From Candidatus Colwellbacteria bacterium (lineage in GTDB: Bacteria > Patescibacteriota > Minisyncoccia > UBA6257 > Colwellbacteraceae), in the NCBI GenBank assembly GCA_027310265.1, contig DAIDBC010000039.1, positions 1 through 32,646 on the forward strand: a stretch of 32,646 nucleotides of DNA, written 5' to 3'. Under the pieces are notes generated by a model. The model made no database searches and was not told where the DNA came from. It saw only the letters and a list, made by a program, of their open reading frames with translations. The translations under genes and the position numbers were made by a program. This document shows, piece after piece, positions 1 through 32,646 of this stretch (positions are counted from its first letter, which is position 1; every line of letters begins with the position of its first letter).

Positions 1-179
1 GGAAGCCGGAACTGATCCGCCAGCAGGCGGTGAATTCCGGAGGGTTCCCCGAAGTGAGCTAGGATAATCTGTCTATTCCAGAGACTCGCTGGTGAGGAGA
101 GGTTTCTGCCGGAACCAAGCTCAAAAGAGCTCCGTAGTTTCCGTCAGGCTATACGGAATCTCGACTCCTAGTCACTGGT
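1..179. other. Unassigned hairpin-rich, GC-elevated non-coding segment cut by the window edge (possibly a truncated structured RNA, or the 3' end of a + strand CDS plus spacer)
   Basis: No ORF of 60 aa or more. A nested hairpin CCGGAA(6-11)/TTCCGG(35-40) encloses CCGCC(17-21)-AGCA-GGCGG(26-30). Further stems lie at 118-122/127-131 and 132-136/152-156. The first 60 nt are about 63% G+C by my count. Plus-strand frames 2 and 3 stay open from the edge to stops at 65-67 and 60-62. Confidence 0.3.
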
Positions 180-830
180 CTACCCACCGAAGAAGCGGAT
201 GAAGACCTCTACCGCGTTTGTGCCGGCGAAGAGTTGAAAAAGCGCCGCGGATACAAACGAGATGATACCGGAGAAAAAGTAAAGAAAGAATATCAAAAGC
301 ACTAAGCCGATCATCCCCGATTGTTCGACTAGATAGGTGTAACGCGGGGAAACGATGCTAAGTAGTTTGGACCCATCGAGCGGCGGGATCGGCAAGAGGT
401 TGAACACTGCCAAATTTAGATTCAGAAACACAATGTAGCCTAGAAGCGCCGTAGCCGAAACTGGGAGGTAAGGACCACTAAATCTTAAAGCAAGACCGAA
501 AATAATAGCGACTAGAATGTTTGTTGCCGGTCCGGCCAGGGCGACTTTGAGCGGACCGTAACGGTAATCCTTATAAAGATTGTTTGGGTTATAAGGCACC
601 GGTTTGGCCCAGCCCAGCATCACCGGGGAATGGATGAAGTAAAGCAATATAGGCAGGATAACCGAACCAACCGGATCGAGGTGTTTTAGAGGATTCAAGG
701 TAAGTCGCTTCGCCTCTTTGGCCGTGGAGTCACCCAACCTCAGGGCCGCAAAGCCGTGTGCCACCTCGTGGAGTATGACCGAGAAAACAAGTGCAACAAG
801 TTGAAATGCGACAATAAGTGTGGTATTCAT
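180..830 (-). CDS. Site-2 protease family (peptidase M50) integral-membrane zinc metalloprotease
   Basis: The ORF track gives 180..839. It has HEVAHG (HExxH) in the first hydrophobic segment, the second M50 motif NLLPIPPLDGSKLL, and several TM helices. The track start at 839 is TTG. I prefer the in-frame ATG at 830 (MNTTLIV...). Confidence 0.85.
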   Translation of the reverse strand: MNTTLIVAFQLVALVFSVILHEVAHGFAALRLGDSTAKEAKRLTLNPLKHLDPVGSVILPILLYFIHSPVMLGWAKPVPYNPNNLYKDYRYGPLKVALAGPATNILVAIIFGLALRFSGPYLPVSATALLGYIVFLNLNLAVFNLLPIPPLDGSKLLSIVSPRYTYLVEQSGMIGLVLLIFFLYFFSGIISFVSAALFQLFAGTNAVEVFIRFFGG

Positions 831-841
831 AAGCGGCAATA

Positions 842-1042
842 ATGAAGCAATGTGAAATCTGCGGCAAGGGTTCGATCATGCGTGGGCACCGTATCAAGCT
901 CCGTGCCACTAAGTATAACCCGCAACCCAAATCGCGGAAATATCCCAATATCCAGCGCACCGTAAACGAGAGTGGTCGGCGTGTTTATGCCTGTGCGCAG
1001 TGCATCAAGGGACTAGCTAAGACCGCCAAGGCAACAAGTTAA
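842..1042 (+). CDS. rpmB: 50S ribosomal protein L28
   Basis: The 66-aa basic protein MKQCEICGKGS..G.R........PN.QR......G.RVYACAQCIK matches the L28 pattern (M..C.ITGK...G...S......R...PN.Q). ATG at 842. Confidence 0.8.
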   Translation: MKQCEICGKGSIMRGHRIKLRATKYNPQPKSRKYPNIQRTVNESGRRVYACAQCIKGLAKTAKATS

Positions 1043-1067
1043 CCGGGGGCTGCAAAGCTCCTCATTA

Positions 1068-1138
1068 CGGGCTGTAGTATACCGGTAGTACGCATGCATG
1101 GGGTGCATGTAGACCGGGTTCGATTCCCGGCAGCCCGA
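1068..1138 (+). tRNA. tRNA-Pro (anticodon GGG)
   Basis: Manual cloverleaf: acceptor CGGGCTG/CAGCCCG, D stem GTAT/GTAC, anticodon stem CATGC/GCATG with loop ATGGGGT (G37 after GGG), T arm CCGGG-TTCGATT-CCCGG, discriminator A. CCA is not encoded. Confidence 0.85.
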
Positions 1139-1140
1139 CA

Positions 1141-1710
1141 TTATATCCCCAAAGTCGGCGGCATAATGTCCGCCTTTATTTTTTGCCACCAGGGATAATT
1201 GAGTTTATCTATCCGCTGCAATTCGCCCTCATAAATCGGCCTGAAAAAATCGTTACCGACTTTCATCTCTTCGTAGCATTTCGAAACTAGCGAAAACCGG
1301 TCGGCTAACTTAACTACCTGTGCTTCTTTGGTTCGCTGGACCGATTCTTCTTTCCAGATATTTATGTATTCCTCCCGCAAACCCTGCGGTAGATGTTCAA
1401 ACATAAAACCGATGGTTTGTTCGTTCACGCTAGCAATAGCAGACAGAATCTGATCATTAAAATGTTTGAAAGGATTTACAATATCACCGCTGAAGCCTTC
1501 TTCCGCATCGTGGACTATCGCCATTTTCATCACCTTGGCTTCGTCGACTTCTTCGCCAGCATTTCTCAAGAAATATAGAATTACGCTCGCGAAGTACGCG
1601 GTGTAAAAAGAATGTTCGGCGACCGATTCCGGGAAATGCTGCGGCTTGCCGTTGAAACGCGTGACGTGGGCGAGCGAACGATCCAGAAAATGTTCAAAGG
1701 CGTCGTTCAT
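1141..1710 (-). CDS. HD-domain phosphohydrolase (YfbR-like 5'-deoxynucleotidase family)
   Basis: 189 aa. It carries H..(ESVAEHSF) and the HD dyad in IVHDAEEGFSGD, typical of the HD_3/YfbR family. ATG at 1710. Confidence 0.8.
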   Translation of the reverse strand: MNDAFEHFLDRSLAHVTRFNGKPQHFPESVAEHSFYTAYFASVILYFLRNAGEEVDEAKVMKMAIVHDAEEGFSGDIVNPFKHFNDQILSAIASVNEQTIGFMFEHLPQGLREEYINIWKEESVQRTKEAQVVKLADRFSLVSKCYEEMKVGNDFFRPIYEGELQRIDKLNYPWWQKIKADIMPPTLGI

Positions 1711-1743
1711 GATAAATCTTTCACGATAGAGGCGAAACTCGAA

Positions 1744-1869
1744 GGTCCCGCCTCCGTGAGATTATCCCGGCTTGTGCCAGGTGGGATGGCTCAACCGTCC
1801 GCCAAGGCGGATGATACTGTCGCCTTCCCTTAAAGGTCTGTTTGATCCGGAAACATCGGAAGCGGGACC
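1744..1869 (-). ncRNA. Candidate structured RNA or 5' leader (unclassified) between ndk and the HD hydrolase
   Basis: An 8-bp closing stem GGTCCCGC(1744-1751)/GCGGGACC(1862-1869) is extended by a 4-5 bp stem and a CCGG/CCGG stem. Internal hairpins include TCCGC-CTTG-GCGGA (minus sense). The 5' end coincides with the TSS predicted from the extended -10 at 1876-1884. An alternative hairpin GAGGCG(1749-1754)/CGCCTC(1729-1734) competes with the closing stem. No convincing ORF. Confidence 0.4.
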
Positions 1870-1875
1870 TGACTA

Positions 1876-1902
1876 ATTATACCACCACTTTCAGCTCTGC
1901 AA
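1876..1902 (-). promoter_or_regulatory. Extended -10 promoter (TGGTATAAT) with a weak -35 TTGCAG at 15-nt spacing
   Basis: The minus strand reads TTGCAG(1902-1897)-15 nt-TGG TATAAT(1884-1876). Position +7 after the -10 is the first G of the 126-nt stem structure (1869). Confidence 0.5.
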
Positions 1903-1923
1903 GACGCCGGAAAATCCCTATAT

Positions 1924-2526
1924 TTACTCCAAAATTCCGTCCAAATTCACATCATAGAGAATTGCCTCACCAACCAGCCGGTAATCCAATATTTCCTGCG
2001 GCGTAAACCAAACCGGGATCTCTTTTTCGGCTTCCTCCGCCGAACCGGAAGCATGGATCAAGTTACGCACCGCCCGGCCATCGGTATCAGCCATCTCGTA
2101 AGAGTCGATGGTTAAGTCACCACGTATCGTTCCAACATCCGAAGTCAGTGGCTCTGTCCCCCCGGTAACTTTGCGCACTACACCAACCGCATTCATCCCC
2201 TGCCAGATCATCGCAACCACCGGACCGGAGGTGATGTACTTCAATAAATTAGCCAAAATTACGTCGGTAACTTTGATCGGATCTTCCGAGGGTGGAATTT
2301 TACCTTTCTTTTTATACGACTCGATGGTCTTCGTGCCGGTTTTCATCGGCCACTCTGGATCGACGGTGTAGTGTTTCCTCACCAGCTCCGCGGTGGGGAT
2401 CACCAATTTCATCGCGACCAGTTTCAGTCCGCTCGATTCGTAACGCTTAATAATTTCACCCACGAGACTGCGTTGGATCCCATCGGGTTTGATAATGACC
2501 AACGTTTTCTCTTTTTTAGGATCCAT
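1924..2526 (-). CDS. ndk: Nucleoside diphosphate kinase (with an internal insertion of about 40 aa)
   Basis: TLVIIKPDG..R.LVGEII.R, YITSGPVVAMIWQG and NLIHASGSAEEAEKEI (catalytic His) match NDK. At 200 aa it is longer than the usual 140-150 aa. Confidence 0.9.
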   Translation of the reverse strand: MDPKKEKTLVIIKPDGIQRSLVGEIIKRYESSGLKLVAMKLVIPTAELVRKHYTVDPEWPMKTGTKTIESYKKKGKIPPSEDPIKVTDVILANLLKYITSGPVVAMIWQGMNAVGVVRKVTGGTEPLTSDVGTIRGDLTIDSYEMADTDGRAVRNLIHASGSAEEAEKEIPVWFTPQEILDYRLVGEAILYDVNLDGILE

Positions 2527-2527
2527 C

Positions 2528-3946
2528 TTACTTTTGTTTTTCTTCTCTTAACTTGATATGCAGTTCTTTCAACTGCGCTTCCGTCACCGGCGAGGGTGCG
2601 TGCATCAGAAGGTCGCGGCCGTCTCCGGTCTTCGGGAACGCGATCACTTCACGGATGTTCGGTTCGTTTTCCAGAAGCATAACGAAACGGTCAATTCCGG
2701 GGGCAATCCCACCGTGCGGCGGCACACCGTATTCAAACGCAGTAAGCATATGCCCGAATTTTTCTTTGATATCTTCGGGTTTGTTGCCCATCGCCTCGAA
2801 AACCGCGGAGAGAAGTTCCGGGTCGTGGATCCGGATTGACCCGCCACCTATCTCATAGCCATTCAGTACGAAATCGTACTGTTTCGCGAGCATCGAAGCG
2901 GGGTCTTTTTTGAACGCTTTCCAAAACTCCTCCGTATCTTTCACCTGCGGCTGGGTAAAGGGATGGTGCACTGCATCCCAGCGCTTTTCGGTTTCTTTCC
3001 ACTCGAATGCTGGAAAGTCGACCACAAAAAGGAAGGCTAGTTCATCCGGATCGTTTTTGTTATCGCGCACGTCTGGCTTATCGCTCCCATACTTCACCAT
3101 TGCTTCTTTGTACGGCATGCGCGGGATGCGACCATTCTTGTCCAACCTAATCTTCTTTTCAGGATAGAGTTCTTTCACCAATTTCAGATAGAGGTCCTCG
3201 ATCAAATCCATTACGTCGTTCTGGTCAACAAAGCTCATCTCGATATCAAGTTGAGTAAACTCCGGCTGACGGTCGCCGCGCGTGTCCTCGTCGCGGAAAC
3301 AACGGGCAATCTGGAAGTAGCGTTCCAGGCCGGCAACCATTAAAAGCTGTTTATACTGCTGGGGCGATTGCGGCAAGGCGTAAAAAGTTCCGGCGTGTAA
3401 TCGCGAAGGAACAAGATAATCCCGCGCACCCTCCGGCGTAGACTTGCCTAAAACTGGCGTTTCGACCTCAACAAATCCCCCCTCGGTCAGATAATCGCGC
3501 ATAAACTTGATGACTTTGTACCGGTTGCGCAAATTTTTCTGCATCCGCGGGCGGCGCAAGTCCAGATAACGCGAAGTCATCCGTAAATCCTCACTCACTT
3601 CGCGACCGTCGGTGTCGATCGCAAACGGCGGCGTTTTTGCTTTGGTAATAACCTCAAGATGATCCACTGGGATTTCCAACTTTCCCGTTGGCAGTTCGTC
3701 GTTTTCCATGCCCCCGGGTCTTGCCGAAACCTTACCCCGCACACGGATAACCCATTCGGAACGAAGAGTATTGGCCAAATCGTATACTTCCTGTTTTTTG
3801 GGAGTGAAAACTAGCTGAACCACGCCGCCGCGATCGCGCAAGTCGATGAAAATTATCTTGCCGTGGTCTCTCCGTCCGGCCACCCAGCCGGCAAGTTCCA
3901 CCTCCTCGTTCTCTTTGCCGAGGATATTCTTTGACAAAATACGCAT
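2528..3946 (-). CDS. aspS: Aspartate--tRNA ligase, bacterial-type core lacking the GAD insertion domain
   Basis: FYALPQSPQQYKQLLMVAGLERYFQIARCFRDEDTRGDRQPEFTQLDIEMSF (motif 2 region), GSDKPD and GGGSIRIH / PPHGGIA.G.DR (motif 3) are present. 472 aa. Confidence 0.93.
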   Translation of the reverse strand: MRILSKNILGKENEEVELAGWVAGRRDHGKIIFIDLRDRGGVVQLVFTPKKQEVYDLANTLRSEWVIRVRGKVSARPGGMENDELPTGKLEIPVDHLEVITKAKTPPFAIDTDGREVSEDLRMTSRYLDLRRPRMQKNLRNRYKVIKFMRDYLTEGGFVEVETPVLGKSTPEGARDYLVPSRLHAGTFYALPQSPQQYKQLLMVAGLERYFQIARCFRDEDTRGDRQPEFTQLDIEMSFVDQNDVMDLIEDLYLKLVKELYPEKKIRLDKNGRIPRMPYKEAMVKYGSDKPDVRDNKNDPDELAFLFVVDFPAFEWKETEKRWDAVHHPFTQPQVKDTEEFWKAFKKDPASMLAKQYDFVLNGYEIGGGSIRIHDPELLSAVFEAMGNKPEDIKEKFGHMLTAFEYGVPPHGGIAPGIDRFVMLLENEPNIREVIAFPKTGDGRDLLMHAPSPVTEAQLKELHIKLREEKQK

Positions 3947-3953
3947 TGATTTA

Positions 3954-3981
3954 AATATACCGTGTTTAAGTTTTTGCGCAA
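3954..3981 (-). promoter_or_regulatory. Candidate promoter TTGCGC-16-TATATT placing the TSS at or 1 nt before the aspS ATG
   Basis: The minus strand reads TTGCGC(3981-3976), a 16-nt spacer, then TATATT(3959-3954), followed by TAAATCA and ATG(3946). Confidence 0.35.
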
Positions 3982-3985
3982 ATCT

Positions 3986-4831
3986 TTAATGTCCGTCCGA
4001 CGTTGAAACAGCGAACAAACCGTCCGACGCTCTAATGTGCACCGTGCCGTTTTGGTCGGTGCGGTACACGCTCGCGCCTATTGCCGCTAACCTTTGCACG
4101 GCCGCCGGCGCGGGATGGCCATAGGTATTTTTGCCGACCTCAATGACTGCAACTCGCGGCAGGACACTTTCCAAAAACGGAGTGATCGACGAAGTCTTAG
4201 AACCGTGGTGCGAGACTTTTAAGATATCCGCATTTATCCCACCTCCAGCAACAAGGGACTGTTCCAAAGAGGCAGTAGCATCGCCGGTAAATAGCGCCTT
4301 AACCCCGCCGGAGGATAAACGCACGATCATTGAATCGTCATTTGGATTTGCGGACAACGCCGCATCCGACGGCGCAAGCACCTCCAGCCTGCTTTCTTTA
4401 TAGCGCACCGCATCTCCTTTTTTGAGAACGACCGCGCGGGTGCCGCGGTTATTTAACAGTCCGACCAGATCTTTCCAGGCGCTATCCAGAGATGACTCCC
4501 CGTTCCACACAAACAGGCCGATCTTGTAGCGCTCGAGAATCGGGATCAAGCCGCCGAAGTGATCCAGTTGAGGGTGCGAAAGCAAAACTACGTCCAAATA
4601 GCGGTCGGTGGGCGAAATAGTGTTTCCTAGCGGCGCAAGGGTAGCGCTGCTTGGTCCACCGTCGATCAAAACCTTAACCCCGCCAGGCAGGACGGCAAGT
4701 TCACTGTCCCCTTCCCCACTCTTCAAAAAGTATAGATTTAACGCCGAGTCCGGCGCACCGGCAACTACCCAATACCAGACAAAAAGATTAAGCGAGACGA
4801 GCGCCGAAAAGATTGATAATGAATATTTCAT
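3986..4831 (-). CDS. Metallo-beta-lactamase-fold protein corresponding to the C-terminal domain of ComEC/Rec2, with its own N-terminal TM helix
   Basis: The track ORF 3986..5149 is trimmed to the ATG at 4831 (MKYSLSIFSALVSLNLFVWYWVV). It contains YFLKSGEGDSELAVLPGGVKVLIDGG, LLSHPQLDHFGG (HxxxDH) and LKVSHHGS, typical of the ComEC Lactamase_B domain. The upstream 106 codons overlap comEC in another frame and are Arg/Ser/Cys-rich. Confidence 0.75.
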   Translation of the reverse strand: MKYSLSIFSALVSLNLFVWYWVVAGAPDSALNLYFLKSGEGDSELAVLPGGVKVLIDGGPSSATLAPLGNTISPTDRYLDVVLLSHPQLDHFGGLIPILERYKIGLFVWNGESSLDSAWKDLVGLLNNRGTRAVVLKKGDAVRYKESRLEVLAPSDAALSANPNDDSMIVRLSSGGVKALFTGDATASLEQSLVAGGGINADILKVSHHGSKTSSITPFLESVLPRVAVIEVGKNTYGHPAPAAVQRLAAIGASVYRTDQNGTVHIRASDGLFAVSTSDGH

Positions 4832-6119
4832 AGCCCAAAAGGATGTTAGCAATCCAACCGACCGCGAGCGACAAACTGTTTGAGATATAACCCAAAACAG
4901 CCGCCACGAAACCGAAGAACATTGTCGCCGGGATGAACTCCAGAACAAGCATATTGGATAGCGGCGCAAGTGGAGCAAAAGATCCGAACATAGCAAATGA
5001 TACTGGCAGCGTGCCGATCTGGGCGGCGGTCGTCTCGGCCAAGTTCTTGCGCCACCCCAAGGTACCCTCATTGATATCAGAACGCAGCCATTTACGAAAC
5101 AGCGGCCCCAAAATAACGATGCCCAATAACGCAGCGAATGAAAGTTCAAAACTGGCGTTAAACATTAAAAGCGCCGGGTTAAACAAAAGCATCGCGGCGG
5201 CGGTCAGGGTAATCGCATTCCTGAAACTATAGAGACGGCTCGCTCGCTCTGCGACCAATAAAACTGTTCCCATGATTGCGGCACGGACAACCGAAGCTTC
5301 CGCGCCGGTCATCAGAACAAAAATAACAATGAACACAATTGTTATCCAAAAGGCACGCCGCCTTCCCCACAGAAAAGAACATATTCCGGTAAGTACAAAA
5401 CCAATCACCGAGATATTATAACCGGATAGGGCAACGATGTGGGTCGTACCACTCCTTTTTAGCGCATTGGTGAATTCTGGGGTGAATTCCGCGCGTTCCC
5501 CGAAGATTATCCCCTTTGCAAGCGCGCTTTTATCGGCCGGCAAAATTTTATCGATATTCGCGGTCAAACTATCTTTGACTTCGAAAAGAAACGACCGAAA
5601 AGCGTTGCCGTGTCCGCTTTCCACGAACTTAGCCTCCGGGAGATACATCCGATTGGATAGACCGGCGTAAGCATTCTTTTCAACACTGCCCGTAAGTTTA
5701 AGCAGATCGCCGTACTTAAACCGCGGATACGACGGCAAATAAACCTCCACCGATCCGCTGTATGGCCTCGTCAACGAGACCGTGAGTATCTGGCCGCTCA
5801 CGCGTTCCTGTGGTTCGCCGCTAACTATACCTTCCAGAGTCACTTTTTCGCCTATCGGGACAAGCGGTTCGTGCGCCACGGCATAAAAGCTGTAGTAAAA
5901 AGCGCCGAAGGGGAGTAGCAAGGCAAGCAAAACAAAAATTTTGTTTTTGCGCACAAGATACAAGGTTACGGCAACGAGCGCCGCAGCAAGTAAGACAATA
6001 TAGCCGTTCAACCCAAGGCTTGCCGCCGCAATACCCAACATAAAAAACACCGCCGCGTAGAACGCGGCATCATAGAGATGCAACTTAGAACTCGATGCCA
6101 AGTTCTGCGATTCTGCCAT
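4788..6119 (-). CDS. comEC: ComEC/Rec2 competence channel protein, membrane part (DUF4131 + Competence domains), lacking the MBL domain
   Basis: The 443-aa polytopic membrane protein has an N-terminal OB-like region between TM helices and the Competence-domain signature region GTTHIVALSGYNISV...TGAEASVVRAAIMG. Confidence 0.85.
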   Translation of the reverse strand: MAESQNLASSSKLHLYDAAFYAAVFFMLGIAAASLGLNGYIVLLAAALVAVTLYLVRKNKIFVLLALLLPFGAFYYSFYAVAHEPLVPIGEKVTLEGIVSGEPQERVSGQILTVSLTRPYSGSVEVYLPSYPRFKYGDLLKLTGSVEKNAYAGLSNRMYLPEAKFVESGHGNAFRSFLFEVKDSLTANIDKILPADKSALAKGIIFGERAEFTPEFTNALKRSGTTHIVALSGYNISVIGFVLTGICSFLWGRRRAFWITIVFIVIFVLMTGAEASVVRAAIMGTVLLVAERASRLYSFRNAITLTAAAMLLFNPALLMFNASFELSFAALLGIVILGPLFRKWLRSDINEGTLGWRKNLAETTAAQIGTLPVSFAMFGSFAPLAPLSNMLVLEFIPATMFFGFVAAVLGYISNSLSLAVGWIANILLGYEIFIINLFGARLA

Positions 6120-6615
6120 CGTTAAAAGGGTGCTTTACCTCGCGCATTTCAGTCACAAGATCGGCTGCCGAGATAAACTCCGGGGGCGCCCCCCGGCCGG
6201 TAAACAGAACCAATTTACTAAACTGGACGTCACGCAGCATCTCTAACGTCTCTTTTGTGTCCAAAAGCCCCAGTGACACTGCAACATTGATTTCGTCGCA
6301 GATCACAACATCCCACCTAGGTAATTCGGACTTTACGTAAGCGAGCGCGTTTTTAGCGGCTTTGATGTGTTCCTCCCGCGGCAGTTTGTCGCCCAAGATT
6401 CCCACAAAACCAAGCCCCATCTTTTTCAGGGTAAATTTACCTTCACTACCTTTATCGTCTTTCTTATTAATATCCACAAAATCCTCGCCGGATTTCCACG
6501 GACCTTTAATGAACTGCACCATAAGCACGCGTTTGCCCCGGCCCACGGCGCGCACAGCCTGGCCCAAAGCGGCCGTGGTCTTACCCTTGCCGTTCCCGGT
6601 AAAGACAATAAGCAT
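6085..6615 (-). CDS. ATP:cob(I)alamin (corrinoid) adenosyltransferase, CobA/CobO/BtuR family
   Basis: The P-loop GNGKGKTTAALGQAVRAVGRGKRVLMVQFIKG, DVVICDE, LFTGRG and VTEMREVKHPF are collinear with BtuR/CobA. 176 aa. It overlaps the comEC start by 35 nt. Confidence 0.8.
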   Translation of the reverse strand: MLIVFTGNGKGKTTAALGQAVRAVGRGKRVLMVQFIKGPWKSGEDFVDINKKDDKGSEGKFTLKKMGLGFVGILGDKLPREEHIKAAKNALAYVKSELPRWDVVICDEINVAVSLGLLDTKETLEMLRDVQFSKLVLFTGRGAPPEFISAADLVTEMREVKHPFNDGRIAELGIEF

Positions 6616-6630
6616 TACGGATAAATAATA

Positions 6631-7755
6631 TCATGAAGCCGAGACGATCACGCCGCCGCCAAGCATCTCACCTCGGTCGGAGTAGAACACTGCGGACTGG
6701 CCCGGCGCCACGAACTTCTGCAGCCTATCGAAAACAAGCTCGTTTCCCTTCAGTACTGCCCGCGCAAGCGGCTGACGGTAACGAACGCGGGCCAAAACCG
6801 GCATATCGCCACGGCTGAACTGCCGATTTTTAGGATTTATAAAGTTCAGCCCATCTAGGTTAACTTTTTGCCGGTAAAGTTTGGGGTTATCGCCGCCTTC
6901 CGCCACGGTAATCGTGTTTTTCGTCATATTCTTATCCGCAATGTAGTACGGGATTTGCGTTTTTTTACGGTAATCAGCGCCGGTGTGCCGTTGACCGATG
7001 GTATAAAATTGCGCCCCACGGTGCTCGCCGATTACCTCGCCGTTTACGGTCAAAACCGCGCCCGATTCTTCCGGAATGTATCTGGAAAGAAACTCAGCAA
7101 GCGTCACCTTGCCGACAAAACAAATTCCCTGTGAATCTTTTTTGCCTGCAGTAGGCAGATTAGCGCTTTTCGCAATCCGCCGCACTTCCTCCTTTAAGTA
7201 GCTGCCCAGAGGAAAAAGACAATGTCTTAGCTGTTCCTGCGTAAGTGTCCATAGAAAATAGGATTGGTCTTTATTCTTGTCCTCCGCTTCAAACAGAGTA
7301 AATGGGCCGTGGTACCGGCGAATGCGTACATAGTGGCCAGTTGCAACGTAATCCGCCCCCATTTTCAGCGCGCGATCCAAAAATAATCCGAATTTTATCT
7401 CGCGGTTGCACACAACGTCAGGATTCGGCGTGATGCCGTTCCGATAGCCTTCAATCATGTACTCGACCACCCGCTCACGATACTCTTTTTCCAGGTCAAA
7501 AACGTAGAAAGGGATATCTAAACATTCGGCCACTCGCCTAGCATCTTCCGCCTCGCGTACATCACAGCCCGCTTCGTTCCAGCAGCGCAGATGCACGCCC
7601 GCGACGTTATACCCCTCCTTTTTTAAGAGGTAAGCGGCGACGGACGAATCCACGCCGCCGGACAAGCCCACGAAAACTGTAGGCGTTTTAGGCTTTAGAG
7701 ACGCGCTCAACGTAGACCCCCGTCCCGGTATTAATTTTGATGATATCCCCTTCAT
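6631..7755 (-). CDS. mnmA: tRNA 2-thiouridine(34) synthase MnmA
   Basis: The PP-loop VGLSGGVDSSVAA, GICFVG and the C-terminal beta-barrel region are present. 374 aa. The first 22 codons overlap efp, so the true start may lie further in (for example GTG at V29), but no in-frame ATG is available. Confidence 0.9.
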   Translation of the reverse strand: MKGISSKLIPGRGSTLSASLKPKTPTVFVGLSGGVDSSVAAYLLKKEGYNVAGVHLRCWNEAGCDVREAEDARRVAECLDIPFYVFDLEKEYRERVVEYMIEGYRNGITPNPDVVCNREIKFGLFLDRALKMGADYVATGHYVRIRRYHGPFTLFEAEDKNKDQSYFLWTLTQEQLRHCLFPLGSYLKEEVRRIAKSANLPTAGKKDSQGICFVGKVTLAEFLSRYIPEESGAVLTVNGEVIGEHRGAQFYTIGQRHTGADYRKKTQIPYYIADKNMTKNTITVAEGGDNPKLYRQKVNLDGLNFINPKNRQFSRGDMPVLARVRYRQPLARAVLKGNELVFDRLQKFVAPGQSAVFYSDRGEMLGGGVIVSAS

Positions 7756-8257
7756 TCACAAAGAGAGGCACGGCTATCTTCGCCCCACCCTCAATCGTAA
7801 CTGTTTTGGTGCCGCCCTGCACGGTGTTACCACGTACCGCGGGCTCGGCCTCGGTGACTTTATAATCTGCCTTGATCGGGAGTTCTACCGATATAATCTC
7901 CCCATCCATCGTAACGGCGCTAACGATCATATCGGGCCGCAGATAGACCGCCGACGGGCTTACTTGTGTTCCTTTGACCGCAAAGCGTTTAGAAGGATCC
8001 TTGGGGTCGTTGAACCAACATTCGCCGCGACTGGAATAGATGAATTTTATATACTTGCGTTCAAGGTCTGCTTCTTCAATCCGGTCATTTTGGTGAAAGG
8101 TTTGCTCCTTAACCGCGCCGGTTATCAAGTTGCGCAATTTAGTGCGGCTGACCGGCTTTCTCTGTTGCATGCGCAAGAACTCATATTCCAACACGGCCCA
8201 GGGTTGTCCCTCCAGGAGTATGATATGTCCCGGTCTTAATTCGTTATAGGAGAGCAT
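7688..8257 (-). CDS. efp: Elongation factor P (atypical beta3-beta4 loop)
   Basis: 189 aa, collinear with EF-P: ...G.PWAV.E.EF....(loop)...RTKLRNL.TG...E.TF ... VPLFVNEGD.IKINT..G.YV.R. Confidence 0.9.
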   Translation of the reverse strand: MLSYNELRPGHIILLEGQPWAVLEYEFLRMQQRKPVSRTKLRNLITGAVKEQTFHQNDRIEEADLERKYIKFIYSSRGECWFNDPKDPSKRFAVKGTQVSPSAVYLRPDMIVSAVTMDGEIISVELPIKADYKVTEAEPAVRGNTVQGGTKTVTIEGGAKIAVPLFVNEGDIIKINTGTGVYVERVSKA

Positions 8258-8260
8258 ATT

Positions 8261-9739
8261 TCAGAATCTATCTTCTTCGGCGCCGGAATCCTCTTCCGGA
8301 CTCCCAGATTTATGCAACAGTCTGCGTAATTCTTCAAGATCCGCAGGTTTACGGACCTTGTGGTGTGTTTCATTGTTATCTGATTTCAAAATATCTAGCG
8401 GCTGCTCTACCCGACGTTCAGCCCGCTCGCTAACTTCTTCCCTACCGGCGCGCAGTTCTTCATCAATGCGCTTGTCCACTACTTCACGCGGAGAACCGTA
8501 GCGCTTGCGGCTCGATTCTACAATTACATCTTCAAAGGTCCGTTCCGGTAAATCGTGTGGGGGCAGGGTTTCAGCCGAGAACGGTTGCGAAGCTACTCCA
8601 TCAATAAGTAGTTTTATGTAAATGTGGTACTTAGACAGGTTCACCAGATCGCTCTCGCTGAAAGCCGGCGTAAATTCGCGCTCCAAGAACCGGGCATCGT
8701 CGGCCCCCACCCGGAAGACAACAATAGTACCAACATTTCCGAAAACAGCATCGCGAACCCGGGTAACGGATGAGGTAATGAGTTGGGCGATGTATTGGTG
8801 AGCCAAAACCAGACTTAGGCGATATTTGCGGGCTTCGGATAAAATGTTCGCGAAAGATTCGGTTGAAAAGTTCTGGAACTCATCGATATAAAGATAAAAA
8901 TCGCGCCGCTCAAGCTCCGGGGTGTCAACGCGGCTCATCGCCGCAAGCTGCATTTTAGTTACCAGCATCGCTCCTAGAAGCGCAGAATTATCTTCCCCCA
9001 CCTTGCCCTTGGAAAGATTGGCGATAAATATTTTTCCCTCATCCATGACCTTGCGTAGATCGATGGTTGAGTGCGGCTGGCCGATGATCCGCCGGATTAT
9101 TGGATTGGAAACGAATTGACCGATTTTATTCAAGATTGCCGCAGTGGCTTCAGTTTCATAACGTTGGTTATAACGGGCAAATTCATTTACCCAAAAACTC
9201 TTAACCACCGGATCGGTTAAATTATTTACAACCTCATTGCGATAGGCGCGGTCGGTCAAAAGGCGCATTACCCCCAGAAGCGTCGAGCCGGGGTATTCCA
9301 AAAGCGAAAGGAGAGAATTATTCAGGATGTACTCCATCCGCGGCGACCAGACGTCGGGCCAAATCTTTTTGAACACACCCATCAGACCCGAGGCCACTAA
9401 ATGGTGGTATTCGTCGCCCACACGCTCCAATGGGTTAAAACCAATCGGTTGTTCGATGTCCGCCGGATTGAAATAAACCACGTCTTCGATGCGTTCTTCG
9501 GGCACAAATTTAAGAATCCGTTCGGCAAACTCGCCGTGCGGGTCAATCACGCCGACGCCATGTCCGGACATAATGTCATCCACCACCATATTTTCCATCA
9601 TGGTGGTCTTGCCCGTTCCGGTTTTCCCGATCACATAAACGTGCTGGCGACGATCGCGATCTTTGATGCCGAAAGTAACCTTCCGGTTGTGGGAGGTGGT
9701 GCGCCCAATTATCGTTATACCATCGTCTTTAAACTCCAT
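8261..9739 (-). CDS. Soluble VirD4/TraD/TraG-like (type IV coupling protein-like) P-loop ATPase
   Basis: Walker A is VIGKTGTGKTT. Walker B is FYLYIDEFQNF, followed by ARKYRLSLVLAHQ, typical of the TraG/TraD C-terminal ATPase family. There is no N-terminal TM helix, and the last 70 or so aa form a highly charged acidic tail. Confidence 0.75.
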   Translation of the reverse strand: MEFKDDGITIIGRTTSHNRKVTFGIKDRDRRQHVYVIGKTGTGKTTMMENMVVDDIMSGHGVGVIDPHGEFAERILKFVPEERIEDVVYFNPADIEQPIGFNPLERVGDEYHHLVASGLMGVFKKIWPDVWSPRMEYILNNSLLSLLEYPGSTLLGVMRLLTDRAYRNEVVNNLTDPVVKSFWVNEFARYNQRYETEATAAILNKIGQFVSNPIIRRIIGQPHSTIDLRKVMDEGKIFIANLSKGKVGEDNSALLGAMLVTKMQLAAMSRVDTPELERRDFYLYIDEFQNFSTESFANILSEARKYRLSLVLAHQYIAQLITSSVTRVRDAVFGNVGTIVVFRVGADDARFLEREFTPAFSESDLVNLSKYHIYIKLLIDGVASQPFSAETLPPHDLPERTFEDVIVESSRKRYGSPREVVDKRIDEELRAGREEVSERAERRVEQPLDILKSDNNETHHKVRKPADLEELRRLLHKSGSPEEDSGAEEDRF

Positions 9740-9757
9740 ATTATTAACTATCCACTC

Positions 9758-10999
9758 TTAGTTGCTTATCACCGGCAAGTCCGGCGGTGGACCGCCTTTT
9801 CTCATACTCAAACGCGCCAGTTTTTCTGCGCCGACAGTCGAATGCGGCGGGTGGTATAGGGTCGCAAGTTCTTCGACGTTAAGTACAAACGGCTTCGATG
9901 GCATAACCCGCCCGCGATAATCCTGAAAAAGTTTTTTCTTGTTGGCCAGCTCCGTCGCATCTTTGCGAAACCTGGATTCAAGGAAAGTGAGTTTCGGGTC
10001 GTCCAGTTTAAAACTGTTCAGATGCGGAGCGCCGAACTGACGCAGCGCGCCAACAACCGTGGAGACATTGGACTTGCTAAAGGCGTCGCGCCGGTCGATA
10101 TAGAGCACGCGGATGCCGCATTCGAACGCGAACTTAGCCACCTTCCCCTCAATTGCTTTAATAATTTCGTTCTCGCCGTAGGAAAACTGCTTACCCTGCG
10201 GCTTTTCCTCTTTCTTTTCCTCCGCCCCGGACCAAACCGGCGGCTGGATCGGTGCAAGCGCCAGATTCTTCAAAAAGGGCGCAAGCTCTTTACCCAACCA
10301 TTTGAAGAACGAAAGCTTTTCCTGTTTCGGCTTGCGACCGAGTAGTTCATCTAAAACTTCCTGTACTTCTTTCTTCCAGGCATCGAATTTATCGTTACCA
10401 AGCGGGCGCAAAGTTATTTGCAGCCAGACCATTTCGTCATCTTTCAAGTTGGACATAACTTCGGCGATCGTTGCAATCGGGTCAAGATACTGTTCCTCCT
10501 CGATCCGCAAACCATCAAAAGAGGGGTAGGTACGGATGGGGTATGCGCTTTCTCTAGCCAGCATAAGTTCCGCGCCGGCCAGATCGTAAGTCTGGTCGGG
10601 CAGATCGACGCCGAAACGGTCAACGTAATCATCGGCGACGGCAACCTCGGCGTTCGGATACTGCGAGAATACCGATGCCTCAATCAAATTGCGGTATTCC
10701 TCTGGGACGCGGACAAAAAAGTGGGTGCTATGCGAGAAGCCGGCAATTTCTATCGCAAGCCAATCATCGGCACCAAGCGCATGCAGACTGGCAAAAACCT
10801 GCTCCATAGCTTTCGGCGTCTTCAAATTCTCCTTGGGTATTTTAAGTTCTAGAGTGACCCACTTTAAGTTAGCGACGTGCAGAGCAAGTTTATCTTTTTT
10901 AGCCTTGTTGCTTACAATCCTGAAGATGGCAAAGGCAATCAGTATCACCCACGCCAATCCGAGAACCAGCCACGCTATTTGAAGCAGCGTCTGCGGCAT
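9758..10999 (-). CDS. Membrane-anchored hypothetical protein (single N-terminal TM), genetic partner of the T4CP-like ATPase
   Basis: 413-aa ORF with ATG at 10999 and a TM helix at about aa 8-28 (IAWLVLGLAWVILIAFAIF). I recognise no domain. It sits 18 nt upstream of the ATPase gene and 5 nt downstream of the sigma4-HTH gene. Confidence 0.6.
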   Translation of the reverse strand: MPQTLLQIAWLVLGLAWVILIAFAIFRIVSNKAKKDKLALHVANLKWVTLELKIPKENLKTPKAMEQVFASLHALGADDWLAIEIAGFSHSTHFFVRVPEEYRNLIEASVFSQYPNAEVAVADDYVDRFGVDLPDQTYDLAGAELMLARESAYPIRTYPSFDGLRIEEEQYLDPIATIAEVMSNLKDDEMVWLQITLRPLGNDKFDAWKKEVQEVLDELLGRKPKQEKLSFFKWLGKELAPFLKNLALAPIQPPVWSGAEEKKEEKPQGKQFSYGENEIIKAIEGKVAKFAFECGIRVLYIDRRDAFSKSNVSTVVGALRQFGAPHLNSFKLDDPKLTFLESRFRKDATELANKKKLFQDYRGRVMPSKPFVLNVEELATLYHPPHSTVGAEKLARLSMRKGGPPPDLPVISN

Positions 11000-11004
11000 T
11001 TATT

Positions 11005-11850
11005 TTACTTTTTGGGACGATCTTCTTTAACGGCGTAAGTTCCCCGGCCAATCCAGACGAATCTGGGATCCTTAATAAGTTCATTGTGCACCGTCTGGTG
11101 GTGCACCGGCTTGCCGCCCAAGGCATTTACCAACTCAGCCACCTCGCGGAAGTGCAACGGTTTGTCCGATTTCACCAGCACTAAATAACTTTTGTCCCTG
11201 ACCGTCTTTGGGTTCACATGCGGCCAGTGATCGGCGCCTAAGTCGCCCAACGGTCCCACCACAAAGCGCTTCGAGATCGAAAGATAGTTCAAAAGCAGCG
11301 GCTCCGGCATATTGTACTTCTCAGACAAGGCCTCAAGGAAAAAATCAAAATCTTGGTTGTGACTCGATATGAGTGCGGCGGCGATCTTCTTAGCGGTACG
11401 ATAAGTTTCGCTATCCCCACTCCAGACATCGTGCCAGTCCTCATCGCCCCTAACCAGCTCCGGAGAATCAATTAGGTCGGCAAGAAATCTAAGAGTGTTA
11501 GTGAACTCTTTCAACGACTCCGGCCGTTCCCAAAGATGATATAAATCGTGAACCAAAAAATCGCTGCGTCGCAGATTGCCGACTTGTTTCAAATACTCTC
11601 CCAATAATTCGGCAAAATATTCCAGTCCCCGATCACGTTTTAATTCTTCCTTAGCGGCCTTTACCGCATAAGCCTCAATTTGGCGCACTCGTTCACGGGT
11701 TAGTCCGAAGGAACGTCCGAGATCCGCAAGTGTTTTAGGTTCGCCGCCACCCAGACCGTAGCGGCCCTTAATTATTTTGGCTGAACGCTGATCCAATTTC
11801 TTCAAAGCCCTGTGAACCAACTCATCAACCTTGACTGACTTTCTAGGCAT
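11005..11850 (-). CDS. Sigma-70 region-4-like HTH protein with a C-terminal HARE-HTH-like winged helix
   Basis: RYGLGGGEPKTLADLGRSFGLTRERVRQIEAYAVKAAKEEL matches sigma region 4.2. The C-terminal PLHFREVAELV....GKPV..QTVHNELIKDPRFVWIGRGTYAVK resembles the HARE-HTH / RpoE-delta N-terminal fold. The track start at 11865 is TTG. The ATG at 11850 fits the promoter geometry. Confidence 0.65.
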   Translation of the reverse strand: MPRKSVKVDELVHRALKKLDQRSAKIIKGRYGLGGGEPKTLADLGRSFGLTRERVRQIEAYAVKAAKEELKRDRGLEYFAELLGEYLKQVGNLRRSDFLVHDLYHLWERPESLKEFTNTLRFLADLIDSPELVRGDEDWHDVWSGDSETYRTAKKIAAALISSHNQDFDFFLEALSEKYNMPEPLLLNYLSISKRFVVGPLGDLGADHWPHVNPKTVRDKSYLVLVKSDKPLHFREVAELVNALGGKPVHHQTVHNELIKDPRFVWIGRGTYAVKEDRPKK

Positions 11851-11856
11851 GGCTAA

Positions 11857-11885
11857 AAAGTACAATTTTACAGCGATTATGTCAA
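11857..11885 (-). promoter_or_regulatory. Consensus-like promoter TTGACA-17-TACTTT giving a leaderless sigma4-HTH transcript
   Basis: The minus strand reads TTGACA(11885-11880), a 17-nt spacer TAATCGCTGTAAAATTG, then TACTTT(11862-11857), then TTAGCC and ATG(11850). The 7th nt after the -10 is the A of the ATG. Confidence 0.5.
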
Positions 11886-11915
11886 CGATTTGGGCGATTC
11901 GCCGCAGCGCAGACT

Positions 11916-12821
11916 CTAGGTGCGTTTACGCTCGGAGAATTTCTGCCATACCGTTAAGAGTGGACTGGCAATAAATATGGAGGAGTAGGCACCTACGATC
12001 GTACCGACGAGGATGGTAAGCACAAAGAACTTCAAGCCCAGCGGCCCAAGGAAGTAAAGCGCCAAGAGCACCAAAACCAGGGTGAATGAGGTGCTGATTG
12101 AACGGCGTATCGTCTCGTTGATACTGCGATTTACGATCTCGCTTAAAGTCTCCTTACCGCGGTAGATTATCAAATTCTCCCGGATCCGGTCGAAAACAAC
12201 TATGGTATCGTGGACCGAGAAACCCATTACCACCAAGAGCGCCACCATAAAATTAGTGTCGGCAGCAATCCCCAAGTATTTACCCAAAACGGCGTAGAGA
12301 CCAGCGGGGATTATGACGTCGTGAGCAAGGGTGAGAAGTGTAATTATGCCATATTTCCAGGAACTGACCGGCCGCGAGACTTTACGGAAAGCGAAAGCGA
12401 CGTAAAGCGAGATACCTACCAGGACAAAGACTATTGCCATCACTGCATTTTGTCTTAACTCCTGTGAAACTGACGGGCTTACATTCCAGAAATCGACGTC
12501 TTGCACCCCGTCGCCGAAACGCTGTTTTAGTTCGCCCAAATATTGCTGACGCGACTGATCCGAAATTTCTTTGGAGGTCACGGCATAAATCTGACTTTGT
12601 GAATCGTAAGAAACATTGGAGGTCTCGACGCGTAATGTCGAGGTGAAATAATTGTTTACTGTATTGGCGTCAGTATTTGGTATCTTCAGCTGCCACAATG
12701 AACCGCTGGTAAAATCGATTCCCAGCCGGAAGCCGAAAAGCGCGGTTGCAACAATGCCTGCAACGACCAGAACGCCCGAAACCCAGAAGAATAAATTGCG
12801 GTATTTGATGAAATTAATCAT
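11916..12821 (-). CDS. secF: Protein translocase subunit SecF
   Basis: 301 aa with a 6-TM SecF topology. GIDFTSG and the conserved C-terminal SecD/SecF TM bundle (VHDTIVVFDRIREN) are present, and it lies directly downstream of secD. Confidence 0.9.
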   Translation of the reverse strand: MINFIKYRNLFFWVSGVLVVAGIVATALFGFRLGIDFTSGSLWQLKIPNTDANTVNNYFTSTLRVETSNVSYDSQSQIYAVTSKEISDQSRQQYLGELKQRFGDGVQDVDFWNVSPSVSQELRQNAVMAIVFVLVGISLYVAFAFRKVSRPVSSWKYGIITLLTLAHDVIIPAGLYAVLGKYLGIAADTNFMVALLVVMGFSVHDTIVVFDRIRENLIIYRGKETLSEIVNRSINETIRRSISTSFTLVLVLLALYFLGPLGLKFFVLTILVGTIVGAYSSIFIASPLLTVWQKFSERKRT

Positions 12822-12822
12822 T

Positions 12823-14082
12823 TTATTTCTTGAGAAAAACCTCCAACATTGTGCGGGTGACGAAAATAGCCGAAAACATGCTAACTAATACACCCAAACC
12901 CAGGGTGAGTGCGAAACCTCTCACAAAATCCGAGGTCAGGAAATAAAGTATCGCCGAGGTGATGATTGTGCTCGTGTTCGAATCGCGGATCGAGGGCCAG
13001 GCTCGCCGAAAACCCTCTTCGATTGCGGCATGCCAGCCCAGACCCTTGCGCACTTCTTCTTTAGAACGCTCGAAAATCAAGATGTTGGCGTCGACTGCCA
13101 TTCCGATCGAGAGGATAAAACCGGCAATACCGGAAAGGGTAAGGGTAAATCCTCCGGGCACGGCCATCTTGAATATTCCCAGTGAAAGGATGGTGTAGAT
13201 GATGAGTGCAAGCGACGCAAAAATACCCAGCGTGCCGTAAGAAATCAACATAAAAAGTATCACTAACGCGGTTCCTATCGCTCCGGCGACGAGAATCTTA
13301 TGCAGGGCATCTGTCGCTGCCGAAGCAGAAACGGTCCGCTGATTGATGAGTTTAATCGGTGCGGCAAGCGCCCCGGCGTTGAAACGATCGACTAGTTGCT
13401 TGGCTACATTCGCAGTAATGCCGCTTCCGGAGATCTGCGCTTTGCCGTTCGGAATCACCTCGTTCACCCGCGGGCAGGAGCCATTTGGATCGTCCGGGAA
13501 AATAAAATTATTGTCCACGAAGATACAGATTGGTTTACCGACATTCCGGCTGGTCAGATCTTCAAAGATTTTTGCGCCCTCATCATTCAAAGTGAAAGTG
13601 AAAAGCGGTTTGCCTAGCTGGTCAAAACCAAGGGCGGCATTGGTAACATAGCGGCCGGTAAGCGGAGTGGGAATAAAACTCGCGTTTTGGCCGCTTTGCT
13701 GCACCTCACGGAAATCAAGAATCGGCAGCGCGCCGATCTGACGCACCGCATCGCCCAAATCTTTCACGCCCGCCAGCTCAACAACCAATTGATAACTGTC
13801 GCCCTTTTGGGCGATGTTTACCCGCGGCTCGGAAACGCCGTAAAGATTTACCCTTTTCCCGATTACGTCTTTCAGGCCGGCGACGACCCCTGTGTAATCT
13901 TTAGAATTCACGCCGGACAAATCAACTTGATAGACCAGAGCGCTCCCGCCAACGATGTCCAGACCCATCCTCCATGGGCTGTACTTCGCACCCAGTTTCA
14001 CCGGATAGACAAAAGCGGCCGTAACCGCGGTTACAACCAAAATCAGTATGAAAATCGATAAATTAACTTTCCAACTTTTCAT
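12823..14082 (-). CDS. secD: Protein translocase subunit SecD
   Basis: GLDIVGGSALVYQVD, a periplasmic domain and the C-terminal TM bundle with VDANILIFERSKEE are present. The track start (GTG at 14121) overlaps tRNA-Lys, so I trimmed to the ATG at 14082 (MKSWKVNLSIFILIL). Confidence 0.9.
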   Translation of the reverse strand: MKSWKVNLSIFILILVVTAVTAAFVYPVKLGAKYSPWRMGLDIVGGSALVYQVDLSGVNSKDYTGVVAGLKDVIGKRVNLYGVSEPRVNIAQKGDSYQLVVELAGVKDLGDAVRQIGALPILDFREVQQSGQNASFIPTPLTGRYVTNAALGFDQLGKPLFTFTLNDEGAKIFEDLTSRNVGKPICIFVDNNFIFPDDPNGSCPRVNEVIPNGKAQISGSGITANVAKQLVDRFNAGALAAPIKLINQRTVSASAATDALHKILVAGAIGTALVILFMLISYGTLGIFASLALIIYTILSLGIFKMAVPGGFTLTLSGIAGFILSIGMAVDANILIFERSKEEVRKGLGWHAAIEEGFRRAWPSIRDSNTSTIITSAILYFLTSDFVRGFALTLGLGVLVSMFSAIFVTRTMLEVFLKK

Positions 14083-14112
14083 CAATCGACTGTAAACACT
14101 CAATGCCCAGTG

Positions 14113-14185
14113 TGCCCCCACCAGGATTCGAACCTGGGACCATCTCCTTAAAAGGGAGCTGCTCTACCAGCTGAGCTATAGGGGC
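14113..14185 (-). tRNA. tRNA-Lys (anticodon TTT)
   Basis: GCCCCTATAGCTCAGCTGGTAGAGCAGCTCCCTTTTAAGGAGATGGTCCCAGGTTCGAATCCTGGTGGGGGCA is a 73-nt cloverleaf with anticodon loop CTTTTAA and T loop TTCGAAT. CCA is not encoded. Confidence 0.9.
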
Positions 14186-14231
14186 ATTAATCCTCCGGCC
14201 AGTGAACCAGGTGCTCTTTTCGCGGCGAATC

Positions 14232-15302
14232 TTACTCTTCTCCAAGCAGTTTTTCAAGTTCTTCAGCCAATTTCTTCGCCTTTGAATTGAGGCGGGGCGT
14301 TTTTATTTTCAACCGCACGACCAAATTCGAGCGTTTGGTCATCCCCTCGCCTCGTATCCTCAACTCCTCTGACGGATCAAAACCGGCCGGGATAACGAGC
14401 TCGGCCTTACCACCGCCCAAAACAGTAACAGTTCGTTTCTTGCCCAAAATAATGTCGGTTACCGGAACTTCAATTTCCATATGAAGATCGTCGCCGCGCC
14501 GCTCAAAGCGCGGATGAGGCTTTACGTGTACCCGCACGTAAAGGTCGCCGGTCTCGGCCCTACGCTCTCCGGCCTCGCCCATGCCCTTAACTTTTATGAT
14601 TTGACCATCGGCCACGCCGGAACGGACCTCGACCGCGATTGAACGGCTGCCGTTCTTGCGCCCTTCACCCTTGCAGTCGCGGCACAATTCTACCGGTACC
14701 TCTCCTGATCCGCGGCATTCGTTGCAAGCAACTACTTGCACGAAGTTACCAAAGAAAGTGTTGCGCGACTCGCGGACTTCCCCGCGTCCGCCACAATGCT
14801 CGCACTTCTTCAAACCGGCATCGGCTTTGTAACCCAAACCCTTACAGGTATCGCAGACGATGCGAGTCGTGTATTCCAAGTTGATTGTTTTGCCAAATTT
14901 AGCTTCCTCAAGGGTGACTTCTACTCCCAATTCCAGATCCGTTCCCCGTTCGTAAGTCTTGCGCCGCGGGCGCATGCCCATGCCCTCGAAAAAAGTCTCA
15001 AAAATATCGCCCAGATCACCGAGATTTCCCATATCGCCGAAATTCATGTCCCAACCCCAGTTCTGGCCACCGGCCGCGCCGCCGAAAGGTGCGCCTTCGA
15101 AAGTGCGTCCGAAACGGTCGTATTCCGCACGCTTCCGCGCGTCCGACAAAACTTGATAGGCTTCGTTCACCTCTTTGAATTTGGCTTCATCCCCGCCGGC
15201 TTTATCCGGGTGGTACCTATGCGCCAAATTACGATAGGCCTTTTTTATTTCTTCGGGGCTGGCGCTACGTGCGACTCCCAAAATTTGGTAATAGTCTTTC
15301 AT
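14232..15302 (-). CDS. dnaJ: Molecular chaperone DnaJ
   Basis: It has a J domain (DYYQILGV...HPD), a G/F-rich linker, four CxxCxGxG zinc-finger repeats and the C-terminal substrate-binding domains. 356 aa. Confidence 0.93.
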
Positions 15303-15314
15303 GTCCCTTGCCTA

Positions 15315-16268
15315 TCACGATAGCAGCACTATCTCGCGGGATCGCGATTCAAGCTGCACAACCGCGAAACCAACCGCGATCAAAATTTCGAACAAAACAA
15401 ACGCTACAACAAGAAGCGGGTAAGATATGATCGCCGCAGCAAAACGGATTGTAGCCCAGAGCAGCAAAAATACAACCGCGTAGATCAAAAGTTCCGTCGG
15501 CAAGCCCATCGTCCCCACTTTTTTGGCGAATAGGTCAGTTACGTTCGCCGAAATGGTCGCATCCAGATTAATCTCCACGCCCAACGAAGCCTTAAGCTGC
15601 GCTGATGCGGCGTTAACGGCGTCATTCAAAACTTTGTTGGCGGTAGCAGGCGGGAGTTTATCGATGGCCGGCTGAGTGCGGCGTGCAATCTGAGTCAGGA
15701 CACCGCGGACACTCATATCGGGGGTGTAATCCGGCGAGTAATATTTCATAACTGGAGTAATAACCGGATCAAGCAGCGTTTTCACAACGCTGTTGTAAGA
15801 GAATGCACCATTGCTTACGGCGCCAAGTATGGCCATTCCGAGCAATAATCCGGTCGCCCCGCCCGCGAGCGCCTTTCTCGCCACCCGTGAAAAAGGGACG
15901 CGCAGCGTATTTTCCAGCTCCCTCCGGCCAGCGAGAGCTCCGCCCGCTAGGCAAACCAAAATCGCCACTGCGGAGATCGCCAGATAGTTAAACGAAATAT
16001 GGTAGTAAGGGACAAGTAAAACTACTGTTTCCAAAAGGATAGTTAAAGCAAGATAGCCGAATTCTTTCAAGAAGAACACTTGTAACGCGAATAAACTTAA
16101 GAATAAAACAGCAAGGATTCCTCCCCAAAGTAGATTGCCGTTTATAAAAAAGAAGCTGGCGCCGAAAGCCGCGAGAACCGGAACTACCACCGTCGCCCAA
16201 ACTTTCCAGACCGAACGATTAACGTCAGCCACCTCAGGACCCTTCGTGATGAGCGAATCTTCGGGCAT
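15315..16268 (-). CDS. Polytopic membrane protein of unknown function inserted between dnaK and dnaJ
   Basis: 317-aa ORF with ATG at 16268. It has about 4-5 N-terminal TM helices, a soluble segment of about 100 aa, and 2 C-terminal TM helices. I recognise no motif. Gaps to its neighbours are 14 nt and 12 nt. Confidence 0.6.
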   Translation of the reverse strand: MPEDSLITKGPEVADVNRSVWKVWATVVVPVLAAFGASFFFINGNLLWGGILAVLFLSLFALQVFFLKEFGYLALTILLETVVLLVPYYHISFNYLAISAVAILVCLAGGALAGRRELENTLRVPFSRVARKALAGGATGLLLGMAILGAVSNGAFSYNSVVKTLLDPVITPVMKYYSPDYTPDMSVRGVLTQIARRTQPAIDKLPPATANKVLNDAVNAASAQLKASLGVEINLDATISANVTDLFAKKVGTMGLPTELLIYAVVFLLLWATIRFAAAIISYPLLVVAFVLFEILIAVGFAVVQLESRSREIVLLS

Positions 16269-16282
16269 ATTGTGACTCTATT

Positions 16283-18127
16283 TTAACCCGGCTGACCCTG
16301 GTCTGTCGAAGAATTGGATGGATTGCCTTTACCGTACATCGCCTCGCCTATTTTCTGTAGTTCGGCAGACAGCTCGGCTGCAGCCGAATCCATCGTATTC
16401 TTGTCCGAGGATTCAATCGCTTTCTTCAACGCATCGATTTTCGCGCGAACGCCGTCTTTAACTCCGGCGGGTACTTTCTCGCCGGCGTCGGTCAAAGCCT
16501 TTTCCGCCGCGTAGACCAAAGCCTCGGCGCGGTTCTTGGATTCCACTGATTCACGCTTCCGCGCATCCTCTTCGGCATGAGCAGCGGCCTCGGTGCGCAA
16601 ACGCTCCACTTCTTCTTTAGATAGCGAGGTTGAAGCTTCAATTCGTACGGCCTGGCTCTTGCCGGTCGCTTTATCAAGCGCTTTTACGCTCAAAATACCG
16701 TTTGCATCTATATCGAAAGTGACTTCCACCTGGGGTAAGCCGCGCGGCGAAGGCGGAATGCCATCCAAAATAAAGCGTGCAAGTGTTTTGTTGTCCGCAG
16801 CCATCGGCCGTTCGCCCTGGGTGACGTGCACTTCCACTGAAGTCTGGTTATCAGCGGCGGTAGAGAAAACCTGCGTCTTCGCTGTTGGTACGGTGGTATT
16901 TTTAGCGATCATCGGGGTTGCAACACCGCCCAGCGTCTCGATTGCTAACGTAAGCGGGGTTACATCCAGAAGTAAAATATCTTTTACGTCTCCCTGCAGA
17001 ATTCCCGCTTGAACGGCTGCGCCCACCGCGACCACTTCGTCCGGGTTGATGCCCCGGTGCGGCTCCTTGCCGAACAACTTCTGCACTGCTTCCTGCATCG
17101 CCGGCATTCTGGTCTGGCCGCCGACCATTACCACCTCATCGATATCCCCGATTTTGAAACCAGCATCGGCGATAGCTTTCTTGGTGAGCTCAATTGAACG
17201 GTCGATATAGTCACGCACTAACTCTTCCAACTTAGCGCGGCTCAATTTTTTCAAAAAATGTTTGGGGCCCGAAGCGTCGGAGGTGACGTAGGGCAAATTT
17301 ATCTCAGTCTCAACTGCCGTTGAAAGTTCATGTTTAGCGCGCTCGGCGGCTTCCTTCAAACGCTGCAACGCCAGCGGGTCGTTTGAAATATCGATACCCT
17401 GTTCTTTTTTATATTCCGCTACTAGATATTCGATAATACGCTTATCAAAATCGTCTCCGCCCAAGTGGGTGTCGCCGCCAGTCGCTTTTACCTCGACGGT
17501 GTCATCGCCCACTTCCAACACCGAAATATCGAATGTGCCGCCGCCAAAGTCGTAAACCACAATCTGTTCATTCCTGTCGCGGTTCAAACCATAAGCCAAG
17601 GCGGCGGCCGTAGGCTCATTAATAATCCTGCGCACCTTGAATCCGGCGATTTCGCCGGCATTCTTGGTCGCTTGCCGTTGGGAATCGTCAAAGTAAGCGG
17701 GCACAGTAATAACCGCTTCTTCGATCTTCTCACCCAAACGCATTTCGGCGTCGGCCTTTAATTTGGCAAGAACCATTGCCGAGATTTCCTCCGGCCGGTA
17801 GTATTTGTCGCCCATTTTAATCTCCACGCCCCCGTCGGCGGCCGCACGGATCTCGTACGGCAGCCAGGTTTTGTCGCGCTGCACCTCAGCGTCGCTAAAC
17901 TTGCGGCCGATCAAACGCTTCACCGAGAAAATCGTGTTTTGCGGGTTGGTAATCGCCTGACGCTTGGCCACCAAACCGACTAGTCGTTCATTCGATTTAG
18001 AAATCGCGACGATCGAAGGCGTAGTGCGGTTGCCTTCGGCGTTCTCCAAGATTTTCGGCTCGCCGCCCTCCGTGACCGCCATCGCGGAGTTGGTTGTCCC
18101 CAAATCTATTCCTAAAATTTTTGCCAT
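16283..18127 (-). CDS. dnaK: Molecular chaperone DnaK (Hsp70)
   Basis: [19 protein letters not shown] and [11 protein letters not shown] are present, with full-length collinearity with Hsp70. 614 aa. Confidence 0.97.
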
Positions 18128-18141
18128 TTTTTAAATATTGT

Positions 18142-18648
18142 TTATTTTGCCAATTTGACTCTCGCCGGACGCAGAACCTTACCCTGAAAAACATATCCCG
18201 TCTCTACTTCTTCCGCAACCGATCCAGACTGATAGGACAAAGGCGGATCGATCTCCGCGGTACCGACGGATTCGTGGTAGCTGGGATTGAATGCCTCGCC
18301 TGATATAACCTTTATCTTTTCCAAGCCGCGACGCTTCAAAACGTCCTCTAGTTGGCCCTTGATCATATAGACGCCCTTCTCTACCGGGCCGGCTTTTTCG
18401 AGCGACGCCAACCCCAGCTCGAAACTGTCCAAAACGGGAATGAGATCGCGGATTACATCCTCGCTTCCAAATTTTATCACCTCTTCCAGGCGGGCAAATT
18501 CTTCTTTCTTGTAATTGATAAAGTCCGCCTTAGTCCTTTTCCAGCCATCCAAATATTCGTCGCGCTCGCGGGCCGCCTTATCAAGGTCAGCTTTAAGCTG
18601 ATCAGCCTCGGATTTTATTTCGTTGTTGGTAACGTTGTTCTCCTCCAA
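18142..18648 (-). CDS. grpE: Nucleotide exchange factor GrpE
   Basis: It has a coiled-coil N-terminus, RTKADFINYKKE, and the C-terminal beta domain GYVFQGKVLRPARV. It uses a TTG start preceded by GGAGA. 168 aa. Confidence 0.9.
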   Translation of the reverse strand: MEENNVTNNEIKSEADQLKADLDKAARERDEYLDGWKRTKADFINYKKEEFARLEEVIKFGSEDVIRDLIPVLDSFELGLASLEKAGPVEKGVYMIKGQLEDVLKRRGLEKIKVISGEAFNPSYHESVGTAEIDPPLSYQSGSVAEEVETGYVFQGKVLRPARVKLAK

Positions 18649-18669
18649 ATCGTCTCCATCTTTAATCGT

Positions 18670-19272
18670 CTAACCCCGTCTTGTCAAGGCTTCGCGCAAT
18701 GTTTCTTCGTCTGCGAACTCGATTTCGCCCCCAGTTGGTATCCCCCGTCCCAGCCGCGTTATTTTCTCGGCAAAAGGCTTTAGTTCCTGGGCAATAAGCG
18801 AGGCTATCAAATCGGAGGATGTGGCCGGATTTACGGCAATAATTATCTCCCTAACCTTACCGCCAAGAGATTCCTTGATCCATGCTTTGAGGCTTTGCAA
18901 TCGCAGGCGCTGCTCGGTATCCAAAACGCCGCTTTTTTTCAAATCCCCCACCACCAGATAGCGGCCGGTGAACTTCTTGGCGTTCTCAAGCGAGAGTAGG
19001 TCAGTTTCTTTTTCCACAACAGCAATTAACGATTTATCGCGGCGCGGATCGGCGCAAATATCGCAGAGGTCTCCGGCGCCCTGATAGATAAAAAAACATT
19101 GTTTGCAGATTTTCACGCCCCTTAGACCAGCTAAGATGCCGGCGGTTTCACTCTGCAACGCTTGACCACGATGGATGAAATAAAAAGCCAGTCGGATCGC
19201 TTGGCGCGGCCCGATTCCTGGAAGCTCCGAAAAAATTTCGACGAAACGCCTAATGGGCTCCGGGACTTTCAT
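18670..19272 (-). CDS. recR: Recombination protein RecR
   Basis: LPGIGPRQA (HhH), a C4 zinc finger (CKQC...CDIC) and a Toprim domain are present. 200 aa. Confidence 0.92.
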   Translation of the reverse strand: MKVPEPIRRFVEIFSELPGIGPRQAIRLAFYFIHRGQALQSETAGILAGLRGVKICKQCFFIYQGAGDLCDICADPRRDKSLIAVVEKETDLLSLENAKKFTGRYLVVGDLKKSGVLDTEQRLRLQSLKAWIKESLGGKVREIIIAVNPATSSDLIASLIAQELKPFAEKITRLGRGIPTGGEIEFADEETLREALTRRG

Positions 19273-20620
19273 GGTAAGTATCGATGTTGCGGAAACTGGC
19301 CTTCTGTTTGTCGAAGAATAATTCTACCACTCCTAAGGGACCGTTCCTGTGTTTCGCCACCCGGATTTCTATGATACTTTCTCCTTCACCCGAGGGCGTT
19401 TCGCTGCCGCGGTCTTTAGGATTCAAAAGAATAACTACGTCGGCATCCTGTTCAATTGAACCGGATTCTCTAAGATCGGAAAGGCGCGGCACGCGCGCTT
19501 CGCGCTGATCAACTGCCCGGGAGAGCTGGGAAACGGCGACGACCGGGACATTCAACTCCCGCGCCAGAGCTTTTAATCCCCGCGACACTTCTGTGACCTG
19601 CTGCACCACGCTCTCATAACTTTTGCGTGGTTGCAACAGTTGCAGATAATCGACAATCAGCAAACCCAGACCCTTCTGTTCCGCCTGCAACCGCCTGGCC
19701 ATTGCACGAATCTGCACGATATTAGGTGACGGGGTGTCGTCGATAAAAAGCGTCGAGTGATTGAGGCGGTCAAGCGCGATTTGAATCATCTGGAAGTCAG
19801 TTTCATCTTTCAACCGCCCGGTGCGCAGTTTCCAGAGGTCGACCCCGGCTTCAGCGGCAATCAAGCGGTCGGTAACCTGTTCACGGCTCATCTCCAGCGA
19901 GAAGACGCCCACTACCTCGTGATTTTTGACCGCGGCGTGCCGCGCGATATCAAGCACGAAAGCGGTTTTGCCATTCGAGGGCCGGGCACCCACAATGATT
20001 AAATCCGATTTTTGAAAACCGGAGAGAATGTCATCCAGTTGAAAAAATCCCGTGGCTACGCCGCGCAGTCTTGCGTTTCCGCCGTCCTGGTGCAGCCGCT
20101 CAATGCGTTCATAGGCCCCTTTCAATTCTTCTTTAATCGGCACAAAGTTCTGCGAAGTTGATCCTTCCGAAATAGCGAAGATGCGCTGCTCGATTGAATC
20201 AAGCAACGTGTCCAGATCTTCCTCCTGCGAAAAGGCACTTTCGGTAATCTTAGCCGAAGCGTTGATCAGTTCACGAAGAATCCTCTTCTCCTTAACAACC
20301 TTCGCGTAATGCAGCACATGCGAAGAGGTTGGGACGGAATTAACCAATTCCGTCAAATATGCCGCCCCGCCGACATCTTTCAGCGTATCGGTCTTCTTCA
20401 GCTCAGAAGTGACACTCAAAATATCTATTGGTTCGCGCCTCTCCCAAAGCTTCAAAACCGCTTCGTAAATCACGCCGTGACTTTTTTTGTAAAAGTCCTG
20501 TGGAACAAGAGTGTCGGCAACCACAAAGATCGCATCTTTGTCGATCATTAAGGCACCTAAAACGGACTGCTCCGCTTCGGTGTCCTGCGGCGGAAGTTTT
20601 AAATCTTTGGCGTTGGCCAT
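19250..20620 (-). CDS. dnaB: Replicative DNA helicase DnaB
   Basis: PPQDTEAEQSVLGALM, Walker A GARPSNGKTAF, LIVDYLQLL and SQLSR are present. 456 aa. Confidence 0.93.
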   Translation of the reverse strand: MANAKDLKLPPQDTEAEQSVLGALMIDKDAIFVVADTLVPQDFYKKSHGVIYEAVLKLWERREPIDILSVTSELKKTDTLKDVGGAAYLTELVNSVPTSSHVLHYAKVVKEKRILRELINASAKITESAFSQEEDLDTLLDSIEQRIFAISEGSTSQNFVPIKEELKGAYERIERLHQDGGNARLRGVATGFFQLDDILSGFQKSDLIIVGARPSNGKTAFVLDIARHAAVKNHEVVGVFSLEMSREQVTDRLIAAEAGVDLWKLRTGRLKDETDFQMIQIALDRLNHSTLFIDDTPSPNIVQIRAMARRLQAEQKGLGLLIVDYLQLLQPRKSYESVVQQVTEVSRGLKALARELNVPVVAVSQLSRAVDQREARVPRLSDLRESGSIEQDADVVILLNPKDRGSETPSGEGESIIEIRVAKHRNGPLGVVELFFDKQKASFRNIDTYHESPGAH

Positions 20621-20637
20621 ATAAAAGGGTTTAGGAT

Positions 20638-22005
20638 TTAGGATACCACCGGACCTCCGGGGGTGTCTTCTAATTTATATCCTAATAGTTCTATTTGCCG
20701 TCTCAAGCCGTCGGCCTGAACAAACTGTTTATAAGTTCGGAGTTTTTCGCGTTCGGCAATAAGTTTCTTAATTTTGACCGGCAATTCGAGCGGTTTAACT
20801 GCGGCCAAACCTAAACCCAAAATCTTATCGAACTCTAAAACGAGCTCCTTTTTAGTCTTAAAGGACAATTTAACGTCACGCACAACTTTCCATGTAAGCG
20901 CTAACGCTTCCGGCGTATTCAGATCTTTATTAAGAAATGCAGAGAACTTTTTTTCATAGTTCCTTATATAAGCCGCTTGCGCTCTAACGAGGTTGTCGCT
21001 GGGATGACGTAAAAACTCTCGCAGGCTGTTCAAAGCATTCTCCGCCGCACGGGCTGATTCCCAAGTAAAGTTCAGTTTAGAACGGTAATGAGAGGTCAGG
21101 ATTAAATAACGGAAGGCTAGCGGCTCGATCCCCTTGTTTCCTAAATCCCGCAGCGTGTAGATGTTATGCAAAGATTTGGACATTTTCTGTCCCTCAACCA
21201 AGAGATGCTCGCCGTGCACCCAGTAACGCACAAATTTCTTTCCTGTGGCCGCTTCGGATTGGGCAATTTCGTTCTCATGATGTGGGAACAAAAGATCAAC
21301 CGCGCCGGCATGGATGTCGAGCGTCTCCCCTAGATATTTCATGCTCATCGCTGAGCACTCAATGTGCCAGCCCGGCCGGCCGGCCCCCCATGGACTCGGC
21401 CACGACGGTTCGCCGGGTTTGTGGGCTTTCCATAATACGAAATCCTGGGCGTTATCCTTGCCGTACTCATCCGCGCTCACCCGCGCACCGGATTTGAGCT
21501 CACGCCTGTCTAAACCGGAAAGCTTTCCATAACTTTTGAACTTAGAGATGTCGAAATAGATCGAACCGTCTTCACCTTGGTAAGCAAAACCCCTAGCAAC
21601 TAGTTTTTTTATGAGCGCTACCATCTCTTTTATATTGGCGGTAGCAGGAGTGTAATATTCGACTTTTTCAATATTAAGTTTTTCAAGATCGCCGAAAAAC
21701 AGTTTAGTATACGGTTTGGTTACCGCAGAGATTGGTTTGCGGAGGGCAAGGGCTTTTTTGATTATTTTATCGTCGACATCGGTGATATTCATCACCTGCT
21801 TCACCCTATAGCCATCCAGTGCGAGCGTCCGCCGCAACAAATCCTCGAACACATAAGTGCGGAGGTTGCCGATGTGGGCGTAGTCGTACACCGTCGGACC
21901 GCAGGTATAAATGCGCACGGTTTTAACTTTTTGTCCCGACCGCCGGTGGGCAAGGGGTTTAAATTTTTCTTTTTTGTGAGATAAGCTGTTGTAGAGAGTG
22001 AGCAT
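20638..22005 (-). CDS. cysS: Cysteine--tRNA ligase
   Basis: YTCGPTVYDYAHIGNLR (HIGH region) and KMSKS are present. The track ORF (to 22194) is trimmed to the ATG at 22005 (MLTLYNSLSHKKE), because the extension runs through the rplU gene and promoter region. Confidence 0.92.
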   Translation of the reverse strand: MLTLYNSLSHKKEKFKPLAHRRSGQKVKTVRIYTCGPTVYDYAHIGNLRTYVFEDLLRRTLALDGYRVKQVMNITDVDDKIIKKALALRKPISAVTKPYTKLFFGDLEKLNIEKVEYYTPATANIKEMVALIKKLVARGFAYQGEDGSIYFDISKFKSYGKLSGLDRRELKSGARVSADEYGKDNAQDFVLWKAHKPGEPSWPSPWGAGRPGWHIECSAMSMKYLGETLDIHAGAVDLLFPHHENEIAQSEAATGKKFVRYWVHGEHLLVEGQKMSKSLHNIYTLRDLGNKGIEPLAFRYLILTSHYRSKLNFTWESARAAENALNSLREFLRHPSDNLVRAQAAYIRNYEKKFSAFLNKDLNTPEALALTWKVVRDVKLSFKTKKELVLEFDKILGLGLAAVKPLELPVKIKKLIAEREKLRTYKQFVQADGLRRQIELLGYKLEDTPGGPVVS

Positions 22006-22015
22006 CACTACGTCG

Positions 22016-22024
22016 ATTATAACA
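22016..22024 (-). promoter_or_regulatory. Extended -10 element TGTTATAAT upstream of cysS
   Basis: The minus strand reads TGT TATAAT (22024-22016) followed by CGACGTAGTG ATG(22005). The predicted TSS leaves a leader of about 4 nt and there is no Shine-Dalgarno sequence. Confidence 0.4.
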
Positions 22025-22033
22025 CGGCTCGCC

Positions 22034-22062
22034 TTGACTATAAGCTCTGCCTCCCGTTTAAT
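22034..22062 (+). promoter_or_regulatory. Candidate promoter TTGACT-17-TTTAAT upstream of rplU
   Basis: TTGACT(22034-22039), a 17-nt spacer, then TTTAAT(22057-22062), followed directly by GGGAGGTGTT ATG(22073). The geometry would put the TSS inside or after the GGGAGG, so either the promoter or the SD assignment is uncertain. Confidence 0.35.
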
Positions 22063-22072
22063 GGGAGGTGTT

Positions 22073-22387
22073 ATGTTTGCGGTAATCGAAACAGGCGGTA
22101 AACAATACCGGGTCTCGCCCGGTTCTAAATTGCGTGTTGAAAAGTTGAAAGCAGAAGCCGGCGGCGCTTTCACCTTCGACAAGGTGCTGCTCATTGCCAG
22201 CGAGAAAGACGAGGTATCACTCGGCCGTCCTTACATTTCAGGAGCGAAAGTGGAAGCAAGGGTGATCCGCAACGCCAGGGAACGCAAGAAAATAGTCTTC
22301 CGTTACCACTCCAAGACCCGCTACCGCAAGAAGAAAGGACATCGGCAGAACTTTACTGAAGTAGAAATTATTAAAATAAGCGGCTAA
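22073..22387 (+). CDS. rplU: 50S ribosomal protein L21
   Basis: MFAVIETGGKQYRV...KV.....HSKTRYRKKKGHRQ is present. The track ORF is trimmed to the ATG at 22073, which is preceded by GGGAGG. 104 aa. Confidence 0.9.
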   Translation: MFAVIETGGKQYRVSPGSKLRVEKLKAEAGGAFTFDKVLLIASEKDEVSLGRPYISGAKVEARVIRNARERKKIVFRYHSKTRYRKKKGHRQNFTEVEIIKISG

Positions 22388-22401
22388 CCAGCCGCTTATT
22401 T
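22374..22401. terminator. Bidirectional intrinsic terminator between convergent rplU and the 109-aa membrane gene
   Basis: A perfect stem ATAAGCGGCT(22376-22385)-AACC-AGCCGCTTAT(22390-22399), extendable by 2 A-T pairs, is flanked by T-rich runs on both strands (TTATTTCGTT on +, TTATTTTAATAATTT on -). Confidence 0.7.
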
Positions 22402-22403
22402 CG

Positions 22404-22733
22404 TTAGTTCACAGAGATGACCACGCCGGTGGCGATAAGACTGAATATGGCGATTACGAGAGTTGCGAAGGCCAAAAGATAGGACAAGAAACGCTCGCGG
22501 TAATATATCTCCCGCGCAAGCACAATATTTACAACACCCGCTGTAAATATAACTCCAAGAGCAACCAAAACCTCTGCGCGGTTCCCCAAAAGGTCCACGC
22601 CACGCCCGGCGGTGAAATGTAAAATTAAGTTACCGCTTCCGCCGGTTAAACCGAAAACGGCCAGCGCCGCTGCGGCGACCAGCACAAGCAAACTCAATCC
22701 GAAAATTACCGTAAGTGTTATGTCGCGAAACAT
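22404..22733 (-). CDS. Small membrane protein (3 predicted TM helices), unknown function
   Basis: 109-aa ORF with ATG at 22733, strongly hydrophobic, directly downstream of tRNA-Glu and followed by the terminator. Confidence 0.55.
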   Translation of the reverse strand: MFRDITLTVIFGLSLLVLVAAAALAVFGLTGGSGNLILHFTAGRGVDLLGNRAEVLVALGVIFTAGVVNIVLAREIYYRERFLSYLLAFATLVIAIFSLIATGVVISVN

Positions 22734-22754
22734 CGCAGATTACCGTTGTAGAAG

Positions 22755-22826
22755 TAGCCCATAGGAGAATCGAACTCCTGTTCCAGCGCTGAGAACGCTG
22801 TGTCCTAGCCACTAGACGAATGGGCC
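22755..22826 (-). tRNA. tRNA-Glu (anticodon CTC)
   Basis: GGCCCATTCGTCTAGTGGCTAGGACACAGCGTTCTCAGCGCTGGAACAGGAGTTCGATTCTCCTATGGGCTA is 72 nt, with anticodon stem CAGCG/CGCTG, loop TTCTCAG, and a G1-U71 closing pair. CCA is not encoded. Confidence 0.85.
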
Positions 22827-22836
22827 GCCGTCCGGC

Positions 22837-22865
22837 ATTTTAAGGCTTATCCAACGTCAAATCAA
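22837..22865 (-). promoter_or_regulatory. Promoter TTGATT-17-TAAAAT for tRNA-Glu, overlapping the murF stop codon
   Basis: The minus strand reads TTGATT(22865-22860), a 17-nt spacer, then TAAAAT(22842-22837). The tRNA 5' end lies 10 nt after the -10. Confidence 0.5.
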
Positions 22866-24145
22866 TCTTTAAGCCATTTACCGTATTGCCGCACCAAAAC
22901 TTCTTGCGCCCGCTCCGGTTCGGACATAATTTCCAAAACAATTTTCTCCATCCGCATCGACTGCGAGCCCTTTACAAGGATAATATCCTTAGGCTTAAGG
23001 ATTTTCTGCACCTCTAGTGCGGCTTCCTCAGCGGTATCGAAACTAAAGACATTACCTCTATGTATCCGCGTCTTCGCCGCCTCGGCGGCGAGGCGCATTC
23101 TTGCGCCGACGGTCACGAAAACATCTGCGGCCTCGGCAACAATCCGGCCTATGTTCTCGTGCGCAGCGATGGTATAACTACCCAGTTCGGCCATATCCCC
23201 CAGAACAGCAATTTTACGCGGCGCGGCGATGGTTCTCAAAATCTCCAACGCAGAAAGCGTCGCAGCCGGCGAGGCATTATAGGTGTCATCAATAATGTAA
23301 GAACCACGCACTCCCTCGATGAGCCGCGTCCTGCCCTTGAGACCGCGGTAAAGTGCAAGCATCTCGGAAATTTTTACCAAGTTCATCCCGCGGGCGAGAC
23401 CCACTGCCGCGGCGGCCGCGGCCGCATAAGCCTGCGCCTTACCGAACACCCCCTCAATTTTGACCGGCACAAAACTTCCGCCGGATTCCAGTTTGAACGA
23501 AATACCGATTGGCTTGCCGAATTCGCTCCTATTCTCAAACGCTGCAATGCGCACGTCCGAGACCAAGTCAGCGCCAAAGGTTATAACCTTCGCTTTGGTA
23601 CTGTCACGCATTGCCGCGACGGCCGGATCATCACTATTCAAAACTACCCAGCCGTCCTGACCTATGGCCGAGACCAGTTTCGACTTCTCTTTAGCTACAT
23701 CCTCCGGGCGGCCATAAAACTCAATATGCACAGGCGTTTCCCCGATTGCGGTCACAACCGCCACGTCGGGTTTCACAATACTTAAAAGATAATCCAGGTC
23801 GCCCGGACGATCGGCTCCGTATTCCAAAATGAGAGTGCGCGGATAGTGATTGCGCAGGAAAAGATTGAAGAAACCCTTGGTTACCACTCCCAACCAGAAA
23901 ACAAATCCGCCGGGAAACTCATAATCGCCCAGAACGGCCAGCGGCAATCCGAACTCGTTGTTCAAATTGCCCCCGGAAGCGCGAACTGAACCAGAACTCT
24001 TCAAGACGGTAAGAATTGCGAGCTTCGTCGAGGTTTTGCCGACGCTGCCAGTCACGCCCACCACGAAAGGGTGATGTTTGCGAAGCGTCGCCCTGGCCAA
24101 GAATTTCAATATCGCTTTCAAGATGCTACGCAGAAATGAACGCAT
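22862..24145 (-). CDS. murF: UDP-N-acetylmuramoyl-tripeptide--D-alanyl-D-alanine ligase (MurF-like) lacking the usual N-terminal domain
   Basis: GVTGSVGKTSTK (P-loop at aa 31-42), GNLNNEFGLPLAVL, YNASPAA and a C-terminal Mur ligase domain are present. 427 aa. Only about 30 aa precede the P-loop. Confidence 0.85.
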   Translation of the reverse strand: MRSFLRSILKAILKFLARATLRKHHPFVVGVTGSVGKTSTKLAILTVLKSSGSVRASGGNLNNEFGLPLAVLGDYEFPGGFVFWLGVVTKGFFNLFLRNHYPRTLILEYGADRPGDLDYLLSIVKPDVAVVTAIGETPVHIEFYGRPEDVAKEKSKLVSAIGQDGWVVLNSDDPAVAAMRDSTKAKVITFGADLVSDVRIAAFENRSEFGKPIGISFKLESGGSFVPVKIEGVFGKAQAYAAAAAAAVGLARGMNLVKISEMLALYRGLKGRTRLIEGVRGSYIIDDTYNASPAATLSALEILRTIAAPRKIAVLGDMAELGSYTIAAHENIGRIVAEAADVFVTVGARMRLAAEAAKTRIHRGNVFSFDTAEEAALEVQKILKPKDIILVKGSQSMRMEKIVLEIMSEPERAQEVLVRQYGKWLKD

Positions 24146-25797
24146 CAGTTTTTAACATTATCCGGCGGCACGTTGTAATAGTTAAGAATGAAATCAGCAA
24201 TGTCGCGGAAAGCCGGGACTACGGTCATACCGGCGAGCGGCGCTCCGGCCGGCTCATCCAATTTTATAAGCACAATAAAACGCGGATTGTAGGCCGGGGC
24301 GAAACCTACATAACTATCGATGACTTTGTCGGTATAACCGCCGCGGGACAAGTCCGGCACCTGGGCCGTGCCAGTCTTACCGGCGACGGTAAATCCGTTG
24401 ATGTGCGCCAACTGCGCCCTATCGACCGCAGCAACCATCATCCCGACCATCTGGCGGCTAGCTTCCTCGGATATAACCCGTCGCACGGCGCGGGGCGACA
24501 AACCGGCGTTCACGTAGGGCTGCATCATCACCCCGCCGTTCGCGACCGCGCTCAACGATTCCAGTAGACGGATGGGTGTGGCCGATATACCTTGACCGAA
24601 ACTAGCGGTAGCAAAGTTGATGTCGCGCTTGTTTTTCTCGAGCGGCAGAAGACTACCCACAACCTCGCCGGGCAAATCCACGCCGGTTTTTTCCTTGAAA
24701 CCAAATTTCACCAGATAATCGTAAAATGCGTCATTGCCGAGCTCACGCTCCGCAAAAGAAGCACCGGTATTCAATGAGTTTTCAATCACCTCGGTCATCG
24801 TCATTTTGCCGTGAGCCTTTAAGTCCCAGTTTTTGATTGTTTTACCACTGACAGTTATTGAACCCGTATCGACATAGGTTGTGTCCGGCGTTACCGCGCC
24901 CGCATCCAATGCCGAGGCCATGGTGATAACTTTAAAAATCGAGCCTGGTTCATACACCGCCTGCACTGTCGGGTTCATAAAATTTTTAACGTCGGACCCA
25001 CTGTAGTTGTTCGGATCGAAACTCGGCGTACCAGCCATAGCCAGAATCTTGCCGGTTTTGGGGTCCTCCACAATCACTGTCCCACCGCTCCCTTTATAAT
25101 CCCTGACTAACGTATCCAGAACGCTTTCGGCGTGGTTCTGTATATTCGCATCGATTGTAAGACGAAGATCGTCCCCTTTCTTTCCGGGGGTTACCTTATC
25201 GCCCTCGGTCGCGCCGGGTGCGCCAGCCAAGATCCCGTTGTAATAAACTTCCAAACCGTACTTGCCGACAGGATCACTTTGATCCAGCGAAACAAAACCC
25301 AAAAGCTGGGAAGCTATCGATCCCAGGGGGTAGTAGCGCAATTTTTCCTGCCCCACACTTATACCAGGGAGCTGCTGCAAGTTAAGCGCGTTAACCTGGT
25401 CGGTCGAAGCTTTGCGCAAGATGGGTACGTACGTCCCGCTCTTATCGCTCAAAGTTTTTTTCAAGTCATCGCTGTTACGGCCGGTTACGGAGGCAAGGGT
25501 TTCCGCCAAACCGAACACGCTTATTTTCTCCTGTTGTTCAGCTTTGGCGATTTCCGCCGGATTAGCCACAATAATCGGGTATTCTTTGGTGATCGCCGCC
25601 GGAACGTCGGCACCATCGCGATCGGTAAAGTAAATATTTCCCCGCTCGGGAGCGAGGATGCCAGTCATTTCGTAAAACTGCTCCGCCTGGACTTTATAAT
25701 TCCCTCCGCGAACGACCTGAATGTTATAAACATTCAGAATCAGAATGGCATAGAGAATGCTCGCAAGTATAGTTACTATTGCGATGCGAAAGCCCAT
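24145..25797 (-). CDS. ftsI: Class B penicillin-binding protein (FtsI/PBP2-type transpeptidase)
   Basis: It has an N-terminal TM anchor, a PBP dimerisation domain, and the transpeptidase motifs SIFK (SxxK), SLN (SxN) and KTGTA (KTG). It sits in a dcw-cluster context. 550 aa. Confidence 0.88.
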   Translation of the reverse strand: MGFRIAIVTILASILYAILILNVYNIQVVRGGNYKVQAEQFYEMTGILAPERGNIYFTDRDGADVPAAITKEYPIIVANPAEIAKAEQQEKISVFGLAETLASVTGRNSDDLKKTLSDKSGTYVPILRKASTDQVNALNLQQLPGISVGQEKLRYYPLGSIASQLLGFVSLDQSDPVGKYGLEVYYNGILAGAPGATEGDKVTPGKKGDDLRLTIDANIQNHAESVLDTLVRDYKGSGGTVIVEDPKTGKILAMAGTPSFDPNNYSGSDVKNFMNPTVQAVYEPGSIFKVITMASALDAGAVTPDTTYVDTGSITVSGKTIKNWDLKAHGKMTMTEVIENSLNTGASFAERELGNDAFYDYLVKFGFKEKTGVDLPGEVVGSLLPLEKNKRDINFATASFGQGISATPIRLLESLSAVANGGVMMQPYVNAGLSPRAVRRVISEEASRQMVGMMVAAVDRAQLAHINGFTVAGKTGTAQVPDLSRGGYTDKVIDSYVGFAPAYNPRFIVLIKLDEPAGAPLAGMTVVPAFRDIADFILNYYNVPPDNVKN

Positions 25798-26066
25798 TCT
25801 GGGTTTTTGTCTTGAACCATTCCTCGATCCTTAGAGAGTTTTTCCAACGCCGCCGAACCGGTCTCCTGATACAGGGTATTCTTCAAATCGGCATTCTTAA
25901 CCTGTAAGGCGTCTAGTTCCCCTCTCAACTGGCCTATATCGTGGGCAAGGCTCACGCTTCTCGAATAAAGCATCACGTTTGAGACGGCGAAAAGCACCAA
26001 AATCACTCCTAAGCCGATGATTAGTTGGATAACACTTCTCTTTCTATTTGGTTGGATGACTGTCAT
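25776..26066 (-). CDS. ftsL: FtsL-like cell division protein (single TM + coiled coil)
   Basis: 96 aa with an N-terminal TM helix followed by a heptad-like segment (LRGELDALQVKNADLKN). It lies between rsmH and ftsI. The call rests on position and architecture only. Confidence 0.55.
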   Translation of the reverse strand: MTVIQPNRKRSVIQLIIGLGVILVLFAVSNVMLYSRSVSLAHDIGQLRGELDALQVKNADLKNTLYQETGSAALEKLSKDRGMVQDKNPEWAFASQ

Positions 26067-26074
26067 TTACTAGA

Positions 26075-26971
26075 TTAAATAAGTTCTGCTGCCCGTAGTT
26101 TGGCCGACCGACTCCTGGGGTTTTGCGCGATTTCCCCATCGCTGGGGACAATCGGCTTTCTAGTGATTACTTTTAAAATTCCCGCGCGTTCCGCTTCTCT
26201 GAAATTATTTTTGACAATGCGGTCTTCAAGCGAATGGAAAGAGATTATTGCGACCCGTCCGCCCGGGACGACTATTTTCTTCAAATTGTTTAGCGCTTTT
26301 TCCAATTCTCCCAATTCGTCGTTCACATAAATTCTCAAAGCTTGGAAAACGCGCGTTGCGGGGTTGATCCGTCCACGTTCGTAACCTCGTGGTGCAGCTT
26401 TCTTAACAATCCCGACAAGATCAAATGTTGTAAGGATGTGTTTGCGCTTCCGAACAACTATTATTTCTTTCGCCACTCTACGCGAGAGTCTTTCATCGCC
26501 ATAATGGTAAAAAATGTCGGCGAGTTCCTTTTCCGAAAGTTGGTTCACAACTTCCGCGGCGGTTAAGTTGGCCGAGGTATCATAACGCATATCCAGGGGC
26601 TCATTATTCTGGAAAGAAAAACCCTTTCCTGAAACAAGCTGTTCAGATGAGAACCCTAAATCTAAGAGCAGGCCATCCGCCCTGCGGAGTTTTTTATTCT
26701 CAAGTATTTCTGGCAACTCGGCGTAGCTCCCATGAATCAGGGTTATCTTTGCGTGAGAATGGCTACTGTCCCTTTCGGCAATCCGCGATTTAAGCTTTGT
26801 GAGAAGTTCGCTGTCTTTATCAACTCCAATAAATACGCCCTTCGGCCCGAGGCGCCGTGCTATTTCTAAACCGTGGCCTCCCCCGTCGACCGTGCCGTCG
26901 ATCACGAATTTACCCGGAACAACTGCGAGAATCTCCAAAACTTCATCTAAAAGAACCGGAACGTGCGGCAT
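26075..26971 (-). CDS. rsmH: 16S rRNA (cytosine1402-N4)-methyltransferase RsmH
   Basis: HVPVLLDEVLE, DGTVDGGGH, DLGFSS and SFHSLEDRIVK are present. 298 aa. Confidence 0.93.
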   Translation of the reverse strand: MPHVPVLLDEVLEILAVVPGKFVIDGTVDGGGHGLEIARRLGPKGVFIGVDKDSELLTKLKSRIAERDSSHSHAKITLIHGSYAELPEILENKKLRRADGLLLDLGFSSEQLVSGKGFSFQNNEPLDMRYDTSANLTAAEVVNQLSEKELADIFYHYGDERLSRRVAKEIIVVRKRKHILTTFDLVGIVKKAAPRGYERGRINPATRVFQALRIYVNDELGELEKALNNLKKIVVPGGRVAIISFHSLEDRIVKNNFREAERAGILKVITRKPIVPSDGEIAQNPRSRSAKLRAAELI

Positions 26972-26977
26972 ACCACA

Positions 26978-27409
26978 CTAAATACCGAGCTCTCCCAATT
27001 TCTCGGCTATTTCTTCGGAAGAGCCTTCGGTCTTAGTGCGATATTCCTCCCAGGTGGCGGCATTCCAGATTTCCATGCGGTTGTAAACGCCGCAAACAAC
27101 CGCTTCTTTATCTAGTCCAGCGTACTTGCGGAGATAATCGGGAACGAGAATCCTACCCTGACTGTCCAGTTCAACGTCAGAGGCGCCGGAGAGCATCAAA
27201 CGCACGAAAGCGCGTGAGTTGGCCTGTGCCAGTGGGAGACTGGTCAATTTTTGGGCCAGTTTTTCCCAGTCAGCGGCCGGGAAAACGAATAAACAACGGT
27301 CTATACCACGGGTTACTATCGCTCCACCCACGATATTGCTGCGGAACTTGGCGGGTATGGCTACCCGGCCTTTGGAATCGACGGTGTGGCGAAATTCTCC
27401 GATGAACAT
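26978..27409 (-). CDS. mraZ: Transcriptional regulator MraZ
   Basis: MFIGEF.HTVDSKGRVAIPAKFR and a second SpoVT/AbrB-like repeat DSQGRILVPDYLRKYA are present. 143 aa. It is the first gene of the dcw cluster. Confidence 0.92.
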   Translation of the reverse strand: MFIGEFRHTVDSKGRVAIPAKFRSNIVGGAIVTRGIDRCLFVFPAADWEKLAQKLTSLPLAQANSRAFVRLMLSGASDVELDSQGRILVPDYLRKYAGLDKEAVVCGVYNRMEIWNAATWEEYRTKTEGSSEEIAEKLGELGI

Positions 27410-27453
27410 TTGCTTTAGAGCGCTTCCCCTTTATTAGTGCCCTTTCTTTGTCT

Positions 27454-27494
27454 TTATCCACAGAAATGGGTACTTATCCACATCCTTATCCACA
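27454..27494 (-). promoter_or_regulatory. Three same-orientation 9-mer direct repeats TGTGGATAA (equal to the DnaA-box consensus TTATCCACA on +) in the mraZ 5' leader; candidate MraZ operator and/or DnaA sites
   Basis: Perfect TTATCCACA occurs at 27454-27462, 27474-27482 and 27486-27494. The repeats lie at about +13 to +53 relative to the predicted TSS. Confidence 0.6.
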
Positions 27495-27512
27495 ATTCCC
27501 CACTTCGGTTTT

Positions 27513-27541
27513 AGTTTATTATTTACCGCCCACACTGTCAA
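27513..27541 (-). promoter_or_regulatory. mraZ (dcw cluster) promoter TTGACA-17-TAAACT
   Basis: The minus strand reads TTGACA(27541-27536), a 17-nt spacer, then TAAACT(27518-27513). Confidence 0.55.
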
Positions 27542-27591
27542 AGAATCTTAAAAGCCTCGCCTGGCGCGGTCAGAATCCTTTATTTTACGCG

Positions 27592-27615
27592 CTTAGCCGC
27601 TTTTGGGCGGCTAAG
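27592..27615 (-). terminator. 9-bp GC-rich hairpin downstream of tRNA-Val (possible terminator or processing stem; no U tract)
   Basis: CTTAGCCGC(27592-27600)-TTTTGG-GCGGCTAAG(27607-27615). On the minus strand it is followed by CGCGTAAAATAAAGG, which is not a canonical U run. Confidence 0.35.
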
Positions 27616-27648
27616 TTATACACAAGATATTCACTTTGAGTTGTCTCT

Positions 27649-27723
27649 TGGTGGACGTTGCAGGGATTGAACCTGCGGCCTCTTCCGTGTGAAGGAAGCG
27701 CTCTGCCACTGAGCTAAACGTCC
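27649..27723 (-). tRNA. tRNA-Val (anticodon CAC), CCA encoded
   Basis: GGACGTTTAGCTCAGTGGCAGAGCGCTTCCTTCACACGGAAGAGGCCGCAGGTTCAATCCCTGCAACGTCCACCA has anticodon stem CTTCC/GGAAG and loop TTCACAC. Confidence 0.9.
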
Positions 27724-27750
27724 GCGCTCGATAAATAATAGAACGAGCGC
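27724..27750 (-). other. 7-bp hairpin with an AT-rich 13-nt loop between rplL and tRNA-Val
   Basis: GCGCTCG(27724-27730)/CGAGCGC(27744-27750) abuts the tRNA-Val 5' end. It may be a processing or pause structure. Confidence 0.3.
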
Positions 27751-27765
27751 TGTAAGATTTGAAGC

Positions 27766-28125
27766 TTACTGGATTTCGGCAGTTGCGCCCGCGGCCTCCA
27801 GTTTTTTCTTGAACTCTTCGGCTTCTTCTTTCTTGATCCCTTCCTTTACTGTCTTCGGGGCTCCGTCCACCAAGTCCTTGGCCTCTTTCAGACCTAGACT
27901 AGTAATTTCACGGATTACTTTAATGACATTGATCTTTTGTTCGCCCGATGTTTTCAAGATCAGGTTGAACGCTGTTTTTTCCTCAACGGCTTCACCAGCG
28001 GTTCCAGCCGCAGCCACCGGCGCCGCAGCAGTGATGCCAAACTTTTCCTCCATCGCTTTTACTAATTCGGAAAGTTCGAGCACGGTCATCTTTTCGACTG
28101 CGGCAATGATGTCTTCTTGCTTCAT
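27766..28125 (-). CDS. rplL: 50S ribosomal protein L7/L12
   Basis: An N-terminal dimerisation helix, an Ala-rich hinge ([17 protein letters not shown]) and the C-terminal domain [42 protein letters not shown] are present. 119 aa. Confidence 0.95.
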
Positions 28126-28148
28126 TTAAAATTCACTTATTGATTTGA

Positions 28149-28649
28149 CTATGAACTCGACCTTTTACTTTTTTCTTGTATCAGATACATAAATGCCCTT
28201 ACCGGTGCAACAAGCGTACCTAACAGTTGCCCCAACATAATTGGACGCGGCGGCAACTGACCAATAGCTTCCACCGCGGCGGCCGGCAGCATTTCATTCT
28301 TGGCAAGATCGAAACCGCCTAGAATTTGAAACTTTTCGCGTTCCTTGGAGAAACGATAGAGCGGACCGGCTGCGTCGGAAATATCGCCTTTCACAAAAAT
28401 AGTCGCAAGTTGACCGGGAGCGAGGCCTTGAACTTTTAAATCAATACCCCTTTCCTTTAGTGCAACGTCGAGCAAGCGCTTCTTGACCACGCCCATTTTA
28501 GCCCGGATTGTGCGAAGCGTGTTGCGTAAAGCGCTCAAGTCTGCAACGGGCGTGCCGCTGAAATCGGCGAAGAGTAATGCTTTAGCATCAGCTATATCGC
28601 CTATCGCTTTAGATACAATTTCCTGTTTTTGAGATTTTGTTTTGGCCAT
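28149..28649 (-). CDS. rplJ: 50S ribosomal protein L10
   Basis: MAKTKSQKQEIV......A...LFADF.G..V..L..LR matches L10. The track ORF is trimmed to the ATG at 28649. It lies directly upstream of rplL. Confidence 0.92.
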   Translation of the reverse strand: MAKTKSQKQEIVSKAIGDIADAKALLFADFSGTPVADLSALRNTLRTIRAKMGVVKKRLLDVALKERGIDLKVQGLAPGQLATIFVKGDISDAAGPLYRFSKEREKFQILGGFDLAKNEMLPAAAVEAIGQLPPRPIMLGQLLGTLVAPVRAFMYLIQEKSKRSSS

Positions 28650-28745
28650 ACGTAAAATAAAAACTGCGGACACAAATCCGCAAGAAAGGTTTTATCCTCG
28701 GCAGGTCTTGTCTCCTTTGTGGAGCGCCTGCTTTCTGCGGATCTT
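28650..28745 (-). promoter_or_regulatory. rplJ leader with mutually exclusive antiterminator and terminator structures (L10-leader-type attenuator)
   Basis: In the predicted 96-nt leader, GAUCCGCAGAAAG pairs with CUUUCUUGCGGAU, enclosing GCAGG...CUCC-ACAAA-GGAG...CCUGC. The UGCGGA segment is also the 5' arm of the terminator hairpin. Confidence 0.55.
28654..28682 (-). terminator. Intrinsic terminator (attenuator) immediately upstream of the rplJ start codon
   Basis: The minus strand reads UGCGGA-UUUGUG-UCCGCA (28682-28665) followed by GUUUUUAUUUU (28664-28654), then ACGU AUG. Confidence 0.55.
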
Positions 28746-28751
28746 AAACAA

Positions 28752-28780
28752 AGTATAAATAGTACAAACGTTATTGTCAA
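28752..28780 (-). promoter_or_regulatory. rplJL promoter TTGACA-17-TATACT overlapping the pcm stop codon
   Basis: The minus strand reads TTGACA(28780-28775), a 17-nt spacer ATAACGTTTGTACTATT, then TATACT(28757-28752). Confidence 0.55.
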
Positions 28781-29406
28781 CCCGCTTGCTCTTTTACTAA
28801 CGGCACGAAACTGAAACCGAAATATTCCCGCACCTCGAATTTCTCCGGAGTTAGTTTTTGCACCACGACTATGCTTTGACTCACCGGAGCGACAATTGTT
28901 CCGCCGGTCTTCAATTGGTTTTTCCATGCCTCAGGTATCGTGTCACCCGCGGCCGCGGCAATAATCCTATTGTAGGGCGCTTCCGGCTCATAGCCTTGCG
29001 AACCGTCGCCCAATACAAAACTTACCCGACCGGCAAGTTCAGGAAAGGCATTCAGATTACCCTCGGCAAATATTTTCAGTTCCGGGATACGCTCAATCGC
29101 GACAACTTTGCCAGATTCCCCAACCAACTGGGCTAAAAGCGCGCTCTGCCAGCCGGAACCAGAACCGACGTCCAAAATCTTACTCCCCGGCTGGGGCTGC
29201 AACAATTCCAACATAAAGGCAACTGTAAGCGGCTGAGAAATAGTTTGCTCAAAACCTATTGGTAGCGGGTGATTCTCATAGGCTTGCGATTTGAACTCCA
29301 CCGGTACGAAAGCGGCGCGATCAACTGTTTTGAAGGCCTCGATTATTGCGGGGGTTTTCAGATAACCGCCGCGCACCAACTCATCGACTAATTCGCTTTT
29401 CGACAT
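28777..29406 (-). CDS. pcm: Protein-L-isoaspartate O-methyltransferase
   Basis: FVP......AYEN.PLPIG..QTISQP and the SAM motif ILDVGSGSGWQSALLAQLVG are present. 209 aa. Confidence 0.88.
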   Translation of the reverse strand: MSKSELVDELVRGGYLKTPAIIEAFKTVDRAAFVPVEFKSQAYENHPLPIGFEQTISQPLTVAFMLELLQPQPGSKILDVGSGSGWQSALLAQLVGESGKVVAIERIPELKIFAEGNLNAFPELAGRVSFVLGDGSQGYEPEAPYNRIIAAAAGDTIPEAWKNQLKTGGTIVAPVSQSIVVVQKLTPEKFEVREYFGFSFVPLVKEQAG

Positions 29407-29427
29407 CGCCTTCGACGTCTGACAGGA

Positions 29428-29601
29428 CTACTTAAGCTTGGATTCTTTGTGAGCAGTTTGTTTACGGCACCAAGGACAATATTTCTTGTACTCAATTTTG
29501 CGCTCCACCTTTTTCTTATTTTTATGGGTGTAGTAATTGGCGCGGCCGCAAACGGTGCATTTGAGCCTTATTAAATTTTCCGAAAATTTTGACTGAGCCA
29601 T
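29428..29601 (-). CDS. rpmG: 50S ribosomal protein L33 (below the 60-aa track cutoff; found by manual translation)
   Basis: The translation is MAQSKFSENLIRLKCTVCGRANYYTHKNKKKVERKIEYKKYCPWCRKQTAHKESKLK. It has the CxxC...CxxC zinc ribbon and the L33 pattern (Y.T.KNK......K.E..KYCP.C.K.T.H.E.K). ATG at 29601, TAG at 29428-29430. Confidence 0.85.
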   Translation of the reverse strand: MAQSKFSENLIRLKCTVCGRANYYTHKNKKKVERKIEYKKYCPWCRKQTAHKESKLK

Positions 29602-29627
29602 AATTTAACAATTTATTTGCCCCCTTC

Positions 29628-29702
29628 TGGAGCCAGAGGGGAGAATCGGACTCCCGACCTCTTTCTTACCAAGAAAGCGTTCTGCCACTGAACTACTCTG
29701 GC
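29628..29702 (-). tRNA. tRNA-Thr (anticodon GGT), CCA encoded, unusual T loop TCCGATT
   Basis: GCCAGAGTAGTTCAGTGGCAGAACGCTTTCTTGGTAAGAAAGAGGTCGGGAGTCCGATTCTCCCCTCTGGCTCCA has anticodon stem CTTTC/GAAAG and loop TTGGTAA. Confidence 0.85.
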
Positions 29703-29712
29703 ATACCTAGTC

Positions 29713-29787
29713 TGGAGCCACCTCTCGGATTTGAACCGAGGACCTACTGTTTACAAAACAGTTGCTCTGCCGCTGAGCTAAGGTGGC
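29713..29787 (-). tRNA. tRNA-Thr (anticodon TGT), CCA encoded
   Basis: GCCACCTTAGCTCAGCGGCAGAGCAACTGTTTTGTAAACAGTAGGTCCTCGGTTCAAATCCGAGAGGTGGCTCCA has anticodon stem ACTGT/ACAGT and loop TTTGTAA. Confidence 0.9.
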
Positions 29788-29805
29788 TGGCAATATAAAA
29801 GAATG

Positions 29806-29889
29806 TGGGCAGGGAGGGATTCGAACCCCCGCAGCCACTAGGGCGCCTGATTTACAGTCAGGTGCAATTGACCACTCTGCCACCTGCCC
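29806..29889 (-). tRNA. tRNA-Tyr (anticodon GTA), long variable arm
   Basis: GGGCAGGTGGCAGAGTGGTCAATTGCACCTGACTGTAAATCAGGCGCCCTAGTGGCTGCGGGGGTTCGAATCCCTCCCTGCCCA has anticodon loop CTGTAAA and a class II variable arm. CCA is not encoded. Confidence 0.88.
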
Positions 29890-29894
29890 ACGCC

Positions 29895-29910
29895 TGCCTG
29901 CCGGCAGGCA
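29895..29910. repeat. Perfect 16-nt palindrome TGCCTGCCGGCAGGCA between the promoter and tRNA-Tyr
   Basis: Read directly from the sequence. It can form a 6-bp stem with a CCGG loop in the precursor 5' leader. Confidence 0.6.
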
Positions 29911-29920
29911 AGCCTGCTGA

Positions 29921-29949
29921 AGTTTAAACAACTTTATCTTTCTCTTCAA
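29921..29949 (-). promoter_or_regulatory. Promoter TTGAAG-17-TAAACT for the tRNA-Tyr/Thr/Thr-rpmG unit
   Basis: The minus strand reads TTGAAG(29949-29944), a 17-nt spacer, then TAAACT(29926-29921). The -35 overlaps the stop codon of the 90-aa ORF. Confidence 0.5.
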
Positions 29950-30218
29950 CCCTGCGTGCCATCCTTGTGTCCGTTTAACCGCCGACTCACAAGGTTGTCT
30001 GCTTTCAGTATCCACACCTTCAAGCGCCGCAATATTTTATCTTTGTAACCGACGATGAAAGTATCGATACGCTCAAGAGGTAACCTCTTGGCCCAATTCT
30101 GGACGCGATGATCCTCGAAATGCTGATCGTCCTGAACGCGCGGCGACGCTATGGCGATTAAGTAAACAACCGCACCCAACGCCACCATTAAAGCAAGCTG
30201 GATAAAAAGTTCGTACAT
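29946..30218 (-). CDS. Small protein with an N-terminal TM helix, unknown function
   Basis: 90-aa ORF with a hydrophobic N-terminus (LFIQLALMVALGAVVYLIAIA) and then a basic soluble tail. It lies 17 nt downstream of tsf. Confidence 0.5.
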   Translation of the reverse strand: MYELFIQLALMVALGAVVYLIAIASPRVQDDQHFEDHRVQNWAKRLPLERIDTFIVGYKDKILRRLKVWILKADNLVSRRLNGHKDGTQG

Positions 30219-30235
30219 TATAAGTATTTTAAGCT

Positions 30236-30682
30236 CTAAACCTCAAAGCGCGCAAAACGCTCGACTACGATGTTCTCGCCCACCTTGGCGATTACCCCCT
30301 TCACCAGCTCACTAATAGTCGTCTTGTCGTCACGGATAAAAGGCTGTGCAAGAAGCGTCTGGACATCTGCCGGGTCCATCGCGGCTATCTGCATTGCAAG
30401 GTTTTTAGCAAGCTCGCGGAACGGATCGGATTTGCCGACAAAATCAGTCTCGCAGTGCAGTTCCAAAAGCACACCAACGCGATCGTTGTGAACGTATGAA
30501 GTGACAATGCCGGCTTTTACCACCCGCTCGCTCTTCTTTTCCGCCTTTTCGAAGCCACGCTCGCGAATCAGTTCTTTGGCTTTCTCAAAATTTCCAGCCG
30601 AATCTTCGAGCGCGCGTTTACACTCCATTACTCCGGCGCCGGTTTCTTCGCGGAGTTTTTGAATGTTTTCAGTGCTAACCAT
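30236..30682 (-). CDS. tsf: Translation elongation factor Ts (short form, 148 aa)
   Basis: The UBA-like N-terminus LREETGAGVMECKRALE and the core YVH..RVGVLLEL.CETDFV are present. The track ORF is trimmed to the ATG at 30682, which overlaps the rpsB stop (ATGGTTAG). Confidence 0.88.
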   Translation of the reverse strand: MVSTENIQKLREETGAGVMECKRALEDSAGNFEKAKELIRERGFEKAEKKSERVVKAGIVTSYVHNDRVGVLLELHCETDFVGKSDPFRELAKNLAMQIAAMDPADVQTLLAQPFIRDDKTTISELVKGVIAKVGENIVVERFARFEV

Positions 30683-31490
30683 TGTTCTTCTCGCTCTTCT
30701 CTGCCACAACTGCAGCAAGTTTTGCCTTTTCCGCTTTGCCTTCCAAGATCGCCTTTTCAACGTAAGTTGCAAGTAATTCGAGACTGCGCGGATTGCGGTC
30801 GTTCGCCGGGATAGGACAATCAACTTCATCGGGGTCAGAGGCGGTATTCACGAAAGCTATGCTCGTAACGCCGCTTTTTCTGGCCTCTAGCGCGGGGGTC
30901 ATATTTCCGCCCAAGCCGAAAATGACAACTACCGCGGGTAACTTATCCATTGACTCGATGCCGCTGAAAAATTTGGTGAGTTTACCAATCTCACGGTTGA
31001 AATCGACCCTCTCTTTTTTAGTGTATTTGTCGAGAGCGCCGCTTTCGGCATCCGCTTTCAGTTTTTTGAAGTAACGCACACGTTCGGAAATGGTTTTGAA
31101 ATTGGTTATCGTCCCGCCGAGCCAGCGCTCCGCGACATAAGACACGCCGAGTTTCTCCCCCAACGCACGGACAATGGATTTACCGGCGGGAGTTGTATCA
31201 ACGATGATTACCTCGCCGCCGGAAGCTAGTTTGGTCCTGATGACCTCAGTCGCGTTCTTAAGAGCGCGCAGCGTTTCTGCCAAATCTATTATCTCAACCC
31301 CACCCTTGGAGGTGAGAATGTAGGGACTCATTTTGGGATTGGTCCTGGCGTGGCTCTGGCCGTAAAATACCCCCGCATCGATGAGCGACTGTATTTCCGC
31401 TCTCTCTTCCGGGGTAAGTGGTGTTTCTAAAACAGCCGCTTCGGCTGCTTCAGTTGCTATATCACCGATGTTCTTTGTTTCCGTATCCAT
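30675..31490 (-). CDS. rpsB: 30S ribosomal protein S2 (with an N-terminal extension relative to the usual S2)
   Basis: LIDAGVFYGQSHARTNPKM, VIIVDT and the AIPANDRN-like region (PIPANDRNP) are present. The track start at 31544 is TTG and overlaps trmD by 20 nt, so I chose the ATG at 31490. The start is uncertain. Confidence 0.88.
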   Translation of the reverse strand: MDTETKNIGDIATEAAEAAVLETPLTPEERAEIQSLIDAGVFYGQSHARTNPKMSPYILTSKGGVEIIDLAETLRALKNATEVIRTKLASGGEVIIVDTTPAGKSIVRALGEKLGVSYVAERWLGGTITNFKTISERVRYFKKLKADAESGALDKYTKKERVDFNREIGKLTKFFSGIESMDKLPAVVVIFGLGGNMTPALEARKSGVTSIAFVNTASDPDEVDCPIPANDRNPRSLELLATYVEKAILEGKAEKAKLAAVVAEKSEKNNG

Positions 31491-31524
31491 AAATTGCGCT
31501 AAAGCACGCAGCAGCAAGTATAAC

Positions 31525-32190
31525 TCATTTTTTTCTATGTTCAAGCCGCCAGCGTTCTATCGCCCCGTGGTTCCCCGAAAGCAGCACCCTTGGAACAAGG
31601 TACTTCTTTTTCTTATAAGCCAGTACCTCTGGGCGGGTATAGACCGGCACGCCAACGCCGTACCGCTTTTCCTCCAGTGACTCTTCCTTACCCAAAACAC
31701 CTTTTATCTTGCGACTTACGGCGTCGATGACTGTAAGCGCCGGCAGCTCGCCACCGGTTAAAACATATGGACCGACCGATAATTCTCTCAACCTGAATAT
31801 TTTCTTTACCCGCTCGTCTACGCCCTCGTAATGCCCGGCAACGAGGATAATGTGTCCGTATCGCGCAAGCCGTGCGGCTTCGGCGTCATCGAACTTTTTG
31901 CCAGAAGCCGAAAGCAAGATCATTGCCGTTTTGGCTCCAACGCCGCGACCAACGCGTAGACGCTCAATTATTTTTACGAGCGGTTCCGGTTTAATGACCA
32001 TACCGGGACCGCCGCCATAAGGGCGGTCATCGGCTTTGTGATACGGCCCCGGCGTGAATTTTCTTAAATCGTGAACTCGCGCACCGATTATCCCCCTTCT
32101 CACCGCGCGACCGATTACCGATTCGCCAAAATACGGCCGCACGGTACCGGGAAATAAAGTGATGATGTCGAACGTAATCTTCGGCTTCAT
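31525..32190 (-). CDS. trmD: tRNA (guanine37-N1)-methyltransferase TrmD
   Basis: FDIITLFP, DDRPYGGGPGMV and GHYEGVDERV are present. 221 aa. Confidence 0.93.
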   Translation of the reverse strand: MKPKITFDIITLFPGTVRPYFGESVIGRAVRRGIIGARVHDLRKFTPGPYHKADDRPYGGGPGMVIKPEPLVKIIERLRVGRGVGAKTAMILLSASGKKFDDAEAARLARYGHIILVAGHYEGVDERVKKIFRLRELSVGPYVLTGGELPALTVIDAVSRKIKGVLGKEESLEEKRYGVGVPVYTRPEVLAYKKKKYLVPRVLLSGNHGAIERWRLEHRKK

Positions 32191-32210
32191 TATAATAGTA
32201 TCTTAACACT

Positions 32211-32238
32211 AAAGGCGGCCATATTCGTGGCCGCCTTT
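32211..32238 (-). terminator. Intrinsic terminator-like hairpin between the KH-protein gene and trmD
   Basis: AAAGGCGGCCA(32211-32221)-TATTCG-TGGCCGCCTTT(32228-32238). On the minus strand the GC stem is followed by TTTAGTGTT. Confidence 0.5.
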
Positions 32239-32262
32239 CGTTCTCCAGATTATAACCAATCT

Positions 32263-32589
32263 TTAGAGATCCTTGATATCATCGATCACCTTGTCGGTGA
32301 TACCCCTTTCGGAGGTTGGGCGCGGCGACCGTTCACTGCCCTCCGGCTCTTCAATCTTAAGATTCACGCGGGCATTGTTCTTTATGCCCACTATCCGAAG
32401 CAGAGAGCGGATGGCTTTTGCGGTAGAGCCCTGCCGGCCCACCACTTGGCCCATGTCCGCCTGGTTAACTCTCAAGGTCAGAAGCACGCCCATTTCATCC
32501 ACTTTCCGGTCAACTTTCACGTCGTCCGGATGGTCTACAAGCGCCTTAACGAGATAGGTCAGAAATTCCTGGTCTCCGGTATTGCTCAT
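32263..32589 (-). CDS. KH-domain RNA-binding protein (YlqC/UPF0109 family) with a C-terminal extension
   Basis: LVKALVDHPDDVKV......GVLLTLRV...DMGQVVGRQGSTAKAIRSLL contains the GxxG KH motif. Its position next to trmD is typical of the rpsP-KH-rimM-trmD neighbourhood. 108 aa. Confidence 0.85.
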   Translation of the reverse strand: MSNTGDQEFLTYLVKALVDHPDDVKVDRKVDEMGVLLTLRVNQADMGQVVGRQGSTAKAIRSLLRIVGIKNNARVNLKIEEPEGSERSPRPTSERGITDKVIDDIKDL

Positions 32590-32646
32590 TGCTGTTTCGG
32601 CGGTTAAATCTTGGCGACCTTTCTAAAATTAAAATTTGCCTAATTA

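Follow-up and report, generated by a model that had tools for sequence, protein, structure and literature searches.

The window analyzed here, which is the whole stretch of 32,646 nucleotides from Candidatus Colwellbacteria, carries three co-oriented minus-strand genes, designated A, B, and C, between secDF and efp. The features considered below are as follows.

12823-14121, minus strand: secD, upstream flank, conserved neighbor outside the module
11916-12821, minus strand: secF, upstream flank, conserved neighbor outside the module
11880-11885, minus strand: -35 box TTGACA, read directly, matching the consensus at all positions
11857-11862, minus strand: -10 box TACTTT, three of six matches to TATAAT, with the TAnnnT form retained
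11005-11850, minus strand: gene A, 281 aa, with sigma-70 region 4, tandem winged helices, and a terminal HARE-HTH-like domain
11635-11829, minus strand: sigma region 4 of A, residues ~8-72
11023-11205, minus strand: C-terminal, HARE-HTH-like winged helix of A, residues ~216-276
9758-10999, minus strand: gene B, 413 aa, PF26449/DUF8128 in the precomputed annotation
10919-10987, minus strand: single transmembrane (TM) helix of B, residues ~5-27, Kyte-Doolittle 2.75
8261-9739, minus strand: gene C, 492 aa, VirD4/TrwB/TraD-like ATPase without a transmembrane domain (TMD)
9605-9628, minus strand: Walker A motif GKTGTGKT of C, residues 38-45
8867-8884, minus strand: Walker B region DEFQNF of C, residues 286-291
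8264-8467, minus strand: charged, net-acidic tail of C, residues 425-492
8303-8350, minus strand: tail motif of C, KPADLEELRRLLHKSG, of the form P-x-[DN]-x-x-x-L-[RK]-x-x-L-x-K-S
7688-8257, minus strand: efp, downstream flank, starting 3 nt past the stop codon of C

Direct reading of the ORFs recovered the three minus-strand genes at 8261-11850 that the first-pass annotation had described, with the spacing it gave (5 nt between A and B, 18 nt between B and C). Its picture of a closed three-gene unit does not hold, because efp follows C so closely; no terminator-like site is predicted between these two genes, and the transcript probably runs on past A-B-C, with efp being co-transcribed here. 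Every other ORF in the window is a housekeeping gene, in line with the earlier description of the flanks, and comEC lies 2.1 kb downstream, close to the ~2 kb stated before. No relaxase, VirB4, integrase, or pilin gene was found among the ORFs of the window, as had been claimed, and GC content is uniform throughout. Flanking repeats, which the first-pass annotation had named as contrary evidence, were searched for, and none bracket the region.

Upstream of A, the -35 box (11885-11880) is separated by 17 nt from the -10 box (11862-11857), which lies 6 nt before the ATG, a distance implying that the mRNA would be leaderless or nearly so. The term "near-consensus promoter" used previously suits the perfect -35 box but overstates the -10 box, whose three matches left the promoter of A unlisted in a consensus promoter scan. 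Among related loci, TTGACN-16..18-TAnnnT occurs upstream of A in 54 of 72 (75%) versus 2.2% of control windows, and ~14 share the -35-to-start distance seen here (leaderless spacing); these comparative sequence data back the putative promoter of the A-B-C operon. The window shows no enrichment of TTGACA (seven sites versus 12 expected), and only five sites are on the minus strand, the -35 box upstream of A among them; four of these five precede operon starts. A starts at the ATG at 11850, as both the public gene call and the N-termini of homologues indicate, and the TTG at 11865 falls within the promoter.

Across 80 Patescibacteria loci, the genes occur in the order A-B-C on one strand in essentially all cases (seven apparent exceptions are contig ends, and in three C lies elsewhere), and the same order was recovered when the search started from A. 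The neighborhood comparison proposed in the first-pass annotation therefore found the trio syntenic in practically every related locus. A SecD/SecF family gene lies upstream of the trio in 59 of the 80 loci, efp is found on either strand in relatives, and the recurrent neighbors are housekeeping genes. C shares a median identity of 61-64% with relatives, compared with 45-54% for SecD, SecF, EF-P, MnmA, and DnaJ from the same loci. As far as gene order and sequence identity can tell, these comparisons show the trio to be a vertically inherited, chromosomal core-genome operon of Patescibacteria under strong purifying selection. The trio could also be what is left of an integrated conjugative element after loss of its relaxase and channel genes, given that, outside Patescibacteria, B-C is most closely related to type IV coupling proteins (T4CPs) from conjugative plasmids and phages. 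However, its syntenic position is kept across divergent genomes in which A is only 34% identical, none of the three reading frames is disrupted, purifying selection exceeds that on neighboring housekeeping genes, and the window contains no integrase, repeats, or GC shift, making a remnant extremely improbable and agreeing with the original view that this is not a decayed conjugative element.

The product of gene A combines, as first described, a sigma-70 region 4 (Pfam Sigma70_r4, 1.9e-13) with a HARE-HTH-like winged helix, for which the Pfam HARE-HTH match is sub-threshold (20.8 bits, E = 5e-4, below the 25.9 cut-off); about half of the A homologues are annotated with PF05066. The AlphaFold model of A (pLDDT 94.3) shows the C-terminal winged helix as helix-helix-helix-strand-strand, and Foldseek aligned the model with SigA region 4 at an rmsd of 1.1-1.8 Å and 36-46% identity, with RpoD/SigA region 4 in the PDB also matched by sequence at 3e-11. 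The helix T51-R-E-R-V-R-Q-I58 (TRERVRQIE), invariant across a 50-sequence alignment, is the one with which primary sigma factors recognize the -35 box, and it is kept intact. A itself was rejected as a sigma factor because it has no region 2. Both ends of the protein are basic (pI 10.4 and 9.9), and its middle is acidic. A is presumably a DNA-binding partner of B-C, and it may act simply as a repressor of the operon.

A role in anti-phage defense or DNA surveillance, in which a DNA-modification-sensing HTH protein would work with a translocase motor, is suggested by PADLOC, in which C weakly matches mad8 (5e-15) and DndH (7e-8) and A weakly matches MzaA, a match that A also has in NCBIfam. In addition, a full-length A-like module, from sigma region 4 to HARE, lies inside a DNA-phosphorothioation restriction protein encoded near dndBCDE and phosphorothioation-dependent restriction genes. 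Nevertheless, the PADLOC matches are limited to the shared ATPase and sigma region 4 modules, and no nuclease or methyltransferase partner is present in the window. Defense systems are patchy, fast-evolving, and located in islands, whereas nearly all members of the class have the trio, in a fixed position between secDF and efp, and C is more conserved than EF-P; we thus regard a defense function as very improbable.

The coupling-protein motifs previously reported for C were all located, including the ARKYRLSLVLAHQ block at residues 303-315 besides the Walker motifs. Profile-HMM searches, which had been recommended as a check of family membership, placed four T4CP Pfam models above their gathering cut-offs: TrwB_AAD_bind (50.6 bits, cut-off 20.5), DUF87 (37.3 bits, cut-off 23.2), T4SS-DNA_transf (35.5 bits, cut-off 20.1), and TraG-D_C (29.3 bits, cut-off 22). 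The top NCBIfam matches are VirD4-like and TraD, TrwB is the sole solved relative found by sequence, and C comes closest to the C-terminal halves of long plasmid and phage T4CPs. C contains no hydrophobic segment (best 19-residue Kyte-Doolittle window 1.19), in accordance with the reported lack of N-terminal TM helices. The tail, described as acidic and ~70 aa long, has 68 aa and a net charge of -7 but is charged rather than purely acidic, with 20 Asp/Glu, 13 Lys/Arg, and a pI of 4.9. Although the tail varies among homologues, its motif is found in most of 60 homologue C-termini of C and is a candidate docking helix.

Since FtsK shares an ATPase superfamily with T4CPs, B-C could instead be a membrane-tethered chromosome pump, like FtsK, SpoIIIE, SftA, or Streptomyces TraB, that clears or segregates double-stranded DNA at division, with A as its sequence-directed loader. 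FtsK and TraB read DNA motifs through winged-helix domains, which A also has, and the core-gene-like conservation of C and weak FtsK_SpoIIIE matches to C and its fused relatives point the same way. E. coli does not require its FtsK motor, so dispensability in Tn-seq would fit as well. However, FtsK_SpoIIIE scores 15 bits on C versus 50 for T4CP models, an annotated ftsK is already present in a saccharibacterium, and TTGACA is neither enriched nor skewed beyond the level that promoters explain, leaving the pump improbable.

B has the single N-terminal TM helix reported for it, with a strong hydrophobic segment and a long helix at residues 2-44 in the predicted model, and the basic stretch SNKAKKDK follows the TM helix, so the bulk of B is likely cytoplasmic by the positive-inside rule. 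The statement that B lacks a recognizable domain was not borne out: despite the absence of any match in the local Pfam copy, it is a DUF8128 protein, from a family with 3,656 representatives after clustering at 50%, and its cytoplasmic domain is predicted to have a VirB4-like fold. In the model (pLDDT 83.7) this domain is two-lobed and alpha/beta, and the best 14 PDB matches in Foldseek are all TrwK/VirB4 (E 2e-6 to 2e-4). The likeness comes from the predicted fold only, with a query-normalized TM-score of 0.35-0.41 and the matched part of VirB4 left unspecified by the tool, and profile comparisons with TrsD and TrsE of pGO1 found nothing.

In other lineages, the B and C profiles match consecutive, collinear parts of single proteins on plasmids and phages. 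These include proteins of B. subtilis plasmid NRS6116_2 (913 aa; B 52 bits at 56-312, C 151 bits at 323-829), B. methanolicus pBM69 (833 aa; B 67 bits, C 164 bits), and phage G (gp156, 825 aa; B 59 bits at 46-318, C 179 bits at 380-813), whereas the B part is weaker in fusions from the actinobacterial and haloarchaeal plasmids of Embleya and Haladaptatus and from phage JL. The B model likewise retrieved phage G gp156 (E 1.2e-17) and phage JL gp150 (2e-16) in Foldseek. At the level of profile matches, the fusions show B and C to be two halves of one protein in these lineages, and they strongly back the earlier proposal that B anchors C in trans. We therefore hold with considerable confidence that B and C are the N-terminal and ATPase halves of a split "long" T4CP, of the type found in monoderm, archaeal, and phage elements, with A as a DNA-binding partner. 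A "replication-relaxation" or nicking protein directly follows the fusion in four of six loci (both Bacillus plasmids, Embleya, and phage JL), while Haladaptatus and phage G have no annotated nickase at their fusion loci; the three plasmid loci (both Bacillus and Embleya) also carry separate VirB4-like, PrgI, or TcpD/TcpE genes. Most of the fusions sit beside a nickase-like gene at loci of the conjugation type. The fused relatives with nicking proteins point to DNA as the putative substrate.

Previous work described an orphan VirD4-like T4CP in Patescibacteria, with 5,713 homologues in 2,918 of 3,035 genomes (PMC12102498), which average ~2 per genome and are not necessarily all orthologues of C. 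Most Patescibacteria also harbor a chromosomal MPF-FATA type T4SS without a relaxase, for which co-option beyond conjugation was suggested (PMC12102498). B-C could be the missing coupling ATPase of this oriC-near T4SS, recruiting protein effectors or tuning pilus production, with A as an operon regulator only. T4CPs of effector systems recruit proteins by C-terminal tails, and the tail of C has a conserved motif; moreover, B, with its predicted VirB4-like fold, would be suited to dock onto parts resembling VirB3, VirB6, or VirB8, and the sigma region 4 helix of A has an obvious target in the operon's perfect -35 box. We nonetheless consider this coupling role unlikely, albeit worth weighing, because T4CP homologues occur in more genomes than VirB4 (2,417), only 148 of the 5,713 have virB4 nearby, and Ca. 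Southlakia can dispense with its homologue but not with its T4SS genes (PMC12102498). In addition, A is unusually conserved, its three domains exceed the needs of a simple repressor, and the nicking proteins beside the fused relatives favor a DNA substrate.

Overall, a split T4CP with a DNA-handling function is the best explanation for A-B-C, and we give it about an even chance. The mechanism of DNA handling at the membrane is more tentative, and substrate and channel are guesses, since neither the window nor any recurrent neighbor family provides a relaxase, an oriT-like repeat, or a T4SS channel gene close to the trio. In this mechanism, B would tether C at the inner membrane face and promote its oligomerization, possibly into a hexamer, through a putative B-C contact. 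A would bind double-stranded DNA at TTGACA-like sites, including its own promoter, and act as both autoregulator and adaptor, passing a nucleic-acid substrate to the C motor, on which it may dock via the conserved helix within the charged C-terminal tail. The C ring would then hydrolyze ATP to drive the substrate, in a presumed direction, to a channel encoded elsewhere, either ComEC or the T4SS of Patescibacteria. The putative connection with DNA uptake or ComEC is drawn from synteny common to one class, and the synteny with secDF and comEC may merely mirror conserved gene order within that class. Disruption of comEC in a saccharibacterium leaves viability unaffected; therefore, nucleotide supply alone would not explain the strong conservation of the trio under a DNA-uptake role.

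The first-pass annotation knew of no established function for such a module, which is fair for the trio as a whole, but the orphan T4CP (PMC12102498) and a recognized subfamily of TMD-less T4CPs that work with an adjacent membrane protein (PMC7434980) have already been published; the split architecture, the fold of B, and the partner A appear to be undescribed. CedD offers a precedent: this VirD4-like ATPase is chromosomally encoded and works without a relaxase, and DNA import requires it (PMC11823120). As a DNA-binding adaptor and regulator, A may be likened to TrwA for TrwB and TraM for TraD, which have this dual role, and the trio as a whole resembles conjugation machinery that has taken on a core role in the cells of ultra-small bacteria.

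The three minus-strand genes are a domesticated, split, long-form type IV coupling protein (T4CP) with a dedicated sigma region 4/winged-helix partner. Their ORFs and motifs agree with the description in the first-pass annotation and required small corrections only. The start of gene A was moved to ATG 11850, which yields a 281-aa protein and matches both the public gene call and the N-termini of the homologues, whereas the TTG at 11865, to which the ORFs as read extended (8261-11865), falls within the promoter.

Genes of the trio and sequence motifs of gene C
11005-11850, minus strand: gene A, 281 aa, sigma region 4 and winged helices
9758-10999, minus strand: gene B, 413-aa ORF, membrane-anchored DUF8128 protein
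8261-9739, minus strand: gene C, 492-aa ORF, T4CP-type ATPase
C residues 38-45: Walker A motif, GKTGTGKT
C residues 286-291: Walker B region, DEFQNF
C residues 303-315: block ARKYRLSLVLAHQ
C-terminal end of C: charged tail, 68 aa, net charge -7
8303-8350 (C residues 464-479), minus strand: short motif KPADLEELRRLLHKSG in the tail, pattern P-x-[DN]-x-x-x-L-[RK]-x-x-L-x-K-S

Gene C exceeds the Pfam gathering thresholds of TrwB_AAD_bind (50.6 bits, cut-off 20.5), T4SS-DNA_transf (35.5, cut-off 20.1), TraG-D_C (29.3 bits, cut-off 22) and DUF87, which bears out its earlier reading as a VirD4/TraD-like ATPase. The TrwB_AAD_bind alignment, which bears on a possible all-alpha domain between Walker A and Walker B, spans residues 26-345 and corresponds to profile positions 10-311 of 387, and TrwB is the sole solved structure that C matches by sequence (E 3e-5). 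The best NCBIfam matches are VirD4-like and TraD models, all well under their equivalog cut-offs (conju_CD1115, 59 against 250), so that C is a family-level T4CP member with no named subtype. By analogy with this family, C would act as a hexamer, with DNA stimulating its ATPase activity, and would link a substrate to a channel. No hydrophobic segment was detected in C (best window 1.19), placing it in the recognised T4CP subfamily without a transmembrane domain (TMD), with the membrane helix sitting on B. The C-terminal tail has about the 70 aa first ascribed to it, but it is charged rather than purely acidic. It is variable except for the conserved short motif, a helix that looks like a candidate docking site for some partner.

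Gene B encodes a protein with a single strong membrane segment at its N-terminus, and the basic residues that come next indicate that most of the protein should be cytoplasmic. A Pfam search of B with a local copy lacking the PF26449 model returned no match, and precomputed Pfam annotation places the identical protein, along with each of the 120 homologues listed, in PF26449 (DUF8128). No paper mentioning DUF8128 or PF26449 was found in the literature. Clustered at 50%, the family comprises 3,656 representatives, and the best 150 of these 3,656 profile-search matches were inspected. The AlphaFold model of B (39 homologues; pLDDT 83.7, pTM 0.78) consists of a long N-terminal helix and a two-lobed alpha/beta domain. 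In a Foldseek comparison of this model with the PDB, the 14 best matches are all TrwK/VirB4 of the R388 type IV secretion system (T4SS), with E 2e-6 to 2e-4 and probability 1.0 but a query-normalised TM-score of only 0.35-0.41, for a VirB4 region left unreported in the output. Among viral predicted structures, the best match is Bacillus phage G gp156 (825 aa, E 1.2e-17), followed by phage JL gp150 (913 aa, E 2e-16), with further fold matches to phage G gp155 ("VirB-like") and to one "component of type IV transporter system" protein. A sequence-level kinship between B and VirB4 was rejected, as hhalign of the B profile against pGO1 TrsD/TrsE gave probabilities below 1%; in addition, the profile obtained no score on three VirB4 proteins and no match among PDB sequences. 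The negative tests against TrsD/TrsE indicate that the B-VirB4 relationship is structural only. Given that B has no P-loop, and given the fusion proteins described below, the predicted fold points to the VirB4 N-terminal domain as the likely natural counterpart of B. DUF8128 thereby gains a structural and functional context.

A tblastn search of C against plasmids returned 718 records, including Bacillus (375), Streptomyces (123), haloarchaea and Sulfolobus; one Streptomyces record followed up is unannotated at the matching place. The corresponding search with B gave a few weak matches, located inside "DUF87 domain-containing" genes. The B and C profiles match consecutive, collinear segments of single proteins, as listed here.

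Single proteins matched by the B and C profiles
B. subtilis plasmid NRS6116_2 (KJP60_RS23015), 913 aa: B 52 bits (56-312), C 151 bits (323-829)
B. methanolicus pBM69 (BMMGA3_RS16220), 833 aa: B 67 bits, C 164 bits
Phage G gp156, 825 aa: B 59 bits (46-318), C 179 bits (380-813)
Phage JL gp150, 913 aa: B 20 bits, C 126 bits
Embleya plasmid (OG928_RS01290), 812 aa: B 16 bits, C 240 bits
Haladaptatus plasmid, 1193 aa: B 14 bits, C 155 bits

The canonical T4CP TrsK of pGO1 and three VirB4 proteins score no higher than 19 bits against the C profile and nothing against the B profile. Four of the six fusions (both Bacillus plasmids, Embleya and phage JL) are directly followed by a gene of the "replication-relaxation family" or for "replication initiation by nicking", and the three plasmid loci among these four also code for a VirB4-like ATPase of its own gene, along with PrgI or TcpD/TcpE-like proteins. 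The Haladaptatus and phage G loci have no annotated nickase neighbour, no A-like neighbour was found beside the fused ATPases, and no NCBIfam model names the fused clade. These fusion proteins assign B-C, as a split member, to a clade of "long" T4CPs from the elements of monoderms, archaea and phages. They also provide the strongest support for the earlier proposal that B anchors C, a contact that is probable on this evidence. An uncharacterised T4CP clade is thus flagged on Bacillus plasmids and jumbo phages.

Two candidate relatives of A were discarded at such loci. The "replication-relaxation" proteins behind the fused T4CPs showed no relationship to A on comparison. On a Pontibacillus megaplasmid, where an unfused B-like gene (79 bits) precedes a C that has become a pseudogene, the nearby sigma-like gene encodes a sigma factor of the ECF type, with regions 2 and 4_2. 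Large Bacillus phages carry a conjugation-like coupling module: in phage G (L094:1154-5296; L-numbers denote the homologous loci compared) the fusion gp156 adjoins the VirB-like gp155, and in phage JL (L095:2705-6272) the fusion gp150 adjoins gp149, a "replication initiation by nicking" protein. Both fusions are mis-annotated: gp156 of phage G is labelled "MsbA-like", and gp150 of JL "lipid A export ... Msb".

Gene A matches Sigma70_r4 (Pfam, 1.9e-13), while HARE-HTH (PF05066) reaches 20.8 bits, under its 25.9 cut-off; the model has a winged helix at that region, and PF05066 is present in the precomputed data for about half of the listed A homologues. In the predicted structure (pLDDT 94.3), sigma region 4 is followed by tandem winged helices (residues 73-281). 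This region 4 superposes on that of SigA with an rmsd of 1.1-1.8 A and 36-46% identity, and its TRERVRQIE helix, the part of sigma-70 region 4.2 that recognises the -35 element (TTGACA), is invariant across the A family. No Sigma70_r2 match was found on A by Pfam, and A is therefore not a sigma factor. Both ends of the protein are basic and its middle is acidic. The best fold matches of A are sigma4/beta-flap-tip chimeras (122 aligned columns), a tentative hint from the model that A's own next helix may occupy the flap-tip site.

A literature search on HARE-HTH with sigma yielded nothing relevant, and parallels to A were found in defence-related proteins. On plasmid pTHAF33_d of Ruegeria sp. 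THAF33, a 1026-aa "sigma factor-like HTH" protein (L089:6570-9650) contains the full A-like module, from sigma region 4 through HARE-HTH (97% coverage, 26% identity), and sits between dndBCDE and phosphorothioation-dependent restriction genes. MzaA likewise matches sigma region 4 of A (NCBIfam, PADLOC). These matches indicate that the A-like module serves elsewhere as a DNA reader outside RNA polymerase, and suggest that defence systems use it to read DNA or the state of its modification. That the trio is itself a defence system, the reading to which these parallels would lend themselves, is in our judgement highly improbable.

The promoter upstream of A consists of TTGACA, 17 nt, TACTTT, 6 nt and ATG. 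It was first called near-consensus, a term that does not hold for the -10 hexamer, which matches the consensus at 3/6 positions and left the site unlisted by a consensus scan. However, the promoter itself is credible despite this weak -10. The pattern TTGACN-16..18-TAnnnT occurs upstream of A in 54/72 related loci compared with 2.2% of control windows, and the same leaderless distance is found in about 14 loci, including the closest relatives. Moreover, among the five minus-strand TTGACA sites of the window (8923, 11880, 18682, 27536 and 28775), four lie upstream of operon starts, namely those of A, grpE, mraZ and rplJ, and in all four a hexamer of the TAnnnT type or similarly rich in A/T comes 17-18 nt further downstream. 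TTGACA with an A/T-rich hexamer is thus a usable local promoter signature. The idea that TTGACA serves in uptake or loading, through enrichment or as a polar signal, was rejected, since perfect copies are scarce in the window (7 sites versus about 12 expected) and promoters explain those on the minus strand. The genes are closely spaced, with 5 nt between A and B, 18 nt between B and C, and 3 nt from the C stop to the efp start. A scan for terminator-like sites found none between secF and A and none between C and efp, so that transcriptional read-through into and out of the trio is likely. As a correction to the first-pass description, the 3' end of the transcription unit is open.

All other ORFs of the window are housekeeping genes; the window encodes an M50 peptidase, YfbR, NDK, an aminoacyl-tRNA synthetase, ComEC, CobA, MnmA, EF-P, SecDF, DnaJ/DnaK/GrpE, RecR, DnaB, CysRS, a Mur ligase, a PBP, MraW/MraZ, L10, PCMT, EF-Ts, S2, TrmD and tRNAs. 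Homologues of A, B and C are all numerous in Patescibacteria metagenome bins. Synteny was compared across 80 loci, one genome per species, nearly all from Patescibacteria and mostly from Parcubacteria/Paceibacteria lineages, with one labelled Candidatus Binatia. The first-pass annotation had treated the three genes as one module, and A, B and C do stand together, in this order and on one strand, in essentially all 80 loci. Twelve loci have no called C: seven end at a contig edge with C beginning there, two (L060 and L080) are cut by the contig end just before or after B, and three (L014, L037 and L050) have A-B with C elsewhere. The recurrent neighbours are SecD/F (59 loci), EF-P (33), MnmA (22) and ComEC (16), in addition to SecA, DnaJ and tRNA synthetases; no relaxase or T4SS genes recur near the 80 loci. 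A search from a 44%-identical A recovered the order dnaK, unknown gene, dnaJ, secD, secF, A, B, C, efp, mnmA, cob, comEC, in a locus where start and stop codons overlap. Compared with these loci, the window proteins show median identities of 61-64% (C), 75% (DnaK) and 45-54% (SecD, SecF, EF-P, MnmA and DnaJ), which indicates that C is under stronger constraint than neighbouring core genes.

These data bear on whether the trio could be the remnant of an integrative and conjugative element (ICE), as its coupling-protein ATPase might suggest. No relaxase, VirB4, pilin or integrase was found in the 32.6-kb window, no repeats bracket the trio and no GC anomaly marks it, while its synteny is fixed and its conservation high. 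An ICE remnant is accordingly the least probable of the readings considered, with hardly any likelihood left to it, and the earlier view that the locus is not a decayed conjugative element stands.

Several further observations concern individual loci. In L014 (1263-9208) and L037 (8885-14523), which belong to one lineage, A-B is followed by nusA, tig, clpP and infB instead of C, indicating that the ATPase gene can relocate while the A-B pair persists. L041 (3576-6999) carries two tandem C-like ATPase genes after B. On a plasmid of the alphaproteobacterium Sulfitobacter mediterraneus, a 395-aa gene standing by itself (L084:6980-8167) is the nearest relative of C on any plasmid, with 42% identity and 391 bits against the C profile. 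It lies between transposases with no B or A nearby and is for that reason uninformative on the trio, and it may represent transfer of a patescibacterial-type ATPase. In the window, ComEC is read as two minus-strand ORFs, 4788-6119 (DUF4131 and Competence domains) and 3986-5149 (metallo-beta-lactamase domain), which overlap on paper by 362 nt (span 3986-6119). The two parts are also separate ORF families in relatives, the 449-aa family occurring in 16 loci and the 285-aa one in 13, so the split may be a lineage trait and not a frameshift. A 317-aa ORF without Pfam match lies between dnaJ and dnaK (15315-16268, minus strand); as L091 and L092 have a 363-aa gene without Pfam match at the same position, it may belong to the chaperone cluster as a conserved gene of unknown function. 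Finally, the longest MnmA ORF (6631-7755) overlaps efp (7688-8257) by 68 nt, and the later start of the public MnmA call on the identical contig (L090; 346 aa) shows this overlap to be a longest-ORF artefact.

The novelty first attached to an orphan T4CP was too strong a claim, because such ATPases have already been published for Patescibacteria. PMC12102498 (Quinonero-Coronel et al. 2025) reports that, of 3,035 Patescibacteria genomes, 2,918 have VirD4-like T4CPs and 2,417 have VirB4, and counts 5,713 T4CP homologues, with only 148 T4CP genes near virB4. The T4CP homologue of Ca. Southlakia is described there as non-essential, and the authors state that exaptation "cannot be ruled out". C very probably belongs to the same family as this orphan, and the tandem copies in L041 fit the roughly two T4CP homologues per Patescibacteria genome that the article gives. 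The passages of the article that were searched make no mention of a missing TMD, a DUF8128 partner, a sigma4/HARE-HTH partner, a secDF-efp context or fusion relatives.

As a split T4CP, the trio would most likely function as follows. B would tether the C ring to the membrane and perhaps aid ring formation. A would bind TTGACA-like DNA, probably repressing its own promoter, and may also present a nucleic-acid substrate to C, a dual role like that of TrwA and TraM for TrwB and TraD, with the conserved tail helix of C as the candidate docking site. The ATPase would then push the substrate towards a channel encoded elsewhere. One possibility, to which we give limited credence, is that B-C acts as a T4SS-coupled receptor for protein effectors and A is a mere regulator. 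Somewhat speculatively, and in our view unlikely, the trio could instead be a relaxase-independent DNA motor, near-universal in Patescibacteria, in which A captures double-stranded DNA with its TTGACA-reading helix and winged helices and hands it to B-C, whose ring powers import or exchange of DNA via the patescibacterial T4SS/pilus or ComEC. An FtsK-like chromosome pump, with B-C replacing a missing FtsK, was weakened by the annotated ftsK of TM7x and is kept as a minor and quite improbable rival.

Patescibacteria form a huge, mostly uncultured branch whose members depend on hosts for nucleotides and possess puzzling T4SS without relaxase. Their VirD4-like ATPase is more widespread than their T4SS and had been left as a role-less "orphan"; it is now given a split long T4CP architecture and two obligate-looking partners, a DUF8128 protein and a sigma4/winged-helix DNA binder. 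The fused T4CPs of Bacillus phages and of plasmids from Firmicutes, actinobacteria and haloarchaea, most of them paired with a nickase-like gene, offer an evolutionary source for the trio. If the DNA-motor reading were true, the trio would be for bacteria what the Ced system is for archaea, and part of how nucleotide-auxotrophic epibionts obtain or exchange DNA. These results are relevant to both T4SS research and Patescibacteria biology, and in genetically tractable Saccharibacteria a role of the trio in DNA uptake or exchange, T4SS substrate selection or chromosome handling is now testable.

Among known systems, TrwA of R388 and TraM of F are small DNA-binding proteins encoded upstream of the T4CP, where they autoregulate the operon and dock to the T4CP, in the case of TraM via the acidic C-terminal tail of TraD. 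Both are ribbon-helix-helix proteins that bind oriT beside the relaxase. The trio may be a functional analogue of the TrwA-TrwB and TraM-TraD pairs, which it resembles in gene order and in the charged tail of C with its conserved motif, but A is built from sigma region 4 and winged helices and has neither oriT nor relaxase beside it. Ced is a crenarchaeal, chromosomal and relaxase-free derivative of a conjugation ATPase, domesticated for DNA import, with the VirD4-like CedD essential for import (PMC11823120; bioRxiv 10.1101/2024.09.27.615246). The NCBIfam CedD model matches C weakly and in the P-loop region only (34 bits, cut-off 600), and Ced differs from the trio in having a multi-pass CedA and pilins encoded with it and no DUF8128 or sigma region 4 partner.

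The dependence of TMD-less T4CPs on adjacent membrane proteins is recognised in the T4CP literature (PMC7434980). Like the trio, pIP501 TraJ/TraI and R27 TraG/TraJ combine a TMD-less ATPase with a presumed membrane anchor next to it (PMC7434980). However, the anchors of these relaxase-carrying conjugative plasmids are membrane proteins of small size (in R27 about 200 aa and as many as five helices), whereas B has 413 aa, one helix and a large cytoplasmic domain of VirB4-like fold, and B-C is chromosomal, without relaxase and joined by a third, DNA-binding gene. VirB4 (TrwK) shares with the fusions a B-like domain N-terminal to a P-loop ATPase domain; it differs in that the ATPase half of the fusions scores as T4CP, and the conjugation loci with fusions have a separate VirB4. 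Unlike B-C, the long fused ATPases of plasmids and phages are encoded on mobile elements and consist of one chain each (812-1193 aa), but they have the same layout by profile and predicted fold, with the B-like domain at the N-terminus and the C-like ATPase immediately after it.
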